The notes below the pieces were generated by a model, which did not search any database, had not been told where the DNA came from, and saw only the letters and a list, made by a program, of their open reading frames with translations. The position numbers and the translations under genes were made by a program. From a virus (Duplodnaviria; Caudoviricetes), in the IMG/VR virus record IMGVR_UViG_2816332575_000003, positions 5,247 through 69,246 of that record: a stretch of 64,000 nucleotides of DNA. One strand, given 5' to 3'. Shown here one piece after another: positions 1 to 64,000 of this stretch. How positions within the stretch are numbered: the first letter of the stretch is position 1; every line of letters begins with the position of its first letter.

Positions 1-39
1 CGTGCCGCTGCCCGGCATCCCGCACCCGAAGGAGGCGTC

Positions 40-384
40 GTGACTGGTCCGGTCTGCGTCGAGACGCTGGTGGCCTGCATCATCCGGGGCCTGCACGAGG
101 ACGATGAGCGTTTCCCTGCGACGCGTGGCTGGCAGGTGGGGGCGATGCCGGACGGGCTGCCGCTGCTCGCCGCCGAGCTGGCCGCCGCCGGCCCCGAGGA
201 CGCGATGGCGTTGCTGAAGCGGCTGGGTGAGCACCGCAAGTGGCGGCTGCTGGACGTCGATGACCCGGCCCGCATCGCGATCACGTTCACGTGGCCGGAG
301 CCCGAACCCGGCGAACCGCGCCCCGAGCCGGAGGCCGTCGTGCAGCTGTGGGTGCCGGCCATGGCGGAGGTGAGGGCCGCGTGA
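40..384 (+). CDS. Phage hypothetical protein
   Basis: AAGGAGG RBS before GTG; GTGA overlap with the next gene. Confidence 0.6.
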   Translation: MTGPVCVETLVACIIRGLHEDDERFPATRGWQVGAMPDGLPLLAAELAAAGPEDAMALLKRLGEHRKWRLLDVDDPARIAITFTWPEPEPGEPRPEPEAVVQLWVPAMAEVRAA

Positions 385-797
385 GCCCGGTCCGTATCCA
401 GCGCCGCCGCACCAAAGGCTGGCGGAAGCCTGAAGGCGCGGTCTACGTCGGCCGCGGCAGCAAGTGGGGCAACCCCTGCACCCAGATCCGCATGCCCGCC
501 CTCGACGGCTCCGAGTGGGAGCGCGAGCCCCGCCTCGGCAAGACATCCGGCCAGCATCACGGCTTCCGCCACCCCGACGGGACCACCACCTCGCACCTGG
601 TGAAGAACGCCACCCGCGAGCAGGCCGTCGCCATGTTCCGCGACTGGCTCGAGCAGCGGCCCTCACTCGCTGACGCAGCGCGCGCCGAGCTGGCCGGCCG
701 GGACCTCATGTGCTGGTGCCCGTTGCCGGAGCCGGGCCAGCCCGACCACTGCCACGCCGCGGTGCTCCTGGCGCTCGCGAACGGCGGTGCCGCGTGA
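381..797 (+). CDS. DUF4326-family protein
   Basis: RIQRRRTKGWRKPEGAVYVGRGSKWGNP ... ELAGRDLMCWCP ... CHAAVL signature. Confidence 0.85.
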   Translation: MSPVRIQRRRTKGWRKPEGAVYVGRGSKWGNPCTQIRMPALDGSEWEREPRLGKTSGQHHGFRHPDGTTTSHLVKNATREQAVAMFRDWLEQRPSLADAARAELAGRDLMCWCPLPEPGQPDHCHAAVLLALANGGAA

Positions 798-970
798 CCG
801 CCCCGCAGATCGCCGTCGTCGACTTCCTGCTCCTGGCCCTGCTGATGCACCGCATCACCGACCTGGAAGACCAGCTCGCCGGGGCCCGGCTGAGCGTCGA
901 GCAGCAGCAGACCGACCACACCAACTGGCGGCTGGAATACGGGCCGCGACACCCGAGGGGGAACCAGTGA
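794..970 (+). CDS. Small phage protein with N-terminal hydrophobic segment
   Basis: GTGA overlaps on both sides. Confidence 0.5.
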   Translation: MTAPQIAVVDFLLLALLMHRITDLEDQLAGARLSVEQQQTDHTNWRLEYGPRHPRGNQ

Positions 971-1575
971 CCGAGTATCCCGACATCGCCGCGCGGTTCG
1001 CCCGCGACACGGCCCGGCATGAGATGACCGTCCTGCACGAGGAGGGGCTGTACCGGCACCTGCGGTTCGCCAGCCCGGAGCAGGGCCACATCGTCCCCTT
1101 CGAGCTGATCGCGTGGCCGTACAACCTCGTCGTCAAGGCGGGCTGGGTCTTCCACTTCGACATCAACGCCACGCCGGACATGTTCGATCTGTTCCGCCGC
1201 ACCGCCTTCAGCGGCGAAATCAACCCCGGCTACTGGTCGGAGAAGGTCCGCACCGGCCGCGACGAGGTCGAGGGCTTCGACCCGGACCTGTTCGAGCAGC
1301 AGGTCAAGCGGTACGTCGTCCACTCCATCCGCGAGGGTGAGGCCCCGCGCGGCATCGGCGCCGAGGTCACCCGCGAGATCTTCGAACTGGGCGACATCAG
1401 CCACGAGGCGGGCGCCCGGGCGGCGTTGGCGGACTTCCGCTTCGGCGGCTGGGACTTCGGTGACCTCTCGGAGTGGGACTTCAGCGACTACACGCCGGGC
1501 TTCCTGCACTGCTGCCGCGCGATCCGCCGCGGCATCGACCTGTACGACGCCGCCCGGAAGCAGGTGGCCGCGTGA
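967..1575 (+). CDS. Conserved phage hypothetical protein
   Basis: HEMTVLHEEGLYRHLRF ... INPGYWSEKV motif; translational coupling. Confidence 0.75.
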   Translation: MTEYPDIAARFARDTARHEMTVLHEEGLYRHLRFASPEQGHIVPFELIAWPYNLVVKAGWVFHFDINATPDMFDLFRRTAFSGEINPGYWSEKVRTGRDEVEGFDPDLFEQQVKRYVVHSIREGEAPRGIGAEVTREIFELGDISHEAGARAALADFRFGGWDFGDLSEWDFSDYTPGFLHCCRAIRRGIDLYDAARKQVAA

Positions 1576-1817
1576 TGCGCCGTACCGCAACGATCGCCGC
1601 CGCGCTCCTGCTGCTCGCCTCCGGGCTGACCGCGTGCACCGACCGGGACGACGACTGCGATGACCGGTCCATGGCCCCGGTGGCGGTGTCCGTACCGCTG
1701 AAGCCCGGCCCCGGCACCCGCAGCGGCAGCCGCGGCAAGGCCGCCAAGTCCAAGGCGAAGCCGAAGAAGCACACATCCCGCCACGTCCACACCCACGACT
1801 ACTGCGACGAGGACTGA
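1575..1817 (+). CDS. Small putative lipoprotein
   Basis: MRRTATIAAALLLLASGLTA-C lipobox-like signal; basic/His-rich tail. Confidence 0.55.
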   Translation: MRRTATIAAALLLLASGLTACTDRDDDCDDRSMAPVAVSVPLKPGPGTRSGSRGKAAKSKAKPKKHTSRHVHTHDYCDED

Positions 1818-1820
1818 GCC

Positions 1821-2384
1821 ATGACGACCATTTCCGAAGCCCTGGCCGCCCTCTCCGGTGGCGACCTGCCCGCTGACGCGGTGCGTGAGGGCCGCTGTCT
1901 GAAGCCGCCGATCGGCTGCGGCAAGCCGCTGATCTCGGAGAATGGCGAGGCGCGCGTCTTCTGGAACGAGGACGAGGCCCGCCAGTACGAAACCGAGTGG
2001 CGCATCACCGGGCTGTGCCCCGACTGCCAGGACTCCGTCGAGGACGACGCGGCGGAACTGGCGGACATGTGGCCGGCGATCCGGGGCTTCGTGGCGTGGC
2101 TGGACGAGTCGAACGGCCGCGACGAGCACGAGAAGACCCTCCGCATCCTGAAGGTCACCGAGGAGACGGGGGAGGTCGCCAAGGCGGTCATCGGCATGAC
2201 CGGCCAGAACCCCCGTAAGGGCGTCACCCACAGCCTTGAGGACATCGCCGACGAACTGTGCGACGTGATGATCACGGCGGCGACGGCACTCGCCTCCGTC
2301 GTCGACAACCCCGAGCAGGTGTTCGCCGCCAACCTCGGCCGCGTCCAGCAGCGGGTGAACGAGCTGGAGGCGCGCAATGCCTGA
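1821..2384 (+). CDS. MazG-like nucleotide pyrophosphohydrolase with N-terminal Cys-rich region
   Basis: KVTEETGEVAKA ... GQNPRKG ... ELCDV MazG motif. Confidence 0.8.
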   Translation: MTTISEALAALSGGDLPADAVREGRCLKPPIGCGKPLISENGEARVFWNEDEARQYETEWRITGLCPDCQDSVEDDAAELADMWPAIRGFVAWLDESNGRDEHEKTLRILKVTEETGEVAKAVIGMTGQNPRKGVTHSLEDIADELCDVMITAATALASVVDNPEQVFAANLGRVQQRVNELEARNA

Positions 2385-3054
2385 GATCAAGCCCGACCGG
2401 TCCGACAAGAGCCGTTGCATCTCTGTCCACTGGAACCTTCCGGTGCAGTGCGTACTGCCTGCCTCGCACCGCGAGAACTGGCACGAAGCCTGGCACCCGC
2501 AGACCGGTAACCGGATGCGCTACCGCCGCAGCATGGGCGTCTACGCCACCGAGGAACTGCACCACGGCGCGTGGCACGACCTAGAGATTCCCCCTCCGGG
2601 CGGCCACTGCAACGACCAGCACAGCCACCAGCCCCACGTGCGCTGCACCCAGCAGTACGGCCACCGGTTCAGCTGGAGTCACACAGCAACCGTCGACGGC
2701 TGCCGCTACACCTGGAACACGCCGCCGCTGAAGGGCCTGACGCCTGATCAGCTTGACTCGGACGTGAAGCAGCTCCGAGGCATGGCCTACGAGCTGGCTG
2801 CCCAGTCAGAGCAGGCCCGGCGCATCGCCGTCGAGCTGGAGAACGAGAACGCGCGGCTGGCGGCCCGTGTTCGCGAGCTGGAGCGCCCGGCTGTTGAGGC
2901 GGAGCGCGCAGAGATCCGCCAGAGCTACACGGAGCTGATTGCCCAGTGCGAACAGGACCGTGACCACGAAGGCGCCTTCGACGTCCAGTGCCGCCTGCGC
3001 GAACGCGAGGAGCAGTGGAAGCGCGAGGACGAAAGCGGTGGTCCGGATGCCTGA
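2377..3054 (+). CDS. Phage hypothetical protein (Cys/His-rich, coiled coil)
   Basis: Overlap-coupled ORF in the early operon. Confidence 0.6.
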   Translation: MPEIKPDRSDKSRCISVHWNLPVQCVLPASHRENWHEAWHPQTGNRMRYRRSMGVYATEELHHGAWHDLEIPPPGGHCNDQHSHQPHVRCTQQYGHRFSWSHTATVDGCRYTWNTPPLKGLTPDQLDSDVKQLRGMAYELAAQSEQARRIAVELENENARLAARVRELERPAVEAERAEIRQSYTELIAQCEQDRDHEGAFDVQCRLREREEQWKREDESGGPDA

Positions 3055-3328
3055 CCTGATGGTGAACCTCGACGGGCGGACCGTACCGCTCGCGGACTGC
3101 CACTGGGTCCTCTTCGACGCCGACGGTTGCGCCGAGGGCTCCCTGTTCGGCCGGTGCGCCGTCGACGAGGAGCAGGCACACCAGGAACTCCGGCCCCTGA
3201 AGCGCGACCGGGACCGCGAGGCCCGGCGCGGCTACCAGGTGCGGCTGCTGACCCGCGAGCAGTGGCGCCGCGACGCCAAGCCGTGCCTCCTCGGCCGCTG
3301 CGAGCACCGGAAGGGCGGTGCGGCATGA
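3047..3328 (+). CDS. Phage hypothetical protein
   Basis: Overlap-coupled ORF. Confidence 0.55.
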   Translation: MPDLMVNLDGRTVPLADCHWVLFDADGCAEGSLFGRCAVDEEQAHQELRPLKRDRDREARRGYQVRLLTREQWRRDAKPCLLGRCEHRKGGAA

Positions 3329-3543
3329 GGAACCCGATCGCCGCCGCCCGGTCCCGGGCCCGGCACCGCGGCAAGACCCCGGCCCGGCTGCGGGCCGCCA
3401 ACGCCCGGCTGGAGGCCGACTTCGACGCCGCGGCCATCGACTACTCCGGCGCCCTCGAAGACCTGCGCATGGCGCGCGAGGAGAACGCGCGGCTGCGGGC
3501 GGCGCCCGCGGCCTGGTCCGAGAAGGAAGGGGCGGCATCATGA
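3325..3543 (+). CDS. Phage hypothetical protein
   Basis: ATGA overlaps on both sides. Confidence 0.55.
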   Translation: MRNPIAAARSRARHRGKTPARLRAANARLEADFDAAAIDYSGALEDLRMAREENARLRAAPAAWSEKEGAAS

Positions 3544-3938
3544 CCCGCCCGCCGCTCGTCGGAGCCGCCCTGTGGAACACGGTGATGCGGAACGCCGAGG
3601 ACCGCTGTGAGTGCCGCGGGGTGTGCGGCAGCAAGCATGACCCCGAGCGGCGCGGCCGGCAGATGCGCTGTCCGCACGAGAACGGGATGCTCGTCAGCAA
3701 GATCGGCGAGATCAAGCTGATCGCCGTACCGCGCGACCCGTCGGTGGACTTCACCACCGCCGCGTCCCTGCCGGCCTCCCGGCTGATCGCCCTGTGCCCG
3801 GCGTGTGACGGGGCCGTGCGCCGGATCTTCAAGCGGGCGGAGAAGCGGATGCCGCCGCAGGAGAACGGGCTGTTCGACAGCGCACCGTACTACGTCGACC
3901 CGGCCAGCAAGCGACAGGCCGACGTCGGCGCCGCCTGA
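3540..3938 (+). CDS. Zn-binding, degenerate HNH-like protein
   Basis: RAEDRCECRGVCG ... LIALCPACD. Confidence 0.55.
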   Translation: MTRPPLVGAALWNTVMRNAEDRCECRGVCGSKHDPERRGRQMRCPHENGMLVSKIGEIKLIAVPRDPSVDFTTAASLPASRLIALCPACDGAVRRIFKRAEKRMPPQENGLFDSAPYYVDPASKRQADVGAA

Positions 3939-4041
3939 CAGCCGGGCCGCCGGATGACCCCGGCCGGCGGCCCGGCGATCCACCGCCCGAGTCGCCCGCA
4001 TCCTCCCCGCAGACGGGGCTGATACCCATTGGAGCTACACC

Positions 4042-4797
4042 GTGAAGGTCCCTGCGAATGTCCTTGAGGTCCTCGACCGAGCCGAAACCGACGGCTCCCG
4101 GCTCATCCTCACGGGCGCCCTGTCCCGCAAGCTGTACCTCGACACGGCCAAGACGATCGAAGCCGCGGGCGGCAAATGGAACCGCCGTGAGCGCGCCCAC
4201 CTCTTCGGCGGCGATGCCGCCGACGCGATAGAGCCGATCATCCTCACCGGTGAGGTCACCAGCACACGGCAGCAGTTCGGCTACTTCCCCACACCGGCCC
4301 CGATCGCACAGCAGCTCATCGACATCGCCGGGATCGAGCCGGGAATGCGGGTCCTGGAGCCGTCCGCCGGCCGCGGCGCCATCGCGTTCGCTGCCGCCCA
4401 AGCCGGGGCCGTCGTCGACTGCGTGGAAATCCAGGCCGACCACGCGGAAGCGATCGCGGACGCTCACCACCGCGACATCACCGTCCTGGTGGCGGACTTC
4501 CTGACCACCAGCCCGCGGCCCGTCTACGACCGCGTCGTGATGAACCCGCCCTTCGCGCGGCAGGCCGACATCGCTCACGTGGAGCACGCATTCCAGGCGC
4601 TCAAGCCCGGCGGCCGGCTCGCCGCCGTGATGTCCGCCGGCATTACGTTCCGCCAGACGTCGGCCGCAGTCGCCTTCCGATCCCGCATCGAAGCACTGGA
4701 CGGCGAGCTGCGCCCGCTGCCCGAGGGCGCGTTCAAGGAAGCCGGAACCGGCGTGAACACAGTGATCGCCGTGCTCTGCAAGCCCGACGCCGCCTGA
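4042..4797 (+). CDS. Amino (N6A/N4C) DNA methyltransferase, copy 1
   Basis: YFPTP, VLEPSAGRG (motif I), VMNPPF (motif IV). Confidence 0.85.
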   Translation: MKVPANVLEVLDRAETDGSRLILTGALSRKLYLDTAKTIEAAGGKWNRRERAHLFGGDAADAIEPIILTGEVTSTRQQFGYFPTPAPIAQQLIDIAGIEPGMRVLEPSAGRGAIAFAAAQAGAVVDCVEIQADHAEAIADAHHRDITVLVADFLTTSPRPVYDRVVMNPPFARQADIAHVEHAFQALKPGGRLAAVMSAGITFRQTSAAVAFRSRIEALDGELRPLPEGAFKEAGTGVNTVIAVLCKPDAA

Positions 4798-4871
4798 CAC
4801 CCACCGCCCCGCCCGGGCCGCCCGCCCTTCCCCGCGGGCGGCCGGGCGGACCACACCCGAAAGCAGGTCAC

Positions 4872-5087
4872 ATGCGAAACATGAGCCGCGGCGACCTCGT
4901 CGCCCTCCTCGACGACATCCGCGCCCGCGTCGCCACCGGCGACAGCTTCGAAGGCAACCTCCAGTACCTGATGCCGCAGGCCGACGATGCTGAGCACCCC
5001 TTCGACGTGGCCGCCACGTACCGCGTCGGCAACAGCATGGGCCAAGGCGGCGCCGTCATCATCGGCGCGAACGGCGGTGTGCGATGA
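4872..5087 (+). CDS. Phage hypothetical protein
   Basis: RBS present; coupled to the next gene. Confidence 0.55.
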   Translation: MRNMSRGDLVALLDDIRARVATGDSFEGNLQYLMPQADDAEHPFDVAATYRVGNSMGQGGAVIIGANGGVR

Positions 5088-5437
5088 CCACGTCGCCCGA
5101 GGCCGCCGCCGTCGTGGACCCGGTCGCCGCCGACACCGCCCAGCAGCAGGGCATGGACGACGCCGCAGCCCACACCGATACCGCGTGGGCCGCCGAATGC
5201 CAGAAGGGCATCGCCGTGGCCGCCACCCTCATGCTGCCGTTCCAGGCCGCCGACCTCGTCGCCGCCGGACTGGTCAGCGAACCCCGCCACCCCAACCACT
5301 GGGGCCCGCAATTCGCCGCCGCCCACCGGGGTGGCGTCATCGAACCCCATGGCGTGGCCCGATCCAAGCGCGCCACCGTCCGCAACTCCCTGTGCCGCAC
5401 GTGGATCGGCTCCATCGAAGGAGGCGACACCGCGTGA
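5084..5437 (+). CDS. Phage hypothetical protein
   Basis: PRHPNHWGPQF motif; coupled. Confidence 0.6.
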   Translation: MTTSPEAAAVVDPVAADTAQQQGMDDAAAHTDTAWAAECQKGIAVAATLMLPFQAADLVAAGLVSEPRHPNHWGPQFAAAHRGGVIEPHGVARSKRATVRNSLCRTWIGSIEGGDTA

Positions 5438-5664
5438 ACACCCTGCACGAGATCGCCGTCGCCACCGCGCACGCCGTCCTCCTGGCCGCCGCCGGAGGCA
5501 GCCTCATCGGCGCCGCATGGCTCGCCGTCACCACCCTGCGGCGCCGACGGCGGCGCCGCGCCTTCCAGCGCACCGCCCGCGCCGCCGCAGCTACCACCAC
5601 CCAGTCCGCCGACGAGGACATCGACGCCGAGTACCGGCGCCTGTGCGAAGGGAGCAGCCAGTGA
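5434..5664 (+). CDS. Small membrane protein
   Basis: Hydrophobic helix followed by an Arg run; coupled. Confidence 0.5.
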   Translation: MNTLHEIAVATAHAVLLAAAGGSLIGAAWLAVTTLRRRRRRRAFQRTARAAAATTTQSADEDIDAEYRRLCEGSSQ

Positions 5665-6047
5665 GCGCCTCCAAGAAGAAGGGCACCAGCGCCGAGAGCG
5701 CCGTCGTCGCCTACCTGCGCAGCCGCGGCTTCGTCCAGGCCGAACGCCGCGCCCTCAGCGGCAGCCAGGACCGCGGCGACATCGCCGGCATCCCCGGCAC
5801 CGTCCTGGAGGTCAAGAACTGCGCCCGCACCGAACTCGCCTCCTGGGTCGACGAGGCCGAGATCGAAGGCGAGAACGACCGGGCCGAAGTCGCCGCCGTG
5901 TGGCACAAGCGCCGAGGCCGAGGCAACCCGGGGGCCTGGTTCGTGACCATGACCGGCGAGCAGTTCACCGACCTGCTGCGCGCCGCCATGGGCATGCCCG
6001 ACACCGACACCGTACTGCGCGAGGCCGAAGGCGGTGAGGCGGCGTGA
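5661..6047 (+). CDS. Holliday junction resolvase (PD-(D/E)XK type)
   Basis: KKKGTSAESAVVAYL ... DRGDI ... LEVKN. Confidence 0.8.
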   Translation: MSASKKKGTSAESAVVAYLRSRGFVQAERRALSGSQDRGDIAGIPGTVLEVKNCARTELASWVDEAEIEGENDRAEVAAVWHKRRGRGNPGAWFVTMTGEQFTDLLRAAMGMPDTDTVLREAEGGEAA

Positions 6048-6727
6048 ACGCCTTCCCCCTTCCCGCCCGTGAGCCGAACGGGCTGACGCTGCTTGACCCG
6101 TTCTGCTGCCAGGGCGGCAGCGCCATGGGCTGGTACCTCGCCGGGTTCGACGTCACCGGCGTCGACACCGCCCCGCAGCCGCGCTACCCGTTCACCTTCA
6201 TCCAGGGCGATGCAATCGAGTACATCCGGGCGCACGGCCACGAGTACGACCTGACCGCCGGGTCACCGCCGTGCCAGGCGCACAGCCTGTGTCAGCGCAT
6301 CCAGGGCCGCACACATCCCAGGCTGATCGGTCCGGCCCGCGAGGCGATGCAGTCCACGGGGCGGCCGTGGATCATCGAAAACGTACCCGAGGCGGCCCCC
6401 GAACTCCGTGACCCCATCACCCTGTGCGGGGCTTCGTTCGGCCTGCATACCTACCGCCACCGCCTCTTCGAAGCCTCCTTCCCGCTCACTGCGCCGGAGC
6501 ATCCGCAGCACACCCGCCGCACGGTCAAGATGGGCCGCCCGCTGAAGCCCGGCGACTGGTATCACGCGGTCGGCAACTTCTCCAACGTCCCCTATGTGAA
6601 GGCGGACATGAGCGTCCCGTGGATGACCCGCGACGGCATCCGGGAGTGCATCCCGCCCGCCTACACCCGCTACCTCGGCGCGCAGGCAGCCGTCTTCCTC
6701 CTGCAGCCCACGGAGGCCACCGCGTGA
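6044..6727 (+). CDS. C5 DNA cytosine methyltransferase (short phage type)
   Basis: DPFCCQGG, GSPPCQ, IIENV, RHRLFE motifs. Confidence 0.85.
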   Translation: MNAFPLPAREPNGLTLLDPFCCQGGSAMGWYLAGFDVTGVDTAPQPRYPFTFIQGDAIEYIRAHGHEYDLTAGSPPCQAHSLCQRIQGRTHPRLIGPAREAMQSTGRPWIIENVPEAAPELRDPITLCGASFGLHTYRHRLFEASFPLTAPEHPQHTRRTVKMGRPLKPGDWYHAVGNFSNVPYVKADMSVPWMTRDGIRECIPPAYTRYLGAQAAVFLLQPTEATA

Positions 6728-7536
6728 TCGCCACCGGTAACGACGCCACCGGCCAGGCGCTCGCCGCCCGCGTCGCCGACCTCATCACCGACGCCGCCAA
6801 CAACAGCCCCCGCTCCCGGCAGACCCGCATCGGTCCCTCCGAGGTCGGCGAGCCGTGCGAACGCAAGCTCACCTACAAGCTCTTCGAGTGGCCGGTCTGC
6901 AACACCGACCACGACCCCATCGCCAGCGTGATCGGAACTGGTTTCCACGGCTGGATGGAAGAGGTCTTCACCGGCCGCAACGCCGTACTGCCGGATGGGC
7001 GCCCGCGCTACCGGATCGAAGAGCGGGTAACCGTCCGCGAAGCCGGCAGCACCGTCCTCGGATTCGATGTCACGGGGTCCGCCGACCTGTACGACCGGCT
7101 GACCCGGACCAACCTCGACTGGAAGCTCGTGGGCGTCTCCAGCTTCGACGCGTACCGGCGTAAAGGTCCCGGGGTGCAATACCGCGTACAAGCGCACCTC
7201 TACGGCCTCGGCCAGGAGAACGCCGGAGAATCGCCGGAGCGAGTAGCCATCGTCTTCGTGGCCCGCCACCACGAACTGCGCGTCCACGTCTGGACCGAGG
7301 AGTACCAGCGTCAGGTGGCGCTCGACGCCCTGGAGCGGCTCGACCGCATCAAGACGCGCCTGCTGGCGCTGGACCCCGAAGCCAATCCGGAGCGCTGGTC
7401 GGAAATCCCCATACCGGAAGACGCCAAATGCAAGTGGTGCCCGTGGTTCCGGCCCGGTTCCAGTGACCTGAGTTCCGGATGCCCCGGCGTCATGAAGCAA
7501 GTCAGGCGGCACGGCTTCGAGGAGCTGGTCGCGTGA
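6724..7536 (+). CDS. Cas4/RecB-like PD-(D/E)XK exonuclease
   Basis: GPSEVGEPCERK, GSADL, DWK, QAHLYG, CKWCPW...C Fe-S cysteines. Confidence 0.85.
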   Translation: MIATGNDATGQALAARVADLITDAANNSPRSRQTRIGPSEVGEPCERKLTYKLFEWPVCNTDHDPIASVIGTGFHGWMEEVFTGRNAVLPDGRPRYRIEERVTVREAGSTVLGFDVTGSADLYDRLTRTNLDWKLVGVSSFDAYRRKGPGVQYRVQAHLYGLGQENAGESPERVAIVFVARHHELRVHVWTEEYQRQVALDALERLDRIKTRLLALDPEANPERWSEIPIPEDAKCKWCPWFRPGSSDLSSGCPGVMKQVRRHGFEELVA

Positions 7537-8015
7537 AAACCACCGAGGAGCGCTTCTGGGAAAAGGTCGACGGAGCAAACGTGGCCGGTTGCTGGATCTG
7601 GCGGGGCGCCGGCAACGGCTACGGCAGGTTCTACGCCTCGGGCCGCAACGTACTAGCGCACCGATGGGCATACGAATATCTCCGAGCTTCGATCCCGGAA
7701 TCGCTTGTCCTTGACCATCTCTGCCGCAATGCCCAGTGCGTGAATCCGTGGCACCTAGAACCGGTCAGTCAGGCGGAGAACCTCCGTCGTGGGAACGGGT
7801 TCAGCGGACGTAACGCGCGCAAAACGCACTGCCCCCAGGGGCATCCGCTGACAGGCATGAACAGCTATCTCGCCCCTTCGGGTGGGCGAGCTTGCCGCAC
7901 CTGCCGCCGTTCGGCGTACCGAGCCCACCGCGCCGAAAATCGCGAACTCATCAACACCCGGAAACGAGCGGCTTACGCCGCCCAAAAGCTCGCCGATTCA
8001 CAGAAGTCGGCGTGA
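7533..8015 (+). CDS. HNH homing-type endonuclease
   Basis: ERFWEKVD, CWIW, AHRWAYE, DHLCRN..CVNPWHL, KTHCPQGH. Confidence 0.88.
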   Translation: MKTTEERFWEKVDGANVAGCWIWRGAGNGYGRFYASGRNVLAHRWAYEYLRASIPESLVLDHLCRNAQCVNPWHLEPVSQAENLRRGNGFSGRNARKTHCPQGHPLTGMNSYLAPSGGRACRTCRRSAYRAHRAENRELINTRKRAAYAAQKLADSQKSA

Positions 8016-8049
8016 TCAATCCCACCTCTCCCAAGGAGCAAAGGAACTC

Positions 8050-8679
8050 ATGAGCACTCCCCTGGACGCGAACTCCTTCCTGATGGCGGGCGGCGCCAAG
8101 TCCGCCCGGTTCGAGCAGCCCGGCGCCTTCGTCGTCGGCCGCATCAGCGAGCAGCCCGTCGTGCAGCAGCAGAAGGACTTCTCCACCGGCGAGCCGCTGT
8201 TCTGGAACGACGGCCAGCCGCGCATGCAGCTGTCGGTGACGCTGGCCACCGACCAGCGCGACCCGGCCGACACGGACGACGACGGCTCGCGCCGCATCTA
8301 CGTCAAGGGCCAGATGAAGCAGGCGATCCAGCAGGCCGTGCGGGCCTCCGGCGCCCGCGGCCTGGAGGTCGGCGGCGTCCTGAAAGTCACCTACGTGCGC
8401 AACGGCACCGCGAGCAACCCGCGGTTCAACCCGCCCAAGGAGTACGCCGCCGAGTACACCCCGGCCGCGCAGGCCGAGCTGAACACCCCCGAGCCCGCGG
8501 CGCCCACCGGGGTCGACACCACCACCGGCGAGATCACCGCCCCGGCCGCGTCCGCGGCACCGGGCCAGCCGGACCTGAACGACCCGGCCGTGAAGGCGCT
8601 GCTCGCACAACTGCAGGGCCAGCAGCGTCAGGCCGCGTCTGCGGCGAACGGCGGCAGCACCGAGCCCCCGCCGTTCTGA
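8050..8679 (+). CDS. Putative ssDNA-binding/recombination protein
   Basis: Lies between exonuclease and primase; beta-rich core; Pro-rich tail ending PPF. Confidence 0.6.
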   Translation: MSTPLDANSFLMAGGAKSARFEQPGAFVVGRISEQPVVQQQKDFSTGEPLFWNDGQPRMQLSVTLATDQRDPADTDDDGSRRIYVKGQMKQAIQQAVRASGARGLEVGGVLKVTYVRNGTASNPRFNPPKEYAAEYTPAAQAELNTPEPAAPTGVDTTTGEITAPAASAAPGQPDLNDPAVKALLAQLQGQQRQAASAANGGSTEPPPF

Positions 8680-8795
8680 GCCGCGCCACCGCACCACCCC
8701 GCCCGCCCGGTAACCAGGCCGGCGCCCCGGGTCCGACGCCCGGGGCGGGCACCGAGGCCGCCGCCTTCGCGTACCACCGGACAAGGAGCACCGCC

Positions 8796-11306
8796 TTGAG
8801 CACCGAGCCACCGCAGGACACCCTCCGTGCCGCGCTCGCCTGGCACGCCGCCGGCGCCAGCGTCGTCCGCGTGGCCACCGACGGCACCAAGCGGCCGCTC
8901 GGCAACTGGGCAGCACACCAGAAGGAACGTGCCACCGAGCAGCAGCTGCGCGCCTGGTTCACCGGCGGCCACCCCGGGCTCGGCATCGTGTGCGGCGCCG
9001 TCTCCGGCGGCCTGGAGATGCTGGAGTTCGAGGGCCGCGCCGTCGCCGAAGGCGTCCTGAAGGAGTTCGGCGAGATCGCCGAGGACTCCGGGCTCGGCGG
9101 CATCTGGAAGCGGGTGGCCGCCGGCTACCTGGAGCGCTCCCCGTCCGGCGGCATCCACGTCCTGTACCGCCTGGACGGGCAGCCGGTGCCGGGCAACACC
9201 AAGCTGGCCCGCCGCCCGGCCCGCGCCGACGAGCTGACCGGCGATGAGCGGCAGGTGCTCGCGAACAAGCCCGGCAAGGTCTTCGTGCGCGATCTTGTCG
9301 AGACCCGCGGCGAGGGCGGTTTCGTCGTCGTCGCCCCCTCCGCCGGGCCCGTGCACGAGACCGGCCTGCCCTACCAGCTGCTCGCCGGCGCACCGGAGAC
9401 CCTCACCGTCGTCACGGCTGAGGAGCGCGAGGCGCTGCACAGCGTCGCCCGCACCCTCGACACCATGCCCGCCGCCATCTTTCCGGCCCCGGCGGATCCG
9501 GTGCAGGAGGCGTTCTTCCGCGCCGCCGCCCCGGCCGCGGACGGCTCTTTGAAGCCCGGCGAGGACTTCGAGCAGCGCGCCGACTGGACCGACATCCTCA
9601 CCCCGCACGGCTGGCGCCTGCTCGGGCAGCGGGGCCGCACCCGCTACTGGCAGCGGCCCGGCAAGAACGGCCTGGGCATCTCCGCCACCACCGGCCACGC
9701 CGACGACCGCGACCGCCTGTACGTCTTCTCCTCCAGCACCGAGTTCGACCCCGAGCGCCCCTACACCAAGTTCGCCGCCCACGCCCTGCTCGAACACCGC
9801 GGCGACTACAGCGGTGCCGCCAAGGAACTGCGCCGCCGCGGCTACGGCACCGCCCCCGAGCGGCACCTTGCGGCCGTGCCCGCACAGCGGGACAGCCCTG
9901 CCGCACCGCCGCCCGTCGACGGCACCGCGGCGCTGAAGGTCGACGAGCCCGAGCCTGCCGCGGACGCCGGCCCGTACTCCTTCACGGACGACGGCAACGC
10001 CCTGCGCCTCGTCGACGCCCACGAGCACGAGATCCGCTACGTGCCCGAGCGCTCCAAGTGGCTGATCTGGGAGGGGCACCGGTGGGGGTGGGACGAAGCC
10101 GGCCACGTCCGGGAGCTGATGAAGGCCATCGCCCGTGACCTGCCCGCCGCGGAGACTCCCGAGCGCAGGCATCGGGCCTACAGCCTCTCCGCGCGCGGCA
10201 CGTCCGCCTCCCTGCAGCAGGCGTGCTCGGACAAGCGGATCGTCGCCCGCGCCTCCAGCCTCGACAGCCACCGGATGGAGCTCAATACCCCCGGCGGCGT
10301 CGCCGACCTGGTCACCGGCGAACTGGCCCCGCCGGATCCGCAGCAGATGCACACCCGCTCCGCCGCGGTGGCGCCCGAGAAGATGGCCACCCCGCGCTGG
10401 GATGCCTTCTTGGAGGACACCTTCGGCGGCGATGCCGAGATGGCCGCGTTCGTGCAGCGCCTGGCCGGCTACTCCGCTTCCGGCGACGTGCGCTACCAGA
10501 TCCTGCCGTTCCTCTTCGGCGGCGGACAGAACGGCAAGTCCGTGCTGATGGACGTGCTGCGCAGCCTGCTCGGCGACTACGCCGCGCCTGCCCCCGCGGC
10601 GTTCCTGATGGCCGGGAAGAACGAGCACTCCGCCGAACTCGCACAGCTGCAGGGGCTGCGGCTGGTCATCGCCTCGGAGGTCAACCAGGACGCCCGGTTC
10701 GACGAGGCCAAGATGAAGGAACTCACCGGCGGGGAAGCGATCCGCGCCCGCTTCATGCGCCAGGACTTCTTCACCTTCGAGCCCACGCATCACCTGTGGC
10801 TGATGGGCAACCACCAGCCCGAAGTCAAGGCGGGCGGGGACTCGTTCTGGCGGCGCCTTCGCTTGGTGCCGTTCCTGCACAAGGTCCCCGAGCACAAGAA
10901 GATCGAGAATCTGTCGCGGCTCCTCGTCGACGAGGAGGGCCCCGGCATTCTCGCCTGGGTCGTCCAGGGGGCCGTGGACGTTTTCGGCGGCGGCCTGCGC
11001 GCTCCCGAGTCCGTCATGGCCGCCACCCGCGCCTACGCCGACGAAGAAGACGCCCTCGGCCGGTTCCTGGACGCGTGCTGCATGCGCGCCACCACCGACG
11101 TGGTGCGCCTGGAGACGAAGAAGCTGCGCGCCGCCTACGAGACGTGGTGCCACGCCGAGGGGGAGACGCCGCTCAAGCCGCAGTCGCTCGGCCGGGAGCT
11201 GAAGCGGAGGGGGATCAGCCGCAGTGACAGTAACGGCCGCGCCTTCTACCTCGGACTGTCACTGCTCGCCGCTGAAGACGAGGGGTGGGGACATGACAAC
11301 GACTGA
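8796..11306 (+). CDS. Primase-polymerase / D5 (P4-family) helicase
   Basis: Prim-pol N-terminus (SPSGGIHVLY), D5_N (TDDGNA), Walker A GGGQNGKS, ASEV, GNHQP. Confidence 0.92.
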   Translation: MSTEPPQDTLRAALAWHAAGASVVRVATDGTKRPLGNWAAHQKERATEQQLRAWFTGGHPGLGIVCGAVSGGLEMLEFEGRAVAEGVLKEFGEIAEDSGLGGIWKRVAAGYLERSPSGGIHVLYRLDGQPVPGNTKLARRPARADELTGDERQVLANKPGKVFVRDLVETRGEGGFVVVAPSAGPVHETGLPYQLLAGAPETLTVVTAEEREALHSVARTLDTMPAAIFPAPADPVQEAFFRAAAPAADGSLKPGEDFEQRADWTDILTPHGWRLLGQRGRTRYWQRPGKNGLGISATTGHADDRDRLYVFSSSTEFDPERPYTKFAAHALLEHRGDYSGAAKELRRRGYGTAPERHLAAVPAQRDSPAAPPPVDGTAALKVDEPEPAADAGPYSFTDDGNALRLVDAHEHEIRYVPERSKWLIWEGHRWGWDEAGHVRELMKAIARDLPAAETPERRHRAYSLSARGTSASLQQACSDKRIVARASSLDSHRMELNTPGGVADLVTGELAPPDPQQMHTRSAAVAPEKMATPRWDAFLEDTFGGDAEMAAFVQRLAGYSASGDVRYQILPFLFGGGQNGKSVLMDVLRSLLGDYAAPAPAAFLMAGKNEHSAELAQLQGLRLVIASEVNQDARFDEAKMKELTGGEAIRARFMRQDFFTFEPTHHLWLMGNHQPEVKAGGDSFWRRLRLVPFLHKVPEHKKIENLSRLLVDEEGPGILAWVVQGAVDVFGGGLRAPESVMAATRAYADEEDALGRFLDACCMRATTDVVRLETKKLRAAYETWCHAEGETPLKPQSLGRELKRRGISRSDSNGRAFYLGLSLLAAEDEGWGHDND

Positions 11307-11505
11307 GGCAGTGACAGTAACCCCCCTCGCAGTGACAGCAGCAGTGACCGAAAAAGTGACAGTAAAAACCGACGTTCTTGCAGGTCACGGCCTTGCAGTG
11401 ACAGCAGTGACAGTAATCCCCGGGTTCCACTGCATACGCGCACACGCACACGCAGGTGGAGGAGTTATATGCAGAACGCCGTTTTACTGTCACTGCTGTC
11501 ACTGC
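11221..11505. repeat. Iteron-like (CA)GTGACAG repeat cluster, putative replication origin
   Basis: Multiple direct and inverted GTGACAG copies; perfect 22-bp inverted repeat at 11395-11416 and 11484-11505. Confidence 0.75.
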
Positions 11506-11523
11506 CAGGGGCGGTGAAGCGCC

Positions 11524-11895
11524 GTGCCAGCCCCTAAACGGAATCCGCCCACCTGGCTCGACACGTCCGCGCCGCAGAGCGACCGGCCGCGCGCCCAGCA
11601 GTGCCCGCGCTGCCGCGCCCCGGTTCTGCGTGCCCTGGCCGGCCGCACCGCCGCCGTTGATGTCCGCGCCGATCCGTACCCGCTCGGTCTCGCGGCCGAG
11701 CTTCAGGCGCGGCTTGCCGGACGGTTCACCTACTGCCTGCGCCTGCACCCGCACTTGCCGCCGCGGCTGCTGATCCGCGACCGCTGGCACATCGCCGGCG
11801 GCACCTGCGCCCACCTGGTCGTCGCCGACCACCACTGCACCCGCGCCACCGCACCGGCGGCGACCCCGCCGCCCGGACCCGACCGCCTGTTCTGA
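11524..11895 (+). CDS. Zn-finger phage protein
   Basis: CPRC ... HHC. Confidence 0.6.
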   Translation: MPAPKRNPPTWLDTSAPQSDRPRAQQCPRCRAPVLRALAGRTAAVDVRADPYPLGLAAELQARLAGRFTYCLRLHPHLPPRLLIRDRWHIAGGTCAHLVVADHHCTRATAPAATPPPGPDRLF

Positions 11896-11910
11896 GAGGA
11901 GAACCCCGCC

Positions 11911-12531
11911 ATGGCTACCCCGATCACCCACCCCGACTTCCTCGCCGGGACCACCGCCCGTACACCGTGCGCACTGCAGCCTGCTCGTTTCCACTCCAGC
12001 GACGACGCTGCCGTCGACCTGTGCCTGGACTGCCCGCTGATGCTCGCCTGCCGCCAGTGGGCGCGCGAGCACCGCGCCGCCGGCGTATGGGGTGCCGAGA
12101 CCACTGTCGAGCGCACCGCGGCCGGCTGCCCGCCTGAGACCGAGCCGGAGCCGGAGGACATCCGGCCCGTGTGCGGCACCGAGGCGGGTGCCCAGTGGCA
12201 CCGCCGCTACGACCCCGACGGCCCGTGCCCGGCATGCCGGAACGCGGCACGCAGCGCCATGCGGCGGCGCAACCGGGAACGGGATGCCGCACTGGGCACC
12301 GTGTGGCCGCCCCGCCTGCCCGAGCAGGAGCAGAAGATCCTGGAGGCGTTCGCCGCAGGCATGGACCGTGCGGCGATCGGCCGCCGCTTCCGCCTCCAGC
12401 GCAAGACCGTCGCCACCTACCTGTACCGGATCCGCAGGCGCCTGCGGACCGACGAAGCCGGACTCGTCGCGGCGGCACAGGCTGTCGGCCTGCTGCCCGC
12501 GGCGCAGCGTGAGTTCGGGGAGGCCGCCTGA
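11911..12531 (+). CDS. WhiB-family regulator fused to a Zn motif and a LuxR/sigma4-like HTH
   Basis: C...CLDCPLMLAC...GVWG WhiB motif; C-terminal EQKILEAFAAG...KTVATYLYRIRRRL. Confidence 0.75.
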   Translation: MATPITHPDFLAGTTARTPCALQPARFHSSDDAAVDLCLDCPLMLACRQWAREHRAAGVWGAETTVERTAAGCPPETEPEPEDIRPVCGTEAGAQWHRRYDPDGPCPACRNAARSAMRRRNRERDAALGTVWPPRLPEQEQKILEAFAAGMDRAAIGRRFRLQRKTVATYLYRIRRRLRTDEAGLVAAAQAVGLLPAAQREFGEAA

Positions 12532-12911
12532 TGCCCGACACCCGCCCCCGCACGCTGACCGGAACTGTCTCGGCCGTCCAGCGCCCGTACCTGGTCCGGG
12601 GTGACGACACGGTGCCGGAGCTGCGCTTCCGGCTGTCGGTGAAGCGCTGGACACCCGAGGGCCGCTACGGCGGCACGGACGTGCACCACGTGGTGCTGCG
12701 CGACGAGCACACCAACCTCGCCGTCAGCTACGTGCACGCGCTGGCGGTCGGCACCCGCCTGCACCTGCACGGCACGTGGCGCCAGCGCCTCGACGCCGAC
12801 GCCTGGATCGACGAGTTCACCGTCACCCGCCTGTGGACGCCGCTGCCCATCCCGTCCGGCACCCGCCTCGGACGCCTGCCCGCACAGCGCACCGAAGGAG
12901 ACGACCGGTGA
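12531..12911 (+). CDS. SSB-like OB-fold protein
   Basis: TLTG...LRF...VGTRLHLHG OB-fold pattern. Confidence 0.5.
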   Translation: MPDTRPRTLTGTVSAVQRPYLVRGDDTVPELRFRLSVKRWTPEGRYGGTDVHHVVLRDEHTNLAVSYVHALAVGTRLHLHGTWRQRLDADAWIDEFTVTRLWTPLPIPSGTRLGRLPAQRTEGDDR

Positions 12912-13243
12912 CTACTCGCCCGAACGCCTCGCAGATCAATGACGACCAGCTCGACGCGCTGTACGCCGAGCTGGAACGGGCCCGGCAGGCCCTGAGCGCC
13001 CGCGAGGCGGCCCCGGAGTCGCCAGACGGGGCTGAACCCGTCCGGGGCGCCGAGAGGCCGCCAGAGGGCCAGGGAGGCCACACGTACCTGTCGACCGGCT
13101 GCCTGCACGGCGAGCACGGCTACTGCCAGTCCATGACCGGCCTGGCGGGGGCCAAGCGCCCGGCCCGCTGCAAGTTCTGCGAGGCGCCGTGCATCTGCCC
13201 CTGCCACCAGGCTGCGGGGCCGTCGCCGAAGGAGGCCGCCTGA
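12908..13243 (+). CDS. Phage hypothetical protein
   Basis: HTYLSTGCLHGEHGYCQ ... CKFC..CICPCH. Confidence 0.65.
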   Translation: MTTRPNASQINDDQLDALYAELERARQALSAREAAPESPDGAEPVRGAERPPEGQGGHTYLSTGCLHGEHGYCQSMTGLAGAKRPARCKFCEAPCICPCHQAAGPSPKEAA

Positions 13244-13512
13244 TGCCCCGCGTGATCCGCGCCCGCGACGTCGCCACCGTCCTCGCCGACGGCGGCTACG
13301 GGCCGTCCGAGTACGACCCGGACTACGGCTGGGATCCCGGCTACCGGGCCGTCCAGTCCGGCCGCCGTCAGGTCAACGTCTTCCACGACGGGCCCGGCGA
13401 GGAAGCCTGCCTGGAGCAGTACACGGCCGAGCTGCGGGCCGCCGGATTTCACGTCGTCGCCGACCAGGTGCCCGGCGGCGGACGGCGCCGCCTGCACATC
13501 ACCCGCCCCTGA
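13243..13512 (+). CDS. Phage hypothetical protein
   Basis: RBS present; coupled. Confidence 0.55.
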   Translation: MPRVIRARDVATVLADGGYGPSEYDPDYGWDPGYRAVQSGRRQVNVFHDGPGEEACLEQYTAELRAAGFHVVADQVPGGGRRRLHITRP

Positions 13513-13530
13513 CCCGATCGAGGAGAGCAA

Positions 13531-14544
13531 GTGAAAGTCGCCGACGACATCCTGCACAGCCTGGCCAGCGCCGCCGTTGACGGCCCGCGGCTGGTGCTCG
13601 CCGGGCCGCGCATGGACCCCAAGCTGTACGGCCGGATCAACGAGGTCCTGGAGGCTGTCGGCGGCCGGTGGACGAAGCAGGCGGGAGCTCACGTGTTCCC
13701 GGTGGATGCGGCCGAGGCCGTAGCCCCGGTGCTCGCCACCGGTGAGGTCGTGACGCTGCGGGAGAAACGCAACGACGCGCAGTACTTCCCCACGCCCGCC
13801 GCGGTCGTCGACCGGCTGCTCGCGGCGGCGGACCTGCGTCCGGACATGGAGGTGCTGGAGCCGTCGGCCGGCTCCGGCGCCATCGCCAGCGCAGCAGCGG
13901 CGCGCGGGGCTGTGGTCGACTGCATCGAGCGCGACCCCGGGTACGCAGCCGTCCTCGCCGACACCGGCGCGGCCCGCACCGTGCGGGTCGCCGACTTCCT
14001 GACCGTGGCGCCGGAGCCGGTCTACGACCGGGTGGTGATGAACCCGCCGTTCACCCGCGGCGCCGACGTCGAGCACGTCCAGCACGCGCTGCGGTTCCTG
14101 AAGCCGGACGGCCTGCTCGTCGCCGTCATGTCCCAGGCGGTCAGCTACCAGAAAGGCGCCGCCGCGGCCTTTCGCAACCTCGTCGAACAGCGCGGCGGAC
14201 AGGCCGAGATGCTGCCGGAGAAGGCGTTCGCCGAATCCGGCACCGGGGTGGGCACCATCCTCGTGGCCATTCCCGCCACGCGCAGCGCCGCCGTCCGGCC
14301 GCTGGTGTGGCCGACGCACGAGCAGCCTGTCTCCGGGCCCGAGGACTTCGGTGATCCGGCGGCCATCGCACGCGAGATCGTTGACAGCTTGCGCAAGGCC
14401 ACCGCGGCCTTCGACGCCGTAGCCCGAGCTCTGGAACGCGCCCAACAACGCGCAGCGCCGAAGCCCGTGGTCACCGACCTGCCGGTGTCCGCTGGCCCGC
14501 ACGGCCAACCCACCTTGTTCGACCTCCTCGACGAAGCCTCCTGA
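13531..14544 (+). CDS. Amino DNA methyltransferase, copy 2 (paralogue of 4042-4797)
   Basis: YFPTP, VLEPSAGSG, VMNPPF. Confidence 0.85.
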   Translation: MKVADDILHSLASAAVDGPRLVLAGPRMDPKLYGRINEVLEAVGGRWTKQAGAHVFPVDAAEAVAPVLATGEVVTLREKRNDAQYFPTPAAVVDRLLAAADLRPDMEVLEPSAGSGAIASAAAARGAVVDCIERDPGYAAVLADTGAARTVRVADFLTVAPEPVYDRVVMNPPFTRGADVEHVQHALRFLKPDGLLVAVMSQAVSYQKGAAAAFRNLVEQRGGQAEMLPEKAFAESGTGVGTILVAIPATRSAAVRPLVWPTHEQPVSGPEDFGDPAAIAREIVDSLRKATAAFDAVARALERAQQRAAPKPVVTDLPVSAGPHGQPTLFDLLDEAS

Positions 14545-14574
14545 CCCCGCCCGCACGAACGCAAGGAGACCGCC

Positions 14575-15213
14575 ATGCACGACCGCGACGCCGTCAACCC
14601 AGTTTGCACGATTTGCATGCGCGGTCTTCGCGATGACGAGTGGGACCGTCTCGCGTGCCGCATCTGCCAGGACCGCGGCACCGCGATGCTCAGCGCCCTG
14701 CCGGGCCTGTACGACCAGCTCGGCGACCTCCTCGAGCCGGGCCCGGGGCGGGGCGACGGGCGCGTATCCGGAACGCGCGGCGCGCCGCTGCCGTGCTCGC
14801 TGCACGTGCTGGATCTGCGGGCCCGCGGCGGGCTGGTGACCGTCCTCGCCGACTGGGAGGCTGCAGTGCGGGACGAACTCGGCTACACGGCAGCGGTGTT
14901 CCGGGGCGACCTGCGACAAACCCTCGCCGGAGTAGTCAGCTTCCTGACCGCCAACGCCCCGTGGGTCTACGCGTCGTTCCCCGCCGTTGCCGATCTGCAC
15001 CGTGAACTCCGCGCCCTTCACAGCCACGCCGCCCGCATGGTCACCGGCGAACAAGCGGAACGCAAAGTCCGTGTCCTGTGCGGCTGTGGCGCGACCCTCC
15101 CGTTCACCGTCTCCACCCCCGGCGAGAAGTGCCGCACCTGCGGTACCCAGTACGGGCACGCTGACCTTTTCGACCTGCCGCTCGCCGACCGGGCCGAAAG
15201 GAGCGCCGCGTGA
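14575..15213 (+). CDS. Multi Zn-finger phage protein (possible transcription regulator)
   Basis: CTIC, CRIC, CGC and CRTC motifs; at the end of the early operon. Confidence 0.6.
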   Translation: MHDRDAVNPVCTICMRGLRDDEWDRLACRICQDRGTAMLSALPGLYDQLGDLLEPGPGRGDGRVSGTRGAPLPCSLHVLDLRARGGLVTVLADWEAAVRDELGYTAAVFRGDLRQTLAGVVSFLTANAPWVYASFPAVADLHRELRALHSHAARMVTGEQAERKVRVLCGCGATLPFTVSTPGEKCRTCGTQYGHADLFDLPLADRAERSAA

Positions 15214-15383
15214 GCGTCCCAGGATTCGCCGCGCTCGTTCTGAGCCTCGCCGCTCTGGTCATGTCGCTTCTGGCGTGGCGGATCAACCGCCGCACCCGAA
15301 GGACCCTGAAGAGGACCGACGAGAACCTGGCGCGCAGCCAGGCTGTACTCAACCAGGTACGGCGGGGTGGAGGCGAGACGTGA
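15210..15383 (+). CDS. Small membrane protein
   Basis: One TM helix; GTGA overlaps. Confidence 0.45.
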   Translation: MSVPGFAALVLSLAALVMSLLAWRINRRTRRTLKRTDENLARSQAVLNQVRRGGGET

Positions 15384-15619
15384 CCGACGACGACCCCGTC
15401 CGGCCGGCCGCGATGCGCCTGCCCATCGTGACCGGTACGGACGGGCAGCCGTACCTCGGCTGTGACGCGGTGGTGGCGCTGCTGCGGGCCATCGCCGCAT
15501 CCTGCCGCACCCTCGCCGACGACCCCGAATGCGACCTCGACAGCGCCGCAGCGGTCATCGACTACGAGGCGGATGCCCTGGAGTGCCGGGCCATCGACCG
15601 CACCCGCCGGTCAGCCTGA
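15380..15619 (+). CDS. Hypothetical protein
   Basis: GGAGG RBS; coupled. Confidence 0.5.
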   Translation: MTDDDPVRPAAMRLPIVTGTDGQPYLGCDAVVALLRAIAASCRTLADDPECDLDSAAAVIDYEADALECRAIDRTRRSA

Positions 15620-15802
15620 CGCGAGCCGTCGCGCCACGTTCGCCGACCACCGGCGGGCCAGCGCCGCCACCCCGTCCTCGCCCCGGCCCACCTCGGCCAG
15701 CAGTGCCACCGCGGCCCGCGCCTCACCCGCCGTGACCAGCGGCAGGCGCGGGTCGTCCGTGTCCAGCAGGGCGTGCAGGGCGGCCAGGTCGTCATCGGTC
15801 AC
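15611..15802 (-). CDS. Hypothetical protein
   Basis: 63-aa ORF with typical codon usage. Confidence 0.45.
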   Translation of the reverse strand: MTDDDLAALHALLDTDDPRLPLVTAGEARAAVALLAEVGRGEDGVAALARRWSANVARRLASG

Positions 15803-15853
15803 GGTGAGAGAACGGGGCCGGGAGTCGGCCGGTTACGCAGCCATGAGTAACGA

Positions 15854-15892
15854 AAGAGCCCCCACCCGGCGACCGCCGGGTGGGGGCCTTCT
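15854..15892. terminator. Intrinsic terminator-like hairpin
   Basis: GCCCCCACCCGGCG..CGCCGGGTGGGGGC with A/T flanks. Confidence 0.7.
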
Positions 15893-15929
15893 GCATTGCT
15901 CCGGAAAGCGGCGGGTGCGGACGGGATGG

Positions 15930-16226
15930 TCAGTTCCACCCGATTGTCGCGTAGACCAGCCCCGAAGCGGCGTGTACTGCTACGGGAATCACGGCCCCGG
16001 GCCACGGTTTGCGCCTCCTGGCGATGCACGCAGCGAGGGCGGCGACTGGGCCGACCCATCCGAGCAGGTAGAGGACGACAGTGCTGTTGTCGAGCCAGTC
16101 GAAAAGCGCAGCCGTCCGACCCACCCGTGACAGCAGACACAGGCAGGAGAACACCAGAGCCGAACCCCACAGGTTGGCTTCTACCGACTTGGGCCCATGA
16201 GCAGTACTCACACGCGAATTCGTCAT
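15930..16226 (-). CDS. Small multi-TM protein, candidate bacteriocin immunity protein
   Basis: About 3 hydrophobic segments; starts 14 nt after the stop of the toxin-like ORF. Confidence 0.5.
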   Translation of the reverse strand: MTNSRVSTAHGPKSVEANLWGSALVFSCLCLLSRVGRTAALFDWLDNSTVVLYLLGWVGPVAALAACIARRRKPWPGAVIPVAVHAASGLVYATIGWN

Positions 16227-16240
16227 GGCGTGAACTGAAG

Positions 16241-16696
16241 TCAGCCGGTTATCTGCCTGATGACCCAGTCGATCACATCTGCGCCGCTAGCAGCTACGAG
16301 AAGTCGCACCGGGTGGTACCACGGCAGGTTTTCGGCCCACCTCTTGAAAGATGCGGCGCCCCCCTTGGCGGCACTGACGGCCTTCTTGAAGAACGCTCCC
16401 CCCTGCTTCTTGATGAGGGCAATGAGGGCCTTGCCCGCACTACTGGCGGCTCCACGCTCCTCGGCGGCAGAAGCCGTGCCAGCAGCGACCGCCGCGACAG
16501 CAGCTCGCCCCTCTGCGCCAAGCTCCGCGGATATCTCAGGCGATGCCAGCAGCTGTCGCGCGTGAGGGGCGCTGAGCGTCGACTGAGCCGCAGGGGTGCT
16601 GGGGGCTTCTGCGGCGGTCGCGGCAGGCGCAGCGACGCCGAAGGCGACCGCCGCCATCACGGTTGCTGCGGACGTGCGCAGGGTATTGCGATTCAC
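16241..16696 (-). CDS. Secreted precursor of a cationic amphipathic (bacteriocin-like) peptide
   Basis: AAGGAG RBS; Sec signal ending AATA-A; Lys/Trp-rich C-terminal domain of about 70 aa. Confidence 0.6.
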   Translation of the reverse strand: MNRNTLRTSAATVMAAVAFGVAAPAATAAEAPSTPAAQSTLSAPHARQLLASPEISAELGAEGRAAVAAVAAGTASAAEERGAASSAGKALIALIKKQGGAFFKKAVSAAKGGAASFKRWAENLPWYHPVRLLVAASGADVIDWVIRQITG

Positions 16697-17030
16697 GTAA
16701 TACGCTCCTTGTAGTCGGATTCTTGCGCTCATGCAAGGCTCGTCAAAACCGAAGAAGACGCGGGATTTTCGAATCAGAAGGCAGTGGTTCGATACCGGAT
16801 CACCGTCCTACCCTCTGAAAATCCTCGCCCGTCACGCGCCCAGCAATAAGAAGAGGCCGGACCCTCCCGAGCTGCCGATGCATAGATCATCCGGGGGTGT
16901 CATCTAACTGGCAACCTTTTTAGTGTCAGCTTAAGTGCGCGGCAGTCATACTCTTCAGCTCGCTGGACTGCCGACGGACGGTCGTGAAAGCGGAGACCCA
17001 TGACGGCGGCACGGGGCCCTCGACGCACGA

Positions 17031-17060
17031 CGAAGCCCCCGCCGAGGCGGGGGCTCTTTG
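17031..17060. terminator. Terminator hairpin
   Basis: GAAGCCCCCGCCGAGGCGGGGGCTCTTT. Confidence 0.65.
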
Positions 17061-17070
17061 CTGTGCTGGC

Positions 17071-17466
17071 TCAGATCTTCCGCAGGAACACCTTCGCCGT
17101 GTTGTGGAAGCACACGGTCACGCCCTGGCTCGTCTGCCCCTCGCGCGTCGACCACCGCTCGATCCGCTCGATCTCCGGCGACTCCGCGCCCGACAGGACC
17201 GCCGCCAGCCAGCCCTCCGCGTTGTCGCCCGCCTGCGGCTCGACGGCCGGCGCGGGCTGGCCCTCCACGGGCGTGTCCGGGTCGTCGTGGCGCGTGCCGG
17301 ACGCCAGCTGGCCGATGATCTGCCAGCGCGACTCGCCCCCCGGGCCCGCCACCGCCACACCGTAGGGGTGCCGGCTGTCGCCCGCCTCGGAAAGCAGCTG
17401 CACGCGGGACGCGCCGCCGTTCTTCAGCACGTCGACGACGAAGTTCTGGAAACGCTGCGGGCGCAT
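17071..17466 (-). CDS. Hypothetical protein co-transcribed with the kinase
   Basis: AAAGGA RBS; MRPQRFQNF start. Confidence 0.6.
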   Translation of the reverse strand: MRPQRFQNFVVDVLKNGGASRVQLLSEAGDSRHPYGVAVAGPGGESRWQIIGQLASGTRHDDPDTPVEGQPAPAVEPQAGDNAEGWLAAVLSGAESPEIERIERWSTREGQTSQGVTVCFHNTAKVFLRKI

Positions 17467-17503
17467 GATCGGATCCTTTCGGGGCAATGGGGAGATTCTA
17501 TGC

Positions 17504-18286
17504 TCACGCGGCGACGGCCAGGGCGGTGAAGCGGGCGTTGCTCGGCCGTGCCCCGCGGGCCCCGATCTGCCGCTCCCACAGGCGGCAGGTGCCCGCCACG
17601 AACGCCTCCACGGCGCGCGGGTCGGCCGCCGTCCAGCTCGGGAACTGCGCCGCCCACGCCAGCGCCTCGCGCGGCGGGCAGTCGGCCTCCATCAACCGCA
17701 CCGTCGTGTACGCGACGTCCACCCACGCCGGACCGGCCGCAGGCATCGCCCAGTCCACGATCCACACCCGGTCATCGCCGACGAGGAGGTTGTGGGGGTT
17801 CGTGTCGGTGTGCAGCAGGGTGTCGCCGCGCAGCAGCTCCAGCCGCTCGGGAGACAGGACGCCGACGAACCGGTCGGCGAACGACGGCACGCCCGCTGGC
17901 GCCCGGACGGCCTGAGCCGCCCGCAGGACATCAGCCACCAGGGCCAGGTCCCCCGAGCCGGCCGCCAGGTCCGCGTGCCGACCCTCGACGTACTCGAAGC
18001 CCAGCAGGTCCCAGCCCCCGGCGACTACCTGCCACAGCAGCCGCGGCCCCACGCCGCGCGTCGCCGCGTTCACCGCGGCCTCCATCGCCTGGCCGGCCCG
18101 CGCCCTCGCATCATCGGCCGGCGCGCCCTTCACGAACACCTGGCCCGAGCCGGCCTTGAGCACGGCCGCGGTCCGGCACGTCAAGCCGTCCGCGACCTCC
18201 CGCACGGCGTCGACCGGGCCGGTGTGCGCCTCCACCACCGCGCGAGTCTCCGACGGCAGGTCTCCCCAAGCAGTACGCGGCACCAC
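17504..18286 (-). CDS. APH/ePK-like phosphotransferase
   Basis: VFVKG, LLHTDTNPHNLL, IVDW kinase motifs. Confidence 0.8.
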   Translation of the reverse strand: MVPRTAWGDLPSETRAVVEAHTGPVDAVREVADGLTCRTAAVLKAGSGQVFVKGAPADDARARAGQAMEAAVNAATRGVGPRLLWQVVAGGWDLLGFEYVEGRHADLAAGSGDLALVADVLRAAQAVRAPAGVPSFADRFVGVLSPERLELLRGDTLLHTDTNPHNLLVGDDRVWIVDWAMPAAGPAWVDVAYTTVRLMEADCPPREALAWAAQFPSWTAADPRAVEAFVAGTCRLWERQIGARGARPSNARFTALAVAA

Positions 18287-18347
18287 GGCCCCCTCGCGAC
18301 GAGAAGAGGGGCCGCAGGAGCGACCCCTCACATGCTCAACGAGCAAG

Positions 18348-18425
18348 CTACCGCTGCGTGGCGCCACACCGCCGACACCGCTGCGCGCCGCTCCACGGAA
18401 CCCAATCGTGCTCGCACTCCGCCAT
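18348..18425 (-). CDS. 25-aa Cys/His micropeptide MAECEHDWVPWSGAQRCRRCGATQR
   Basis: GGAGGGAG RBS before ATG; CxH ... CxxC motif. Confidence 0.45.
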   Translation of the reverse strand: MAECEHDWVPWSGAQRCRRCGATQR

Positions 18426-18504
18426 GACGCACTCCCTCCGTCCGTTCTGAGGGTGCTCGCGCACAGCCGGAGAAGCGACGGCGCACGCGGCGCGCACAGG
18501 AGCG

Positions 18505-19305
18505 TCAGGCCGCCGGACCCAGCTCCGGCTGGTCGTACCGCAGCGGAGCGACCCCGCCGAGCTTGCCGTGCAAGTACTGCAGGCCGCGAACGGTGATGCG
18601 GATCTGGGGCCGGGCGAGCTTCACCTCGTCGGTGCGCGGGTCGCGGTAGGTCTGGATGCGTTCCTTCAGGTGCGCGGTGTGCTTCGCGTAGGGCACGCCC
18701 TTGCGGTCGACCATGTCCAGCTCCCGGATCGACTTCATCAGCCGGTGCTGCCCCGTCGAGATCGCGGGGTCGCGGTTCAGGATGAAGGCGGCGTCACGGA
18801 GGCAGTAGTCGCCTGACGCGTCGGCGAGGACGTTCCACGCCGCGGCCGGGGCCTCCAGCTCCTTGACGCGGGCCTCGGCGGCGAGCTTGCCCTGCTCCGA
18901 CTCCAGCGCCGCTTGAAGCGCCTCCAGCTTCGTCATCTCCCGAGGGGGAGCGGGCGTCTGCTCGTAGCGGCCGGTCTTCCGGATCTGCGGGATCACCTCG
19001 TGCGTGACCCAGCGGCGGAAAGGCTTCACTCGGGGCGAGCGCGAGATCAGCATCAGTGCGTACACGCCCGGTTCGGACACGAGGACCATTCGCTGGGCTC
19101 CGCCAGGGGTGTCCACGGCCGCGGACACCCTCTCGTCTTCGTCGAGCTGAGCGAGGGCGTCGCGGTACTTGCTGATGCCCACGACATCGCAAGCGTCCTT
19201 GCCGACGAACCACGGCTCGCCGTCGATCAACATCGACCGCACCTGCTGCGCGGTCTCGGGGAAGGTGAACGCCATGGGGGCGCTTAGGGATGGGACCATG
19301 GACAT
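18505..19305 (-). CDS. Bro-N / KilA-C (ANT) phage antirepressor
   Basis: DGEPWFVGKD, SEPGVYALMLISRSP, FRRWVTHEVIPQIRKTG; C-terminal ITVRG. Confidence 0.88.
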   Translation of the reverse strand: MSMVPSLSAPMAFTFPETAQQVRSMLIDGEPWFVGKDACDVVGISKYRDALAQLDEDERVSAAVDTPGGAQRMVLVSEPGVYALMLISRSPRVKPFRRWVTHEVIPQIRKTGRYEQTPAPPREMTKLEALQAALESEQGKLAAEARVKELEAPAAAWNVLADASGDYCLRDAAFILNRDPAISTGQHRLMKSIRELDMVDRKGVPYAKHTAHLKERIQTYRDPRTDEVKLARPQIRITVRGLQYLHGKLGGVAPLRYDQPELGPAA

Positions 19306-19514
19306 GGTCCAACTCCTCTTCTCGATGGGTGCGGGAGTTGTGCACTGGCCGTGCGTCCGGCGGCATCCGGGCGCACGGCATCTCAGGTCGGTCAGGCGTG
19401 CTACGGCCAGTTCCGCTACTAGAAGCTACTCCGAACGGCAGCATGTAACTAGGCGTTTCTAGTAAAAACTTTCTGGACCTTCCTGTTCTTCGTAGGTTCT
19501 GGCATCCTTTCGGT

Positions 19515-19934
19515 ATGACCACCACTACAGACAGGGCGACGTGTCAGCGGCTCGCCCGGCTGGTGCGCGAGCGCCGCGTCGAGCTGCGCATAACGAAGAT
19601 CGAGGCGGCGCGCGCCGCGGAGACCACGGTCACCACCTACGCGAAGGTGGAAGCTGGAGAGGCCGTCCGGGATGTGACCTATAGCAAGGTCGACCACGCC
19701 CTCGGATGGGCGTCTGGCTCCTGCCGCGACATCCTCAACGGCGGCGAACCGACATTGGCGTCCGCCGCCCCGAAGTGGGAGGGCTCGGTTCAAGGGCTCG
19801 ATGAACAGGACCTTGGACGGGTGATTACGCACGCCGTCGTCACCGTCTCCGACACCCTCACCGCAGCCGAAATCCGGGAGATCACTCGCCGCGTCGTCGA
19901 CGACCTGAAACGGCGCGGCGCGCTGGGGGTGTGA
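19515..19934 (+). CDS. XRE-family HTH repressor
   Basis: RLARLVRERRVELRITKIEAA...TYAKVEAG...DHALGW; divergent from the antirepressor. Confidence 0.8.
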   Translation: MTTTTDRATCQRLARLVRERRVELRITKIEAARAAETTVTTYAKVEAGEAVRDVTYSKVDHALGWASGSCRDILNGGEPTLASAAPKWEGSVQGLDEQDLGRVITHAVVTVSDTLTAAEIREITRRVVDDLKRRGALGV

Positions 19935-20524
19935 CGCTGCGCCCGCAGGCGGAACCCTGGACGGAGCAAGTCCCCCGAACTGCTCGCAGGGGTACGGTCG
20001 TCGTGTCGCATCGCTCTGCACGGGAGGCCGCCGTGGCGCCGCCGCTGAATGCCGAACACCGGCCCGACTACCCGCCGAAGACGCCACCCCCACCAAAACG
20101 TCCGGTGGAGCCGCCGCGCCCCAACGAACCGAAGACCGCCCCGGTGCCCGCGGCCCGGCAACGGGTGAGCATGGCCAACCGGCGCGGTGTCAACTGGCCG
20201 CTGGAATCTCAGCCATGGGCGCCGACCGGGGCGCGCAAGCGCGTCATCCGGCAGCTTCAACAGTGGGGGTACCGACCGGACGGTGATGCGGTCGGAGCCA
20301 TGGTTACCCTCATGGTGAAAGCCGCGGTCGGCGACGGCGGTCGGCGCGTCAGTCTCCATCTCGCCGACCAACATGAACAGGCCCTTGTGCTTGTGCTCAG
20401 CCACCAGCCCGGACCCGCGCCCGACGACACCGTCCTGCCCCGCCTCGCCAAACTCGGCGCCTCCAGCTGCGGCACCGACAACGCCCCCGACGGGCGACGG
20501 CTGTGGGTGCTGCTGGATCTCTGA
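19931..20524 (+). CDS. Degenerate HATPase_c / anti-sigma-like protein with Pro-rich N-terminus
   Basis: APTGARKRV...MVTLMVKAAV...GRRLWVLL resembles an HATPase_c_2 fold with decayed ATP boxes. Confidence 0.55.
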   Translation: MTLRPQAEPWTEQVPRTARRGTVVVSHRSAREAAVAPPLNAEHRPDYPPKTPPPPKRPVEPPRPNEPKTAPVPAARQRVSMANRRGVNWPLESQPWAPTGARKRVIRQLQQWGYRPDGDAVGAMVTLMVKAAVGDGGRRVSLHLADQHEQALVLVLSHQPGPAPDDTVLPRLAKLGASSCGTDNAPDGRRLWVLLDL

Positions 20525-20573
20525 TCGTAGAGAAGTCCCGCCGGGCGAACCGGCGGGACTTCTCTACGATCAG
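20521..20573. terminator. Perfect 24-bp-arm inverted repeat between convergent genes
   Basis: CTGATCGTAGAGAAGTCCCGCCGG-GCGAA-reverse complement. Confidence 0.7.
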
Positions 20574-20580
20574 GTCGCGA

Positions 20581-20853
20581 TCAGGCCGGAGTCAGCGCCA
20601 CCCCGAACGCCTTGCCGACAAGCCCCCGCACCAACAGATCCGACACCACCGGGTCCGGATCGGAGGGCATCAGCAGGACCAGGCCGCCGTCGCCGGTGGG
20701 CGCCATAAGACCCGCGAACCCCGGGATATCGGTCCCCGCATCAACCGCGTCCACGTGCAGCTCTGCCAGTAGCTCCGGCAGTGGGGCGGTCATCAGGTGG
20801 GCGGGGGAGGGGGGAGGAGGAGTCGAGGGCAGCGGGTTACTCGTAGACTTCAT
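20581..20853 (-). CDS. Hypothetical protein
   Basis: GAAGGGA RBS before MKSTSNP. Confidence 0.55.
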   Translation of the reverse strand: MKSTSNPLPSTPPPPSPAHLMTAPLPELLAELHVDAVDAGTDIPGFAGLMAPTGDGGLVLLMPSDPDPVVSDLLVRGLVGKAFGVALTPA

Positions 20854-21388
20854 GACGAAGTCCCTTCGTGAGAGTTCGGGCTTCTTGACCAGCGGTTGCA
20901 GCCGCTGGTCTCGGCGGCCGGGGTGGTAGGACACCCCGGCCGTTGTGCTGCGGCGGCGATGGCCACCGATGGATCGAACCTACCGGCACGGGAACAAGAC
21001 ACCGGGAGAACGGGGGCGAAACAAGCTATGGGGCGTTACACAAAGCTTTGAGAAAAGTGGGGTCTCGCGCCGCCCAACGCACTTCGAAGTGCGTTAACCC
21101 GCAGGTCCAGGCCGTGCGGCCCACCTGCGGCTTCCTCTCGGCGCGGGTGGCGCTGGCGGCCGGGCGGACGTAGAAAGCGCTGCAGGAGCCCAGGGTTGAA
21201 GATGGCCGATACCGGTCGGTGAGGTGCGTTCATCGACGCCGATCCTTCACGGCGGGCGACGGCGTGGTCAGGGGGTCGGGTGTAAACACCGCGAATTAAC
21301 ACCCTCAGGCCCCATCACGTCAGCTCGCGCCGGTCCGGTACCGCCGCTGGCGCGGGCGGACGGAGGCGTCACTGGGGCTGCTCACGGT

Positions 21389-21886
21389 TCAGCCGATAGG
21401 TGCCTGGTTGTGCACGACGTTGTGGCGCGGACTCTCGGCTCGGATCGCACGCCTTTCAGCGGCAAGGGCCTCAGACTTGCTGTCGAACCACTCAAGCGAG
21501 AGGTCCGCGACCTCCGGCCACCACACCTTGTCGACGGCGTGCTGACTCCAGCGCTGAGGTGGTTTGGTGCTGATTCCCACGTAGAGCAGTTCACCGGCGG
21601 CGTCGCGGAGGCGGTACAGGGCGGTGCGCTGAAGATCAGAGCCGTTCGCTTCCGCGTGGCACCTCCTCCGCGGCCGAGTCGGGCATGTCGCTACCTCCTC
21701 CGCTTGCATCTCCTCTTCGGTCTTCCTGCGCACGGCGATCCAGTAGTTGGGAATCTTGGGGTCGCGCTCGTACACGTAGCCCTTGAACGGGGTTGAGTAG
21801 CTAATGATCGAGTCTTCGGGATCCTGGAACATCTGGATCGGGGTGCCGCTCGAAGCTGTCGCCATACCGCCCCCTGCGGTGTGCAT
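21389..21886 (-). CDS. GIY-YIG nuclease domain protein
   Basis: TALYRL...LLYVGIS...RWSQH...AERRAI...PRHN; start uncertain. Confidence 0.8.
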   Translation of the reverse strand: MHTAGGGMATASSGTPIQMFQDPEDSIISYSTPFKGYVYERDPKIPNYWIAVRRKTEEEMQAEEVATCPTRPRRRCHAEANGSDLQRTALYRLRDAAGELLYVGISTKPPQRWSQHAVDKVWWPEVADLSLEWFDSKSEALAAERRAIRAESPRHNVVHNQAPIG

Positions 21887-21946
21887 GGGCTGCGCCCTCT
21901 GTCAGCGGTCGCTGACGTGGTGCAGCCGTCCTAAACAGGAGGCTCC

Positions 21947-21961
21947 ACCGGTATAGGACCA
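21947..21961. promoter_or_regulatory. Putative KorA/GntR operator
   Basis: ACCGGTATAGGACCA, exact reverse complement of 22933-22947. Confidence 0.6.
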
Positions 21962-22066
21962 GTTGTCAAGGTGTCTGTGTTGCCCGAGCTGAATGTCTGG
22001 TACACGACCGAATGATTAGGGCAGGTAGACAGGTATCTTGGTCGTTCGTATACCTGATGAGGAGGG

Positions 22067-22825
22067 ATGGCTGTGACGGATCCAGCGCAGGGCAAGAAGC
22101 CGCGCTACGAACAGATCGCGGATGAGCTGCGCGCTCGGATCGAATCCGGTGTGTACAGCGAGTCTCGCAAGCTGCCGAGCGAACGTGCGCTGTGCGAGGA
22201 GTTCACCACCGCGCGCAACACCATCAGAGACGCCATCCGAGTGCTGCGCGCAGAGGATCGCGTTGAGTCTCGCGGCGGATCTGGCGTGTACTTGCGCTCC
22301 TTCGAGCGCATCCGGCGTGACGCCGTAGAGCGGCTCTCGAAGAAGCACTGGGGCGCCGGCCGCGCCGTCTGGGATAAGGATCTTCCCGGGCGCAGCAGGG
22401 ATGAAGAGGTCACGGTTCGCAAGGTCGCGCCGCCGGACCGGATCGCCGGAACCTTGGGTATAAGGGGCCAGGAGGCTTGGTGTCGGAGCCGGGTGTACCG
22501 ATCGGAGGGGCGCACGGTCCGGCAGGCCACCTCGTGGTACCCGGTCGACCTCGTCGAGGGAACTGCCATCGCTGAGCGCGATACGGGGCCCGGCGGGTCC
22601 TATGCCCGGCTGGAGGAGATCGGTCACGGCCCGGCGCGCTACCGCGAAGAGGTCAAGATCAGGCTGCCGCTGTCGGCCGAGGCCAAGACCCTCGGGGTCA
22701 CCATGGATACGCCGGTGGTCTTCATCATGCGGACCGCCTTCGATTCGGAAGACCGCCCCGTCGAGGTCAACGAGATGATGCTCGACTCGGACAGCTACAC
22801 GCTGATCTATACCTTCCCGTCCTGA
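22067..22825 (+). CDS. GntR-UTRA (HutC subfamily) repressor, KorA/KorSA/TraR-like
   Basis: RYEQIADELR...LPSERAL...RNTIRDAI HTH plus UTRA domain, upstream of the tra/spd genes. Confidence 0.88.
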   Translation: MAVTDPAQGKKPRYEQIADELRARIESGVYSESRKLPSERALCEEFTTARNTIRDAIRVLRAEDRVESRGGSGVYLRSFERIRRDAVERLSKKHWGAGRAVWDKDLPGRSRDEEVTVRKVAPPDRIAGTLGIRGQEAWCRSRVYRSEGRTVRQATSWYPVDLVEGTAIAERDTGPGGSYARLEEIGHGPARYREEVKIRLPLSAEAKTLGVTMDTPVVFIMRTAFDSEDRPVEVNEMMLDSDSYTLIYTFPS

Positions 22826-22844
22826 GCTGCGTATACCTCGCGGC

Positions 22845-22873
22845 GAGCCCCTGCCTGACGGTGGGGGCTTTTC
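22845..22873 (+). terminator. Terminator after the GntR gene
   Basis: GAGCCCCTGCC..GGTGGGGGCTTTT. Confidence 0.65.
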
Positions 22874-22887
22874 GCTGATCGGAAAAT

Positions 22888-22947
22888 TGGTCCTAGACCG
22901 CTGGTTGTCACAAGCTGCCTGGGCTGCTTAAGTGGTCCTATACCGGT
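22888..22947. promoter_or_regulatory. Two putative GntR operators upstream of the transfer operon
   Basis: TGGTCCTAGACCG (22888) and TGGTCCTATACCGGT (22933), similar to HutC/DasR-type boxes. Confidence 0.6.
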
Positions 22948-22992
22948 TCCGAGTTCGGAGCCCACGAGACAGCCATGCGCGAAGGGAGAAGC

Positions 22993-23292
22993 ATGAGCAA
23001 CACCGTCAGGGCATCGGCCGTCGAGCGGATGCTCGGAGCCGCCGAGGTAGCCGAATCTCTGAACCTCTCGCTGACTGCGGTTTACCGACTGGCACGCAGC
23101 GGCGCGCTTCGGAGTCACAGGCACGGACAGGGCAAGGTGCGCCCGCGCGGCCTCCGCATCCCCGAGTCGGCTGTCCGCGAATACCTGCACCGCTCGCAGC
23201 TCCCCAGTGATGAGCAGCGCGCCGGTGGCGCGATCCGCATCCCGGAGTCCGAGCTGAACCGCTCACCCGAGCCCGCGGCGGTGACGTCATGA
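22993..23292 (+). CDS. Excisionase-like HTH_17 protein
   Basis: AAEVAESLNLSLTAVYRLARSGAL...LRIPESAVREYL. Confidence 0.8.
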   Translation: MSNTVRASAVERMLGAAEVAESLNLSLTAVYRLARSGALRSHRHGQGKVRPRGLRIPESAVREYLHRSQLPSDEQRAGGAIRIPESELNRSPEPAAVTS

Positions 23293-23459
23293 CCACCGCC
23301 GAGCTGTCCGTTCCGCGCCAGCTGCCCGCCGGCAACCCGAAGGCGGCCCTGATCCTCGACGCCTACGCCGAGGCTCTGCGCGCGGCGGGCGAGGACGTCC
23401 ACGTGGTGTACAGCGCGCACGGCGACATGTTCAAGATCGTGGCCCGGGAGACGTCATGA
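23289..23459 (+). CDS. Small hypothetical protein
   Basis: ATGA overlaps on both sides. Confidence 0.5.
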   Translation: MTTAELSVPRQLPAGNPKAALILDAYAEALRAAGEDVHVVYSAHGDMFKIVARETS

Positions 23460-23653
23460 GCGCCCCGCAGCCCGGCCCGGTCGACCCGCAGCTGGTCGCC
23501 GACATCGACGAGATCTTCCTCGGCTACTGGGACACCGCTGTGCTCGCCCTGGTTCACGCCGACTACCGGCCCCGCGCCCTCCAGTCCTACGCCCGCCAGC
23601 ACGGCTCTGCGGCCCGCGAGAACGAGCCCGAGCCGACTGACGGCCTGACCTGA
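23456..23653 (+). CDS. Small hypothetical protein
   Basis: Coupled ORF. Confidence 0.5.
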   Translation: MSAPQPGPVDPQLVADIDEIFLGYWDTAVLALVHADYRPRALQSYARQHGSAARENEPEPTDGLT

Positions 23654-23727
23654 CCCTTCCCGGGCCCGCACTGCCGGGCCCGGTCACCCACTCGTATCGA
23701 CATATCGACTCGACAGGAGTCCTTCCG

Positions 23728-23994
23728 ATGGCTACGACCGTCGACTTCACCGCCCTGTCCGACGCGGACGCCGCCGCCACTTCCGACCTGATGGCCCACC
23801 GCCGCGCCACGACGCTGGTGCCGGACCCGCACGCCACCTACCGGGCACAGATCGTGACCGCCTACGTGACCGCCGCCTACCCGGCCGTGCGCCGCAGCCT
23901 GCTGGACGAGGCCACCGACTACGACCGCCAGCACCCTGGCGAGCCGTCGCTGGCCGACGAGCTGTACGGCGCCGACCTGGGTGGGGTGGCGTGA
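23728..23994 (+). CDS. Hypothetical protein
   Basis: CAGGAG RBS. Confidence 0.6.
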   Translation: MATTVDFTALSDADAAATSDLMAHRRATTLVPDPHATYRAQIVTAYVTAAYPAVRRSLLDEATDYDRQHPGEPSLADELYGADLGGVA

Positions 23995-24506
23995 TGAACA
24001 CCGACGTCATCATCGGCGCGGCCACGGCGATCGCGGGTGCCGGGGTCACCGGCCTGATCCAGTACGCCACGTTCGCCCGCTCGGCTCACACTCGGCGCCT
24101 GGCGCGTATCGGCGACGCGGCCGACGCGTTCGGCGGCGAACTGATCGAGTACCGGCGCCCCGTCTACGCCAGGGTTACCGCAGCGCGCGAAGGCGCCCAC
24201 CCGTCGGCCGGCCGTGACACCCGCTGGGAGGCACACTCCCGGGTCACCAAGTCCCTGCGGCGCCTGCTGCGGGTGTCCTCCGGAGCCCCCGGTGCCTCGG
24301 AACTCGCCCGCGTGGCCCGCGAAGCGGCTGCGGTCACCTTCGCTCTGAACGACGCGGCGAACGAGGTGGCCACCGCCGTGCGCGACGACGCGTCGCCCCA
24401 GCGGGTCCGTGACGCGGAAAACGCCCTTGCCGAGGCGGGCGATGCGGCTCGCCGTCTGGATGACGAGCTGCTGGCCGCTGCGGTCCGCGCGACGAGGGGT
24501 GCGTGA
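23991..24506 (+). CDS. KilB-like protein
   Basis: N-terminal TM (IIGAATAIAGAGVTGLIQY) followed by an Ala-rich helical domain, as in Streptomyces plasmid KilB. Confidence 0.55.
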   Translation: MMNTDVIIGAATAIAGAGVTGLIQYATFARSAHTRRLARIGDAADAFGGELIEYRRPVYARVTAAREGAHPSAGRDTRWEAHSRVTKSLRRLLRVSSGAPGASELARVAREAAAVTFALNDAANEVATAVRDDASPQRVRDAENALAEAGDAARRLDDELLAAAVRATRGA

Positions 24507-24721
24507 TGCGTCCCGCCGCCTGGGTTGCCATGGCCCTGACCGTCGCGCTGGTCGTTGCCTGCCCGCAGATCCTCACCGGCGGCCTGTTCGTAGCGGTCGC
24601 CGCGGTCGGCTTCGCGGTCGGCTGGGTTCTGATGACGCCGCTCGCTGCCGGTGCCGCGCTCGCCGCCACCCTCGTGTGGATCGCGATGCGGCCCGAGACC
24701 GGGCGGAGGTGGGCACGGTGA
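24503..24721 (+). CDS. Small multi-TM Spd-like protein
   Basis: Almost entirely hydrophobic; coupled. Confidence 0.55.
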   Translation: MMRPAAWVAMALTVALVVACPQILTGGLFVAVAAVGFAVGWVLMTPLAAGAALAATLVWIAMRPETGRRWAR

Positions 24722-24936
24722 TCGACGCCGACCTGATGGGCCTGTGCCACGAGCTGGTGATCCAGACGCAGCACGGCTCGGCGAGCATGCTGCAGCGCAA
24801 ACTGCGCATCGGCTACGCGCTGGCCTGCCGAGTGCTCGACGCACTGGAGACCGAAGGCGTGGTCGGGCCGTCGCAAGGCTCGCTGCCCCGCGACGTGCTG
24901 GTCACACCCGACGGGCCGCCGCGGAGGTGGGCGTGA
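24718..24936 (+). CDS. Stand-alone FtsK gamma domain
   Basis: ELVIQTQHGSASMLQRKLRIGYALACRVLDALETEGVVGPSQGSLPRDVLV. Confidence 0.85.
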   Translation: MIDADLMGLCHELVIQTQHGSASMLQRKLRIGYALACRVLDALETEGVVGPSQGSLPRDVLVTPDGPPRRWA

Positions 24937-25403
24937 TGACCGCCACCCAGCCCGCGCCCACTCGCGTCGAGGAGAGGATCGCGAGGACGCAGGGCGAGAT
25001 CGCCCGCACGGACACGAAGGCCAGCATCCTCCTGGCCGCCCTGGCGATCGTCGCCGGTCCGCTCGCGTCGAACGCCGGGACTCTGATCCGCAGCGGCTGG
25101 CCGACCGCCACCGCCACGATCCTCGCCGTGCTCCTCGCCGGCGCCGCCGCATGGCTGCTGCTCGACGTGGTCCTGCCCCGGCTCAACGGCAGCGGAACCG
25201 ACAACTTCATCCACTACGCCCGCTGCACCCGCGCCGAGCTGATCCAGGCGCTGCACGTGACCGCCGACCCCTACCACGAGCTGATCACCCTGGCGCAGAT
25301 CGCCGACGCCAAGATGCGGCGACTTCGCACGGCTGGGTTGTTGCTGAAGCTCGCCGCCGTGCCCGCACTGGCCGCCGCCGCGCTGGCGATCGCCGCCCAC
25401 TGA
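24936..25403 (+). CDS. PycTM / DUF5706-like membrane protein
   Basis: EIARTDTKASILLA...VVLPRL...LAQIADAKMRRLR. Confidence 0.75.
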   Translation: MTATQPAPTRVEERIARTQGEIARTDTKASILLAALAIVAGPLASNAGTLIRSGWPTATATILAVLLAGAAAWLLLDVVLPRLNGSGTDNFIHYARCTRAELIQALHVTADPYHELITLAQIADAKMRRLRTAGLLLKLAAVPALAAAALAIAAH

Positions 25404-25426
25404 CCCACCGCAAGGAGAGTCCTGCC

Positions 25427-26716
25427 GTGAGGCCCTCGAAGATGACGACCGCCGACGAGGTGGCGGCAGCAGACCGCACCCTGACGATCGGCTCGTGGAC
25501 CATCACGATCGGCGCCGTCGTCTACAGCGTCCTGACCGTCACCCCGCTCATGGCCGGGCACACCCCGCCCGGCTGGATCTGGACCTCGCCGATCCTGCCG
25601 CTCGTCGTGGACTCGGCGGTCATCATCGTCACCCGCCTCGACGCCGCCCTGGCCCGGCTAAACGCTCAGGCCGCCCGGGACGGCATCCGGCCCAAGCGGG
25701 CCGTGTGGCCGTTCATCCTCCGCTGGATCACCGGGCTGATGACGCTCGTACTGAACGTCGGCGACGCCGCGCTGGCGGGTGACCTCGTCGGTGTGGGTGT
25801 TCATATGCCGGCCCCGCTCCTGCTGATCGTGAACGCGGAGGCGGCCCTCGCCTACCGCCGGGCGATCGCCACGGCGCAGGCCCGGATCGACCGTGAACAG
25901 CGCGCGAAGGAAGACCGTGAACGCGCCGAGCGCATGGAGCGTGAACGCCTCGCGCGGGAGGAACGGGAGCGTGAACGCGCCCGCCGTGAACACCTTGAAC
26001 GCGAAGCCGCTGAACGCGATGAACGTCGTGAACGGGCCGAGCGTGAACACGTGGTGCGGCTTGAACGCGAGGCCCGTGAACACGCCGCGCAGCAGGAGCG
26101 TGAACGCGCCGAGCGCGAGGAAGCCCGCGAACAGAAGGCCCGTGAACACCAGCTCGCCCTGGAGCGTGAGCGCCTCGCCGCCGAGGAGCGCAAGGCCGCC
26201 GCGGAGCGCGCCGAGAACACCCGGCGCGAGGAAGCCGCACGACAGAAGAGGCAGGCCGAAGAGGAGAAAGCCCGCGCCGAAGACGCACGGCAGGAAGCCG
26301 GCGAACGCGAGCGGCCCGCCCGTGAACAGCCGCCCGTGAACGATCTGAGCGCCACCGACCGTGCCCTCCTTGAACAGGCGATCACCGCTCGTGAACGCGA
26401 ACAGCGCCAAGCCGTGAACACCCCCGTGAACACCCTCCAGCCCGTCGCGGTGAACGCCGTGAACGGCTCCAAGGACGCGGCCCGTGAACACCCCGCGCAG
26501 CCTGCCCGCACCACCCCGGCCGCCGCACCGAAGCGGCCCGTGAACACCCGCCCGGCCAAGACCGTGAACACCCAGAAGCTCCCCGAGCACGAAGCCCGCA
26601 AGACCGTTCACGAAAGCTTCGAAGCCGACCTCAGCGTCCGCGAAGCCGCCGAACTCACCGGCTGGTCCGTCGGCTGGGTGAGCGCCCGATATCAGGAACT
26701 CAAGACCGCCGCCTGA
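25427..26716 (+). CDS. SpdB2 / DUF2637-like protein: 4 TM helices, coiled coil, C-terminal HTH
   Basis: ILPLVVD, TLVLNV, HMPAPLLL; R/E coiled coil; LSVREAAELTGWSVGWV HTH. Confidence 0.75.
   Translation: MRPSKMTTADEVAAADRTLTIGSWTITIGAVVYSVLTVTPLMAGHTPPGWIWTSPILPLVVDSAVIIVTRLDAALARLNAQAARDGIRPKRAVWPFILRWITGLMTLVLNVGDAALAGDLVGVGVHMPAPLLLIVNAEAALAYRRAIATAQARIDREQRAKEDRERAERMERERLAREERERERARREHLEREAAERDERRERAEREHVVRLEREAREHAAQQERERAEREEAREQKAREHQLALERERLAAEERKAAAERAENTRREEAARQKRQAEEEKARAEDARQEAGERERPAREQPPVNDLSATDRALLEQAITAREREQRQAVNTPVNTLQPVAVNAVNGSKDAAREHPAQPARTTPAAAPKRPVNTRPAKTVNTQKLPEHEARKTVHESFEADLSVREAAELTGWSVGWVSARYQELKTAA
25828..26612 (+). repeat. About 20 intragenic CGTGAAC repeats
   Basis: Counted by eye; they occur in two reading frames, with one inverted copy near 26605. 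Confidence 0.85.
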
Positions 26717-26744
26717 CCCCACACACCGAACTTGGAGACATCGA

Positions 26745-27347
26745 ATGGCCGTCAACGGAAAGCGGATTCCGCGGATTCCGCAGCCCCCGGACAACTTCCT
26801 GCCGCCGGGCGTGTGGGCGGACCGCCCCCGACTCAAGCAGTCCTCGCCGCGCGAGCGGGCCGAGGCCCGTGAGGCGAAGCGCAACCGCACCACCTACAAG
26901 ACCAAGAGCCGCACGAAGGAGTACCACGTCCACATCGACAACCGCCGCGGCCCGATTGCGGCGGCTGGCGGGGGCGGGCAGTGGGGCCGCCAGCAGGGCA
27001 TCGGCGACATCGGGGTGGTGTCCGCCTCGGGGCTGAGGGCGCTCTGTGAGCGGGGCCGGCGGGTATTGCGCGACGCGAGCGTCGATATCGCCTACGCCGA
27101 GGAGACGTTGCGCACGGCCCTGCGGAAGGTGCCACCGCGTCCCGGGGAGGGCCGTTCGGCCGCATGGGTACGCGCCAACAAGACCGCGCGCGGCCTGAAG
27201 CGGGCCAAGAACGCAGCTCAGGCCGGGTCGGCACACATGGCCGCGACGTGGATCACCTACACAGTGGAGTACGAGCCGGAGCTGAACCAGTTCGGCGGAC
27301 CGCGGCCACAGCCTCAGAGCCGCCAGGCCATGGACTTCGGGGCGTGA
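26745..27347 (+). CDS. traA: Plasmid transfer protein TraA-like
   Basis: Directly upstream of traB; helical domain ending in the YEPEL...MDF pattern. Confidence 0.6.
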   Translation: MAVNGKRIPRIPQPPDNFLPPGVWADRPRLKQSSPRERAEAREAKRNRTTYKTKSRTKEYHVHIDNRRGPIAAAGGGGQWGRQQGIGDIGVVSASGLRALCERGRRVLRDASVDIAYAEETLRTALRKVPPRPGEGRSAAWVRANKTARGLKRAKNAAQAGSAHMAATWITYTVEYEPELNQFGGPRPQPQSRQAMDFGA

Positions 27348-27351
27348 CGTG

Positions 27352-29352
27352 ATGGCGCAGCAGCAGGCCACCGAGGTCCCGCAGGGCAGCGGCAAGATGC
27401 CCGCGGTCCTGACCTTCCTCAACCGCAAGGTCATCCCGCACACGCCGCCGTTCGCGGTGTGGCTGGCCGAATGGCCGGTCGCCGCCCTGGCGCACCTGCA
27501 ATGGGGCGGCTCGCCCACCGCGTCGGCCGTGCTGTCGCTCATCTCCGGCGGCCTGACCTGGCACACCTGGTACGTCGGCCGGGATGCGAAGAAGCAGCGG
27601 CAGGCGCAGGCCACGGTCACCGTCGGCGCGGCGACCGGCTGGTTCACCGCCGCCACGATCGCCGGGGCCACCGATCCGACGCTGGTCAACGCCTGGCTGA
27701 TGGGCGGCCCGGCCCTCGCCCTCGCCTGGTCGATCAAGATGACGATGCGCACCAACCCCGACCGGCAGCAAAGCGGCGACGAGACGGAGAAGACCCTCTG
27801 GTCGAAGATCGGGCTGGGGCGGGCCAAGGCCAAGGAGATCCGCGCCGAACCCAACAAGGTCGTCATTCCCATGCAGCTGGACGCAGGGGTCCAGACCCAG
27901 GAAGACGCCGCCAAGGCGGGCTCTCGCCTCGCCTCGGCGGTCGGCGTGCGGCCCAATGCGGTGCGCTGGCAGCCCGACCCCGAAGACGCCTCCCAGGGCA
28001 CGTACACGCTGGTCATCGACGACATGCTCAAGGAACCCACCCCGTGGCCGGGCCCGTCCTGCCCCGGCGGCAGCATCGCCGACGCCCCGGTCCCGGCCGG
28101 CGTGTACGAGGACTATGGAACCGCGGACATCTGGTTCCCCGGCGACGAGACGGACGGGCGCAACGCCGCCCACTACCAGTTCATGGGCATGACCGGCGCC
28201 GGAAAGTCCCAGGGCGGCCGGGTCATTCTCGTCGACCTGATGACCCGCCGCGATGTGTGCCTGTGGCTGTTCGACCCGTCCAAAGGCGCGCAGACCTTCG
28301 GGCCGATCCTGCCCGGCGCGGACTGGGCTCTGCTGACGATGAAGGAGTGCAAGGCCGGTATCGCCGTCCTCCCCGATGTGATCACCGCGCGGGCGAACGA
28401 GCTGGGCAAACACGGCTACGACCAGTGGACCCCCGAGGCGGGCGAGAAGCTCGGCATGCCCTACCTGGTCTGCTGGTTCGAGGAGGTCGCCAAGCTGTTC
28501 CGGGACGGCGTCGACCTGGCGCCCGTTGCCCAGGAGGCCCGCTCGGCCGGCATCTCGCTGGTGTTCTCCCTGCAGCGTTCCTCCCACACGTCGATGGACA
28601 CCGACGTCCGGGGCAACATCACCGGCGCGGCCGTGTTCGGCACCAACAGCTCCGTCGACTCCGGCTTCGCCCTGTCCGATGACACCATCGACGCCGGAGC
28701 CCGGCCCGAACTGTGGCGCAACCGCAAGGCCGGCTACTGCTACATCGAAGGCCCCGGCATCGACGAGCAGCGCTACGCCACCCCGGTGCGCACCTACCTG
28801 CTGGACAAGGAGGTGGCGGCGAAAGCCGTAGCGGCCTACCGCAACGTGCGCCCCGCGGACGCCGGGCAGGTCACGGCCGAGGCCGCCGGTCCGGCCTACG
28901 CCCACCGGGTCCGCTACGCCGGCGCCGAGGATGCCGCAGCAGCCCAGAGCGCAGCCGCGGGCGACGACTCCGACCCCGACCTGGACCCCGAGGACGACGC
29001 GCTGTGGGGCGACGGCGAGGAGGCCGCCGTGGCCCGCCGCATCGATATCGACCAGGAGCTGCCGCCGCACACCGGCCGCGACTGGCACTTCGGCGAGCAG
29101 CAGCGCGACACCAAGACGCGCGAGCAGGCGTTGGCGGCCCTCAACGAGGTGCTGGCCGAGTTCGCCGCCCGCGGCCAGATGGAGTTCGGGCCGAAGGAGG
29201 TGACGCCCGAGTTGCCGCGGATCGGCAAGACCTCCTCGTGGGTGCGCAGGGAGCTTCCCAAGCTCGTGGCGCAGGGCGTCCTCGCCGACACCGACGAGGC
29301 CGGCGTGTACCGCATCATCAAGACCCTCGCCGGGGCCGGAACAGGGCCCTGA
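27352..29352 (+). CDS. traB: TraB conjugative FtsK/SpoIIIE-family DNA translocase
   Basis: N-terminal TMs, Walker A GMTGAGKS, WFEE, ARSAGISLVFSLQR, C-terminal wHTH. Confidence 0.9.
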   Translation: MAQQQATEVPQGSGKMPAVLTFLNRKVIPHTPPFAVWLAEWPVAALAHLQWGGSPTASAVLSLISGGLTWHTWYVGRDAKKQRQAQATVTVGAATGWFTAATIAGATDPTLVNAWLMGGPALALAWSIKMTMRTNPDRQQSGDETEKTLWSKIGLGRAKAKEIRAEPNKVVIPMQLDAGVQTQEDAAKAGSRLASAVGVRPNAVRWQPDPEDASQGTYTLVIDDMLKEPTPWPGPSCPGGSIADAPVPAGVYEDYGTADIWFPGDETDGRNAAHYQFMGMTGAGKSQGGRVILVDLMTRRDVCLWLFDPSKGAQTFGPILPGADWALLTMKECKAGIAVLPDVITARANELGKHGYDQWTPEAGEKLGMPYLVCWFEEVAKLFRDGVDLAPVAQEARSAGISLVFSLQRSSHTSMDTDVRGNITGAAVFGTNSSVDSGFALSDDTIDAGARPELWRNRKAGYCYIEGPGIDEQRYATPVRTYLLDKEVAAKAVAAYRNVRPADAGQVTAEAAGPAYAHRVRYAGAEDAAAAQSAAAGDDSDPDLDPEDDALWGDGEEAAVARRIDIDQELPPHTGRDWHFGEQQRDTKTREQALAALNEVLAEFAARGQMEFGPKEVTPELPRIGKTSSWVRRELPKLVAQGVLADTDEAGVYRIIKTLAGAGTGP

Positions 29353-29571
29353 CCTGCTGGAACAGCGCGGAACAGTGGCGGAACAGGGCCTGCGCAGCAC
29401 GGAACAGGCACCGAACAGCGGCGGAACAGCCAACGGAACAGCTCTGACCTCATGGAACAGCGCAAATGTCCTGTTCCGCCGACGGAACAGCGCCGCCTCA
29501 AATCCGTAACGCGCGCGCGAGAACCGCCCACGGAACAGCGACGGAACAGCGCACCGAACAGCAAGGAACAA
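29337..29571 (+). repeat. clt-like locus: GGAACAG repeat array (TraB recognition sequences)
   Basis: 11 direct GGAACAG copies, 3 near-copies and 1 inverted copy in about 235 bp directly after traB. Confidence 0.8.
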
Positions 29572-29594
29572 ACCACCACAAAAAGGAGCCTGAA

Positions 29595-30119
29595 ATGACC
29601 TTCGGTCCACCCCGCTACACCTGGACCGCGACCACCGCCCGGGAAGCCTCGGGGGTGCTGCAGGCGGCCACCGACCTCCTCGACGCGCACATCGGGACGC
29701 TCCGGCTCTCGGTGACCGACGGGGAGAGCCAGTACGAGACGGAGCGCCGCACGCCCGTCCGGCTGGAAGTCAGCTTCGACCTCAGCACGGCTGCCGAGTG
29801 CATCAACGCCGCGCGCACCGAAGCGCTTCCGCTGCCTGAATGGCCGAGGGCCGACGCCCTGGAGTCGGAACCGAAGCTGGGCAAGCACCAGGCGCGAGGA
29901 CTGATGTGGGACTTGATCCATCAGTTCGCCGAAGAGGGGCGCCGAATGATCGGCCCCAAGGACTTCACCACCTACCTGCCCCGGCTGACGCGCTCTCGCC
30001 CCTGGGTCGTAGCCGAGCTGCAACGCCTGGTCGCCGACGGCGTCATCGAAGCAGGCCGCAGCGGCGAGTACCTGCTCAACGGGGGCGTCTTCGCCGTCCA
30101 CCGCCCGGAGGCGCCGTGA
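29595..30119 (+). CDS. Protein with a second TraB-type C-terminal wHTH domain
   Basis: FAEEGRRMIGPKDF...SRPWVVAELQRLVADGVI aligns with TraB FAARGQMEFGPKEV...SSWVRRELPKLVAQGVL. Confidence 0.75.
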   Translation: MTFGPPRYTWTATTAREASGVLQAATDLLDAHIGTLRLSVTDGESQYETERRTPVRLEVSFDLSTAAECINAARTEALPLPEWPRADALESEPKLGKHQARGLMWDLIHQFAEEGRRMIGPKDFTTYLPRLTRSRPWVVAELQRLVADGVIEAGRSGEYLLNGGVFAVHRPEAP

Positions 30120-30319
30120 GGCTGGCCCACACGATCGTCGACACCCTCATCTTCGTGATCCACGCCGTAGCTCTCGGCCTCGCCCTGTGGATCTTCGGGA
30201 GCAGTCTGCCCGGCCCTGTCATGGTCCTGCTCATCTGCCTGACCGCCGCCGCCGACCTGGCCGCCACCGTCCCGCTGGGACGGCTCGCCAACACCATCCG
30301 CGCCAACACCCGCCTGTAG
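30116..30319 (+). CDS. Small 2-TM protein
   Basis: Hydrophobic; coupled. Confidence 0.55.
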   Translation: MRLAHTIVDTLIFVIHAVALGLALWIFGSSLPGPVMVLLICLTAAADLAATVPLGRLANTIRANTRL

Positions 30320-30327
30320 GAGGACCC

Positions 30328-30519
30328 ATGTTCCGAGGAAGCGCCCGCGAGCTACGTCGCCGCGAGAAGCAGGCCGCCGAGTACGCGGCTCAGGTCACCG
30401 AACTCCTTAACAAGATCGACGACCTGAAGTGCGGGGCGATCCTCTTCCATCCCGGCACCCTCGCCGGCCCCGGCTTCGCCATCCGCCGTATCGGCGACCG
30501 CTGGACCCTCAACGCCTAA
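30328..30519 (+). CDS. Small hypothetical protein
   Basis: AGGAGG RBS. Confidence 0.55.
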   Translation: MFRGSARELRRREKQAAEYAAQVTELLNKIDDLKCGAILFHPGTLAGPGFAIRRIGDRWTLNA

Positions 30520-30529
30520 GGAGAACGTC

Positions 30530-30724
30530 ATGCCCGAGCGATGCCTCCCCTGCGAGGAGCACGCGAAGCTCCACAAGTGGAATGTGGGCTTCGGAGCCGC
30601 CAACGAACCCTGCGACCAATGCGAGCAGCACGCCCGGATGCACGCCGCTGAGAGCGGCTGCGGCGGCGCCCTCGTAATGCTCCTGGCCTGCGCCGGGCTG
30701 CTGCTGGCACGGAAGAAGCGCTGA
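30530..30724 (+). CDS. Small Cys/His protein with C-terminal TM
   Basis: CxxCxxH occurs twice; AAGGAG RBS. Confidence 0.55.
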   Translation: MPERCLPCEEHAKLHKWNVGFGAANEPCDQCEQHARMHAAESGCGGALVMLLACAGLLLARKKR

Positions 30725-30796
30725 CCCGACCGTTCCGTAAAGGCCTGCCCGTGCGGGCCCAACGTCACCATCCACGCACCACACCCAGGAGGAGAC

Positions 30797-30985
30797 ATGC
30801 CCAAGAACGCCCGCTACGAGGCCGAGGTGGACCTCGAACTGTCCGACGGCACGCGCGTCACCTACCGCGGCGACGGCGTAGGCCCCGACGAGAGCGGCGA
30901 TCAGCTCTTGGACGGCGTGGAGCAGGCAGCCCTGGCCGAAGAGCCCGGTGCCCGCGTCATCAGCTCCCGGGCCCGCCGCGCCTGA
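30797..30985 (+). CDS. Small hypothetical protein
   Basis: AGGAGG RBS. Confidence 0.55.
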   Translation: MPKNARYEAEVDLELSDGTRVTYRGDGVGPDESGDQLLDGVEQAALAEEPGARVISSRARRA

Positions 30986-31293
30986 CCGTTGCCCGATCCG
31001 CCCGTCTCGCACGGGCGGTGAGGGGAGCCGGGACAGTCCCGGTGCCGAGAGGAGTGCACATGTCCAAGAAGACCGACGCCAAGCAGGCCCGCGAGGACTA
31101 CCGGGCCAAGAAGACCGAGCACAACGCCCGCTTCAACCACGCCGACGCCGACCCGAACAGCGCCGACTTCGTGACCTCGAACGACGCCGTGGCCGACGCC
31201 GCCCGCCGCGTGTCGTGGTGGCGGCGCTGACCGGCCGCCCCCGATCCGCCGGTCGCGTACCGGCGGTGAGGAGGACGCCGGGCAACCCGCCCG
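30986..31293 (+). ncRNA. Two copies of a candidate structured RNA motif (30986-31043 and 31231-31293)
   Basis: CCCGATCCGCC-stem-loop-GGCGGTGAGG with a compensatory base-pair change between copies. Confidence 0.45.
31060..31230 (+). CDS. Small hypothetical protein
   Basis: GAGGAG RBS; ends WWRR. Confidence 0.55.
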   Translation: MSKKTDAKQAREDYRAKKTEHNARFNHADADPNSADFVTSNDAVADAARRVSWWRR

Positions 31294-31315
31294 ACGCCAA
31301 CCCGAAGGAGAACCC

Positions 31316-31723
31316 GTGTCCGTACACATGAGCATGCCGTCCGACAGCACCCGCACACCGGAGGAGGACCAGCTGCTGGCGCAGATGCGGCAGCAGGCCG
31401 CCGACCGGGACGCCGTTTACCCGCCCGGCCGATACACCGTCGAGCTGGAGATCGAGTGCCCGGCCAGCGCGGTGCCCGAGCTGAAGGAGACAGCCAGCCG
31501 CCACGGCGACCGCGCCGTCACCGTCGTCGGCCCGCTCGACATCACCACCATGGACGTCGCGATGGGCCACCGCGAGCTGGCCCGCGAGGTCGTGTCTGAC
31601 GTGCTGGCCGGCCTGTTCCGCTGGGACTTCGGCAGCGGCCCCGTCACCATCCGCCGCTTCGGTGCCGTCCCCGGCCACCTGACCCGCCTGACCGACGCTG
31701 TCCCGGCCCCCACCGCCGCCTGA
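31316..31723 (+). CDS. Hypothetical protein
   Basis: AAGGAG RBS. Confidence 0.6.
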   Translation: MSVHMSMPSDSTRTPEEDQLLAQMRQQAADRDAVYPPGRYTVELEIECPASAVPELKETASRHGDRAVTVVGPLDITTMDVAMGHRELAREVVSDVLAGLFRWDFGSGPVTIRRFGAVPGHLTRLTDAVPAPTAA

Positions 31724-31735
31724 AAGGAGACCGCC

Positions 31736-31849
31736 ATGTCCGAGAGCGACTACGAAGGCACGCCTGAGGAGCAGGACACCGCCGAGTCGGCGCAGCTGCG
31801 CCCCATGCGGTGGGCCTACGAGACCGACGACACCACCGACGAGCAGTAA
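31736..31849 (+). CDS. 37-aa acidic peptide
   Basis: AAAGGAG RBS; fills the operon gap. Confidence 0.45.
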   Translation: MSESDYEGTPEEQDTAESAQLRPMRWAYETDDTTDEQ

Positions 31850-31859
31850 GGAGCCGGCT

Positions 31860-32126
31860 GTGTCCGTCACCACCGAGACCTGTTTCGTGGCCCGCTGCGA
31901 CGTCTGCGGCACCGGTTGGGGCGAAGGTTTCACTGCGCACTTCGCCACCGTCGACGAGGCGTACAAGGCCGTCAGCGCCGACCCCGCGTGGACCACCGAC
32001 GGCGACCGCATCGTGTGCCACCTCAGCGGCTGGATCAACACCGCGCACCAGGCCGCCATCGACGCGATGCCCGGACGCGACGCCTTCACCCAGCGTTTCG
32101 CCAGCACCGACACCAACCGCCCCTGA
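31860..32126 (+). CDS. Small Zn-finger-like protein
   Basis: CDVC; AAGGAG RBS. Confidence 0.55.
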   Translation: MSVTTETCFVARCDVCGTGWGEGFTAHFATVDEAYKAVSADPAWTTDGDRIVCHLSGWINTAHQAAIDAMPGRDAFTQRFASTDTNRP

Positions 32127-32137
32127 AAGGAGCCCCG

Positions 32138-32551
32138 ATGTCCCCGCAGCTGCCGCCCGACCCGCAGCACCAGTACGGCGGGCAGCAGCTGCCCGTCCCC
32201 GCCCACCACCGCCCCCCGAACGTCCTGTACGACTCGGAAGGGAGGCCCGTGCACTTCACGATCGGACAGCCCCCGCAGCCGACGCCGGTCGTCGTGCAGG
32301 CGCCCGTACAGCAGGGCCTGCCGCCCGACCTGCAGCGCCTCGTCATCATCACGTTTCTGATTCTCGCCGTCATCGTCGTATGCACCGGCGCGCTCGTCGC
32401 CATCGTCGTCATGATGGGCGGCACCCTCATGGGCATCATCGGCACCGTCGGCGACAACCTCCCGTTCATCGGCGTCACGTTCATCGGCCTTGTCCTCGCC
32501 GCCGGATGGGCCGTCTCCAAGCTCCGCGGCATCAACTCGAAGGAGAAATGA
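32138..32551 (+). CDS. SpdD-like membrane protein
   Basis: Pro/Gln-rich N-terminus followed by hydrophobic helices and a basic tail. Confidence 0.55.
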   Translation: MSPQLPPDPQHQYGGQQLPVPAHHRPPNVLYDSEGRPVHFTIGQPPQPTPVVVQAPVQQGLPPDLQRLVIITFLILAVIVVCTGALVAIVVMMGGTLMGIIGTVGDNLPFIGVTFIGLVLAAGWAVSKLRGINSKEK

Positions 32552-32955
32552 CCATGGCAGCGCAGTACCCCCGGGAAGACGGTCGTCCTCTGCCGGACTG
32601 GCCCCGCCTTCCGCTGGACGACCGGGAGCACCTGGCCACCCAGGCCCCCTACCGCCTCCAGACCATCATGTACGCCACCCACGTAGGCGAGGTGCCCGCG
32701 GACCACTTCGCCGCGGCCGTCGCCGACGCAGACCGGAAGCTGCAACAGCTACTGGCCGACGAGCCCGAAGCCCGGCAGTACTTCGGCGACCTGACGTTCG
32801 CCGGAGTCGCCCACGAGCCGGACCCGATGGTCGCCGCCGAGCGGGAGTACTACCTGTGCGACGCCCTGATCGAGTACGGCAACCAGCATCACGGCTCGGT
32901 GTGGAACCTGCCCGTGCTGGACCCCGCCCTCTACGGACAGTTCGAGGAGGGCTGA
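32548..32955 (+). CDS. Hypothetical protein
   Basis: Coupled; last gene of the transfer operon. Confidence 0.55.
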   Translation: MTMAAQYPREDGRPLPDWPRLPLDDREHLATQAPYRLQTIMYATHVGEVPADHFAAAVADADRKLQQLLADEPEARQYFGDLTFAGVAHEPDPMVAAEREYYLCDALIEYGNQHHGSVWNLPVLDPALYGQFEEG

Positions 32956-32968
32956 TTGTCGTCTGTGC

Positions 32969-33062
32969 TTGACCGCCGATCACCGCTATGTCACAGTGAC
33001 CGCAGGCGCCAGTAGTGTGCCCTTCAACCACCAGGAGCCCCCGACACCCGTCGGGGGCTTTC
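32969..33062 (+). promoter_or_regulatory. Candidate late promoter followed by an attenuator-like terminator
   Basis: TTGACC-N17-CACAGT, then AGCCCCCGAC-ACCC-GTCGGGGGCT-TTC. Confidence 0.45.
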
Positions 33063-33085
33063 TGCATGCCGGGGGAGGTGCTGCC

Positions 33086-33328
33086 ATGCGCCCGCACGAC
33101 CTCTACCCCGACGACCTCGTCTACGCCCACGAAGCCGAACGCCTCACCGGCGTCCCCATGACGGTCATCCGCAAGTGGGCCTCACGAGGCCGCATCCAGC
33201 GCTTCCGCGGCGACGGCCGGCCCACCGGACTCGGCCACGCAGCCCGCACCATGTACGCCCTCCCCGAAATACGGGCCCTCGCCGCCACCTACCGGCCCAC
33301 ACCCCAACGCGCACCCCACGCCGCCTGA
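33086..33328 (+). CDS. MerR-like HTH protein
   Basis: EAERLTGVPMTVIRKWASRGRI...MYALPEI. Confidence 0.7.
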   Translation: MRPHDLYPDDLVYAHEAERLTGVPMTVIRKWASRGRIQRFRGDGRPTGLGHAARTMYALPEIRALAATYRPTPQRAPHAA

Positions 33329-33510
33329 CCCCCGATACGGGCCCGACGTCCCCCCAGGACGGGCCCCGCCTGCTGCCCGGCACCACGGCGGCCCACTGGG
33401 CAGCAGGCACCCCAGCGTCCGCCGCCCGACAAGGAGCCGGGCAGGGCCCCCACCGTGCTTTCACGGACGCGGTGCGGCCGAGCGGCGGACCCAGACCGAG
33501 AGGAGCCGGC

Positions 33511-33894
33511 GTGGCAGACAACCTCAGCGGGACCGCCGAGAACCGCATGCTCGACTGGCTCTTCGGCAACTCGACGACCGCCCCCGTCACGCCGATCAAG
33601 GTTGCGCTGGTGACCGCGAACGGCGATGACGTGACCGCGGGCACCGAAGTCACCGGCGGGTCGTACTCGCGAAAGACCGTCACGGTCGCCGCAGCGGCCT
33701 CCGGCGCCGTCTCCAACAGTGCGGACCTTGTGTGGAGCGGCATGCCCGCCTGCACGGTCGTCGGTGTGGAGATCTGGGACTCGGCCGGAACGCCGGTCCG
33801 TTGGGCCTACGGTGCGCTCACCGCGAGCCGGGTCGTGGCAGCTGGGGATGACTTCAAGGTGCCCGCCGGATCGCTATCGCTCACGCTGGCGTAG
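33511..33894 (+). CDS. Tail fibre / virion appendage protein
   Basis: AENRMLDWL...TEVTGGSYSRK...NSADLVW pattern. Confidence 0.65.
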   Translation: MADNLSGTAENRMLDWLFGNSTTAPVTPIKVALVTANGDDVTAGTEVTGGSYSRKTVTVAAAASGAVSNSADLVWSGMPACTVVGVEIWDSAGTPVRWAYGALTASRVVAAGDDFKVPAGSLSLTLA

Positions 33895-33903
33895 GAGCAG
33901 GTC

Positions 33904-34734
33904 ATGGGCCTGATCTCCAGCCTGGTCGACAACTTCAATGACAACGTGATCGGCCCCGAGTGGGGCAACTACTACGGAGGCGTCAGCGAGATCGGGGGCC
34001 GCGCCCGTGTGCCGTGCACGACCGGATTCGCGGGCTACCAGAGCGCCTACCAGTGGACGCTCGCGGGCAGCTCGGTGTACGTGCAGGTCCCGACCCGGCC
34101 CGCAGCCAGCGGCGCCACGGAGGCGTACTGCGCTTTCATGGTCAACTCCGGTACGGACGGTACCCGTATCGGCTTCACGATCAACATGGTCACGACCATG
34201 CTCCGCATGCAGAACGACGTCGGCTACTTCGACGCGACCGCCGTGGAGATCGCCTACAGCGGCACCACCCACCTGTGGCTCCGCATCCGCGAGACCGGCG
34301 GCAACGTGCTGTGGGACACGTCGCCCGACGGCAGCACCTGGACGAACCGCAGGACCCTCGCGACCCCGAGCTGGGTGACCACCGGGATCGACACCTGCGC
34401 CCTCGACTTGAGCGCCCACCGCTCCAGCGGCACCACCGACTACGCCGAGTACGACCGCGTCAACACGCTCAGCACCGCCGGAATCGTCGAAGGCGCCGCG
34501 GCCTTGACCGCGCAGAGCGGCATGACTGCGGCCAGCACGCGCACCGCCGTCAGCGGCTTCGCTGCCACCGCACAGAGCGACCTGGCCGTCGGCACCCGCC
34601 TCACCGCCACCGCAGCCGCCGCCCTCACAGGCAGCAGCAGCCTCACCGCCGCGCCCGACGGAGCCGACACCAACGACGTGGACATCACCGTCGGCCAACC
34701 CGAGTCCCGGTGGGTGGTGAGCGAGCCATGGTGA
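33904..34734 (+). CDS. Virion structural (fibre/receptor-binding-like) protein
   Basis: Beta-rich lectin-like domain (WLRIRE, WDTSPDG) and Ala/Thr-rich stalk. Confidence 0.55.
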   Translation: MGLISSLVDNFNDNVIGPEWGNYYGGVSEIGGRARVPCTTGFAGYQSAYQWTLAGSSVYVQVPTRPAASGATEAYCAFMVNSGTDGTRIGFTINMVTTMLRMQNDVGYFDATAVEIAYSGTTHLWLRIRETGGNVLWDTSPDGSTWTNRRTLATPSWVTTGIDTCALDLSAHRSSGTTDYAEYDRVNTLSTAGIVEGAAALTAQSGMTAASTRTAVSGFAATAQSDLAVGTRLTATAAAALTGSSSLTAAPDGADTNDVDITVGQPESRWVVSEPW

Positions 34735-35024
34735 CCCGCGCAGAGACGTCCACCGAGTACGTGCACGTCGGAGTCACCATGAAAATCGCGGGGGCCCCGA
34801 TCACCGCTTCCGCCCCGCCGAAAATGGCGTTCCTCGCGGGAGGCGGCAACCCTGCGACCAGCGACTGGTACACCGGCGAATGGGCCGGCTCCACCGCCAG
34901 GCTCCTCGTCGGGCCTGTCGGCGGGGCCCTCACCCTCACGCCCGGCACGTACTGGGTGTGGCTCACCTGGACCGCCGGAGCGGAGACGCCGGTATGGCGC
35001 TCAGGACAGATCAAGGTCATCTGA
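34728..35024 (+). CDS. Virion structural protein (BppU-like)
   Basis: ARLLVGP...PGTYWVWL...ETPV. Confidence 0.5.
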   Translation: MVTRAETSTEYVHVGVTMKIAGAPITASAPPKMAFLAGGGNPATSDWYTGEWAGSTARLLVGPVGGALTLTPGTYWVWLTWTAGAETPVWRSGQIKVI

Positions 35025-35091
35025 CCCGTTCCCCTCGTGCGGCTCGTGCGCCACTATGGCGCTCACCAACCGCGCACCGATGGGGGACGCC

Positions 35092-35478
35092 ATGTTCGGC
35101 TCGAAGAAGACCGATGAAGAGAAGGCCGCCAAGGCCCGCGCCAACAAGATCCGGACAGCGGCTGCGGCAGCAGGCGTCACCGTCATGGGCGGCAAAGTCC
35201 ACTCGCCCAACCAGGAGCCGGTGCCCCTTGACGGTGCGCGCGTCACCATCGAACGCGGCGAAGAAGCCGGCAAGCGCGTGACCGCGACCCGAGTCCTGCT
35301 CACCGGCCTGTTCGCCCTGGCCCTCAAAAAGGACATGAACCAGCTGTTCATCACCATCGAAGGCGCCGACGGAGGTGTCCTCCTCCAGCCCGTGCCCGCG
35401 CGCAAGGAAGCCCCGGCGCGCGTCTTCGCCACCCTCGTCAACGGTGAGGCCACTGGCGTGAGCAAGCCCAACGACTGA
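35092..35478 (+). CDS. Hypothetical moron-type protein
   Basis: KRVTATRVLLTGLFALALKK motif. Confidence 0.6.
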   Translation: MFGSKKTDEEKAAKARANKIRTAAAAAGVTVMGGKVHSPNQEPVPLDGARVTIERGEEAGKRVTATRVLLTGLFALALKKDMNQLFITIEGADGGVLLQPVPARKEAPARVFATLVNGEATGVSKPND

Positions 35479-35496
35479 CCAGCCCAGGAGGGCCCG

Positions 35497-35838
35497 ATGC
35501 CCCGCGTCTCCATCCCCGTCACGCAGATCACCAGGGCTGGCGTCGCCCCCGCGACCGAAGTCAACGGCGACGCGACCAACAACCACAGCGTGAACAACGA
35601 CGGCTCGGTATGGCTCGAAGTCCGCAACAGCGGGTCCACCGTGTCCCGCACCGTCTCCGCCCTCTTCGCCAGCACGGTGGACGGAGTGGCCGTGCCCGCC
35701 AAGACATGGTCCATCCCCACCTCGGCATCCCGCAGGATCGGCCCCTTCCCCACACGCCTGTACGGCACCACCCTGCAGATCGACGTGGACAACGCCGAAC
35801 TGAAGCTCTCCGCCTACAAGGTGGCTGTCCAGGGATAG
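35497..35838 (+). CDS. Small beta-rich virion (decoration-like) protein
   Basis: AGGAGG RBS; NDGSVWLEVRN...RIGPFP..YG. Confidence 0.55.
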   Translation: MPRVSIPVTQITRAGVAPATEVNGDATNNHSVNNDGSVWLEVRNSGSTVSRTVSALFASTVDGVAVPAKTWSIPTSASRRIGPFPTRLYGTTLQIDVDNAELKLSAYKVAVQG

Positions 35839-35843
35839 GACCG

Positions 35844-36095
35844 GTGCGTATCCGCATCAGCGACGGTACCCACGAGGTCGAGATCGAAGAGGCGGGCAAG
35901 GCCGCCCCACCCCTGGCCGACCTTGAAGCCGCGGCCGGGCGCCTGCTCGTCCAGCTGCGGCAGTCCGACGCCGGGGAACCAGTGCCGCGCGCACCCTTCG
36001 GCTTCGACAACACCCTCGACGGCGCCAGCCTCGACAGCAGCACCGAGCGCGCCGAACCCTACGACGACGGCCGCGACTACGAGGACGACGAATGA
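35844..36095 (+). CDS. Hypothetical protein
   Basis: Coupled to the HNH gene. Confidence 0.5.
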   Translation: MRIRISDGTHEVEIEEAGKAAPPLADLEAAAGRLLVQLRQSDAGEPVPRAPFGFDNTLDGASLDSSTERAEPYDDGRDYEDDE

Positions 36096-36382
36096 GCGGC
36101 GGATGGACAGGCAGCAACCGGCGCAACGAACTGCCGGCCGACTGGTACACGCGGATCCGCCCGGCGATCCTCGAACGCGACGGCCATCGATGCCAGTCCT
36201 GCGGCCGGCCCGCGACCGACGTGGATCACATCGGCGATAAGCACGACCACCGACCATGCAACCTGCAGGCTCTATGCGGATGGTGTCATCGGCACAAGAC
36301 CTCTCAGCAGGGCAACAGGTCACCGAACCGCAGGCGGGACACCGAGGCCCGGACCGGGGAGCGGCATCCCGGCCTCACGTGA
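36092..36382 (+). CDS. Terminase-associated HNH endonuclease
   Basis: RDGHRCQSC..ATDVDHI...NLQALCGWCHRHKT. Confidence 0.88.
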   Translation: MSGGWTGSNRRNELPADWYTRIRPAILERDGHRCQSCGRPATDVDHIGDKHDHRPCNLQALCGWCHRHKTSQQGNRSPNRRRDTEARTGERHPGLT

Positions 36383-36465
36383 GCACTGCGGCAGCGTGCG
36401 CATCGCCCGCCCGCAGTGATCTTGGGCCCCTGGCCCACCCTCCCCTCCCCGGGGGCCCTGGAGCC

Positions 36466-36502
36466 CGGGGAGGTGCTGCGGCTGAGGCCGGGTACGGGTC
36501 TG
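36466..36502. other. Candidate cos site
   Basis: Between HNH and terS; CGGGGAGGTGC|TGCGGC...GTACGGGTCTG resembles actinophage 3'-overhang ends. Confidence 0.45.
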
Positions 36503-36689
36503 GGGATCTTGGCTCCAGGAGCCGCTGAGCGGGCTTCTGACGGCCGACCAGGGCAGGTCCGGGATGTTTCGAGGTGGGTTCAGGCAGACGGCCATACAGC
36601 CCCTTGACCCTGAACGGCGCCTCGCTGGAACTCGGTAAAGCGCTGGTCAGGGTGTGGATTGCCGTTACACACCAAGGTAGACTGGAGTC

Positions 36690-37271
36690 ATGAAGACGAA
36701 GCGATGCGAGCGGTGCGGCGACCACCTGGCGGCACGCCACGCCCACAACGCCCGCTTCTGTTCGACCCGCTGCCGAGTCGCCGCGCATCGCGCACGCCGC
36801 GCACTGCCGACTGAGCTGACCTCCCGGCCGCGGTGGGTTCGCCGCACCGCGGCGAAGGTGCCCGTCACCACCTGCGGAGGTGCGGCGAGCAGCACGGACC
36901 CGGCGACGTGGACCTCGCACCGCCGGGCCGCCGCCAGCAAGGCCGGTGCCGGACTGGGCTTCGTCCTCGACGGCGACGGCATCGTCTGCGTGGATCTGGA
37001 CCACTGCCTCGCCGGGGAAGGGGAACTGGCCGCATGGGCACGCCGGATCGTGGACCTGGCGCCCGGCTGCTGGATCGAGCGGTCGGCGTCGGGAGACGGC
37101 CTGCACATCTGGGGCCGCGGCCGGCTGGAGCGCGGACGGCGCTTGTCCGTCGACGGCGGCTCGGTCGAGCTGTACGCCGACGGCAGGTACATCGCGGTCA
37201 CCGGCGACACGTGGGGCGACACGCCCCGTCGCCTCGGTGACCTCTCTGGATTGATCGACGCGCTGCTGTAG
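36690..37271 (+). CDS. Zn-finger plus primase-polymerase-like domain protein
   Basis: CERC..FCSTRCR; STDPATW, GLGFVL, DLDHC, ERSASGDGLHIW, RYIAVTG. Confidence 0.75.
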   Translation: MKTKRCERCGDHLAARHAHNARFCSTRCRVAAHRARRALPTELTSRPRWVRRTAAKVPVTTCGGAASSTDPATWTSHRRAAASKAGAGLGFVLDGDGIVCVDLDHCLAGEGELAAWARRIVDLAPGCWIERSASGDGLHIWGRGRLERGRRLSVDGGSVELYADGRYIAVTGDTWGDTPRRLGDLSGLIDALL

Positions 37272-37320
37272 CTGCCCGACACGGGTGTGTTGCGGCGTAC
37301 CCGACACGGGAGGTACGGAC

Positions 37321-37815
37321 ATGGCCGGTATGGGGCCGCCCCCGAAGGATCCGAGCAGGCGGGCTCGGCGCAACAAGGACCTGCAGGCGCAGACCATCCT
37401 GCGGTTCGAGAAGGCGGAAGCGCCCGAACTGCCGGACTTTCGCATCAAGAACGATGAGGGCCGGTCGGTGAAGTTCCGCTGGCCGGAGCGCACCCGGGCA
37501 TGGTGGGCGACGTGGGTGGCCTCGCCGCAGGCGGAGCATTTCTCCTCGACGGACTGGGAGTTCCTCCTCGATACGGCGCTGATTCACGCGAAGGTGTGGA
37601 GCGGTGACCTATCGGCTGCCCCGGAGTTGCGGCTACGAGTGGCCAAGCATGGAGCCACGATGGAGGACCGGGCCCGGCTGCGCATGCAGTTCGCCGCGGC
37701 GGATGAGGCGGACGCGAAGCGCCCGGAGCCGGGCAGCAGCGCGAAGGCCCGGTACGGAACTCTGCATGCTCTGCCCACGAACCGCGGCAAGAAGGCGGCC
37801 GGCGGGGAGCCCTGA
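37321..37815 (+). CDS. Terminase small subunit
   Basis: MAGMGPPPK...ELRLRVAKHGATMEDRARLR; upstream of TerL. Confidence 0.85.
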   Translation: MAGMGPPPKDPSRRARRNKDLQAQTILRFEKAEAPELPDFRIKNDEGRSVKFRWPERTRAWWATWVASPQAEHFSSTDWEFLLDTALIHAKVWSGDLSAAPELRLRVAKHGATMEDRARLRMQFAAADEADAKRPEPGSSAKARYGTLHALPTNRGKKAAGGEP

Positions 37816-39476
37816 TGCCCTGGCGGGGGCCTGAGTTCGAGGGCGAACTGCCGACGCTGGGCTATGCCGTTCTGGACTGGATCCTGGAGATGCTCGCGGC
37901 TCCAGATCGCCCCGAGTACGAGCCGTTCGTTCCGACCCGCGAGCAGGCGGAGTTCATCCTCCGCTTCTATGAGCTGCACCCTGGCACGGGCAAGCGGCGC
38001 ATCCGGCGTGGGGTCCTGAGTCGCCCACGTGGGTGGGGAAAGTCGCCGCTGCTGGCGGCGATTGCTTGCGCCGAGGCGCTCGGCCCGGTGGTCCCGGACG
38101 GCTGGGACGCGAGCGGCGAGCCGGTCGGCACGGGCTGGGACCGGATTCGCACCCCGCTGGTGCAGGTGGCGGCTGTATCCGAAGACCAGACGCAGAACAC
38201 GTGGGCGCCACTGCTGGAGATGCTCCGGCTCGGCCCGGTGATCGATGAGTATCCGGGGCTGGAGCCGCTGGACACGTTCGTCAATCTGCCCCGGGGGAAG
38301 ATCGACCAGGTCACTTCGTCGGCCACCTCACGCAAGGGCAACAAGGCGCTGTTCGCGGTACTTGATCAGACCGAGGAGTGGACGCCGAGCAACGGCGGCA
38401 AGCGACTCGCGCAGGTGATGCGGTCGAACGCGGCGAAGATCGGAGGGACGACGCTGGAGTCCCCGAACGCCTACATCCCCGGTATGGGGTCGGTGGCCGA
38501 GGAGACGGCGGCGTTCGCCAAGGCGATAGCCGAGGGCCGCACTCGTGAGGACGGGCTGTTGTGGGACCACCGGGAGGCGCCGCCGGAGACCGATCCGACG
38601 GACCGTGAATCGCTGGTGGCCGGCTTGCGCTACGCCTACGGGGACAGCTCGGATCACGAGGGCGGGTGCGTGCTGCATTCGCCGCCGTGCCCGCCGGGCT
38701 GGTCGCCGATCGAGCGGCTGGTCGGGGATTTCTGGGACACGTCGAACGATCCGCAGGTGATGCGCTCGGACTTCCTGAACCAGATCACTCATGCCAGTGA
38801 CAGCTGGCTGTCGCAGCCGGAGTGGGCCGGGTGCTCGGACGCGGCCCGGGTGGTCGCCGACGGGGACACCGTCGTGCTCGGCTTCGACGGCTCCCGGGCG
38901 CGGGCCCGCGGCGTGACCGACGCGACCGCGCTGGTCGGCTGCCGTGTCTCGGACGGGCACCTGTTCCTCCTGGGCTGCTGGGAGCAGCCGGAGGGCCCGG
39001 CCGGGCAGGACTGGCGTGTGCCGGTCCTAGAGGTGCTGGCCTCCGTGGAGGAGGCGTTCTCCCGCTTCCGGGTGGTCGGCATGTACGCGGACCCCGCCAA
39101 GTGGGAGGGCCACGTCGCGGACTGGGAGGCCCGGTGGGGCGCCGGGCTGAAGGTGAAGTCAACCCGGGACCATCCCGTCGAGTGGTGGATGACCGGCGGC
39201 CGCTCCAATTTGATCGTCCGCGCCTTGGAGAAGTTTCACTCCGCGGTTCTGGACAAGGAGTTGACGCACGACGGGTCGAGCACGCTGGCCCGGCATGTGC
39301 TGAACGCTCGTCGCCGTAAGGGCCGTTCCGGCATTCAGATCATGAAGGAGCATCCGGACTCCGCACGGAAGATCGACGCCGCGATCGCGTCGGTGCTGGC
39401 GTGGCAGGCCCGGCTGGACGCGGTAGCCAAGGGGTTGGCCGAGGAAGAGCAGCCGATGGGCGGCTTCACGTTCTAA
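37815..39476 (+). CDS. Terminase large subunit
   Basis: RPRGWGKS, LGFDGS, DATAL, KIDAA. Confidence 0.93.
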   Translation: MPWRGPEFEGELPTLGYAVLDWILEMLAAPDRPEYEPFVPTREQAEFILRFYELHPGTGKRRIRRGVLSRPRGWGKSPLLAAIACAEALGPVVPDGWDASGEPVGTGWDRIRTPLVQVAAVSEDQTQNTWAPLLEMLRLGPVIDEYPGLEPLDTFVNLPRGKIDQVTSSATSRKGNKALFAVLDQTEEWTPSNGGKRLAQVMRSNAAKIGGTTLESPNAYIPGMGSVAEETAAFAKAIAEGRTREDGLLWDHREAPPETDPTDRESLVAGLRYAYGDSSDHEGGCVLHSPPCPPGWSPIERLVGDFWDTSNDPQVMRSDFLNQITHASDSWLSQPEWAGCSDAARVVADGDTVVLGFDGSRARARGVTDATALVGCRVSDGHLFLLGCWEQPEGPAGQDWRVPVLEVLASVEEAFSRFRVVGMYADPAKWEGHVADWEARWGAGLKVKSTRDHPVEWWMTGGRSNLIVRALEKFHSAVLDKELTHDGSSTLARHVLNARRRKGRSGIQIMKEHPDSARKIDAAIASVLAWQARLDAVAKGLAEEEQPMGGFTF

Positions 39477-39496
39477 AGCGAAGGCGGGGTGACGCC

Positions 39497-40879
39497 GTGC
39501 TGGACGACACCCCGGGAACACCGGACTGGTGGCTGCTCAGGCTGGGCCGCAGGCTGCGGGACCGGCGCAAGGAGCTGGACCGCTGGTGGAACTACTACCG
39601 GGGGCGGCATCCGCTGCCGTCGCTGCCGAAGAACGCCGCTGCGGCGTTCCTGGAGTTCCAGCGCAAGTCCCGGACGAACTTCTGCCGGCCGGTGGCGGAC
39701 GCACCGGTACACCGTCTGCAGGTGCTCGGGGTGACCGACGGGCAGGGCGAGCCGGACGATGATGCGCTGCGCTGGTGGCAGGCGAACAAGCTGGACTCGC
39801 GGCAGAAGCTGCTGTACCGGACGGTGATGGCGCAGGCGCAGGCATACGTCATCGTGGGGCCGCATCCGCGGCGCACGGAAGGGGACGGCAGGCCGGCGCC
39901 ACTGATCACCGCGGAGCATCCGCGGCAGGTCATCGTCGAGCACGACCCCGCCACGGGCGAGCGGGCCGCCGCGCTGAAGGCGTGGTGGGACGACGTGGAC
40001 CGGATCGGCCGGGCGACCGTGTTCCTGCCCGGCGGACTGCAGCGCTACGTGACCGCGCGCCGCGGCGGCATGGTGCTGCCGTGGGGTGCGGAGTCGTGGG
40101 AGCTGGACGGCGAGTTCGAGGAGCACGATCTGGGGGCGGTGCCGGTCGTGCCGTTTGAGTGCCGACCGGGCCTGATGGAGGACCCGGAGCCGGAGTTCGC
40201 CGGTGTGCTCGACATCCAGGACCGCATCAACCTGGGCGTGCTGAACCGGATGACAGCGGCCCGCTACTCGGCGTTCCGGCAGGGTTTCGTGACCGGTCAC
40301 AAGTTCCGTAAGCGGGTGGACCCGGCGACGGGGCTGGAGACGGTGGAGATGCCGTTCGTGCCGTCGCCGTCGGCGCTGTGGGCCTCCGAGGGCGAGAACG
40401 TAAAGTTCGGGCAACTGGATGCCACCGACCTGTCCGGCTTCCTGAAGGAGCACGAGTCGGACGTGCGGGACATGTTGGTGCTCTCCCACACCCCTGCCTA
40501 CTACTTCGCCTCCGACCTGGTGAACATCAGCGCCGACACGGTCAACGCCCTGGACGTCAACCATCTGGCCAAGGTCGGCGAGCATCAGGCCGCGCTCGGG
40601 GAGGCGTGGGAGGACGTCTTCGCGCTCGCGGCCGCGCAGGCTGGCATCGACCGGGACTACGCGCAGGCGGAGGTCCGGTGGGCTGATCCGCGCCGCCTGA
40701 ACCCGTCGGTGATCGCGGATGCGGCGACGAAGAAGCACAGCGTCGGCTACCCGCTGTCGATCCTGGCCGAGGACATGGGCGAGTCGCCGCAGCGGGTGCG
40801 TCGCATCGCCTCGGAGGCCGCCGGCGCGGCGCTGCTGTCCGCTCCTGCCGGATCGGCGGCTGAGACGGGTGCCTCATGA
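39497..40879 (+). CDS. Portal protein (SPP1 gp6-like)
   Basis: YYRGRH, TNFC, IQDRIN; position after TerL. Confidence 0.9.
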   Translation: MLDDTPGTPDWWLLRLGRRLRDRRKELDRWWNYYRGRHPLPSLPKNAAAAFLEFQRKSRTNFCRPVADAPVHRLQVLGVTDGQGEPDDDALRWWQANKLDSRQKLLYRTVMAQAQAYVIVGPHPRRTEGDGRPAPLITAEHPRQVIVEHDPATGERAAALKAWWDDVDRIGRATVFLPGGLQRYVTARRGGMVLPWGAESWELDGEFEEHDLGAVPVVPFECRPGLMEDPEPEFAGVLDIQDRINLGVLNRMTAARYSAFRQGFVTGHKFRKRVDPATGLETVEMPFVPSPSALWASEGENVKFGQLDATDLSGFLKEHESDVRDMLVLSHTPAYYFASDLVNISADTVNALDVNHLAKVGEHQAALGEAWEDVFALAAAQAGIDRDYAQAEVRWADPRRLNPSVIADAATKKHSVGYPLSILAEDMGESPQRVRRIASEAAGAALLSAPAGSAAETGAS

Positions 40880-41682
40880 GCGAGGTGACCCAGGCGGCCC
40901 TCGACGCCCGGTACACGAGCGTGACCGTCGCTCTTCGCCAGCGACTGCTGGCGCTGGCCGGGCAGCTGTTCGGCGCCACAGGAACCTACCGGGACGCGGA
41001 CGCGGACGCGTTCGTCGAACGGGTCCTGCCCGTGGTGCTGGGGGCGCAGCGTCAGGTGGGCGCCCTGACGGACGCCTACTTGACGCAGATGGTGGCGGAC
41101 ATGTTCGGCGGCGCGGCGCTGGCCCGGGGCGTGGAGCTTCCGGCGGCGCTGCGGGGCACGCCGCCCGAGGAGGTCTACCGGCGTCCGTTCGTGACGGTGT
41201 GGACGGCGCTGTCGCAAGGCAAGCCGCTGGCGGAGGCGGTCCGGCAGGGCCGGGACCGGCTGGCGTCGATCGCGGCCACCGATCTGCAGCTGGCGCGCCG
41301 GGAGGCGACCCGCCAGTCGCTTGCCGGGGACAGCCGGGTGCAGTTCTACCGGCGCTTCCTGCGCGGGTCGGGCAACTGCGCCCTGTGCGTGATCGCCTCG
41401 ACGCAGCGGTACCGCAAGGAACGGCTGATGCCCATCCACCCAGGCTGCGACTGCGGCACCCGCCCCCTGGCGGCGGGCCAGGATCCGGGCCAGATCATCG
41501 ACGCGGGGCTGCTGGAGGACGCGCACACCGCGGTCGCCAAGGCCACCGGACAGTCGGACCGCGGCGGCCGGCTGCCCGACTACCGGGACATCATCATCGA
41601 CCGCCACCACGGCGAACTGGGCGAGCTGCTGGCCCTGCGCCGCCACGACTTCACCGGCCCCAAGGACATCCCCGGCCAGTGA
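40876..41682 (+). CDS. Minor capsid / MuF-like head morphogenesis protein
   Basis: CALC...HPGCDC. Confidence 0.75.
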   Translation: MSEVTQAALDARYTSVTVALRQRLLALAGQLFGATGTYRDADADAFVERVLPVVLGAQRQVGALTDAYLTQMVADMFGGAALARGVELPAALRGTPPEEVYRRPFVTVWTALSQGKPLAEAVRQGRDRLASIAATDLQLARREATRQSLAGDSRVQFYRRFLRGSGNCALCVIASTQRYRKERLMPIHPGCDCGTRPLAAGQDPGQIIDAGLLEDAHTAVAKATGQSDRGGRLPDYRDIIIDRHHGELGELLALRRHDFTGPKDIPGQ

Positions 41683-41742
41683 CCTGCGCGGCCGACACGG
41701 CCGTGCCCCCTTACACACCAGCCCGACACGGGAGCACTACGT

Positions 41743-42453
41743 ATGCGCGCACGCACCTTCGCACGCCGCCGGCACACCCACGCTGCCGCCGCATGGTCCC
41801 ACCCCTACCCGTCCACGCCGTGGTCGCCGGTCCTGTACGCGGACGGCGGCGAGAGCGGCACCGAGGACGGCCAGTCCGATGACAACGGGGACGGCAAGCC
41901 CGACACGGGCGGGGCGTCCACCGAGGCCGGCAAGCCCGGCGACGGCGACAGCACGGACTGGAAGGCCGAGGCGGAGAAGTACCGGGCCCTGCAGAAGAAG
42001 TGGGAAGCCCGCGCGAAGGAGAACGCCACCGCGGCCAAGGAGCGCGACGAACTGCGCAAGCAGTCCATGTCCGACCAGGAACGCGCCGTCGAGGAGGCGT
42101 CCGCGAAGGCGCGCACCGAAGAGCGCGTCCGCCTGGCCGGCAAGCTCGCCCGCCAGGGCTTCCTGGCCGCCGCCGCAGGCCGCATCCCCCACGCCGCCTC
42201 CGTCGCCGACGACCTCAACCTCGCCAAGTACGTCGGGGAGGACGGCGAGGTCGACGAGAGCGGCCTGGCCGGACTGGTCGACCGGCTCGCGCCGCCGGCG
42301 CCGCAGAAGAAGGCGGACGCGGACACCAAGCAGGAGCAGCGCGCAGAGCGCGGCTTCGACCAGGGGCCGCGCGGCAGCGGCGGGCGGGAGAAGGCCACAT
42401 CGGTCGCCTCCGGGCGCGATCTATGGGCGCAGCGCAAGAAGACCACCATCTGA
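41743..42453 (+). CDS. Capsid scaffolding protein
   Basis: Acidic low-complexity segment, DWKAEAEK...WEARAKEN coiled coil. Confidence 0.8.
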   Translation: MRARTFARRRHTHAAAAWSHPYPSTPWSPVLYADGGESGTEDGQSDDNGDGKPDTGGASTEAGKPGDGDSTDWKAEAEKYRALQKKWEARAKENATAAKERDELRKQSMSDQERAVEEASAKARTEERVRLAGKLARQGFLAAAAGRIPHAASVADDLNLAKYVGEDGEVDESGLAGLVDRLAPPAPQKKADADTKQEQRAERGFDQGPRGSGGREKATSVASGRDLWAQRKKTTI

Positions 42454-42469
42454 CTCCCGAGGACGGGAC

Positions 42470-42859
42470 ATGAACCTGAACCCGAAGAGCGAGGTGTTCG
42501 GGCAGGACGACCAGTCGTGGCTGGCGTCCGCGCACGGAACCGACACCGCACGCTCGATCACCCTGGACACGTCCGCGTTCACCGCGGGCACCCACTACCC
42601 CAACGGCTACTTCCCCTCCGGCCTGCCCCTGGGGAAGATCACCGCCACCGGTAAGTACGGCCCCTACAACAACGCCTCCACTGACGGCACCGAGGTGCTG
42701 GCCGGCTTCCTGTTCACCTCGATCGCAGCACCCACGGTCACCACCGTCGACCCGCAGGGCGCCCTGCTGTGGCACGGTGCCGTGATCGAAGCCAAGCTGC
42801 CCGCCGCCGTCGACGCCGCCGGCAAGACCGACGTCGCCGGCCGCATCACCTTCTTCTGA
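42470..42859 (+). CDS. Head decoration protein
   Basis: PSGLPLGKITATGKYGPY...GFLF. Confidence 0.8.
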   Translation: MNLNPKSEVFGQDDQSWLASAHGTDTARSITLDTSAFTAGTHYPNGYFPSGLPLGKITATGKYGPYNNASTDGTEVLAGFLFTSIAAPTVTTVDPQGALLWHGAVIEAKLPAAVDAAGKTDVAGRITFF

Positions 42860-42877
42860 AAGGGGTGACACACCACC

Positions 42878-43924
42878 ATGCTGATCAACAATGAGTATGT
42901 CGCCCCCGCGGAGCTGACCGGCTACGTGCGCGCGGCCCTGGCCGACATGCAGATGAACCGGTTCCGGCTGGCCGCCTGGCTGCCCAACCGCACCATCGAC
43001 GACCTGCAGTACCGCTTCGACCGCGGCGGCGCCGAGGGCCTGTCGGAGGCGGCGACCTTCCGCGCCTACGACGCCGAGTCGCCCATCGGCTCGCGTCCGG
43101 GCATCACCCGCGTGACCGGGGAGCTGCCGCCGGTCTCCCGCAAGATCCGGCTGGGTGAGTACGACCGGCTGCGCCAGCGACGCCTCAACACCCGCGTGCG
43201 CAGCCAGATCCTCACCGACGCCGAGCGCATGACCCGCTCGGTTGCCGCGCGCATCGAACTGGCCCGCGGCGAAGCCCTGTACAAGGGGAAGATCGACCTG
43301 GCGGAGAATGGCATCGCCGCCTCCGTCGACTTCGGCCGCGCCGCCTCGCACACCGTCACCGCGGCCACCGCCTGGACGGACACCGCCAACGCGACCCCGC
43401 TGACCGACCTGATCGCCTGGGCTGAGGTGTACCGCACCAGCAACGGCGTCGCCCCTGGCACGGTCCTGCTGTCCTCGGCCGCCCTCGGGCTGCTGATCCG
43501 CAACGCGGAGATCCGTGCCCTGGCCGCGACCGTGGTGGGAACCCCGAATGTGGTGCCGCAGGCCACGCTGCAGGGCATCTTCCAGGCTCACGGCCTGCCG
43601 CCGTTCGAGGTCTACGACGCGCAGGTGCGTGTCGCCGGCGCCAGCCAGTACGTCATCCCGCGGGACAAGGTGCTGCTGCTGCCGGCCGCGGGCGACCCGG
43701 CCGACCCGGAGTCCTCGGAAATGGGCGCCACCTTGTGGGGCACCACCGCCGAATCGCTGGAGCCGGAGTTCTCCCTGGAAGACGGGGAGGAGCCGGGCAT
43801 CGTCGCCGGTGCCTACTCCACCAAGGACCCGGTCGCGGTGTGGACGAAGGCGGCCGCGGTCTCGCTGCCGATCCTCGCCAACCCCGACATGTCCTTCTGC
43901 GCGGACATCGGGACCATCTCGTGA
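42878..43924 (+). CDS. Major capsid protein (gpE-like)
   Basis: FRAYDAE, ELPPVSRK, RIELARGEAL; size and position. Confidence 0.88.
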   Translation: MLINNEYVAPAELTGYVRAALADMQMNRFRLAAWLPNRTIDDLQYRFDRGGAEGLSEAATFRAYDAESPIGSRPGITRVTGELPPVSRKIRLGEYDRLRQRRLNTRVRSQILTDAERMTRSVAARIELARGEALYKGKIDLAENGIAASVDFGRAASHTVTAATAWTDTANATPLTDLIAWAEVYRTSNGVAPGTVLLSSAALGLLIRNAEIRALAATVVGTPNVVPQATLQGIFQAHGLPPFEVYDAQVRVAGASQYVIPRDKVLLLPAAGDPADPESSEMGATLWGTTAESLEPEFSLEDGEEPGIVAGAYSTKDPVAVWTKAAAVSLPILANPDMSFCADIGTIS

Positions 43925-44232
43925 CAGCCCGCTGCGCGGTGTACGCCCATGTCACCAGCAAGGACGGCACCCGGCGCGCCTGGCTGCAGCCCGGCGACCC
44001 GGTGCCCGACTGGGCGCGCCTGGACGCCCGCAACCTCGCATCCGGCAGCCAGCCGGCCGACGAGACACCGGCCGCGGCGGCACCCCCGCCGGCCCGGTCC
44101 GGCAAGGGCTCGGGCGCCGAGGCGTGGCGGGCCTACGCCGAACGCCACGGCGTCGACGTCACCGCGGACATGAGCCGCGACGACATCATCGCCGCCTGCG
44201 AGCAGGCCGGCGTCGTCTTGCCGGAGGAGTGA
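43921..44232 (+). CDS. Small protein with HeH/SAP-like C-terminus
   Basis: GSGAEAWRAYA...MSRDDIIAAC. Confidence 0.6.
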   Translation: MTARCAVYAHVTSKDGTRRAWLQPGDPVPDWARLDARNLASGSQPADETPAAAAPPPARSGKGSGAEAWRAYAERHGVDVTADMSRDDIIAACEQAGVVLPEE

Positions 44233-44235
44233 GCG

Positions 44236-44643
44236 GTGGCGGCTTACGCGACGGTCGCCGACTACGAGGCCCGCGCAGCCGTCACCCTCGCCGAGCCGCA
44301 GCGCTCCCAGGTGCAGGCCCTGCTGGAGGACATCGCCGCCCTGATCCGTACCAGCATCCCGGCCGGCACCCAGCCGGATCCGGATGTGGCGCGCGCGGTC
44401 AGCGTGGCGGTGGCCCGCCGCACCATGGCCAACCCGGGCGGCTACCGGCAGCGCACCGTGGGCCAGTACTCGGAGACGCTCGGCGAGACCGGCGGGATGT
44501 ATCTGACGGACGCCGAGCTGGAGGCGCTGACCGCGAACGGCAGCGGCAGCGGCGGGGATGCTGCCTACTCGGTGGGGCTGCGTGACCCGGGTCCGGTGTG
44601 GCTCCCGGACTGCGGGCCGCGCTGGCCGCCGCCCTGGTGCTGA
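44236..44643 (+). CDS. Head-tail adaptor
   Basis: YATVAD...NPGG...TVGQYS. Confidence 0.8.
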   Translation: MAAYATVADYEARAAVTLAEPQRSQVQALLEDIAALIRTSIPAGTQPDPDVARAVSVAVARRTMANPGGYRQRTVGQYSETLGETGGMYLTDAELEALTANGSGSGGDAAYSVGLRDPGPVWLPDCGPRWPPPWC

Positions 44644-44660
44644 ACTGAGAGGCGGTCGCC

Positions 44661-45005
44661 GTGTTCCACCAGACGATCGTCCGTCTCCGGGCGGGTCAGC
44701 GCACCGACCGGGGTGGCAACACCGTCCCGGACTGGTCACCCGACAAGGTCTCCCGCCTGCCGGTGGCGTCGGTGAGCGTGCAGCCCACCACCCAGACCGA
44801 GCAGGCCGACCCCACCCGCACCGCGGTCGTCACCGGCTGGCAGGTCATCACCGCGCCGGGCGTGGACGCCGACATCGAGGCCCGCGACCGCATCGAGTGG
44901 AACGGCATGGTCCTGGAGGTCGCCGGCGAGGTCGGCCGCTACTCCGACTTCCTGAGCAACGCGACCCACCATCTGGAGTTCGTCATGCGCCGTGCCACGG
45001 GATAG
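44661..45005 (+). CDS. Head closure protein
   Basis: DRGGN.VPDW, VQP, DRIEW. Confidence 0.78.
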   Translation: MFHQTIVRLRAGQRTDRGGNTVPDWSPDKVSRLPVASVSVQPTTQTEQADPTRTAVVTGWQVITAPGVDADIEARDRIEWNGMVLEVAGEVGRYSDFLSNATHHLEFVMRRATG

Positions 45006-45013
45006 GAGGCGAC

Positions 45014-45295
45014 GTGCTGCAGGAATTGCGGCTCAACCGCGCCGGGGTGCGCGAACTCCTCGTCTCCGACGGCGTGCGCCAGATGGTGTCCGCCGCCGCC
45101 GAACGCATCGGCGCGCGCGTGCGGGCCGGCCTCCCGGAGGGCACGGATGTGGTCGTCGGCCACTACACCACCGACCGGGCCGCCTCCACCGTGGTGATCC
45201 GCAGCATCAAGGGCATGGCGTGGCAGGCCCGCGACGGTGTCCTGACCCGGGCCGCGGGCGCCGAGGGCCTGGACGTCAGGGCGTGGCAGCGGTGA
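45014..45295 (+). CDS. Neck / tail completion protein
   Basis: LNRAGVRELL...LTRAAG. Confidence 0.72.
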   Translation: MLQELRLNRAGVRELLVSDGVRQMVSAAAERIGARVRAGLPEGTDVVVGHYTTDRAASTVVIRSIKGMAWQARDGVLTRAAGAEGLDVRAWQR

Positions 45296-45714
45296 GCAAG
45301 GTGCTGGTCGTCTTCCCGGACGTACAGGCCGCGGGCGCGCAGGTGCTGCGTATGGCCCTGGCAGGGCGATCGGAGCCGTTCGTGGCCGGGGCCACGGTCG
45401 GCACGCGGGTGCCGGGGGACCGCACGCCCGAGACGCCGTACCTGCCCTACGTCCTGGTGCGTCTGGACGCCGACTTGCCGCACTCCTCCATGGCCAACAC
45501 CCGGGCCACGCTGCGGGTGACCGTCTGGCACGCCGGTGCCGATGAGGCCCACGACCTGGCCCAACTGGCCCGCGGGCTGCTGCTCGTCCACGACGGCACC
45601 GTGCTGCGGTCCGTGCGGCCGGGCACCGGCCCGCTGCCTGCGACCGACCCGGACAGCGGCATCGACCTGTCCACCTTCACCGTCATCGCCAACGTCCGGC
45701 CGACCTTGGCGTGA
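45292..45714 (+). CDS. Tail terminator
   Basis: Position; TLRVTVW...AHDLA. Confidence 0.72.
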   Translation: MSKVLVVFPDVQAAGAQVLRMALAGRSEPFVAGATVGTRVPGDRTPETPYLPYVLVRLDADLPHSSMANTRATLRVTVWHAGADEAHDLAQLARGLLLVHDGTVLRSVRPGTGPLPATDPDSGIDLSTFTVIANVRPTLA

Positions 45715-45767
45715 CTGTCCAGTCGAACCGCGCGCCCTTCGAACCGACCCAGTAAGAGGAGGACGCC

Positions 45768-46289
45768 GTGGCCGGCGACCCGACAAAGGCAAGTCTGTGG
45801 ACGGATGCCGACGTGTACGTCGGCCCGCTCACCGCCGTGAACCCGGCGACCGTGGATGATCCTTTCCCTGCCGAGTGGGGCCTGGTGGGCCTGCTGGACG
45901 GGGATGAGGGTTTCACCGAGTCCCGTGACGAGGACACCGACGACCTGTATGCCTGGGGTGGCATTCTCGTGCGGACCTCGCGCGCGCACTTCAAGCTGAC
46001 CAAGTCGTTTGTGGCGCTGGAGGACAACGCGACCACGCGCAGCCTGATCTGGCCGGGCAGCACGGAGACGCAGATCATTGTCCCGAAGCCCGCCCGCGTG
46101 AAGATCGGTTTCGAGACGCGTGAGGGCGACACCGTCAAGCGTCTGATCACCGCGCAGTACGCCGAGGTCGACGTGGACGGCGACATCCAGGAGAACGAAA
46201 CCGACCTCACGGCCGTCACCCTCGTCGCCACCATCTTCCCCACCAGCGGCAAGGTCCTCTTCGACCGCCAGTACACCGCTGGTGCCTAA
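45768..46289 (+). CDS. Major tail protein
   Basis: WGLVGLLDGDEG...AWGG...ALEDN. Confidence 0.8.
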   Translation: MAGDPTKASLWTDADVYVGPLTAVNPATVDDPFPAEWGLVGLLDGDEGFTESRDEDTDDLYAWGGILVRTSRAHFKLTKSFVALEDNATTRSLIWPGSTETQIIVPKPARVKIGFETREGDTVKRLITAQYAEVDVDGDIQENETDLTAVTLVATIFPTSGKVLFDRQYTAGA

Positions 46290-46365
46290 GACCCCGGGGC
46301 GCGGAGTTCGCGCGGTTCACCGCGCCCCGGCCTACCCTCAACCGCGCACAGAGGGAGAACCGCGC

Positions 46366-46581
46366 ATGGCACGCATCCAGGTACTCGAACTCCCCATGGT
46401 CGACCACGGCGACGACGGCATGGAGACGCCGTTCGTCCTCATCATTGATCAAGCCGACGACGGACTCTCTGAACGCATCGCCCGCTGGTCGGAGGACATC
46501 ACCAAGCGAATCGGCGCTCGGCAAGTCCTCTGCTTCCCCGGCTCCATCAGCATCCCCGCCAACGAGGTCCGGGTGAGCTGA
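46366..46581 (+). CDS. Small hypothetical protein
   Basis: MARIQVLELP...TPFVLIIDQ; RBS present. Confidence 0.55.
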   Translation: MARIQVLELPMVDHGDDGMETPFVLIIDQADDGLSERIARWSEDITKRIGARQVLCFPGSISIPANEVRVS

Positions 46582-46583
46582 CC

Positions 46584-46934
46584 GTGCCCCTGTCGTACAG
46601 CGACGCCAAGATCCAGGCCAAGGCCGAACTGCTCGGACTCGTGCAGCCCGGTAGTCAGCTGCCGCGCCGTCTCCGCGGCAAGGTCGTGGCCGCGCTCGCC
46701 GCCGAGCAGCAGCGGCCCGCGGTCGCCGATGACGTGCCGCTGGCCACGTCCATCATCGTCGAGCCCGGGGGCGGCATCACGGTCGACGGACGCCCGTTTC
46801 CGTGGATCGTCCAGGCCGACCGGATCGAGGTCACCATCGGCCCGGACGGCGCCGGCATGGTCCGGCTGACCATCCCCGCCGCCAATGTCCAGATCACCAA
46901 GCCCGCCACGCCCGAGAGCGAGAACCGCGCATGA
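46584..46934 (+). CDS. Hypothetical protein
   Basis: In-operon ORF. Confidence 0.55.
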   Translation: MPLSYSDAKIQAKAELLGLVQPGSQLPRRLRGKVVAALAAEQQRPAVADDVPLATSIIVEPGGGITVDGRPFPWIVQADRIEVTIGPDGAGMVRLTIPAANVQITKPATPESENRA

Positions 46935-47275
46935 GCACACGAACCGCGCCCCGTAAGACCGCAGACGACCAGCCGTTCGACTTCAACCTCGACGCCGTCG
47001 AAGCCGAGGTCGAGCTGAGGCCGTTCCGCTTCCACTGGAAGAGGCGCCGCTGGGAGATGGAGCACCTGCAGGGCCTTGACGTCTGGGGCCTGATGGAGGC
47101 CGCCGAACAGGGCGAGACCGGCGCCATGCTCGGCGTCTTCCAGGCCGCGCTCGGCGACGACTTCGCCGAATTCCACAAGATCCCGCTGCCGCAGTACAAG
47201 CTCAAGCCCCTCTTCGACGCCTACCGCCACCACTGCGGGCTGGCCGAGGGGGAATCTCCGGCCTCCGAGAGCTGA
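46931..47275 (+). CDS. Tail assembly chaperone G
   Basis: Two genes upstream of the tape measure gene; slippery GGGGGAA at 47248-47254. Confidence 0.8.
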   Translation: MSTRTAPRKTADDQPFDFNLDAVEAEVELRPFRFHWKRRRWEMEHLQGLDVWGLMEAAEQGETGAMLGVFQAALGDDFAEFHKIPLPQYKLKPLFDAYRHHCGLAEGESPASES

Positions 47276-47700
47276 TCCGTCGACACGGACGAGCCTTGGA
47301 GGCGGACCTCCGCCGCGAATACGGGGTACGGCTGCGGGATCTATATCTCCGGGACGCCGACGGCCACCCGCGGCTGACCTGGCGAGAGCTGAGCACCTAC
47401 ATTCAGCGCCTGCCCCCGGATTCCGCGACCCGCACCGCGCTGAACGACGGCGTGCCGGAGCCGAGCAGCGAGACTCTGGTCCTGGCTGACCTCTTCGACA
47501 TGCTCGCGGTCATGGACTGGCATCAAGCGCAGGCCAACAGCGACCCGAAGAAACGCAAACCCAAGGCGCCCAAGCCGTATCCGCGCTGGTGGGAGAAGAA
47601 GACGCCGCGCCACAGCCCCGAGCGGGTCGCCCGCATCGAAGACGCCCGGCGCCGCAAACGCGAACGCGAGCGAGCCATCACCGAGGGGCGTATCGCCTGA
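47248..47700 (+). CDS. Tail assembly chaperone T part (G-T via -1 frameshift)
   Basis: The -1 frame is open from the slippery site (GISGLRELIRRHGRALEADL...PKPYPR). Confidence 0.75.
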   Translation, partial: GGISGLRELIRRHGRALEADLRREYGVRLRDLYLRDADGHPRLTWRELSTYIQRLPPDSATRTALNDGVPEPSSETLVLADLFDMLAVMDWHQAQANSDPKKRKPKAPKPYPRWWEKKTPRHSPERVARIEDARRRKRERERAITEGRIA

Positions 47701-47722
47701 CGAGACGGACGGGGGTGCACCG

Positions 47723-50700
47723 ATGCCCTCCGTCGGTTACGCAACTTTGCAGGTCATACCGTCGGTGCGGGGTATCGAAGCCGAGCTGCGCCGCCAGTTG
47801 GTCGGACCTTCCATCGCCGCCGGAGGCCAGGCTGGGCAGGCCGCCGGAGAGGGGCTCCGCAACAAGGTCAAGGCGGGAGCCGCTCTTGCGGGCGCGGCGG
47901 CCGGTGCCCTGCTGGTCAAGGGCATTACCGACGCCATCGACCAGGCGAACGTCACCTCGACGCTGCAGGCGCAGCTCGGCACCTCCAACAAAGTCGCCGC
48001 CGACCAGGGCAAGCTCGCCGGAAAGCTCTACGGATCAGGGGTCGCGAACTCCTTTCAGGAGGCCGCGGACGCCATCAAGGCGACCGTGCAGGCGGGCTTG
48101 GCCCCGCCTGGCACCACGAACGCTCAGCTTCAGCAGATCGCCACCAAGGCCAGTGACGTCGCGAACGTCTTCGGCCAGGATCTCGGGGGCGTCACCAATG
48201 CCGTCAGTCAGCTCATGCGCACCGGGCTGGCGAAGAACTCCGGCCAGGCATTCGACCTGATTACGCGCGGGTTCCAGTCCGGCGCGAACAAGGCCGACGA
48301 CCTGCTGGACGTGCTGAACGAGTACAGCACGCAGTTCGCCAAGATGGGCCTGAGCGGTGCTCAGGCCGTCGGTGTTATCAACCAGGCGATCCGGGGCGGT
48401 GCCCGGGACGCCGACGTGGTTGCCGACGCCTTCAAAGAGTTTTCCCTGCGGGCCGTCGACGGCACGGACAAGACCGCCGCCGCGTTCAAGACGCTCGGCA
48501 TCGACGCCACCTCGTTCGTCGCCGAGTTCAGCAAGGGCGGGGCCAGCAGCCAGAAAGCCCTGGACCTGGTCTTCGACCGGCTGCGTACCCTCAAAGGCGC
48601 CCAGTGGCAGAACGTCGTCGCCGATCTTTTCGGCGGGCCGGGTGAAGACCTCGGCCAGGCGATCAACGCGATTGATGTCTCGCGGGCCACTACCCAGCTC
48701 GGCGCGCTCAAGGGGGCGACCGATCAGGTCGGCAAGACGCTGCGCTCCGGCCCCACCCATGAGATCCAGGTCTTCGTGCGGGGGCTGCAGCAGGGCCTGG
48801 TCAACATCGTCGGCGGGCAAGTACTGCCGATCCTCGGGCAGGTCGCGCGGTGGTTCAGCACCAACCTGCTGCCGCCGATCCGGGCAGTCGCCACGGTCGT
48901 CGCCGCCATCCTCATCCCGGCCCTGACCGGGTTGTGGACGGCGGGTACCGCCGTGGTCGGCTGGCTGCAGTCGATGGGCACGTGGCTGATCCCCATCGGC
49001 ATCGCCGTGACCGGCCTGACGGTCGCCATCACCGCGCAGCGCATCGCCGTCGCCCTGACCACTGCGGTGTTCTCCGTCTACCGCGGGGCGATCCTGGCGT
49101 GGGCTGCAGTGCAGCGGGGCGCGACGATCGTGCAGGCGGCGTTCAACGCGGTCATGTCCGCGAACCCCGTGATCCTTGTGATTACGGCGATCCTCGCGCT
49201 CGGCGCCGCCATCGTCGTCGCCTACCAGCGCGTCGGATGGTTCCGCACCGCGGTACAGGCCGCCTGGCTGGGTATCCAGACGGCCGCGTCCTGGGCGTGG
49301 AACAACGTGCTGCTGCCGGTGTTCAATGCCTTCCGGGCCGGTCTGTCGGCGATCGGCGCGGCGGCAACATGGCTCTGGACGACGGTCTTGTCGCCCGTGT
49401 TCAGCTTCATCGGGACTGCAGCCCGTATCCTCGCCACGATCATTGGCGTGATCGTGGTCGGCCCGATCATCATCGCCATCCGCGCTCTCGGCGCGATCTT
49501 CTCGTGGCTGTGGACGAACATCATCTCGCCGGTCGTCGGGTGGATCGGCGCGCGCGTCTCCTGGCTGAACACGAACATCATCCAGCCCAACATCGCCTTG
49601 ATTCGTGGGGCCATCTCGGCACTCGGTTCGGCGTTCTCCTGGCTCTGGCAGAGCGTCGTTCAGCCTGTGCTCGGATGGATCGCCTCCAGGGCGATCTGGC
49701 TCTGGACCTACGGTATTCAGCCCAGCTTCGGTCTGCTGCGCGGCGGCCTGGCCGCAGTCGGCTCCGCCTTTTCATGGCTGTGGAGGAGCGTTGTTCAGCC
49801 GGTCTTCGGGTGGATCGGCGATCGGATCGGCTGGGTCTGGCGCACCCTGATCAAGCCCGCGTTCGACCTGATCGGCCGTGGCGTGTCCGCAGTGGGCCGC
49901 AGCTTCGAGGACGCAAAGAACTTCATCGGCCGGGCCTGGTCCCAGGTGCAGGACATCGCGAAAAAACCCGTCAGGTTCATCATCGGCACCGTCTACAACC
50001 GCGGCATTGTGCCCACCTGGAATCTCATCGCGGACGCCTTCGGGGCACCGAAGATCAAGGCGATGGACATCCGCGGGTGGGCCCGTGGTGGCCCGGTGTT
50101 CGGGGCCGGGACGGAGACCTCGGACGACGTTCCCGCGTGGCTCTCGCGCAACGAACACGTATGGACGGCCAAGGAGGTACGCGGCGCTGGCGGACACGGT
50201 GCGGTCGCCGCTCTGCGCAGCTGGGCTGCGTCTGGTGGCGGGCGTAAAGGCACCCCGGCCTTCAAGGATGGTGGCGGCCTGTTCGGCTGGATCGGCTCGG
50301 CCGCCTCCGCCCTGAAGGGCGTGGGCTCCTCGGTCTGGAGCGGGATCAAGAAGGCCGCCTCCTGGCTGGCCGACACACTGGAGGCGTCCGCACGCGCAGG
50401 CGTCAAGCATGTGGTGGACCCGCTGCTGGCCAGAATGCCGGGGGCGGACACGGGCTTCGGAAAGATGATCCGCCGCCTCCCGACAAAAGCACTCGATGCG
50501 ATCTTCGGGTACAGCAAGAAGGCCGACGAGAAGGGAGCTGGCGGTGTGGGCACCATCGGCGGCGTCATCCCCTCAGGTAGCCGTCGGGCCATCATCAGCC
50601 AGGCGCTGGCTGCTGCCCACGTTCCGCCGCCCGGCACCATGAGCCAGTGGCTCGCCGGGATGAACACCCTGATCTCCAGGGAGAGCGGTTGGAATCCGCG

Positions 50701-51163
50701 GGCGCGCAACAACTGGGACATCAATGCGAAGAACGGCATCCCTTCGCAGGGCCTGGCGCAGACGATCCCGCCGACCTGGAGCGCCTACGTCCCCAACTCC
50801 CTCCGGAGCAGGGGAATCCTTGATCCAGTTTCCAACGTCGCGGCCGCCATTCGCTACATCGTCGCCCGGTACGGCAACATCACCCGCGTTCAGCAGGCGA
50901 ACGCGAACAGGCCGCCAGCTGGCTACGACTCCGGCGGCTGGCTCATGCCCGGCTACACCGCCGCCTACAACGGCACCGGGCAGCCCGAGGCGGTCCTGAC
51001 CAGCCAGCAGTGGTCCGCCATGTCGGCCGCCGCGGCACGCAGCGAGGAGCCCGTCATCGTGGAGGTGCACGCCCGGGATGACGCGCTCGCCGACTTCATC
51101 GACGTGCGCGTGCACCGCGGACAGCAACAGCTCACCAGCGTGCTCCGCGCCGGGAGGAGGTGA
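47723..51163 (+). CDS. Tape measure protein with C-terminal lytic transglycosylase
   Basis: 1146 aa, Trp-periodic repeats; RESGWNP.A.NNWD.N...SQGL.Q SLT motif. Confidence 0.93.
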   Translation: MPSVGYATLQVIPSVRGIEAELRRQLVGPSIAAGGQAGQAAGEGLRNKVKAGAALAGAAAGALLVKGITDAIDQANVTSTLQAQLGTSNKVAADQGKLAGKLYGSGVANSFQEAADAIKATVQAGLAPPGTTNAQLQQIATKASDVANVFGQDLGGVTNAVSQLMRTGLAKNSGQAFDLITRGFQSGANKADDLLDVLNEYSTQFAKMGLSGAQAVGVINQAIRGGARDADVVADAFKEFSLRAVDGTDKTAAAFKTLGIDATSFVAEFSKGGASSQKALDLVFDRLRTLKGAQWQNVVADLFGGPGEDLGQAINAIDVSRATTQLGALKGATDQVGKTLRSGPTHEIQVFVRGLQQGLVNIVGGQVLPILGQVARWFSTNLLPPIRAVATVVAAILIPALTGLWTAGTAVVGWLQSMGTWLIPIGIAVTGLTVAITAQRIAVALTTAVFSVYRGAILAWAAVQRGATIVQAAFNAVMSANPVILVITAILALGAAIVVAYQRVGWFRTAVQAAWLGIQTAASWAWNNVLLPVFNAFRAGLSAIGAAATWLWTTVLSPVFSFIGTAARILATIIGVIVVGPIIIAIRALGAIFSWLWTNIISPVVGWIGARVSWLNTNIIQPNIALIRGAISALGSAFSWLWQSVVQPVLGWIASRAIWLWTYGIQPSFGLLRGGLAAVGSAFSWLWRSVVQPVFGWIGDRIGWVWRTLIKPAFDLIGRGVSAVGRSFEDAKNFIGRAWSQVQDIAKKPVRFIIGTVYNRGIVPTWNLIADAFGAPKIKAMDIRGWARGGPVFGAGTETSDDVPAWLSRNEHVWTAKEVRGAGGHGAVAALRSWAASGGGRKGTPAFKDGGGLFGWIGSAASALKGVGSSVWSGIKKAASWLADTLEASARAGVKHVVDPLLARMPGADTGFGKMIRRLPTKALDAIFGYSKKADEKGAGGVGTIGGVIPSGSRRAIISQALAAAHVPPPGTMSQWLAGMNTLISRESGWNPRARNNWDINAKNGIPSQGLAQTIPPTWSAYVPNSLRSRGILDPVSNVAAAIRYIVARYGNITRVQQANANRPPAGYDSGGWLMPGYTAAYNGTGQPEAVLTSQQWSAMSAAAARSEEPVIVEVHARDDALADFIDVRVHRGQQQLTSVLRAGRR

Positions 51164-53394
51164 TCATGGGGATCCCCGGGAATCTCCTGTCGTCGACGAC
51201 GGAGTCGATCGACCCGAACACCAGCGGCTGGACCAGCAAGCTGAACTGCACGCTGTCGCTGGGCTCCGGCGGCCGGAACGGCGACGGCGTCCTGACCGTG
51301 AAGAGCACGGCTGCGGGCGAGATGCAGGCCCGCACGGTGTCCTCGTACCCGGTCACCGAGGGAACGACGTACCACGTCTTCGCGGACGCGTCGGGCGCGG
51401 TACCGGAGCGGATCGGCATCCGGTGGCTGACGTGGGCCGGGGCGGAGATTTCGGTGACGTGGTCGCTGACCACGTCGGCGGCCTCCGCCAGCTGGCACCG
51501 CGTGAGCGTCGCCGGGACGGCGCCGACGTGGGCGGTCCGGGCACAGGTGCTGCTGTCCAGCACCCCGGCCGGGGCCGCCGTCCAGCACTACTGGGAGAAC
51601 GTCTACCTCGGTCTTCCTCAGCGCACGGTCGGTAACCTGCTCGGCTTCAACACCGAGACGTCGGAGGTTGACGCCTCCGGGTGGGCCGCCGAGGTCAACG
51701 CGACCGTCACCCGGCAGGCGCCCCCGGTGACGTGGGCGGCGACCGCCTACACAGCGGGCGGCCACGTCCTTGCGGTCACCGCGACAGCGGCGGGTAACGC
51801 CTCGGCGGTGTCCATTGAGCGGCCGATCGTCACCCCGGGCAGCGAGTACACCGCCTTCACGTACTTGTCGCCGCCGACCATGGCTGCCACCACGTGGATC
51901 GAGTTGAGGTTCTACGACGTCAACGGCAACCAGGTCGGCGCATCTCGCGGCACGCTCGCGGCGCCAAGCATCGGCTGGTTCCGGCAGCGCGCCTCCGCCG
52001 CCGCTCCGGCGACCGCGGCGACGTGCGGCGTGGCGGTGGGTATCGACGGGGCGAGCGCCGGGCAGGTGCTGCGTCTGGAGTCCACGGGGGTGGGCTTGTC
52101 GGGCGCCGCCCATGCGGGCACGGTCATCCCCTACGTCTCGACGTCGTTCGAGCAGGACGCGGGTGGCTGGACCATCACCTCGGGGGCGGCCACCGTGGCC
52201 CGCACGGTGCCGTGGGGTACGGCCGCGATCGACGGCTCGTACTCCCTGACCGTCACCAGCGCCACCGCGACGGCGAGCGTGCTGCGCTCCCCACGCTTTC
52301 CACTGACGCCGGGCGTCGGCCTCAACTGGCGCTCGGAGATCTACAGCCTGGTGGCGGCGGGCGGCTGGACCGCGGTGCGCGGCATCCGCTGGTACGACGC
52401 CGCGAACAACAGCATCAGCTTGTCCTCGGTGCCCGCCGCCGCGGTACCGGCCTCGGGCTGGTGGATCCTGTCCAACGACTGGATCGCCCCGGCGAACGCG
52501 ACGCAAGCGGCGATCGAGTGGACGCTCACCGCCACCAGCACCAACAGCACGCTCCGCTTCGACGTGGTGTCGCTGTGGCCGGCGCTGCCGCTCCAGCACG
52601 TGGACGTCGACAACGCCGCCGCGGCCATCACGCTGACCCTGCGCGAGCTGCCCGTCGGCTATCTGATCACGGTGTATCGGACCGGACAGGACGGCAGCCA
52701 GACGCTCGTGCGCGGCCCGTCAGGGCTCCTCAACAAGACGACGATCACCTCAGACCTGATGGTGATCGAGGACTACGAGGCGCCGCTCGGCGTGCCCGTC
52801 GCCTACCGCGTCGAGATCGTCCCGGCGGCCGGGGGCGGCATCCAGATCCGCACCACCGAGACCGTCACCATCGACCCCGGCGACCCGCAGGAAGCCTGGC
52901 TGAAAGATCCAGGACAGCCGCAGCGGAACACGAAGGTGCTGGTAGAGAAGGCGCCGGACTGGTCCCGGCCAATCGAGCAGGCCACCTACCGGGTCAAGGG
53001 CCGCCGCAACGCCGTGGTGCTGTCGGGCCTGCGCGGCGGGCTGGAGGGGGACCTCTCCATCTGGACGCGCACCGACGACGAGCGGGCCCGGCTGCACTGG
53101 CTGCTCGACTCCGGCAACGTCCTGCTGTGGCAGGCCGTGCCGGGCATGGGCGTGGCGGACATGTACGTCACCGTCGGCGAGGTCACCGAAGGCCGGATCG
53201 GCGGCCCGGCACAGGAGCCGTGGCGCACGTGGAAACTGCCACTCGTCGAGGCCGACATGCCTGTCTCGGTCGGTGTCGGCGGCACGTCCGGGCGCACCTG
53301 GCAGGATCTCCTGTCCGGGTTCACGACCTGGGCTGACGTCCTGGCCGTCTACGCGACAGGCGAGGATCTCCTCTTCGACCGCCGCAGGGGGTGA
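51160..53394 (+). CDS. Distal-tail-like protein with carbohydrate-binding modules
   Basis: Three CBM-like repeats, then DYEAPLG...WLKDPG. Confidence 0.75.
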   Translation: MIMGIPGNLLSSTTESIDPNTSGWTSKLNCTLSLGSGGRNGDGVLTVKSTAAGEMQARTVSSYPVTEGTTYHVFADASGAVPERIGIRWLTWAGAEISVTWSLTTSAASASWHRVSVAGTAPTWAVRAQVLLSSTPAGAAVQHYWENVYLGLPQRTVGNLLGFNTETSEVDASGWAAEVNATVTRQAPPVTWAATAYTAGGHVLAVTATAAGNASAVSIERPIVTPGSEYTAFTYLSPPTMAATTWIELRFYDVNGNQVGASRGTLAAPSIGWFRQRASAAAPATAATCGVAVGIDGASAGQVLRLESTGVGLSGAAHAGTVIPYVSTSFEQDAGGWTITSGAATVARTVPWGTAAIDGSYSLTVTSATATASVLRSPRFPLTPGVGLNWRSEIYSLVAAGGWTAVRGIRWYDAANNSISLSSVPAAAVPASGWWILSNDWIAPANATQAAIEWTLTATSTNSTLRFDVVSLWPALPLQHVDVDNAAAAITLTLRELPVGYLITVYRTGQDGSQTLVRGPSGLLNKTTITSDLMVIEDYEAPLGVPVAYRVEIVPAAGGGIQIRTTETVTIDPGDPQEAWLKDPGQPQRNTKVLVEKAPDWSRPIEQATYRVKGRRNAVVLSGLRGGLEGDLSIWTRTDDERARLHWLLDSGNVLLWQAVPGMGVADMYVTVGEVTEGRIGGPAQEPWRTWKLPLVEADMPVSVGVGGTSGRTWQDLLSGFTTWADVLAVYATGEDLLFDRRRG

Positions 53395-53395
53395 C

Positions 53396-54487
53396 GTGTA
53401 CCCGGTCAGCTCGCGGTTCCTCGCCGCCCTCACCGAGTCCCACACGCCTGCCGTCGAGGTCGTTCTCTTCCGGGCGGACGGCCGTGTCGAGACGCTGGAG
53501 GTCACCGGCGGGTCGGTGACGGTGGACCGCGGGCAGGCGATCCGCCGTACCTGCACGGTCGCCATCGCCGACACGGCGCTGATCCCGCGCACGCCCGCCG
53601 ACAAGCTGTCCGTGTACGGCGCTCGGCTGCGGATCTCACGCGGCGTCCAGTACGGCGACGGGGTCAAGGAGCTGGTGCCGCTCGGTGTCTTCCGGCTGGA
53701 CTCCGTCGAGGGCGACGTCGACGAGGGCCCGGTCACGCTGACCGGCAAGGCCCTCGAAGCGGTGGTGCAGGACGACCGCTTCACCGCGCCGTACCGCGCG
53801 TCGGGCACCGCGGTGGGCGCCGTCACCGCGCTCATCCAGCGCAGCATCCCGGACGCCGCGGTGGTGAACAGGGCGACGGACGCCACCATCGGCCCGCGGA
53901 CCTGGGACGTCGAGGGCGACCCGTGGGCGGCCGTGCAGGAGTGCGCGGCAGCGATCGGTGCCGAGGTGTACTGCGACGCTGACGGCGTGTTCGTCATCGC
54001 CGAGCTGCCCGACCTACTCACCACCAGCCCGGCCTGGACGGTGGCGGCGGGGGAGGGCGGCGCCTACATCAAGGCCGACCGCGGCATGACCTCGGACAAG
54101 GTCTACAACGGCGTCTTGGCCAGGGGCGAGAACACCGAGAGCAACACGGCCCCGGTGGCGGCGCTCGTCGTGGACGACGATGCGACCAGCCCGACCTTCT
54201 GGGACGGCCCTTTCGGTCATCGGCCGACCTTCTACACCAGCTCGACGCTCACCAGCAGCGTCGCAGCCGAGGGCGCCGCGCGACTCAAGCTGCGGGCGAC
54301 CAAGTCTCCGAACTCCAGCGGCGACCTGAGCAGCCTGCCGAACCCCGCCTTGGAGCCGGGCGACGTGATCCGCGTCGTCTACCCGGACGGCACCCGCGAG
54401 CTGCACCAGATCCAGAGCTTGTCCGTACCGCTGGACGTGGGCGGGGACTTCCCGATCACCACGATCGCCGCGAAGGAGGACGCGTGA
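53396..54487 (+). CDS. Minor tail / hub protein (DUF5047-like)
   Basis: GGSVTVDR...IRRTC, VPLGVFR, NPALEPGD. Confidence 0.8.
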   Translation: MYPVSSRFLAALTESHTPAVEVVLFRADGRVETLEVTGGSVTVDRGQAIRRTCTVAIADTALIPRTPADKLSVYGARLRISRGVQYGDGVKELVPLGVFRLDSVEGDVDEGPVTLTGKALEAVVQDDRFTAPYRASGTAVGAVTALIQRSIPDAAVVNRATDATIGPRTWDVEGDPWAAVQECAAAIGAEVYCDADGVFVIAELPDLLTTSPAWTVAAGEGGAYIKADRGMTSDKVYNGVLARGENTESNTAPVAALVVDDDATSPTFWDGPFGHRPTFYTSSTLTSSVAAEGAARLKLRATKSPNSSGDLSSLPNPALEPGDVIRVVYPDGTRELHQIQSLSVPLDVGGDFPITTIAAKEDA

Positions 54488-55092
54488 GCAGCGACATCGC
54501 GGTCCACGCCGACCTCGCCGACGCCCTCCAACAGCAAGCCATCCAAGCAGGCGCCACCAGCCCGGCCGTGCGAGGCGCGGACTGGCGCCTCGCCATCGTC
54601 ACCACCGTCGGCACGGACGGCACCGTCACCACCTCGGACGGCGTCATCGCCCGCCGCATGGCCACCTACCTCACCCCGGCCGCCGGCGACACGATCGTCG
54701 TCAGCATCTCCAGCAGCGGCAACTGGCTCGCCCACGGCCGCACAGCCGCGGCGACAACCGCCGGCACGTGGCAGCCGCTCACCCTCTCCGGCGGCTGGAC
54801 CACCTACGGAACCCCGTACTGGGCACCGTCCTACCGCATCAACGGGGACGGCACCGTATCCATGAGCGGCCTCGCGAAGGCGCCGGCCAGTGCCACCCAG
54901 CCGCAGACCCTCTGCACCCTGCCCGCCGCTATCGTGCCCGCCTCGAAGTCGCGCTTCCCCACCGAGGTCGCCTCCGGCATCCACGGCGTGATCGACGTCA
55001 ACGCCGTCGGCACCGCCACCTTGCAGATCCAGGACTACTCCGGCAGCGCCTCATGGGCCGCGCTGGACGTCGTCCGCTACCGACTCACCTAG
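54484..55092 (+). CDS. Minor tail / spike protein
   Basis: Position; OB-like N-terminus; WQPLTL...TLP. Confidence 0.65.
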   Translation: MSSDIAVHADLADALQQQAIQAGATSPAVRGADWRLAIVTTVGTDGTVTTSDGVIARRMATYLTPAAGDTIVVSISSSGNWLAHGRTAAATTAGTWQPLTLSGGWTTYGTPYWAPSYRINGDGTVSMSGLAKAPASATQPQTLCTLPAAIVPASKSRFPTEVASGIHGVIDVNAVGTATLQIQDYSGSASWAALDVVRYRLT

Positions 55093-55100
55093 GAGGCCCC

Positions 55101-55382
55101 GTGCCGCACCCCGCCGACGGGTACTACCCGCGCAGCGTCGTTCACCAGGTCCGCGTCGTCGACATCAACGCAGACAGTCAGATGTTCTCCTACACCGCTG
55201 ATCTGCAGCTCGACGGCCGCGGCCAGGGCGTTACCCCCGAACTGCTGGACCGCGTCACGCAGACCATCGCCACTTTCGCCGCCGAGCAGCTGGCCGGCGC
55301 GGGCGGCAACCAGGAGACCCGTGCCACCCTCTCTTACACCGGCGGCCTCGACGTGACCCTGCTGCCCGCGCCGGGGGCCTGA
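55101..55382 (+). CDS. Hypothetical tail-region protein
   Basis: AGGAGG RBS. Confidence 0.55.
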   Translation: MPHPADGYYPRSVVHQVRVVDINADSQMFSYTADLQLDGRGQGVTPELLDRVTQTIATFAAEQLAGAGGNQETRATLSYTGGLDVTLLPAPGA

Positions 55383-56014
55383 TGCCCACCACCGACACCT
55401 ACGGGCAGGGCGTACAGATCGCGTCGCTCACCGACGCGCCGAACATGGAGACGCTGGCCAGCAACCTCGCGACCGGCCTGGTACCGAGGTCCGTGATGCG
55501 GTTCGCGTCCGCCTCCGCCCGCAACGCCACTCTGACGAGCCCGACGGCGGGCATGACCGCCTTCCTGATCGCCGAGAAGCTGCTGACGGTCTACGACGGC
55601 ACCGCGTGGACGGTGGTCGCCGCAGGCACCTCGGCATGGACGACCATCCCGCTGGCCTCCGGTTTCTCGCACAACGGGAACGACAACGGCACTGCGCAGT
55701 ACAGGATCGTCAACCTCTTCGGCGAGCTGACGGTCATGCTGCAGGGCGGCATCGACATCGGCTACTCCGGCAGCCCATCCGTGATCCGCAACGGCGGCAT
55801 CATCACGTCTACGCCGCTGCCGTCCGCGGCCCGGCCCGGATCGCTGCGGACCGTGCCCGCCGCCTGCTCCGCCGTCACCAGCGACTCGCTGTCGCTCAAG
55901 CTCGACGCTCAGCCGGACGGCCACCTGAAGATCGTAGGCACCACGGCCAGCAACGCGTCCGAGCGCATCACCCCGCCGTGGATCTCCCTGAACGGCTGCT
56001 ACTACAGCCTCTGA
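55382..56014 (+). CDS. Minor tail / fibre protein
   Basis: VMRFASASARNA...YDGTAW, TPLPSAARP. Confidence 0.7.
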   Translation: MPTTDTYGQGVQIASLTDAPNMETLASNLATGLVPRSVMRFASASARNATLTSPTAGMTAFLIAEKLLTVYDGTAWTVVAAGTSAWTTIPLASGFSHNGNDNGTAQYRIVNLFGELTVMLQGGIDIGYSGSPSVIRNGGIITSTPLPSAARPGSLRTVPAACSAVTSDSLSLKLDAQPDGHLKIVGTTASNASERITPPWISLNGCYYSL

Positions 56015-56056
56015 CCTGCCAATTTCGCGGCGCCGCGAAAATCTCCCCGCACTTCA

Positions 56057-56081
56057 CGCCCCGCCGAGCCGGGGCCTTTCG
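56057..56081 (+). terminator. Terminator-like hairpin
   Basis: GCCCCG..CGGGGC followed by CTTTC. Confidence 0.5.
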
Positions 56082-56097
56082 CATGTCTGGAGGCCCC

Positions 56098-56370
56098 ATG
56101 GCCCGATACCGAAAGAAGCCCGTCGAGGTCGACGCCGTGCACTTCGACGGCACCAACCGTGACGAGGTCGCCGACTTCATGGGGCAGACCGGCAAGGTCG
56201 AAGAGACCAAGGTGCCCGGCCCCGGCCGTGGGCTGCACGACGGCATTGTCATCCACACCCTCGAAGGCGACATGACCGCATCCGTAGGCGACTGGATCAT
56301 CCGTGGTGTGCGGGGCGAGTACTACCCCTGCAAGCCGAGCGTCTTCGCCGCGACCTACGAGGAGGCGTGA
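56098..56370 (+). CDS. Conserved phage protein (RKKPV...TLEG...YPCKP family)
   Basis: YRKKPVEVDAV, TLEGDM...GDWII, YPCKP..F..TYE. Confidence 0.8.
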   Translation: MARYRKKPVEVDAVHFDGTNRDEVADFMGQTGKVEETKVPGPGRGLHDGIVIHTLEGDMTASVGDWIIRGVRGEYYPCKPSVFAATYEEA

Positions 56371-57206
56371 TGGCCGCACCCCTGTCCGCCGCCGCGTTCC
56401 TCGCCGCGCTCCGAGCCGAGGGCGTCAAGGTTGTCGAGGTCGGCTCCTGGCGTACCCACACGCGCACGGCGTCGTCGCGGCCATGGGGCCCGGTGAACGG
56501 CGTTGTCATCCACCACACCGTGTCTTCCGGGACCGCATCGTCCGTACAGCTCTGCCGCGACGGCTACAGCAGCCTGCCCGGCCCGCTGTGCCACGGCGTC
56601 ATCGACAAGCAGGGCGTCGTGCACCTCGTCGGCTACGGCCGCGCGAACCACGCCGGCGGTGGCGACCCGGCCGTCCTCCAGCAGGTCATCGACGAGTTCT
56701 ACGGCACCGCGCCGTCCCGCCCGACGAAGGGCAACGCCAACGGCGTTGACGGCAACGCGCGCTTCTACGGCTTCGAGTGCATCAACCTCGGCGACGGCAA
56801 GGACCCGTGGCCCGCCGCGCAGCTCGACGCGATCGAGCGCGTCTCGGCGGCGATCTGCCGGGCGCACGGCTGGTCCGCGAAGTCGGTGATCGGGCACCTG
56901 GAGTGGTCCGCCGACAAGGTCGACCCGCGCGGCTTCACCATGCCCGACATGCGCGCCCGCATCGCCCGGCGGCTCGCAGGCGAGCCCGGCACACCTACTA
57001 CTCCCGAGGAGACGAACGTGGCACTCACTGACGCTGAGATCAAGCGCATTTGGGCTTACCGCCTGGTCAGCCCCACCGACACCGACGCCGACAACACGAG
57101 GGAAGCCGGGACTTTCCTGCGCTACGCCGACCAGCGCCAAGCCGACCTCGTCGCCCGCCTGGAGCGCATCGAGGCCGCCCTCAAGAAGCTCACCGACGAG
57201 AGCTGA
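56370..57206 (+). CDS. Endolysin, N-acetylmuramoyl-L-alanine amidase
   Basis: IHHT, PGPLCH, RANHAG, GFEC, VIGHLEW, KVDP. Confidence 0.9.
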   Translation: MAAPLSAAAFLAALRAEGVKVVEVGSWRTHTRTASSRPWGPVNGVVIHHTVSSGTASSVQLCRDGYSSLPGPLCHGVIDKQGVVHLVGYGRANHAGGGDPAVLQQVIDEFYGTAPSRPTKGNANGVDGNARFYGFECINLGDGKDPWPAAQLDAIERVSAAICRAHGWSAKSVIGHLEWSADKVDPRGFTMPDMRARIARRLAGEPGTPTTPEETNVALTDAEIKRIWAYRLVSPTDTDADNTREAGTFLRYADQRQADLVARLERIEAALKKLTDES

Positions 57207-57217
57207 GGGAGCCCCTG

Positions 57218-57772
57218 ATGGCCGCCATCGACTATGACCTGGAGTTTTTGGAGGACGGCCGCACCATCGAGCTGATCTCAATCGGCATGGTGTGCGACGA
57301 CGGACGCGAGTACTACGCCGTCAACCGTGACATGCCAGTTCGGAAGATCCGCAAGCACAAGTGGCTGATGGAGAACGTCGTTCCGGGCTTGCCGAAGGGA
57401 CAGGGCGATCGACGCAATCACGTGCCGAAGTCCTGGCTGTTCGACTACGTCGACCCGGTCGTGAAGCGCCGCGAGCGGATCGCCGACGAGGTCGTGGACT
57501 TCATCCACGCCACCGGGCGCGACGTCGAACTGTGGGCGAACTACGGCGCCTACGACCACGTATGCCTGGCTCAGCTCTGGGGCCGGATGATCGATCTCCC
57601 CAAGGGCGTTCCGATGTTCACCTGCGACATCCAGCAGGAGCGCGCCCGGCTCGGACTCGCCTGGGACGACCTACCTCAGCAGGAATCCGGAGAGCACAAC
57701 GCGCTCGCCGACGCCCGCCACAACCAGACCGTCCGGCGCTGGCTCGCCGAACGCGCACAGAACGGAGCCTGA
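57218..57772 (+). CDS. DEDDh 3'-5' exoribonuclease (RNase AS / DUF5051-like)
   Basis: YDLEF.EDG.TIELISIG, AYDHV, HNALADA. Confidence 0.85.
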   Translation: MAAIDYDLEFLEDGRTIELISIGMVCDDGREYYAVNRDMPVRKIRKHKWLMENVVPGLPKGQGDRRNHVPKSWLFDYVDPVVKRRERIADEVVDFIHATGRDVELWANYGAYDHVCLAQLWGRMIDLPKGVPMFTCDIQQERARLGLAWDDLPQQESGEHNALADARHNQTVRRWLAERAQNGA

Positions 57773-57773
57773 T

Positions 57774-58016
57774 ATGGCCACCGCACCCGTCGAAGCGAAG
57801 GTCAAGGCGGCCACCACCAGTACCTTCGTCGCCTCCCTGATCCTCGCCGTCCTCAACGCCGTCAGCGCCGACAGCACCCTGCTGGACCCGCTGCCGGGCT
57901 GGCTGCAGGCCGTCATCGTGGCGCTCGTGCCCACCGCGGTCACCTACCTGGCCGCATGGCAGGCCCGGCACACCCCGCGCCCGGCCCCTGTCGAGCCGCC
58001 CGTACAGGGACTCTGA
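57774..58016 (+). CDS. Holin
   Basis: 2 TM; VEAKVKAA...AWQARHTPR. Confidence 0.75.
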   Translation: MATAPVEAKVKAATTSTFVASLILAVLNAVSADSTLLDPLPGWLQAVIVALVPTAVTYLAAWQARHTPRPAPVEPPVQGL

Positions 58017-58456
58017 TGTGCACGGCGGCCCGGCGACTGCGTGAGCACCTGGGTCGCCGCGGCGCGTTCCTGCTGATCCTCGGCACTGGGAAGGCCTGCT
58101 GGGGCTTGAGCTTCATCATCGAACCCCAGCCGAATCCTGTCGGCCTTGACCTGCTTACCCGCGTCGCGCCGCTGCACTGCTGGGCCTGGCTGTGGATCGT
58201 CGCCGGACTCACCATGCTCGTCTGTGCGTTCCTGAGAGTCGGCCGGGACGGGCTCGGCTTCGCGGTCGCCCTCGTACCCCCCACCACGTGGGCCACCGCC
58301 TACACCGTCGCCGTCGTCAGCGGCGAATATCCGCGCGGCGGGTACGCCGCCATCTGGTACCTGACCTCGCACGTCGGGGTCATCCTGTGGGCGGCGACGG
58401 TGCCCGAGCACTCGGTCCCCCCAGCGCCGCGCGCCCGGAGAGGCAAGGGCGCATGA
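58016..58456 (+). CDS. 4-TM lysis-region membrane protein
   Basis: LGRRGAFLL; hydrophobic helices. Confidence 0.65.
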   Translation: MCTAARRLREHLGRRGAFLLILGTGKACWGLSFIIEPQPNPVGLDLLTRVAPLHCWAWLWIVAGLTMLVCAFLRVGRDGLGFAVALVPPTTWATAYTVAVVSGEYPRGGYAAIWYLTSHVGVILWAATVPEHSVPPAPRARRGKGA

Positions 58457-58812
58457 GTATCTGGGCAGGGCTGGTAGCCGCGTTCGGCACGCTGGGCATG
58501 GTCCTGGCCGGTTGGTTCGCCGCGCGAGCCACACGGGCCGCAGCATCGGCCACCGCCGAGGCTACCCGGGCCGCGGCGCAAGCCGCGGCGGAGCCGGCAC
58601 AGCGTGAGCGGGACCTCGCCGCGTTCCAGGCGATCCGGGACGACATGCAGGAGGAGGTCCGGGAGTTGCGCACGGAGACGACTCGCCTGCGCGCGATCGT
58701 AAGGTCGTTCGCCAGCTACGTGGGGGAGCTGACTCTGCAGATGCGGGCCGGCGGCATCGACCCGTCCGCCCCGCCGCCCCTCGTCGACGAGTACAACCGC
58801 ACCGGAGTGTGA
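58453..58812 (+). CDS. TM plus coiled-coil lysis-region protein
   Basis: N-terminal TM, coiled coil. Confidence 0.65.
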   Translation: MSIWAGLVAAFGTLGMVLAGWFAARATRAAASATAEATRAAAQAAAEPAQRERDLAAFQAIRDDMQEEVRELRTETTRLRAIVRSFASYVGELTLQMRAGGIDPSAPPPLVDEYNRTGV

Positions 58813-58813
58813 C

Positions 58814-58972
58814 ATGCCCGACCAGCCTGTACCGCAGCCCGCGGAGCCGCGCGTCGACGAAACCGCCGGGGACATCGGCTCGCTGGTGCGCCTCGGCGTC
58901 GTCGACCCGCCGCCCGTACCGTCACCCGAGCCGCCGCCACCGCCCACCGAGACGCTCGACGCGCCCTCATGA
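58814..58972 (+). CDS. Small Pro-rich protein
   Basis: GGAG RBS; last gene before the terminator. Confidence 0.45.
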   Translation: MPDQPVPQPAEPRVDETAGDIGSLVRLGVVDPPPVPSPEPPPPPTETLDAPS

Positions 58973-58975
58973 CCT

Positions 58976-59012
58976 GCGCCCCGCTCCTGCTTCGGCAAGG
59001 GCGGGGCGCTTC
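58976..59012. terminator. Late-operon terminator
   Basis: GCGCCCCGC...GCGGGGCGC-TTC. Confidence 0.6.
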
Positions 59013-59030
59013 GTCGTGTCCGTGTCTGCG

Positions 59031-59489
59031 TCAGGCATCGACTGTGGTGGCGTAGCTGCGCCAGCCCATGCGCGCTGCCTCGGCGTTCAGTGTCTCGCGC
59101 CATCCCTGCGGTGGCGCGTGGTTCGGGTCCTCGCCGTCGCCCCTGTAGTAGAGGAACGGGCGGTCATCGGACCAGGTCATGAGGTCGATACCGAGCCGCT
59201 CCGCGTCGGTGAGCAGCACGTCGATGGCGGCAGTGAGCCCGTTGACGGTCGTACCGGGGCGGTAAGGGGTGCTGGGGATGTTGACGTCGGTCACGAAGTA
59301 GCGGGTCTCCAGGTGGCCTTGCGTGGAGACCTGCCCTTCCGCGACGTCGTCGTCGGCGTGCCCGTCGTCGAAAAACTCCAGGGACGCCTTCCAGCCGGGG
59401 AACGCCTGGCCGTTGGTGGTCCGGGCCTGCGGCGACCATGTCACCGTGATGCCGACGGACCAGTACCCGCCGCTCCTTTTGCTGATCAT
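59031..59489 (-). CDS. Hypothetical protein
   Basis: TAGGAG RBS. Confidence 0.6.
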   Translation of the reverse strand: MISKRSGGYWSVGITVTWSPQARTTNGQAFPGWKASLEFFDDGHADDDVAEGQVSTQGHLETRYFVTDVNIPSTPYRPGTTVNGLTAAIDVLLTDAERLGIDLMTWSDDRPFLYYRGDGEDPNHAPPQGWRETLNAEAARMGWRSYATTVDA

Positions 59490-59498
59490 GCCGGTCTC

Positions 59499-59804
59499 CT
59501 ACTTCTCTCGGTGGTGGCGATTGGTGTGGTTGCGGATGCTGGCGGGTGCGCCGACGTACTCGCAGTGCGGGCATTCGCCCCACGCCCCGACCTCGACGGC
59601 CTTGGCACTGAGGGAGTGGCCGGGTCCGTAGCCGTGTTTGTGGAGTAGCTGGGCTACGGAGGAGCCGTATTCGACGGCGAGGAGGGCGGCTTCGGCGGTC
59701 TTGTCGTGGCCGCGGGCGAAGAAGCTGCCGAGGCCGACCGTGGTGCCGCAGCCGCACCAGCAGGTGCCGGTGGGGATGAGGCGGGGGAGTTCGCTGCTTG
59801 ACAT
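59499..59804 (-). CDS. Zn-binding hypothetical protein
   Basis: CWCGCG...GHD; CPHC...H..H. Confidence 0.65.
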   Translation of the reverse strand: MSSSELPRLIPTGTCWCGCGTTVGLGSFFARGHDKTAEAALLAVEYGSSVAQLLHKHGYGPGHSLSAKAVEVGAWGECPHCEYVGAPASIRNHTNRHHREK

Positions 59805-59807
59805 GCT

Positions 59808-59852
59808 TCATGGTACCCATTCTTGAAGCTCTTTCAAGAATGGGTACCATGA
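59808..59852. repeat. Perfect 20-bp-arm inverted repeat
   Basis: TCATGGTACCCATTCTTGAA-GCTCT-TTCAAGAATGGGTACCATGA. Confidence 0.85.
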
Positions 59853-59940
59853 TTATTCCTCGCCTATCACGGCAACTTGTCGCATGGTCGCGCGAAATGA
59901 TGTCCGGTGGCGTGCCGCGCCGAAGGTGACGGCCGTTGCG

Positions 59941-60162
59941 TCACGCGCTGCTGAGGCTCGGCCCGCCGTAGTCGTGCGGCCGTCCGCCGCGCCATTCCAC
60001 CCAGGAGGGATCGTCGAGCAGGGGCTCGGCGTCGGGCAGCCCGGCCCGCCGCAGGAACTCCACGACGTCGGCATCGGAGTGCGCGAGGCCGAGGATCGTG
60101 CCGTCCACGCGCACCCGCCTGCCCCCGGTCGGGCTCGGCTCCTGGATCACGATGCGCGCCAT
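59941..60162 (-). CDS. Conserved hypothetical protein
   Basis: GGRRVRVDGTILGLAHS..DVVEFLRRAGL...VEWRGG. Confidence 0.65.
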   Translation of the reverse strand: MARIVIQEPSPTGGRRVRVDGTILGLAHSDADVVEFLRRAGLPDAEPLLDDPSWVEWRGGRPHDYGGPSLSSA

Positions 60163-60203
60163 GACACCAGCGTGCGGGAGGCCGGAGCCGGGCGCATCCG
60201 GGG

Positions 60204-60386
60204 CTACTGCGGGGCGGGGCGCTCCGGCAGCTCGACGCCGGGGCGGTGCACGTACCACTCCATGAAGTGCCGGAGTTCGGCGGAGCGGTCGCTGCCGACT
60301 TGATCGGCCGCGGTGCCGAAGTCCTCCCATAGCTGGTCGGGGATTCGGCGGATTCCGCGGAGTTTTTCGCTGTGCTGGTTGGCCAT
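60204..60386 (-). CDS. Ribbon-helix-helix-like small repressor
   Basis: RGIRRIPDQLWEDF...RSAELRHFMEWY. Confidence 0.65.
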   Translation of the reverse strand: MANQHSEKLRGIRRIPDQLWEDFGTAADQVGSDRSAELRHFMEWYVHRPGVELPERPAPQ

Positions 60387-60402
60387 GGAGAAATCTTCCC
60401 AG

Positions 60403-60462
60403 GGTGGTTGACCACCTGTCCAGAGTGTGTCACCTTGGAGATATCAAGGTGGTTAACCACCT
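60403..60462. promoter_or_regulatory. Palindromic operators in a divergent promoter
   Basis: GGTGGTTGACCACC (60403) and AGGTGGTTAACCACCT (60447). Confidence 0.65.
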
Positions 60463-60480
60463 CGGAACTGGGGAGACATC

Positions 60481-60822
60481 ATGGCCGTGCACCTCGTCAC
60501 CTACACCGCGCAGACCGCCACCGGCCCCGAGACGCGCATCGGCCGCGTCCTCAGCCCCCGCACCCGCCCCTCCTGGAAGGACTGCCACGAGCAGCTCGAC
60601 GGATTCACCGGCCGCGGCACCTACCTCGGCACCGAACCGCAGTACACGCTCAACTACCGAACCCCCTCCGGGCCCCAGACCAGGACCATCAGTTCGAGCG
60701 GAGTCCAAGTAGTCGGCAAAGTCGTCATGAGCCTCGCCGACCGCGGGCAGGCATGGGACATCCAGGTACTGAACGCCGACGGCAGCGACGTCACCTTCGA
60801 GTTCGCCTGTTTCCGGGACTGA
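60481..60822 (+). CDS. Hypothetical protein
   Basis: GGGGAG RBS; divergent from the RHH gene. Confidence 0.6.
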   Translation: MAVHLVTYTAQTATGPETRIGRVLSPRTRPSWKDCHEQLDGFTGRGTYLGTEPQYTLNYRTPSGPQTRTISSSGVQVVGKVVMSLADRGQAWDIQVLNADGSDVTFEFACFRD

Positions 60823-60918
60823 ACAAACCGAAGAAGCCTCGCGACCTGCCACACTCAGACCAGGCCCCGCCCCGATCCCCCGTGCGGCGGGGCCGCCTCC
60901 GCTCCCGAGGAGAGCGCC

Positions 60919-61149
60919 ATGCCGCTACCCGTCGCCATCGCCTTCACCGTCGTCCTGGCCGTTGAGATGTTGTGGCTCATCGCCTCGATGACCGCATCCC
61001 TGCACCTCGGCAGCACGGGCCCGCTCTGGCTCTGCTGGCCCGCCCGCTTCTGGGACGCCGTACACAGCCGATCCGCCGCCCTGCGCCCGCCCCGCCCCGA
61101 CTACACGCGTATCGCCCGCCTGGAGCGGGAGCTGGGCATCGGCGGCTGA
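60919..61149 (+). CDS. Small membrane protein
   Basis: TM; PRPDYTRIARLERELG. Confidence 0.55.
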   Translation: MPLPVAIAFTVVLAVEMLWLIASMTASLHLGSTGPLWLCWPARFWDAVHSRSAALRPPRPDYTRIARLERELGIGG

Positions 61150-61279
61150 CCGGCGTTGTCAGTGCCCGCCCGTACCCTCAACTCAACACATCAACTGTGT
61201 GCACTCAAGCTGGGAGTGCTGCTCGAACCGCCCCGCCGGAACAGCGCCCGCGCGGGGCGGACGGCTACCTGGAGGACCC

Positions 61280-61642
61280 GTGGACGATCTGGTGCAGTTC
61301 TTGCGCGACCGGCTCGACGAAGACGAAGCGGTGGCGCGCGCCTGTGCGGGCGATGGCGGCTGGGACGCAAGCAACATCGCCATCTATGGCCCCGATCTCG
61401 CGCCGGAAGTGCGCGAGCACATGGCCCGCCACGACCCGGCCCGCGTCCTCGCCGAGGTCGAAGCCAAACGGCAGATCATCGAACTGTGCGAGCCGCCATT
61501 GGTCGACGTGACCGGTTACGGCCCGGTTGAGAGTCGCGACTACATCCCTGGCGAAGGGGAGGCATGGGGGCTGCCAGTCCTCAAGCGACTTGCCCTGCCC
61601 TACGCCAACCACCCCGACTATCGCGAGGAGTGGCGGCCGTAG
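61280..61642 (+). CDS. DUF6221-family protein
   Basis: FLRDRLDEDE, ARHDPARVLAEVEAKR, LALPYANHPDYREEW. Confidence 0.8.
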   Translation: MDDLVQFLRDRLDEDEAVARACAGDGGWDASNIAIYGPDLAPEVREHMARHDPARVLAEVEAKRQIIELCEPPLVDVTGYGPVESRDYIPGEGEAWGLPVLKRLALPYANHPDYREEWRP

Positions 61643-61846
61643 CTACTCGCCCTCGGGCTCGGGATGCCGCACGCGCCGCTTCAGCTCCCGCTCGACGTCG
61701 TACCGGCTCTGGCCAGTCGCCGCGGCGTGCGCGGTGACGGCGGCCTGGACGGCCTCGGCGGTGTCGGTGGTGAGCGCCCCGGCCTGAATCTCGGCCCAGG
61801 CGGCTTCTTCCAGCTTGATCAAATCGTCTGTGAGTTCGATAGCCAC
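61643..61846 (-). CDS. Hypothetical protein
   Basis: Ends LKRRVRHPE; conserved-looking. Confidence 0.55.
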   Translation of the reverse strand: MAIELTDDLIKLEEAAWAEIQAGALTTDTAEAVQAAVTAHAAATGQSRYDVERELKRRVRHPEPEGE

Positions 61847-61855
61847 TGGCTGATA

Positions 61856-62005
61856 CTACGCGGCCATGGCCAAATCCCGACGCACCGCCGCCACCCACGC
61901 CTCCAGCAGCCGCTCGTACTCCGCCTGCTCCTCCGGCCACAGCGGACGGCCGGCGCGGGACGCCATGAAGCAGCGGATCGCGTCGTTTGCCTCGGCGGTG
62001 GTCAT
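61856..62005 (-). CDS. Small hypothetical protein
   Basis: MTTAEANDAIR...EYERLLEAW. Confidence 0.5.
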   Translation of the reverse strand: MTTAEANDAIRCFMASRAGRPLWPEEQAEYERLLEAWVAAVRRDLAMAA

Positions 62006-62156
62006 GCTGGGGATCTTACGGGCGGGCAGTGACAGCGAGATCGCGTTCCCCGGCGCTGGCCACGACCCGCGCGGTAAGTGACAGGTTCACACGGGGTGTA
62101 AAGAAAACACCAAGGGGAACCCGGCGCACACCTGGTGCATATGACAGGTAAGTTGT

Positions 62157-62414
62157 TCACTGGTCAACGGACGGCTCTGCGTCTCGCACGAGACGGTAGA
62201 GCGGAGTGCTCAGTGCGTCAGCGATCAGCAGGAGATAGTCCAGCGGGGGAGAGATGCGACCGTTCTCTATGCGACTGACCGTTTTACGGTCCAAACCTGA
62301 CCGCTCGGCGAGCCTCTCCTGCGAGAGGCCGCGGTGACGGCGCGCGAGCCTGATCTGCTCGCCGATCGCCCTGCGCCTCGCGAGTAGCTCGGGGCGGGGA
62401 GGGTCGATCGGCAC
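62157..62414 (-). CDS. XRE-family HTH protein
   Basis: IGEQIRLARRHRGLSQERLAERSGLDRKTVSRIENG. Confidence 0.85.
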   Translation of the reverse strand: MPIDPPRPELLARRRAIGEQIRLARRHRGLSQERLAERSGLDRKTVSRIENGRISPPLDYLLLIADALSTPLYRLVRDAEPSVDQ

Positions 62415-62687
62415 CCATTTACGGTGAATCGATCTTGGTCGAAAGTCTGTACCCAGTTGGGTACATCTCGCCTCGCGGGTAGGCCTGTCTTGAGCTGGGC
62501 CGCGAAGCGATCCAGTACGCCGGCCCCGGACCGCCAAGCCCACCTCCCAAGTGGGCGGTCTGGGGCCGGTCTCGGTTGATCAACTGGGAGATGAATGGGA
62601 AATCTGGGCGGCAGTTTCCTGCAATCGCCTACCCTGAAATGCAAGTAACTGGCAGGAACGGCTACCCACAGGGTGATGGACGCGGAA

Positions 62688-62720
62688 GAGGCTGGACCCG
62701 CAGAGTGCGGGTCCAGCCTC
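62688..62720. terminator. Host terminator hairpin downstream of terD
   Basis: GAGGCTGGACCCGCA-GAG-TGCGGGTCCAGCCTC. Confidence 0.65.
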
Positions 62721-62769
62721 GCCGTCGTCTGACGCTCAGCGCTGCGGCACCGCGCTGACCTGGCAGTTC

Positions 62770-64000
62770 CTACAGCGCCGCACCCCCGGGCTTGACCATG
62801 CCGCGGACGGTGCGGGAGTCGACGAATTCGCCCATCGCCGTCATTTCCCATTCGCCGGAGAACTGGCGGATCAATTTCGCCGAAGCGGACGAGTTCTTCG
62901 CCGGTCTGGGCGTCGAGCAGGCGGCAGTAGGCCTTGGCGACGTCGGAAAATTTCTGGCCGGAGAAGGAGTTGACGGTGAAGACCAGGCCGGTGACCTGCG
63001 GGGGAATGCCGCCGAGGTGGACGGTGATGGACTCGTCGTCGCCCGCGCCCTCGCCGGTGAGGTTGTCGCCGGAGTGCTGGATCGCGCCGTTCAGGATCTG
63101 GAGCTTGCCGAAGAAGCAGTTGTCGACCTTTTTGCGGTCCGGGCCGTAGGCGATCACGGAGGCGTCGAGGTCGATGTCCTTGCCGCGGTAGGCGGGCTCC
63201 CAGCCGAGGCCCATGCGGACGGAGGACAGGAGCGGGCGGCCGCCCTTGACCAGGGAGACGGTCTGGTTCTTCTGGAGGCTGACGCGGCCCTTGTCGAGGT
63301 TGATTTTGCCGGCGCCGGGCGCGGGAGCAGGGGCGGCTGCCGGAGCGGCCGCCGCGGGCGGCGGCGCCATGGGCGCCGGGGCGCCGGTGGGCGGACCCCA
63401 CTGGGCGGCGGGCGGAGCGGCAGGGGCGGGCTGGGGCGCGGCGGTCGGCGGGGCCGGGGGTGCCTGCGGAGTGGCGGCCGGGGCCGCGGGTGCCGTCGGC
63501 TCCTCGACGTTCACGCCGAAGTCGGTGGCGATGCCGGCCAGGCCGTTCGCGTAGCCCTGGCCCACCGCGCGGACCTTCCAGGCGCCATTGCGGCGGTAGA
63601 CCTCCATGACCACCAGGGCGGTCTCCGAGCCGAGCCGCGGCGGGGTGAAGGAGGCGATGACGCTGCCGTCGTCGGCGTTGCGGACCGTGCCGGTCGGTTC
63701 GGTGCCGGCGAAGGTGGCGCCTGGGGCGTCCAGGCTGGCGGTCACGACGATCTTCTCGATACCGGCCGGCACCGCGGCGGTGTCCACCGTGATCGTGTCA
63801 CCGGCACCGCCCGCGCCGGACGTGTGGGTCACGCCCGGGCCGGCCGGCTGGTTGTAGAAGACGAAGTCGTCGTCGGAGCGCACCTTGCCGTCGGCGGTGA
63901 GCAGCAGGCCCGACACATCGAGCCGCACGGGCGCGGTGACGTCCACCGCCACCCGCGAGGCGGTGAGCGGGAGGTTCGAGCCAGGAGTCATAGCGGTCAT
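62770..64000 (-). pseudogene. Host double-TerD-domain stress protein with a frameshift at 62880/62881
   Basis: DDDFVFYNQP and HSGDNLTGEGAGDDE motifs; the native C-terminus AKLIRQFSGEWEMTAMGEF...AAL* lies in another frame at 62770-62880. Confidence 0.7.

What the first reader, a model, noticed from the sequence alone, without database searches (positions are those of the whole stretch)
25828..26612. Membrane-anchored HTH gene packed with about 20 frame-independent CGTGAAC repeats
The heptamer recurs about 20 times (plus TGAAC variants), nearly all in one orientation. It is read as CGT-GAA-C (R-E) in the coiled coil and as GTG-AAC (V-N) further on, and it forces CGT and GAA codons that are disfavoured in this DNA. 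Selection therefore appears to act on the DNA, not the protein. The protein has TM helices, a coiled coil and a C-terminal HTH. The hypothesis is that it binds an array within its own gene, forming a one-gene centromere/tether or a second directional loading site for intramycelial spread. The GAAC core is shared with the clt repeat GGAACAG.
Basis: partly seen in the sequence, partly recalled or inferred. Interest (0 to 1): 0.75.

Follow-up and report, generated by a model that had tools for sequence, protein, structure and literature searches.

The report
Membrane DNA-anchor gene with internal sites
A membrane protein with a small DNA-binding tail, encoded next to the DNA pump of a Streptomyces mobile element, has about twenty copies of one eight-letter DNA word written into its own gene, and relatives change the word together with the tail, so the gene most likely carries the sites by which its protein holds the element's DNA at the membrane.

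Summary
CGTGAAC occurs 21 times in 25828-26612 (20 forward, 1 reverse). It is the only such cluster in the 9.6-Mb genome. Thirteen copies read CGT-GAA-C (R-E) and seven read GTG-AAC (V-N). The R-E copies use codons that are rare here.

The gene (about 25427-26716) encodes four hydrophobic helices, a 160-residue charged helix, a Pro-rich linker and a tri-helical HTH modelled at pLDDT 96.

I examined 90 homologous loci:
- 70 with an x(V/I)R...GWS(V/I)GW.S tail carry CGTGAAC.
- 12 with an xQR...GWS(T/A/S)GW.A tail carry CGTGAGC and no CGTGAAC.
- pWTY27 carries CGCGAAC.
- Three relatives without the HTH carry none.

A blind scan of 283 alignment columns put the three best word-separating residues at the starts of HTH helices 2 and 3.

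The TraB/clt word pair varies independently (GGAACAG here, TGACACC in most relatives). The "second TraB loading site" reading is therefore not supported.

Best reading: the protein's own HTH binds the array in its gene and tethers the element to the membrane beside TraB. Binding is untested.

The closest published precedent is SpdA2-sps of pIJ101. The scan's unchecked notes describe the same kind of array, with other words, on other DNA.

The parts
25427..26716 (+). Gene for the membrane-anchored HTH protein (DUF2637/SpdB-like). The likely start is GTG 25427, 7 nt after the RBS AAGGAGAG at 25412-25419. ATG 25442 is the alternative start and was used for residue numbering in this report. The stop codon ends at 26716.
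   Evidence: ORF list, sequence. RefSeq names the homologues 'DUF2637 domain-containing protein'. phrog_25954 matches at E 4.9e-21.
25484..25849 (+). N-terminal membrane domain with four hydrophobic segments (aa 15-39, 46-69, 88-106, 112-136 from ATG 25442).
   Evidence: Kyte-Doolittle scan. It is the most conserved part of the family. A homologue, L012, scores 21.5 bits on PF10935, against a cut-off of 22.8.
25862..26341 (+). Charged Arg/Glu-rich helical spacer (aa 141-300, 94 of 160 residues charged). It hosts the R-E-frame copies of the word.
   Evidence: Composition, frames.
26342..26569 (+). Pro/Ala/Thr-rich linker (aa 301-376). It hosts most V-N-frame copies (PVNT, AVNT, TVNT).
26570..26713 (+). 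C-terminal tri-helical HTH (aa 377-424). Helix 2 starts at V399 and the recognition helix at V410.
   Evidence: AlphaFold2 on 78-row alignment A4 gives mean pLDDT 96.1 and helices 6-18, 23-30, 34-47. Pfam HTH_23 matches 62 and Sigma70_r4_2 matches 38 of 77 valid family members. The best fold matches are DNA-bound homeodomain/HTH domains, all with E >= 0.37.
25828..26612 (+). Array of 21 CGTGAAC(R) words: 20 forward and 1 reverse (26606-26612, inside helix 1 of the HTH coding part).
26745..27347 (+). traA (context).
   Evidence: NF041213 at E 2.8e-22, 79.5 bits against a cut-off of 80.
27349..29352 (+). traB, the FtsK-like dsDNA translocase (context).
   Evidence: NF041214 at E 4.2e-220, 732.6 bits against a cut-off of 800.
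29338..29549 (+). clt-like array of GGAACAG (11 forward, 1 reverse) at and after the traB stop. This is the separate, canonical TraB target.

Best explanation
The gene encodes a membrane protein of four TM helices, with a roughly 160-residue charged helical spacer and a flexible linker in the cytoplasm, ending in a small tri-helical HTH. The 8-bp word CGTGAACR, written about 20 times into the spacer and linker coding region of the same gene, is the binding site of that HTH. Many protein copies bound to the array would hold the element's DNA at the membrane, next to the TraB pump encoded two genes downstream. This would serve intramycelial spreading and/or segregational stability.

Placing the sites in the protein's own gene favours capture in cis. 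Transcription, translation and membrane insertion are coupled, so the HTH, which is made last, emerges beside the DNA that encodes it.

Specificity is set by a few HTH residues. V399/V410/S414 go with ...GAAC, and Q/(T,A,S)/A go with ...GAGC. Related elements therefore carry private words.

Shown here: the array, its selection at the DNA level, the domain architecture, and the word-HTH co-variation.
Inferred: binding itself, cytoplasmic topology, the tethering function and cis capture.
For: 1. DNA-level selection.
- The word is read in two frames and uses rare CGT and GAA codons only where they build it.
- In 70 CGTGAAC-class loci the gene holds 8.68 forward copies per kb, against 0.129 per kb per strand in 800 kb of flanks.
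- 579 of 1604 R-E dipeptides there are CGT-GAA. The expectation is about 3%, from CGT 261/2233 and GAA 475/1857 in other contexts.

2. The protein bends to the word. Second-frame copies read V-N (54), V-S (16) or A-N (4) according to the locus's word.

3. Word and HTH go together in all 81 loci of the first set that have an HTH.
- 69 x(V/I)R tails carry 4-20 CGTGAAC, apart from pWTY27.
- 11 xQR tails carry 0 CGTGAAC and 9-14 CGTGAGC.
- pWTY27 (GWSVAWVSDRR) carries CGCGAAC x14.
- Two more plasmids fit: L084 has xQR with CGTGAGC x11, and L088 has xVR with CGTGAAC x13.

4. Blind column scan. Of 283 scorable columns of the full-length alignment, the three that best separate the two word classes are aa 399, 410 and 414. 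These are the first residue of helix 2 and residues 1 and 5 of helix 3.

5. Natural loss control. Relatives with another C-terminus and no HTH (L009, L068, L089) have 0 copies. L009 and L068 keep R/E-rich spacers, yet 0 of their 33 R-E dipeptides are CGT-GAA.

6. The xQR/CGTGAGC class sits at three places on a tree of the N-terminal domain. An AU test rejects one clade at p 0.006.

7. Sites turn over while their number is kept. The window has 20 and its closest relative L004 has 18, with only 9 in shared alignment columns.

8. Reverse copies are also enriched (0.50 and 1.53 per kb against 0.13 and 0.23 per kb). This fits recognition of double-stranded DNA.

9. Precedent on Streptomyces plasmids. 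SpdA2 binds sps sites inside its own coding region and affects segregational stability (PMC4170104: abstract, Results part 1 and Discussion read). SpdB2 is a 4-TM spread protein reported to bind dsDNA non-specifically and to interact with TraB (PMC4447253: passages read).
Against: - No binding was measured, and the tools cannot model protein-DNA complexes.
- The HTH and the array lie in one gene. Recombination would move them together, so co-variation could partly reflect linkage.
- The phylogenetically independent contrasts number only 2 on well-supported branches (3 on all branches). A sign test cannot reach significance.
- The group for the AU test was named after the tree was seen.
- Only two well-populated word classes, plus one singleton, were sampled.
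- Two distant plasmid homologues (L086, L087, 37% identity, a different HTH) show no clear array. The rule may not hold for the whole family.
- The window's own HTH gets no Pfam hit (in-frame 72-residue piece, E <= 0.1).
- Fold matches are all non-significant, with best E 0.37.
- Published SpdB2 DNA binding was called non-specific (PMC4447253 passage). Homology of this protein to pSVH1 SpdB2 was not tested here.
Confidence: 0.55

Rival explanations
1. Same binding, different purpose. The HTH binds the array in its own gene mainly as a transcriptional roadblock or autoregulator. This would limit expression of the gene and of the downstream, potentially toxic traA-traB, as a kil-override-like brake. 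Tethering would not be the main role.
For: The array lies on the transcribed path directly upstream of traA-traB. Unregulated traB is toxic and is normally held down by a GntR repressor (PMC4447253 passage). In this window the GntR-like gene is co-oriented and not divergent. All the co-variation evidence fits this reading equally well.
Against: A regulator does not need membrane anchoring, a 160-residue spacer or 10-20 sites. In pJV1 the homologue lies after traB and before rep, not upstream of traB. Only 26 of 84 loci have this TraB type downstream.
Confidence: 0.15
2. The array is read by TraB, or by another transfer protein of the element. It would be a second clt-like loading or orienting site for DNA translocation during spreading.
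For: The words are 8 bp long, are direct repeats, and are co-oriented with the clt array. A profile comparison finds weak similarity between this HTH and the TraB C-terminal wHTH, at probability 64% and E 6.5e-5 over 45 columns. This suggests a related reading head.
Against: - The clt word follows the TraB helix: SRPWVSARLK with (C)TGACAC(C), (S/G)RSWVSKRLK with CGTCACA, RSRGWVSGQV with CTGACGC, and KTSSWVRREL with GGAACAG.
- The clt word is independent of the heptamer class. TGACACC pairs with CGTGAAC in L001 and L004, and with CGTGAGC in L050. In pWTY27, which carries CGCGAAC, TGACACC is the clt repeat footprinted by TraA (PMC3583192 passages).
- Heptamer-family words are almost absent from the 26 clt regions examined: 7 single copies in all.
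- Only 26 of 84 loci have this TraB type, and L012 has only a distant FtsK-like protein.
- The motor-less TraB-like wHTH ORF after the clt is not conserved in other loci.
Confidence: 0.08
3. A conserved host protein reads the words. One candidate is the redox sensor Rex, whose operator half-site is T(T/C)GTGAA(C). The element would then recruit or titrate a host factor.
For: The published Streptomyces Rex operators are TGTGAACNNNTTCACA, and half-sites such as TCGTGAA are weakly bound (PMC5355995, passages read). CGTGAAC matches a half-site.
Against: A conserved host protein does not explain concerted switches to CGTGAGC or CGCGAAC that track the element's own HTH. It also does not explain the absence of words where the HTH is absent. 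The copies are direct repeats, and no full inverted operator is present. The single reverse copy lies 37 bp from its nearest forward neighbour.
Confidence: 0.04
4. The signal acts at the RNA or translation level. It could be a sense-strand mRNA motif or a run of rare codons that slows ribosomes during membrane insertion.
For: Strand bias is 20:1. CGT and GAA are rare codons.
Against: - The V-N copies use common codons (GTG 76 of 182 Val, AAC 44 of 48 Asn).
- The CGTGAGC class replaces rare GAA by common GAG yet keeps the array.
- Position 8 is a purine in both frames.
- Reverse-strand copies are enriched 4- to 7-fold.
- No Rfam family matches.
- The word tracks residues of a DNA-binding fold.
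Confidence: 0.05
5. The copies are relics of internal duplication of a repetitive protein segment, with no function of their own.
For: Tandem Repeats Finder finds a few short local repeats, with periods 9-24 and 2-2.7 copies.
Against: Those repeats cover only a few copies. Flanks are unconserved and two frames are used. Sites turn over yet their number is maintained between relatives. Synonymous sites are held across 80+ loci.
Confidence: 0.02

Closest known systems
SpdA2 and its sps sites on pIJ101, with SpdA homologues of pJV1, pSN22 and pSVH1 (Thoma et al. 2014, PMC4170104; abstract, Results part 1 and Discussion read)
   Same: It is a Streptomyces plasmid 'spread/stability' protein that binds specific DNA sites lying inside its own coding region. 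The sites impose an amino-acid motif on the protein (SRDD/E there, R-E or V-N here). Synonymous removal of the sites was used as the test. The proposed role is plasmid positioning or stability in hyphae.
   Different: SpdA2 is a 135-aa soluble protein with an N-terminal zinc-finger-like DNA-binding region. Its site is a 12-bp palindrome (CGTCACGTGACG) present 1-3 times and almost invariant between plasmids. Here the protein is membrane-anchored with a C-terminal HTH. The site is an 8-bp asymmetric word present 5-21 times in two reading frames, and it differs between elements together with the HTH.
TraB and the clt / 8-bp repeats of Streptomyces conjugative plasmids (pSVH1, pJV1, pWTY27; PMC4447253 and PMC3583192 passages read; Vogelmann et al. 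2011 not held)
   Same: These are arrays of short direct repeats (7-9 bp), specific to each plasmid and read by a C-terminal (w)HTH. One search shows the same kind of word-helix co-variation for TraB/clt as for this protein. The two reading heads are weakly similar.
   Different: clt lies at or after the 3' end of traB, is mostly non-coding and holds 4-12 copies. Its reader is a hexameric ATPase pump. The present array lies in another gene, its word varies independently of clt, and the presumed reader has no ATPase.
SpdB2 of pSVH1 (PMC4447253 passages read; Tiffert et al. 2007 not seen)
   Same: [quoted passage not shown] It interacts with TraB and binds dsDNA. It is said to have homologues on all conjugative Streptomyces plasmids and some actinophages.
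   Different: The reported DNA binding is non-specific, and no site array has been described. Its stated layout differs: an N-terminal coiled coil (aa 1-99) and a C-terminal domain (aa 206-409). Sequence homology to the window protein was not tested, because the pSVH1 sequence was not on hand.
ParB/Spo0J with parS inside the spo0J gene, and RacA with its ram sites, in Bacillus subtilis
   Same: A centromere-like site can sit inside the gene of the protein that binds it. Arrays of short sites can be used to fasten DNA to a membrane-associated anchor.
   Different: Those proteins are soluble and reach the membrane or pole through partners (DivIVA, Soj/MinD-type ATPases). No ParB domain was found here. 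Here the anchor, spacer, reading head and sites are all in one gene.

Membership tests
DUF2637 (Pfam PF10935) | Score at or above the Pfam gathering cut-off on the N-terminal membrane domain | tested here: inconclusive
   The window protein has no Pfam hit at E <= 0.01 and none to PF10935 at E <= 10. Homologue L012 scores 21.5 bits against a cut-off of 22.8. RefSeq names most homologues 'DUF2637 domain-containing protein', and a few carry a precomputed PF10935.
SpdB2-type spread proteins of Streptomyces plasmids | Integral membrane protein with four TM helices encoded in the tra/spd operon | tested here: met
   There are four hydrophobic segments. The gene lies directly upstream of traA-traB. 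The same synteny holds on pWTY27 and an S. longwoodensis plasmid.
SpdB2-type spread proteins of Streptomyces plasmids | Sequence homology to pSVH1 SpdB2, and a requirement for pock formation and spreading | not tested
   The pSVH1 sequence was not fetched and the phenotype needs genetics. The pWTY27 paper says one pWTY27 ORF resembles SpdB2 of pSG2, but its ORF table is a supplement that I could not see.
clt / TraB recognition repeats | Short direct repeats of about 7-9 bp in many copies | tested here: met
   The 8-bp word CGTGAACR occurs 21 times.
clt / TraB recognition repeats | Location at or just after the 3' end of traB, and a word that follows the TraB recognition helix | tested here: not met
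   The array lies 0.7-1.5 kb upstream of traB, in another gene. The canonical position is occupied by GGAACAG x12. The clt word tracks the TraB helix independently of the heptamer class.
SpdA / sps system | 12-bp palindromic sps (CGTCACGTGACG type) in or next to a small spdA gene | tested here: not met
   The word here is asymmetric and 8 bp long. The inverted repeats found in the gene are long-range chance-like pairs. The protein has 424-429 aa and is membrane-anchored.
Tri-helical HTH DNA-binding domains (HTH_23 / sigma-70 region 4-like) | Three-helix bundle with a helix-turn-helix, detectable by profile | tested here: met
   The AF2 model has pLDDT 96.1 and helices 6-18, 23-30, 34-47. HTH_23 matches 62 family members (best E 5e-6) and Sigma70_r4_2 matches 38 (best E 3.7e-5) of 77 valid members. 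The window's own piece gives no hit. Foldseek hits are DNA-bound HTH or homeodomains, but all have E >= 0.37. The PDB profile search gives nothing below E 0.017.
ParB/parS partition systems | ParB-type N-terminal and HTH domains with a palindromic parS | tested here: not met
   No ParB-family hit appears in Pfam or NCBIfam for the protein. The word is not palindromic.

The most novel reading that the evidence does not exclude
This would be a one-gene, self-addressed membrane centromere. A single ORF supplies the membrane anchor, a rigid charged spacer, a programmable reading head and, in its own codons, the 10-20 docking sites. The newly made protein captures in cis the very DNA molecule that encoded it and parks it at the TraB/Spd translocation site in hyphae. 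One-letter changes of the word, matched by one to three residue changes in the HTH (V/V/S with GAAC, Q/T/A with GAGC), would create private, non-cross-reacting 'addresses'. Those addresses would let co-resident plasmids, AICEs and phage-plasmids avoid competing for each other's anchors. One genome (Streptomyces sp. NPDC048603) carries both classes, in L016/L017 and L021. The family is large, with at least 1640 protein clusters, and is annotated only as DUF2637 or hypothetical.
Probability: 0.35. Interest if true: 0.85.

Novelty: new variant of a known kind. Interest (0 to 1): 0.72.

Why it matters
How Streptomyces plasmids, AICEs and related phage-like elements position their double-stranded DNA at the membrane pump is an open question. 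So is how they move it through compartmented hyphae. The Spd proteins are known to be required, but they have no assigned molecular activity beyond non-specific DNA binding and pore formation (PMC4447253).

A sequence-specific, membrane-anchored reader with a mapped site array would give that field several things:
- A concrete, testable DNA-protein contact.
- A simple specificity code of three HTH residues against one base of the word.
- A ready experiment, synonymous recoding of the array, as was done for sps in PMC4170104.

It would also give a function to a large DUF family. And it is a clear case of a coding sequence shaped by a second, non-protein code.

Tried and rejected
- **My error (out-of-frame row).** The first row of alignment A2 (window:26494-26713) was out of frame.
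  - The first structure job (pLDDT 61) is meaningless and used one of my two jobs.
  - In one search, 'member 1: 0 families' is that bad row, so the counts refer to 77 valid members.
  - Searches used the same alignment. I repeated them in frame as A4.
- **Nucleotide search of plasmids.** A megablast of 25000-30200 against plasmids found nothing.
- **Pfam and NCBIfam on the window protein.** These gave no useful family.
- **PDB searches.** The sequence profile search found nothing better than E 0.017. Foldseek found nothing at E <= 0.001. I did not run the VIA-align libraries.
It is found near 50 of 83 other loci, but only 4 of those are CGTGAGC-class. No column shows a class-specific residue. 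Power is low and there is no support.
Its 21 tblastn hits in other loci fall inside traB itself, so it is not conserved as a separate gene.
- **Helical phasing.** Spacings peak at 9, 21, 24 and 33 bp. Most loci are close relatives, and 628 of 663 spacings are multiples of 3 because of coding. I draw no conclusion.
- **Distant homologues L086 and L087.** No clear over-represented word was found.
- **Literature searches.**
  - 'DUF2637' gave 2 papers with unrelated titles and abstracts.
  - 'spdB2 + Streptomyces + plasmid' gave 6 papers. None describes such arrays in its title, abstract or the passages I read.
  - 'CGTGAAC + Streptomyces + plasmid' gave 55 papers, of which 15 were listed. The listing shows none on a site array in a spread gene. 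I opened only the Rex paper.
  - 'TraB clt ...' was searched.
  - Vogelmann 2011, Sepulveda 2011 and Servin-Gonzalez 1996 are not held. Tiffert 2007 and Servin-Gonzalez 1995 were not looked up.
  - Supplements are closed, including the pWTY27 ORF table. 'Not in print' therefore rests on these searches only.
Full report
**What is there**

The window carries CGTGAAC 32 times. Shuffles give 9.4 +/- 3.1, and 0 of 100 shuffles reach 32. Of these copies, 21 lie in 25828-26612, with 20 on the + strand and 1 on the - strand.

In the whole 9.64-Mb assembly the word occurs 1471 times, or 0.153 per kb on both strands. This is the only place with 5 or more copies in 800 bp.

The array lies inside one ORF. 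Its likely start is GTG 25427, 7 nt after the RBS AAGGAGAG. ATG 25442 is the alternative start, and I use it for residue numbering.

Of the 20 forward copies, 13 read CGT-GAA-C (Arg-Glu) and 7 read GTG-AAC (Val-Asn). One more GTGAAC without the leading C also reads V-N.

The codon evidence is as follows:
- In 8 other high-GC3 ORFs of the window, CGT is 7.5% of Arg codons and GAA is 20% of Glu codons. None of the 11 R-E dipeptides there is CGT-GAA.
- In the focal gene, 13 of 24 R-E dipeptides are CGT-GAA.
- Only 2 of 37 Arg codons not followed by Glu are CGT.

The base after the word is always a purine, in both frames, so the unit is the 8-mer CGTGAACR.

Local tandem duplication covers only a few copies. 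No Rfam family matches.

**The protein**

A hydropathy scan gives four hydrophobic segments, at aa 15-39, 46-69, 88-106 and 112-136. Next comes a 160-residue stretch with 94 charged residues (Arg/Glu-rich). It could be a coiled coil or a single charged helix, and I could not fold the full length. A Pro/Ala/Thr-rich linker of 76 residues follows.

The last 48 residues fold as a three-helix bundle at mean pLDDT 96.1, using a 78-row alignment. The helices are 6-18, 23-30 and 34-47.

An earlier fold was run on an out-of-frame translation through my own mistake and must be ignored.

Family members match Pfam HTH_23 (62 members) and Sigma70_r4_2 (38 members) out of 77 valid members. The window's own piece gives no Pfam hit.

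Foldseek returns DNA-bound homeodomains, transposase HTHs, Trp repressor and a SigW domain 4 bound to -35 DNA. All have E >= 0.37, as expected for 48 residues.

Public sources name the relatives 'DUF2637 domain-containing protein' or 'hypothetical'. At least 1640 clusters score E <= 1e-5 among the 8000 candidates scored. The protein also matches phage family phrog_25954.

**Surroundings**

traA (NF041213) and traB (NF041214, the FtsK-like dsDNA pump) follow directly.

At and after the traB stop lies a separate array of GGAACAG, with 11 forward and 1 reverse copy in 29338-29549. This is the canonical position of a clt.

About 8 kb further on are a large terminase, a portal and a head-decoration gene. 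The transfer module therefore sits in a phage-like element, as another note on this window says.

**Relatives**

tblastn against plasmids found 24 records, among them pJV1, pWTY27 and pSN22. A scan of species-representative genomes found 126 relatives, of which the best 80 were kept.

I examined 90 loci in all: the window, 80 genomic loci and 9 plasmid loci.

| Tail of the protein | Loci | Word found in the gene |
|---|---|---|
| x(V/I)R...GWS(V/I)GW.S | 70, window included | CGTGAAC, 4-20 copies |
| xQR...GWS(T/A/S)GW(I/V)A | 12 | CGTGAGC, 9-14 copies; no CGTGAAC |
| GWSVAWVSDRR (pWTY27) | 1 | CGCGAAC, 14 copies |
| Different C-terminus, no HTH (L009, L068, L089) | 3 | none of these words |
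| Frameshifted tail (L057) | 1 | mixed low counts |
| Annotated CDS truncated (pSN22) | 1 | CGTGAGC x8 |
| Another HTH, 37% identity (L086, L087) | 2 | no clear word |

L009 and L068 keep Arg/Glu-rich spacers, yet 0 of their 33 R-E dipeptides are CGT-GAA. L089 has the same kind of no-HTH tail and also lacks the words.

Pooled densities are:

| Word class | Forward, in gene (per kb) | Reverse, in gene (per kb) | Flanks (per kb per strand) |
|---|---|---|---|
| CGTGAAC | 8.68 | 0.50 | 0.129 |
| CGTGAGC | 10.5 | 1.53 | 0.227 |

In the second reading frame the protein follows the word. It reads V-N (54 copies), V-S (16) or A-N (4) according to the locus.

Second-frame copies occur in 21 of 70 CGTGAAC-class loci and in 6 of 12 CGTGAGC-class loci.

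Between the window and its closest relative L004, the counts are 20 and 18 sites. Only 9 of them fall in the same alignment columns. Number is kept and position is not.

**Who reads the word**

A blind scan of 283 scorable columns of the full-length protein alignment asked which columns best separate CGTGAGC loci from CGTGAAC loci. The top three are:
- aa 399: V or I against Q, with no overlap.
- aa 410: V or I against A, T or S.
- aa 414: S against A.

In the model these are the first residue of helix 2 and residues 1 and 5 of helix 3, the recognition helix.

On a tree built from the N-terminal 150 residues only, the CGTGAGC/xQR class sits in three places. One pair (L016, L017) nests inside a well-supported clade of CGTGAAC loci, which includes L021 from the same genome.

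Holding the class together costs 89 log-likelihood units (AU p 0.006). The group was named after I had seen the tree.

Independent contrasts number only 2 on supported branches, or 3 on all branches. All are concordant, but that is too few for a sign test.

Array and HTH lie in one gene, so recombination would carry both. Co-variation alone therefore cannot exclude a linked reader.

Among the 26 of 84 loci with this TraB type, the word repeated after traB follows the TraB helix:

| TraB recognition helix | Word repeated after traB |
|---|---|
| SRPWVSARLK | (C)TGACAC(C), among the top words in 15 loci |
| (S/G)RSWVSKRLK | CGTCACA |
| RSRGWVSGQV | CTGACGC |
| KTSSWVRREL (this window) | GGAACAG |

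TGACACC is the repeat that TraA of pWTY27 footprints (PMC3583192, passages read).

These clt words are independent of the heptamer class. TGACACC occurs with CGTGAAC and with CGTGAGC in the clt regions examined, and it is the published clt repeat of pWTY27, which carries CGCGAAC. Heptamer-family words are almost absent from the clt regions: 7 single copies in the 26 regions.

The other 58 loci have other or distant translocases. L012, for example, has only a weak FtsK/EccC-like match.

The GntR repressor shows no class-specific residue, though power is low with only 4 CGTGAGC loci. The motor-less TraB-like wHTH ORF after the clt is not conserved elsewhere.

The two reading heads may share ancestry. 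A profile comparison of this HTH with the TraB C-terminus gives probability 64% and E 6.5e-5.

**Mechanism proposed**

The protein's own HTH most likely binds CGTGAACR. Up to about 20 membrane-anchored copies on one DNA molecule would fasten the element to the membrane beside the TraB/Spd apparatus.

Sites inside the protein's own gene would favour capture in cis, through coupled transcription, translation and membrane insertion. That step is inference.

The function could be spreading through hyphae, segregational stability, or both. A roadblock or autoregulatory role on traA-traB is a live variant.

I recall that ECF sigma region 4 domains read -35 elements with a GGAAC-like core.

**What is known**

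- SpdA2 of pIJ101 binds the 12-bp palindrome sps, which lies 2-3 times within its own coding region. Removing sps synonymously impaired segregational stability but not transfer (PMC4170104: abstract, Results part 1 and Discussion read).
- TraB reads 8-bp direct repeats in clt (PMC4447253 passage).
- SpdB2 of pSVH1 is a 4-TM, pore-forming, TraB-interacting spread protein. It is described as binding dsDNA non-specifically and as having homologues on all conjugative Streptomyces plasmids and some actinophages (PMC4447253 passages).
- None of the texts I could search or read describes a word array in a DUF2637/SpdB-type gene, or word-HTH co-variation. Several key papers are not held and supplements are closed.

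Unchecked notes of this scan report the same kind of array with other words (CGCATCA, YGGACCG, GAGACG) in DUF2637/SpdB-like membrane-HTH genes on other DNA. Within the scan this is therefore a repeat find. Here it comes with a closely graded word series and a residue-level code.

**Verdict**

- The self-binding interpretation is supported by comparative evidence but is untested biochemically.
- The TraB-loading alternative is not supported.

I class the finding as a new variant of a known kind. The known kinds are site-specific DNA-binding spread/partition proteins with sites in their own gene, and plasmid-specific 8-mer arrays. My confidence is 0.55 in binding plus tethering taken together. 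For binding by the protein's own HTH alone, I would put it at about two in three.

Noticed in passing
window 29338-29549; loci L001-L082 after traB: The word repeated after traB co-varies with the TraB C-terminal recognition helix across 26 loci. SRPWVSARLK goes with (C)TGACAC(C), (S/G)RSWVSKRLK with CGTCACA, RSRGWVSGQV with CTGACGC, and KTSSWVRREL (this window) with GGAACAG x12. This is a small specificity table for TraB/clt.
   Followed up: partly
window 29466-30119 (or 29595-30119): The ORF directly after the clt has a C-terminus that matches the last 150 positions of the TraB model (NF041214, E 2.7e-14) but has no ATPase part. As a separate gene it is not conserved in the other loci examined.
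   Followed up: partly
window 37815-42859: A large terminase (phrog_9, E 2.8e-67), a portal (phrog_104, E 4.7e-101) and a head-decoration protein lie about 8 kb downstream of traB. The TraB/clt/Spd module therefore sits in a phage-like element. pWTY27 also carries a phage capsid gene.
   Followed up: partly
window 24651-25403; L002 (pJV1) 1778-2221: The ORF just upstream of the focal gene matches the Pycsar effector TM domain (PF18967, E 4.6e-8). pJV1 has a gene annotated 'Pycsar system effector family protein' right after its homologue of the focal gene. This may be a small membrane Spd-type protein and not a defence gene.
   Followed up: no
L009, L068, L089: A sub-family keeps the membrane domain and charged spacer but replaces the HTH by another conserved C-terminus (...FCGSNLGRRLGRS...PKFE.WY...). 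It has no word array. What its tail binds is unknown.
   Followed up: no
window 26762-26781: GCGGATTCC is repeated 2.2 times in tandem, forming an overlapping 14-nt palindrome (GCGGATTCCGCGGA) just inside the 5' end of traA.
   Followed up: no
L016, L017, L021 (one genome, Streptomyces sp. NPDC048603): One genome carries three copies of the family: two of the CGTGAGC/xQR class and one of the CGTGAAC/xVR class. Their N-terminal domains are closely related. This is a natural case of co-resident elements with different words.
   Followed up: partly
L086, L087, L088: These plasmids have a 'sigma factor-like HTH' gene just upstream of the DUF2637-type gene (RefSeq annotation). L086 and L087 homologues have a different C-terminal HTH and no obvious word array.
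   Followed up: no
L085 (pSN22) 2495-3250: The annotated CDS of the pSN22 homologue ends early at 252 aa, with an out-of-register-looking tail. It still holds CGTGAGC x8. This may be a frameshift in the record.
   Followed up: no
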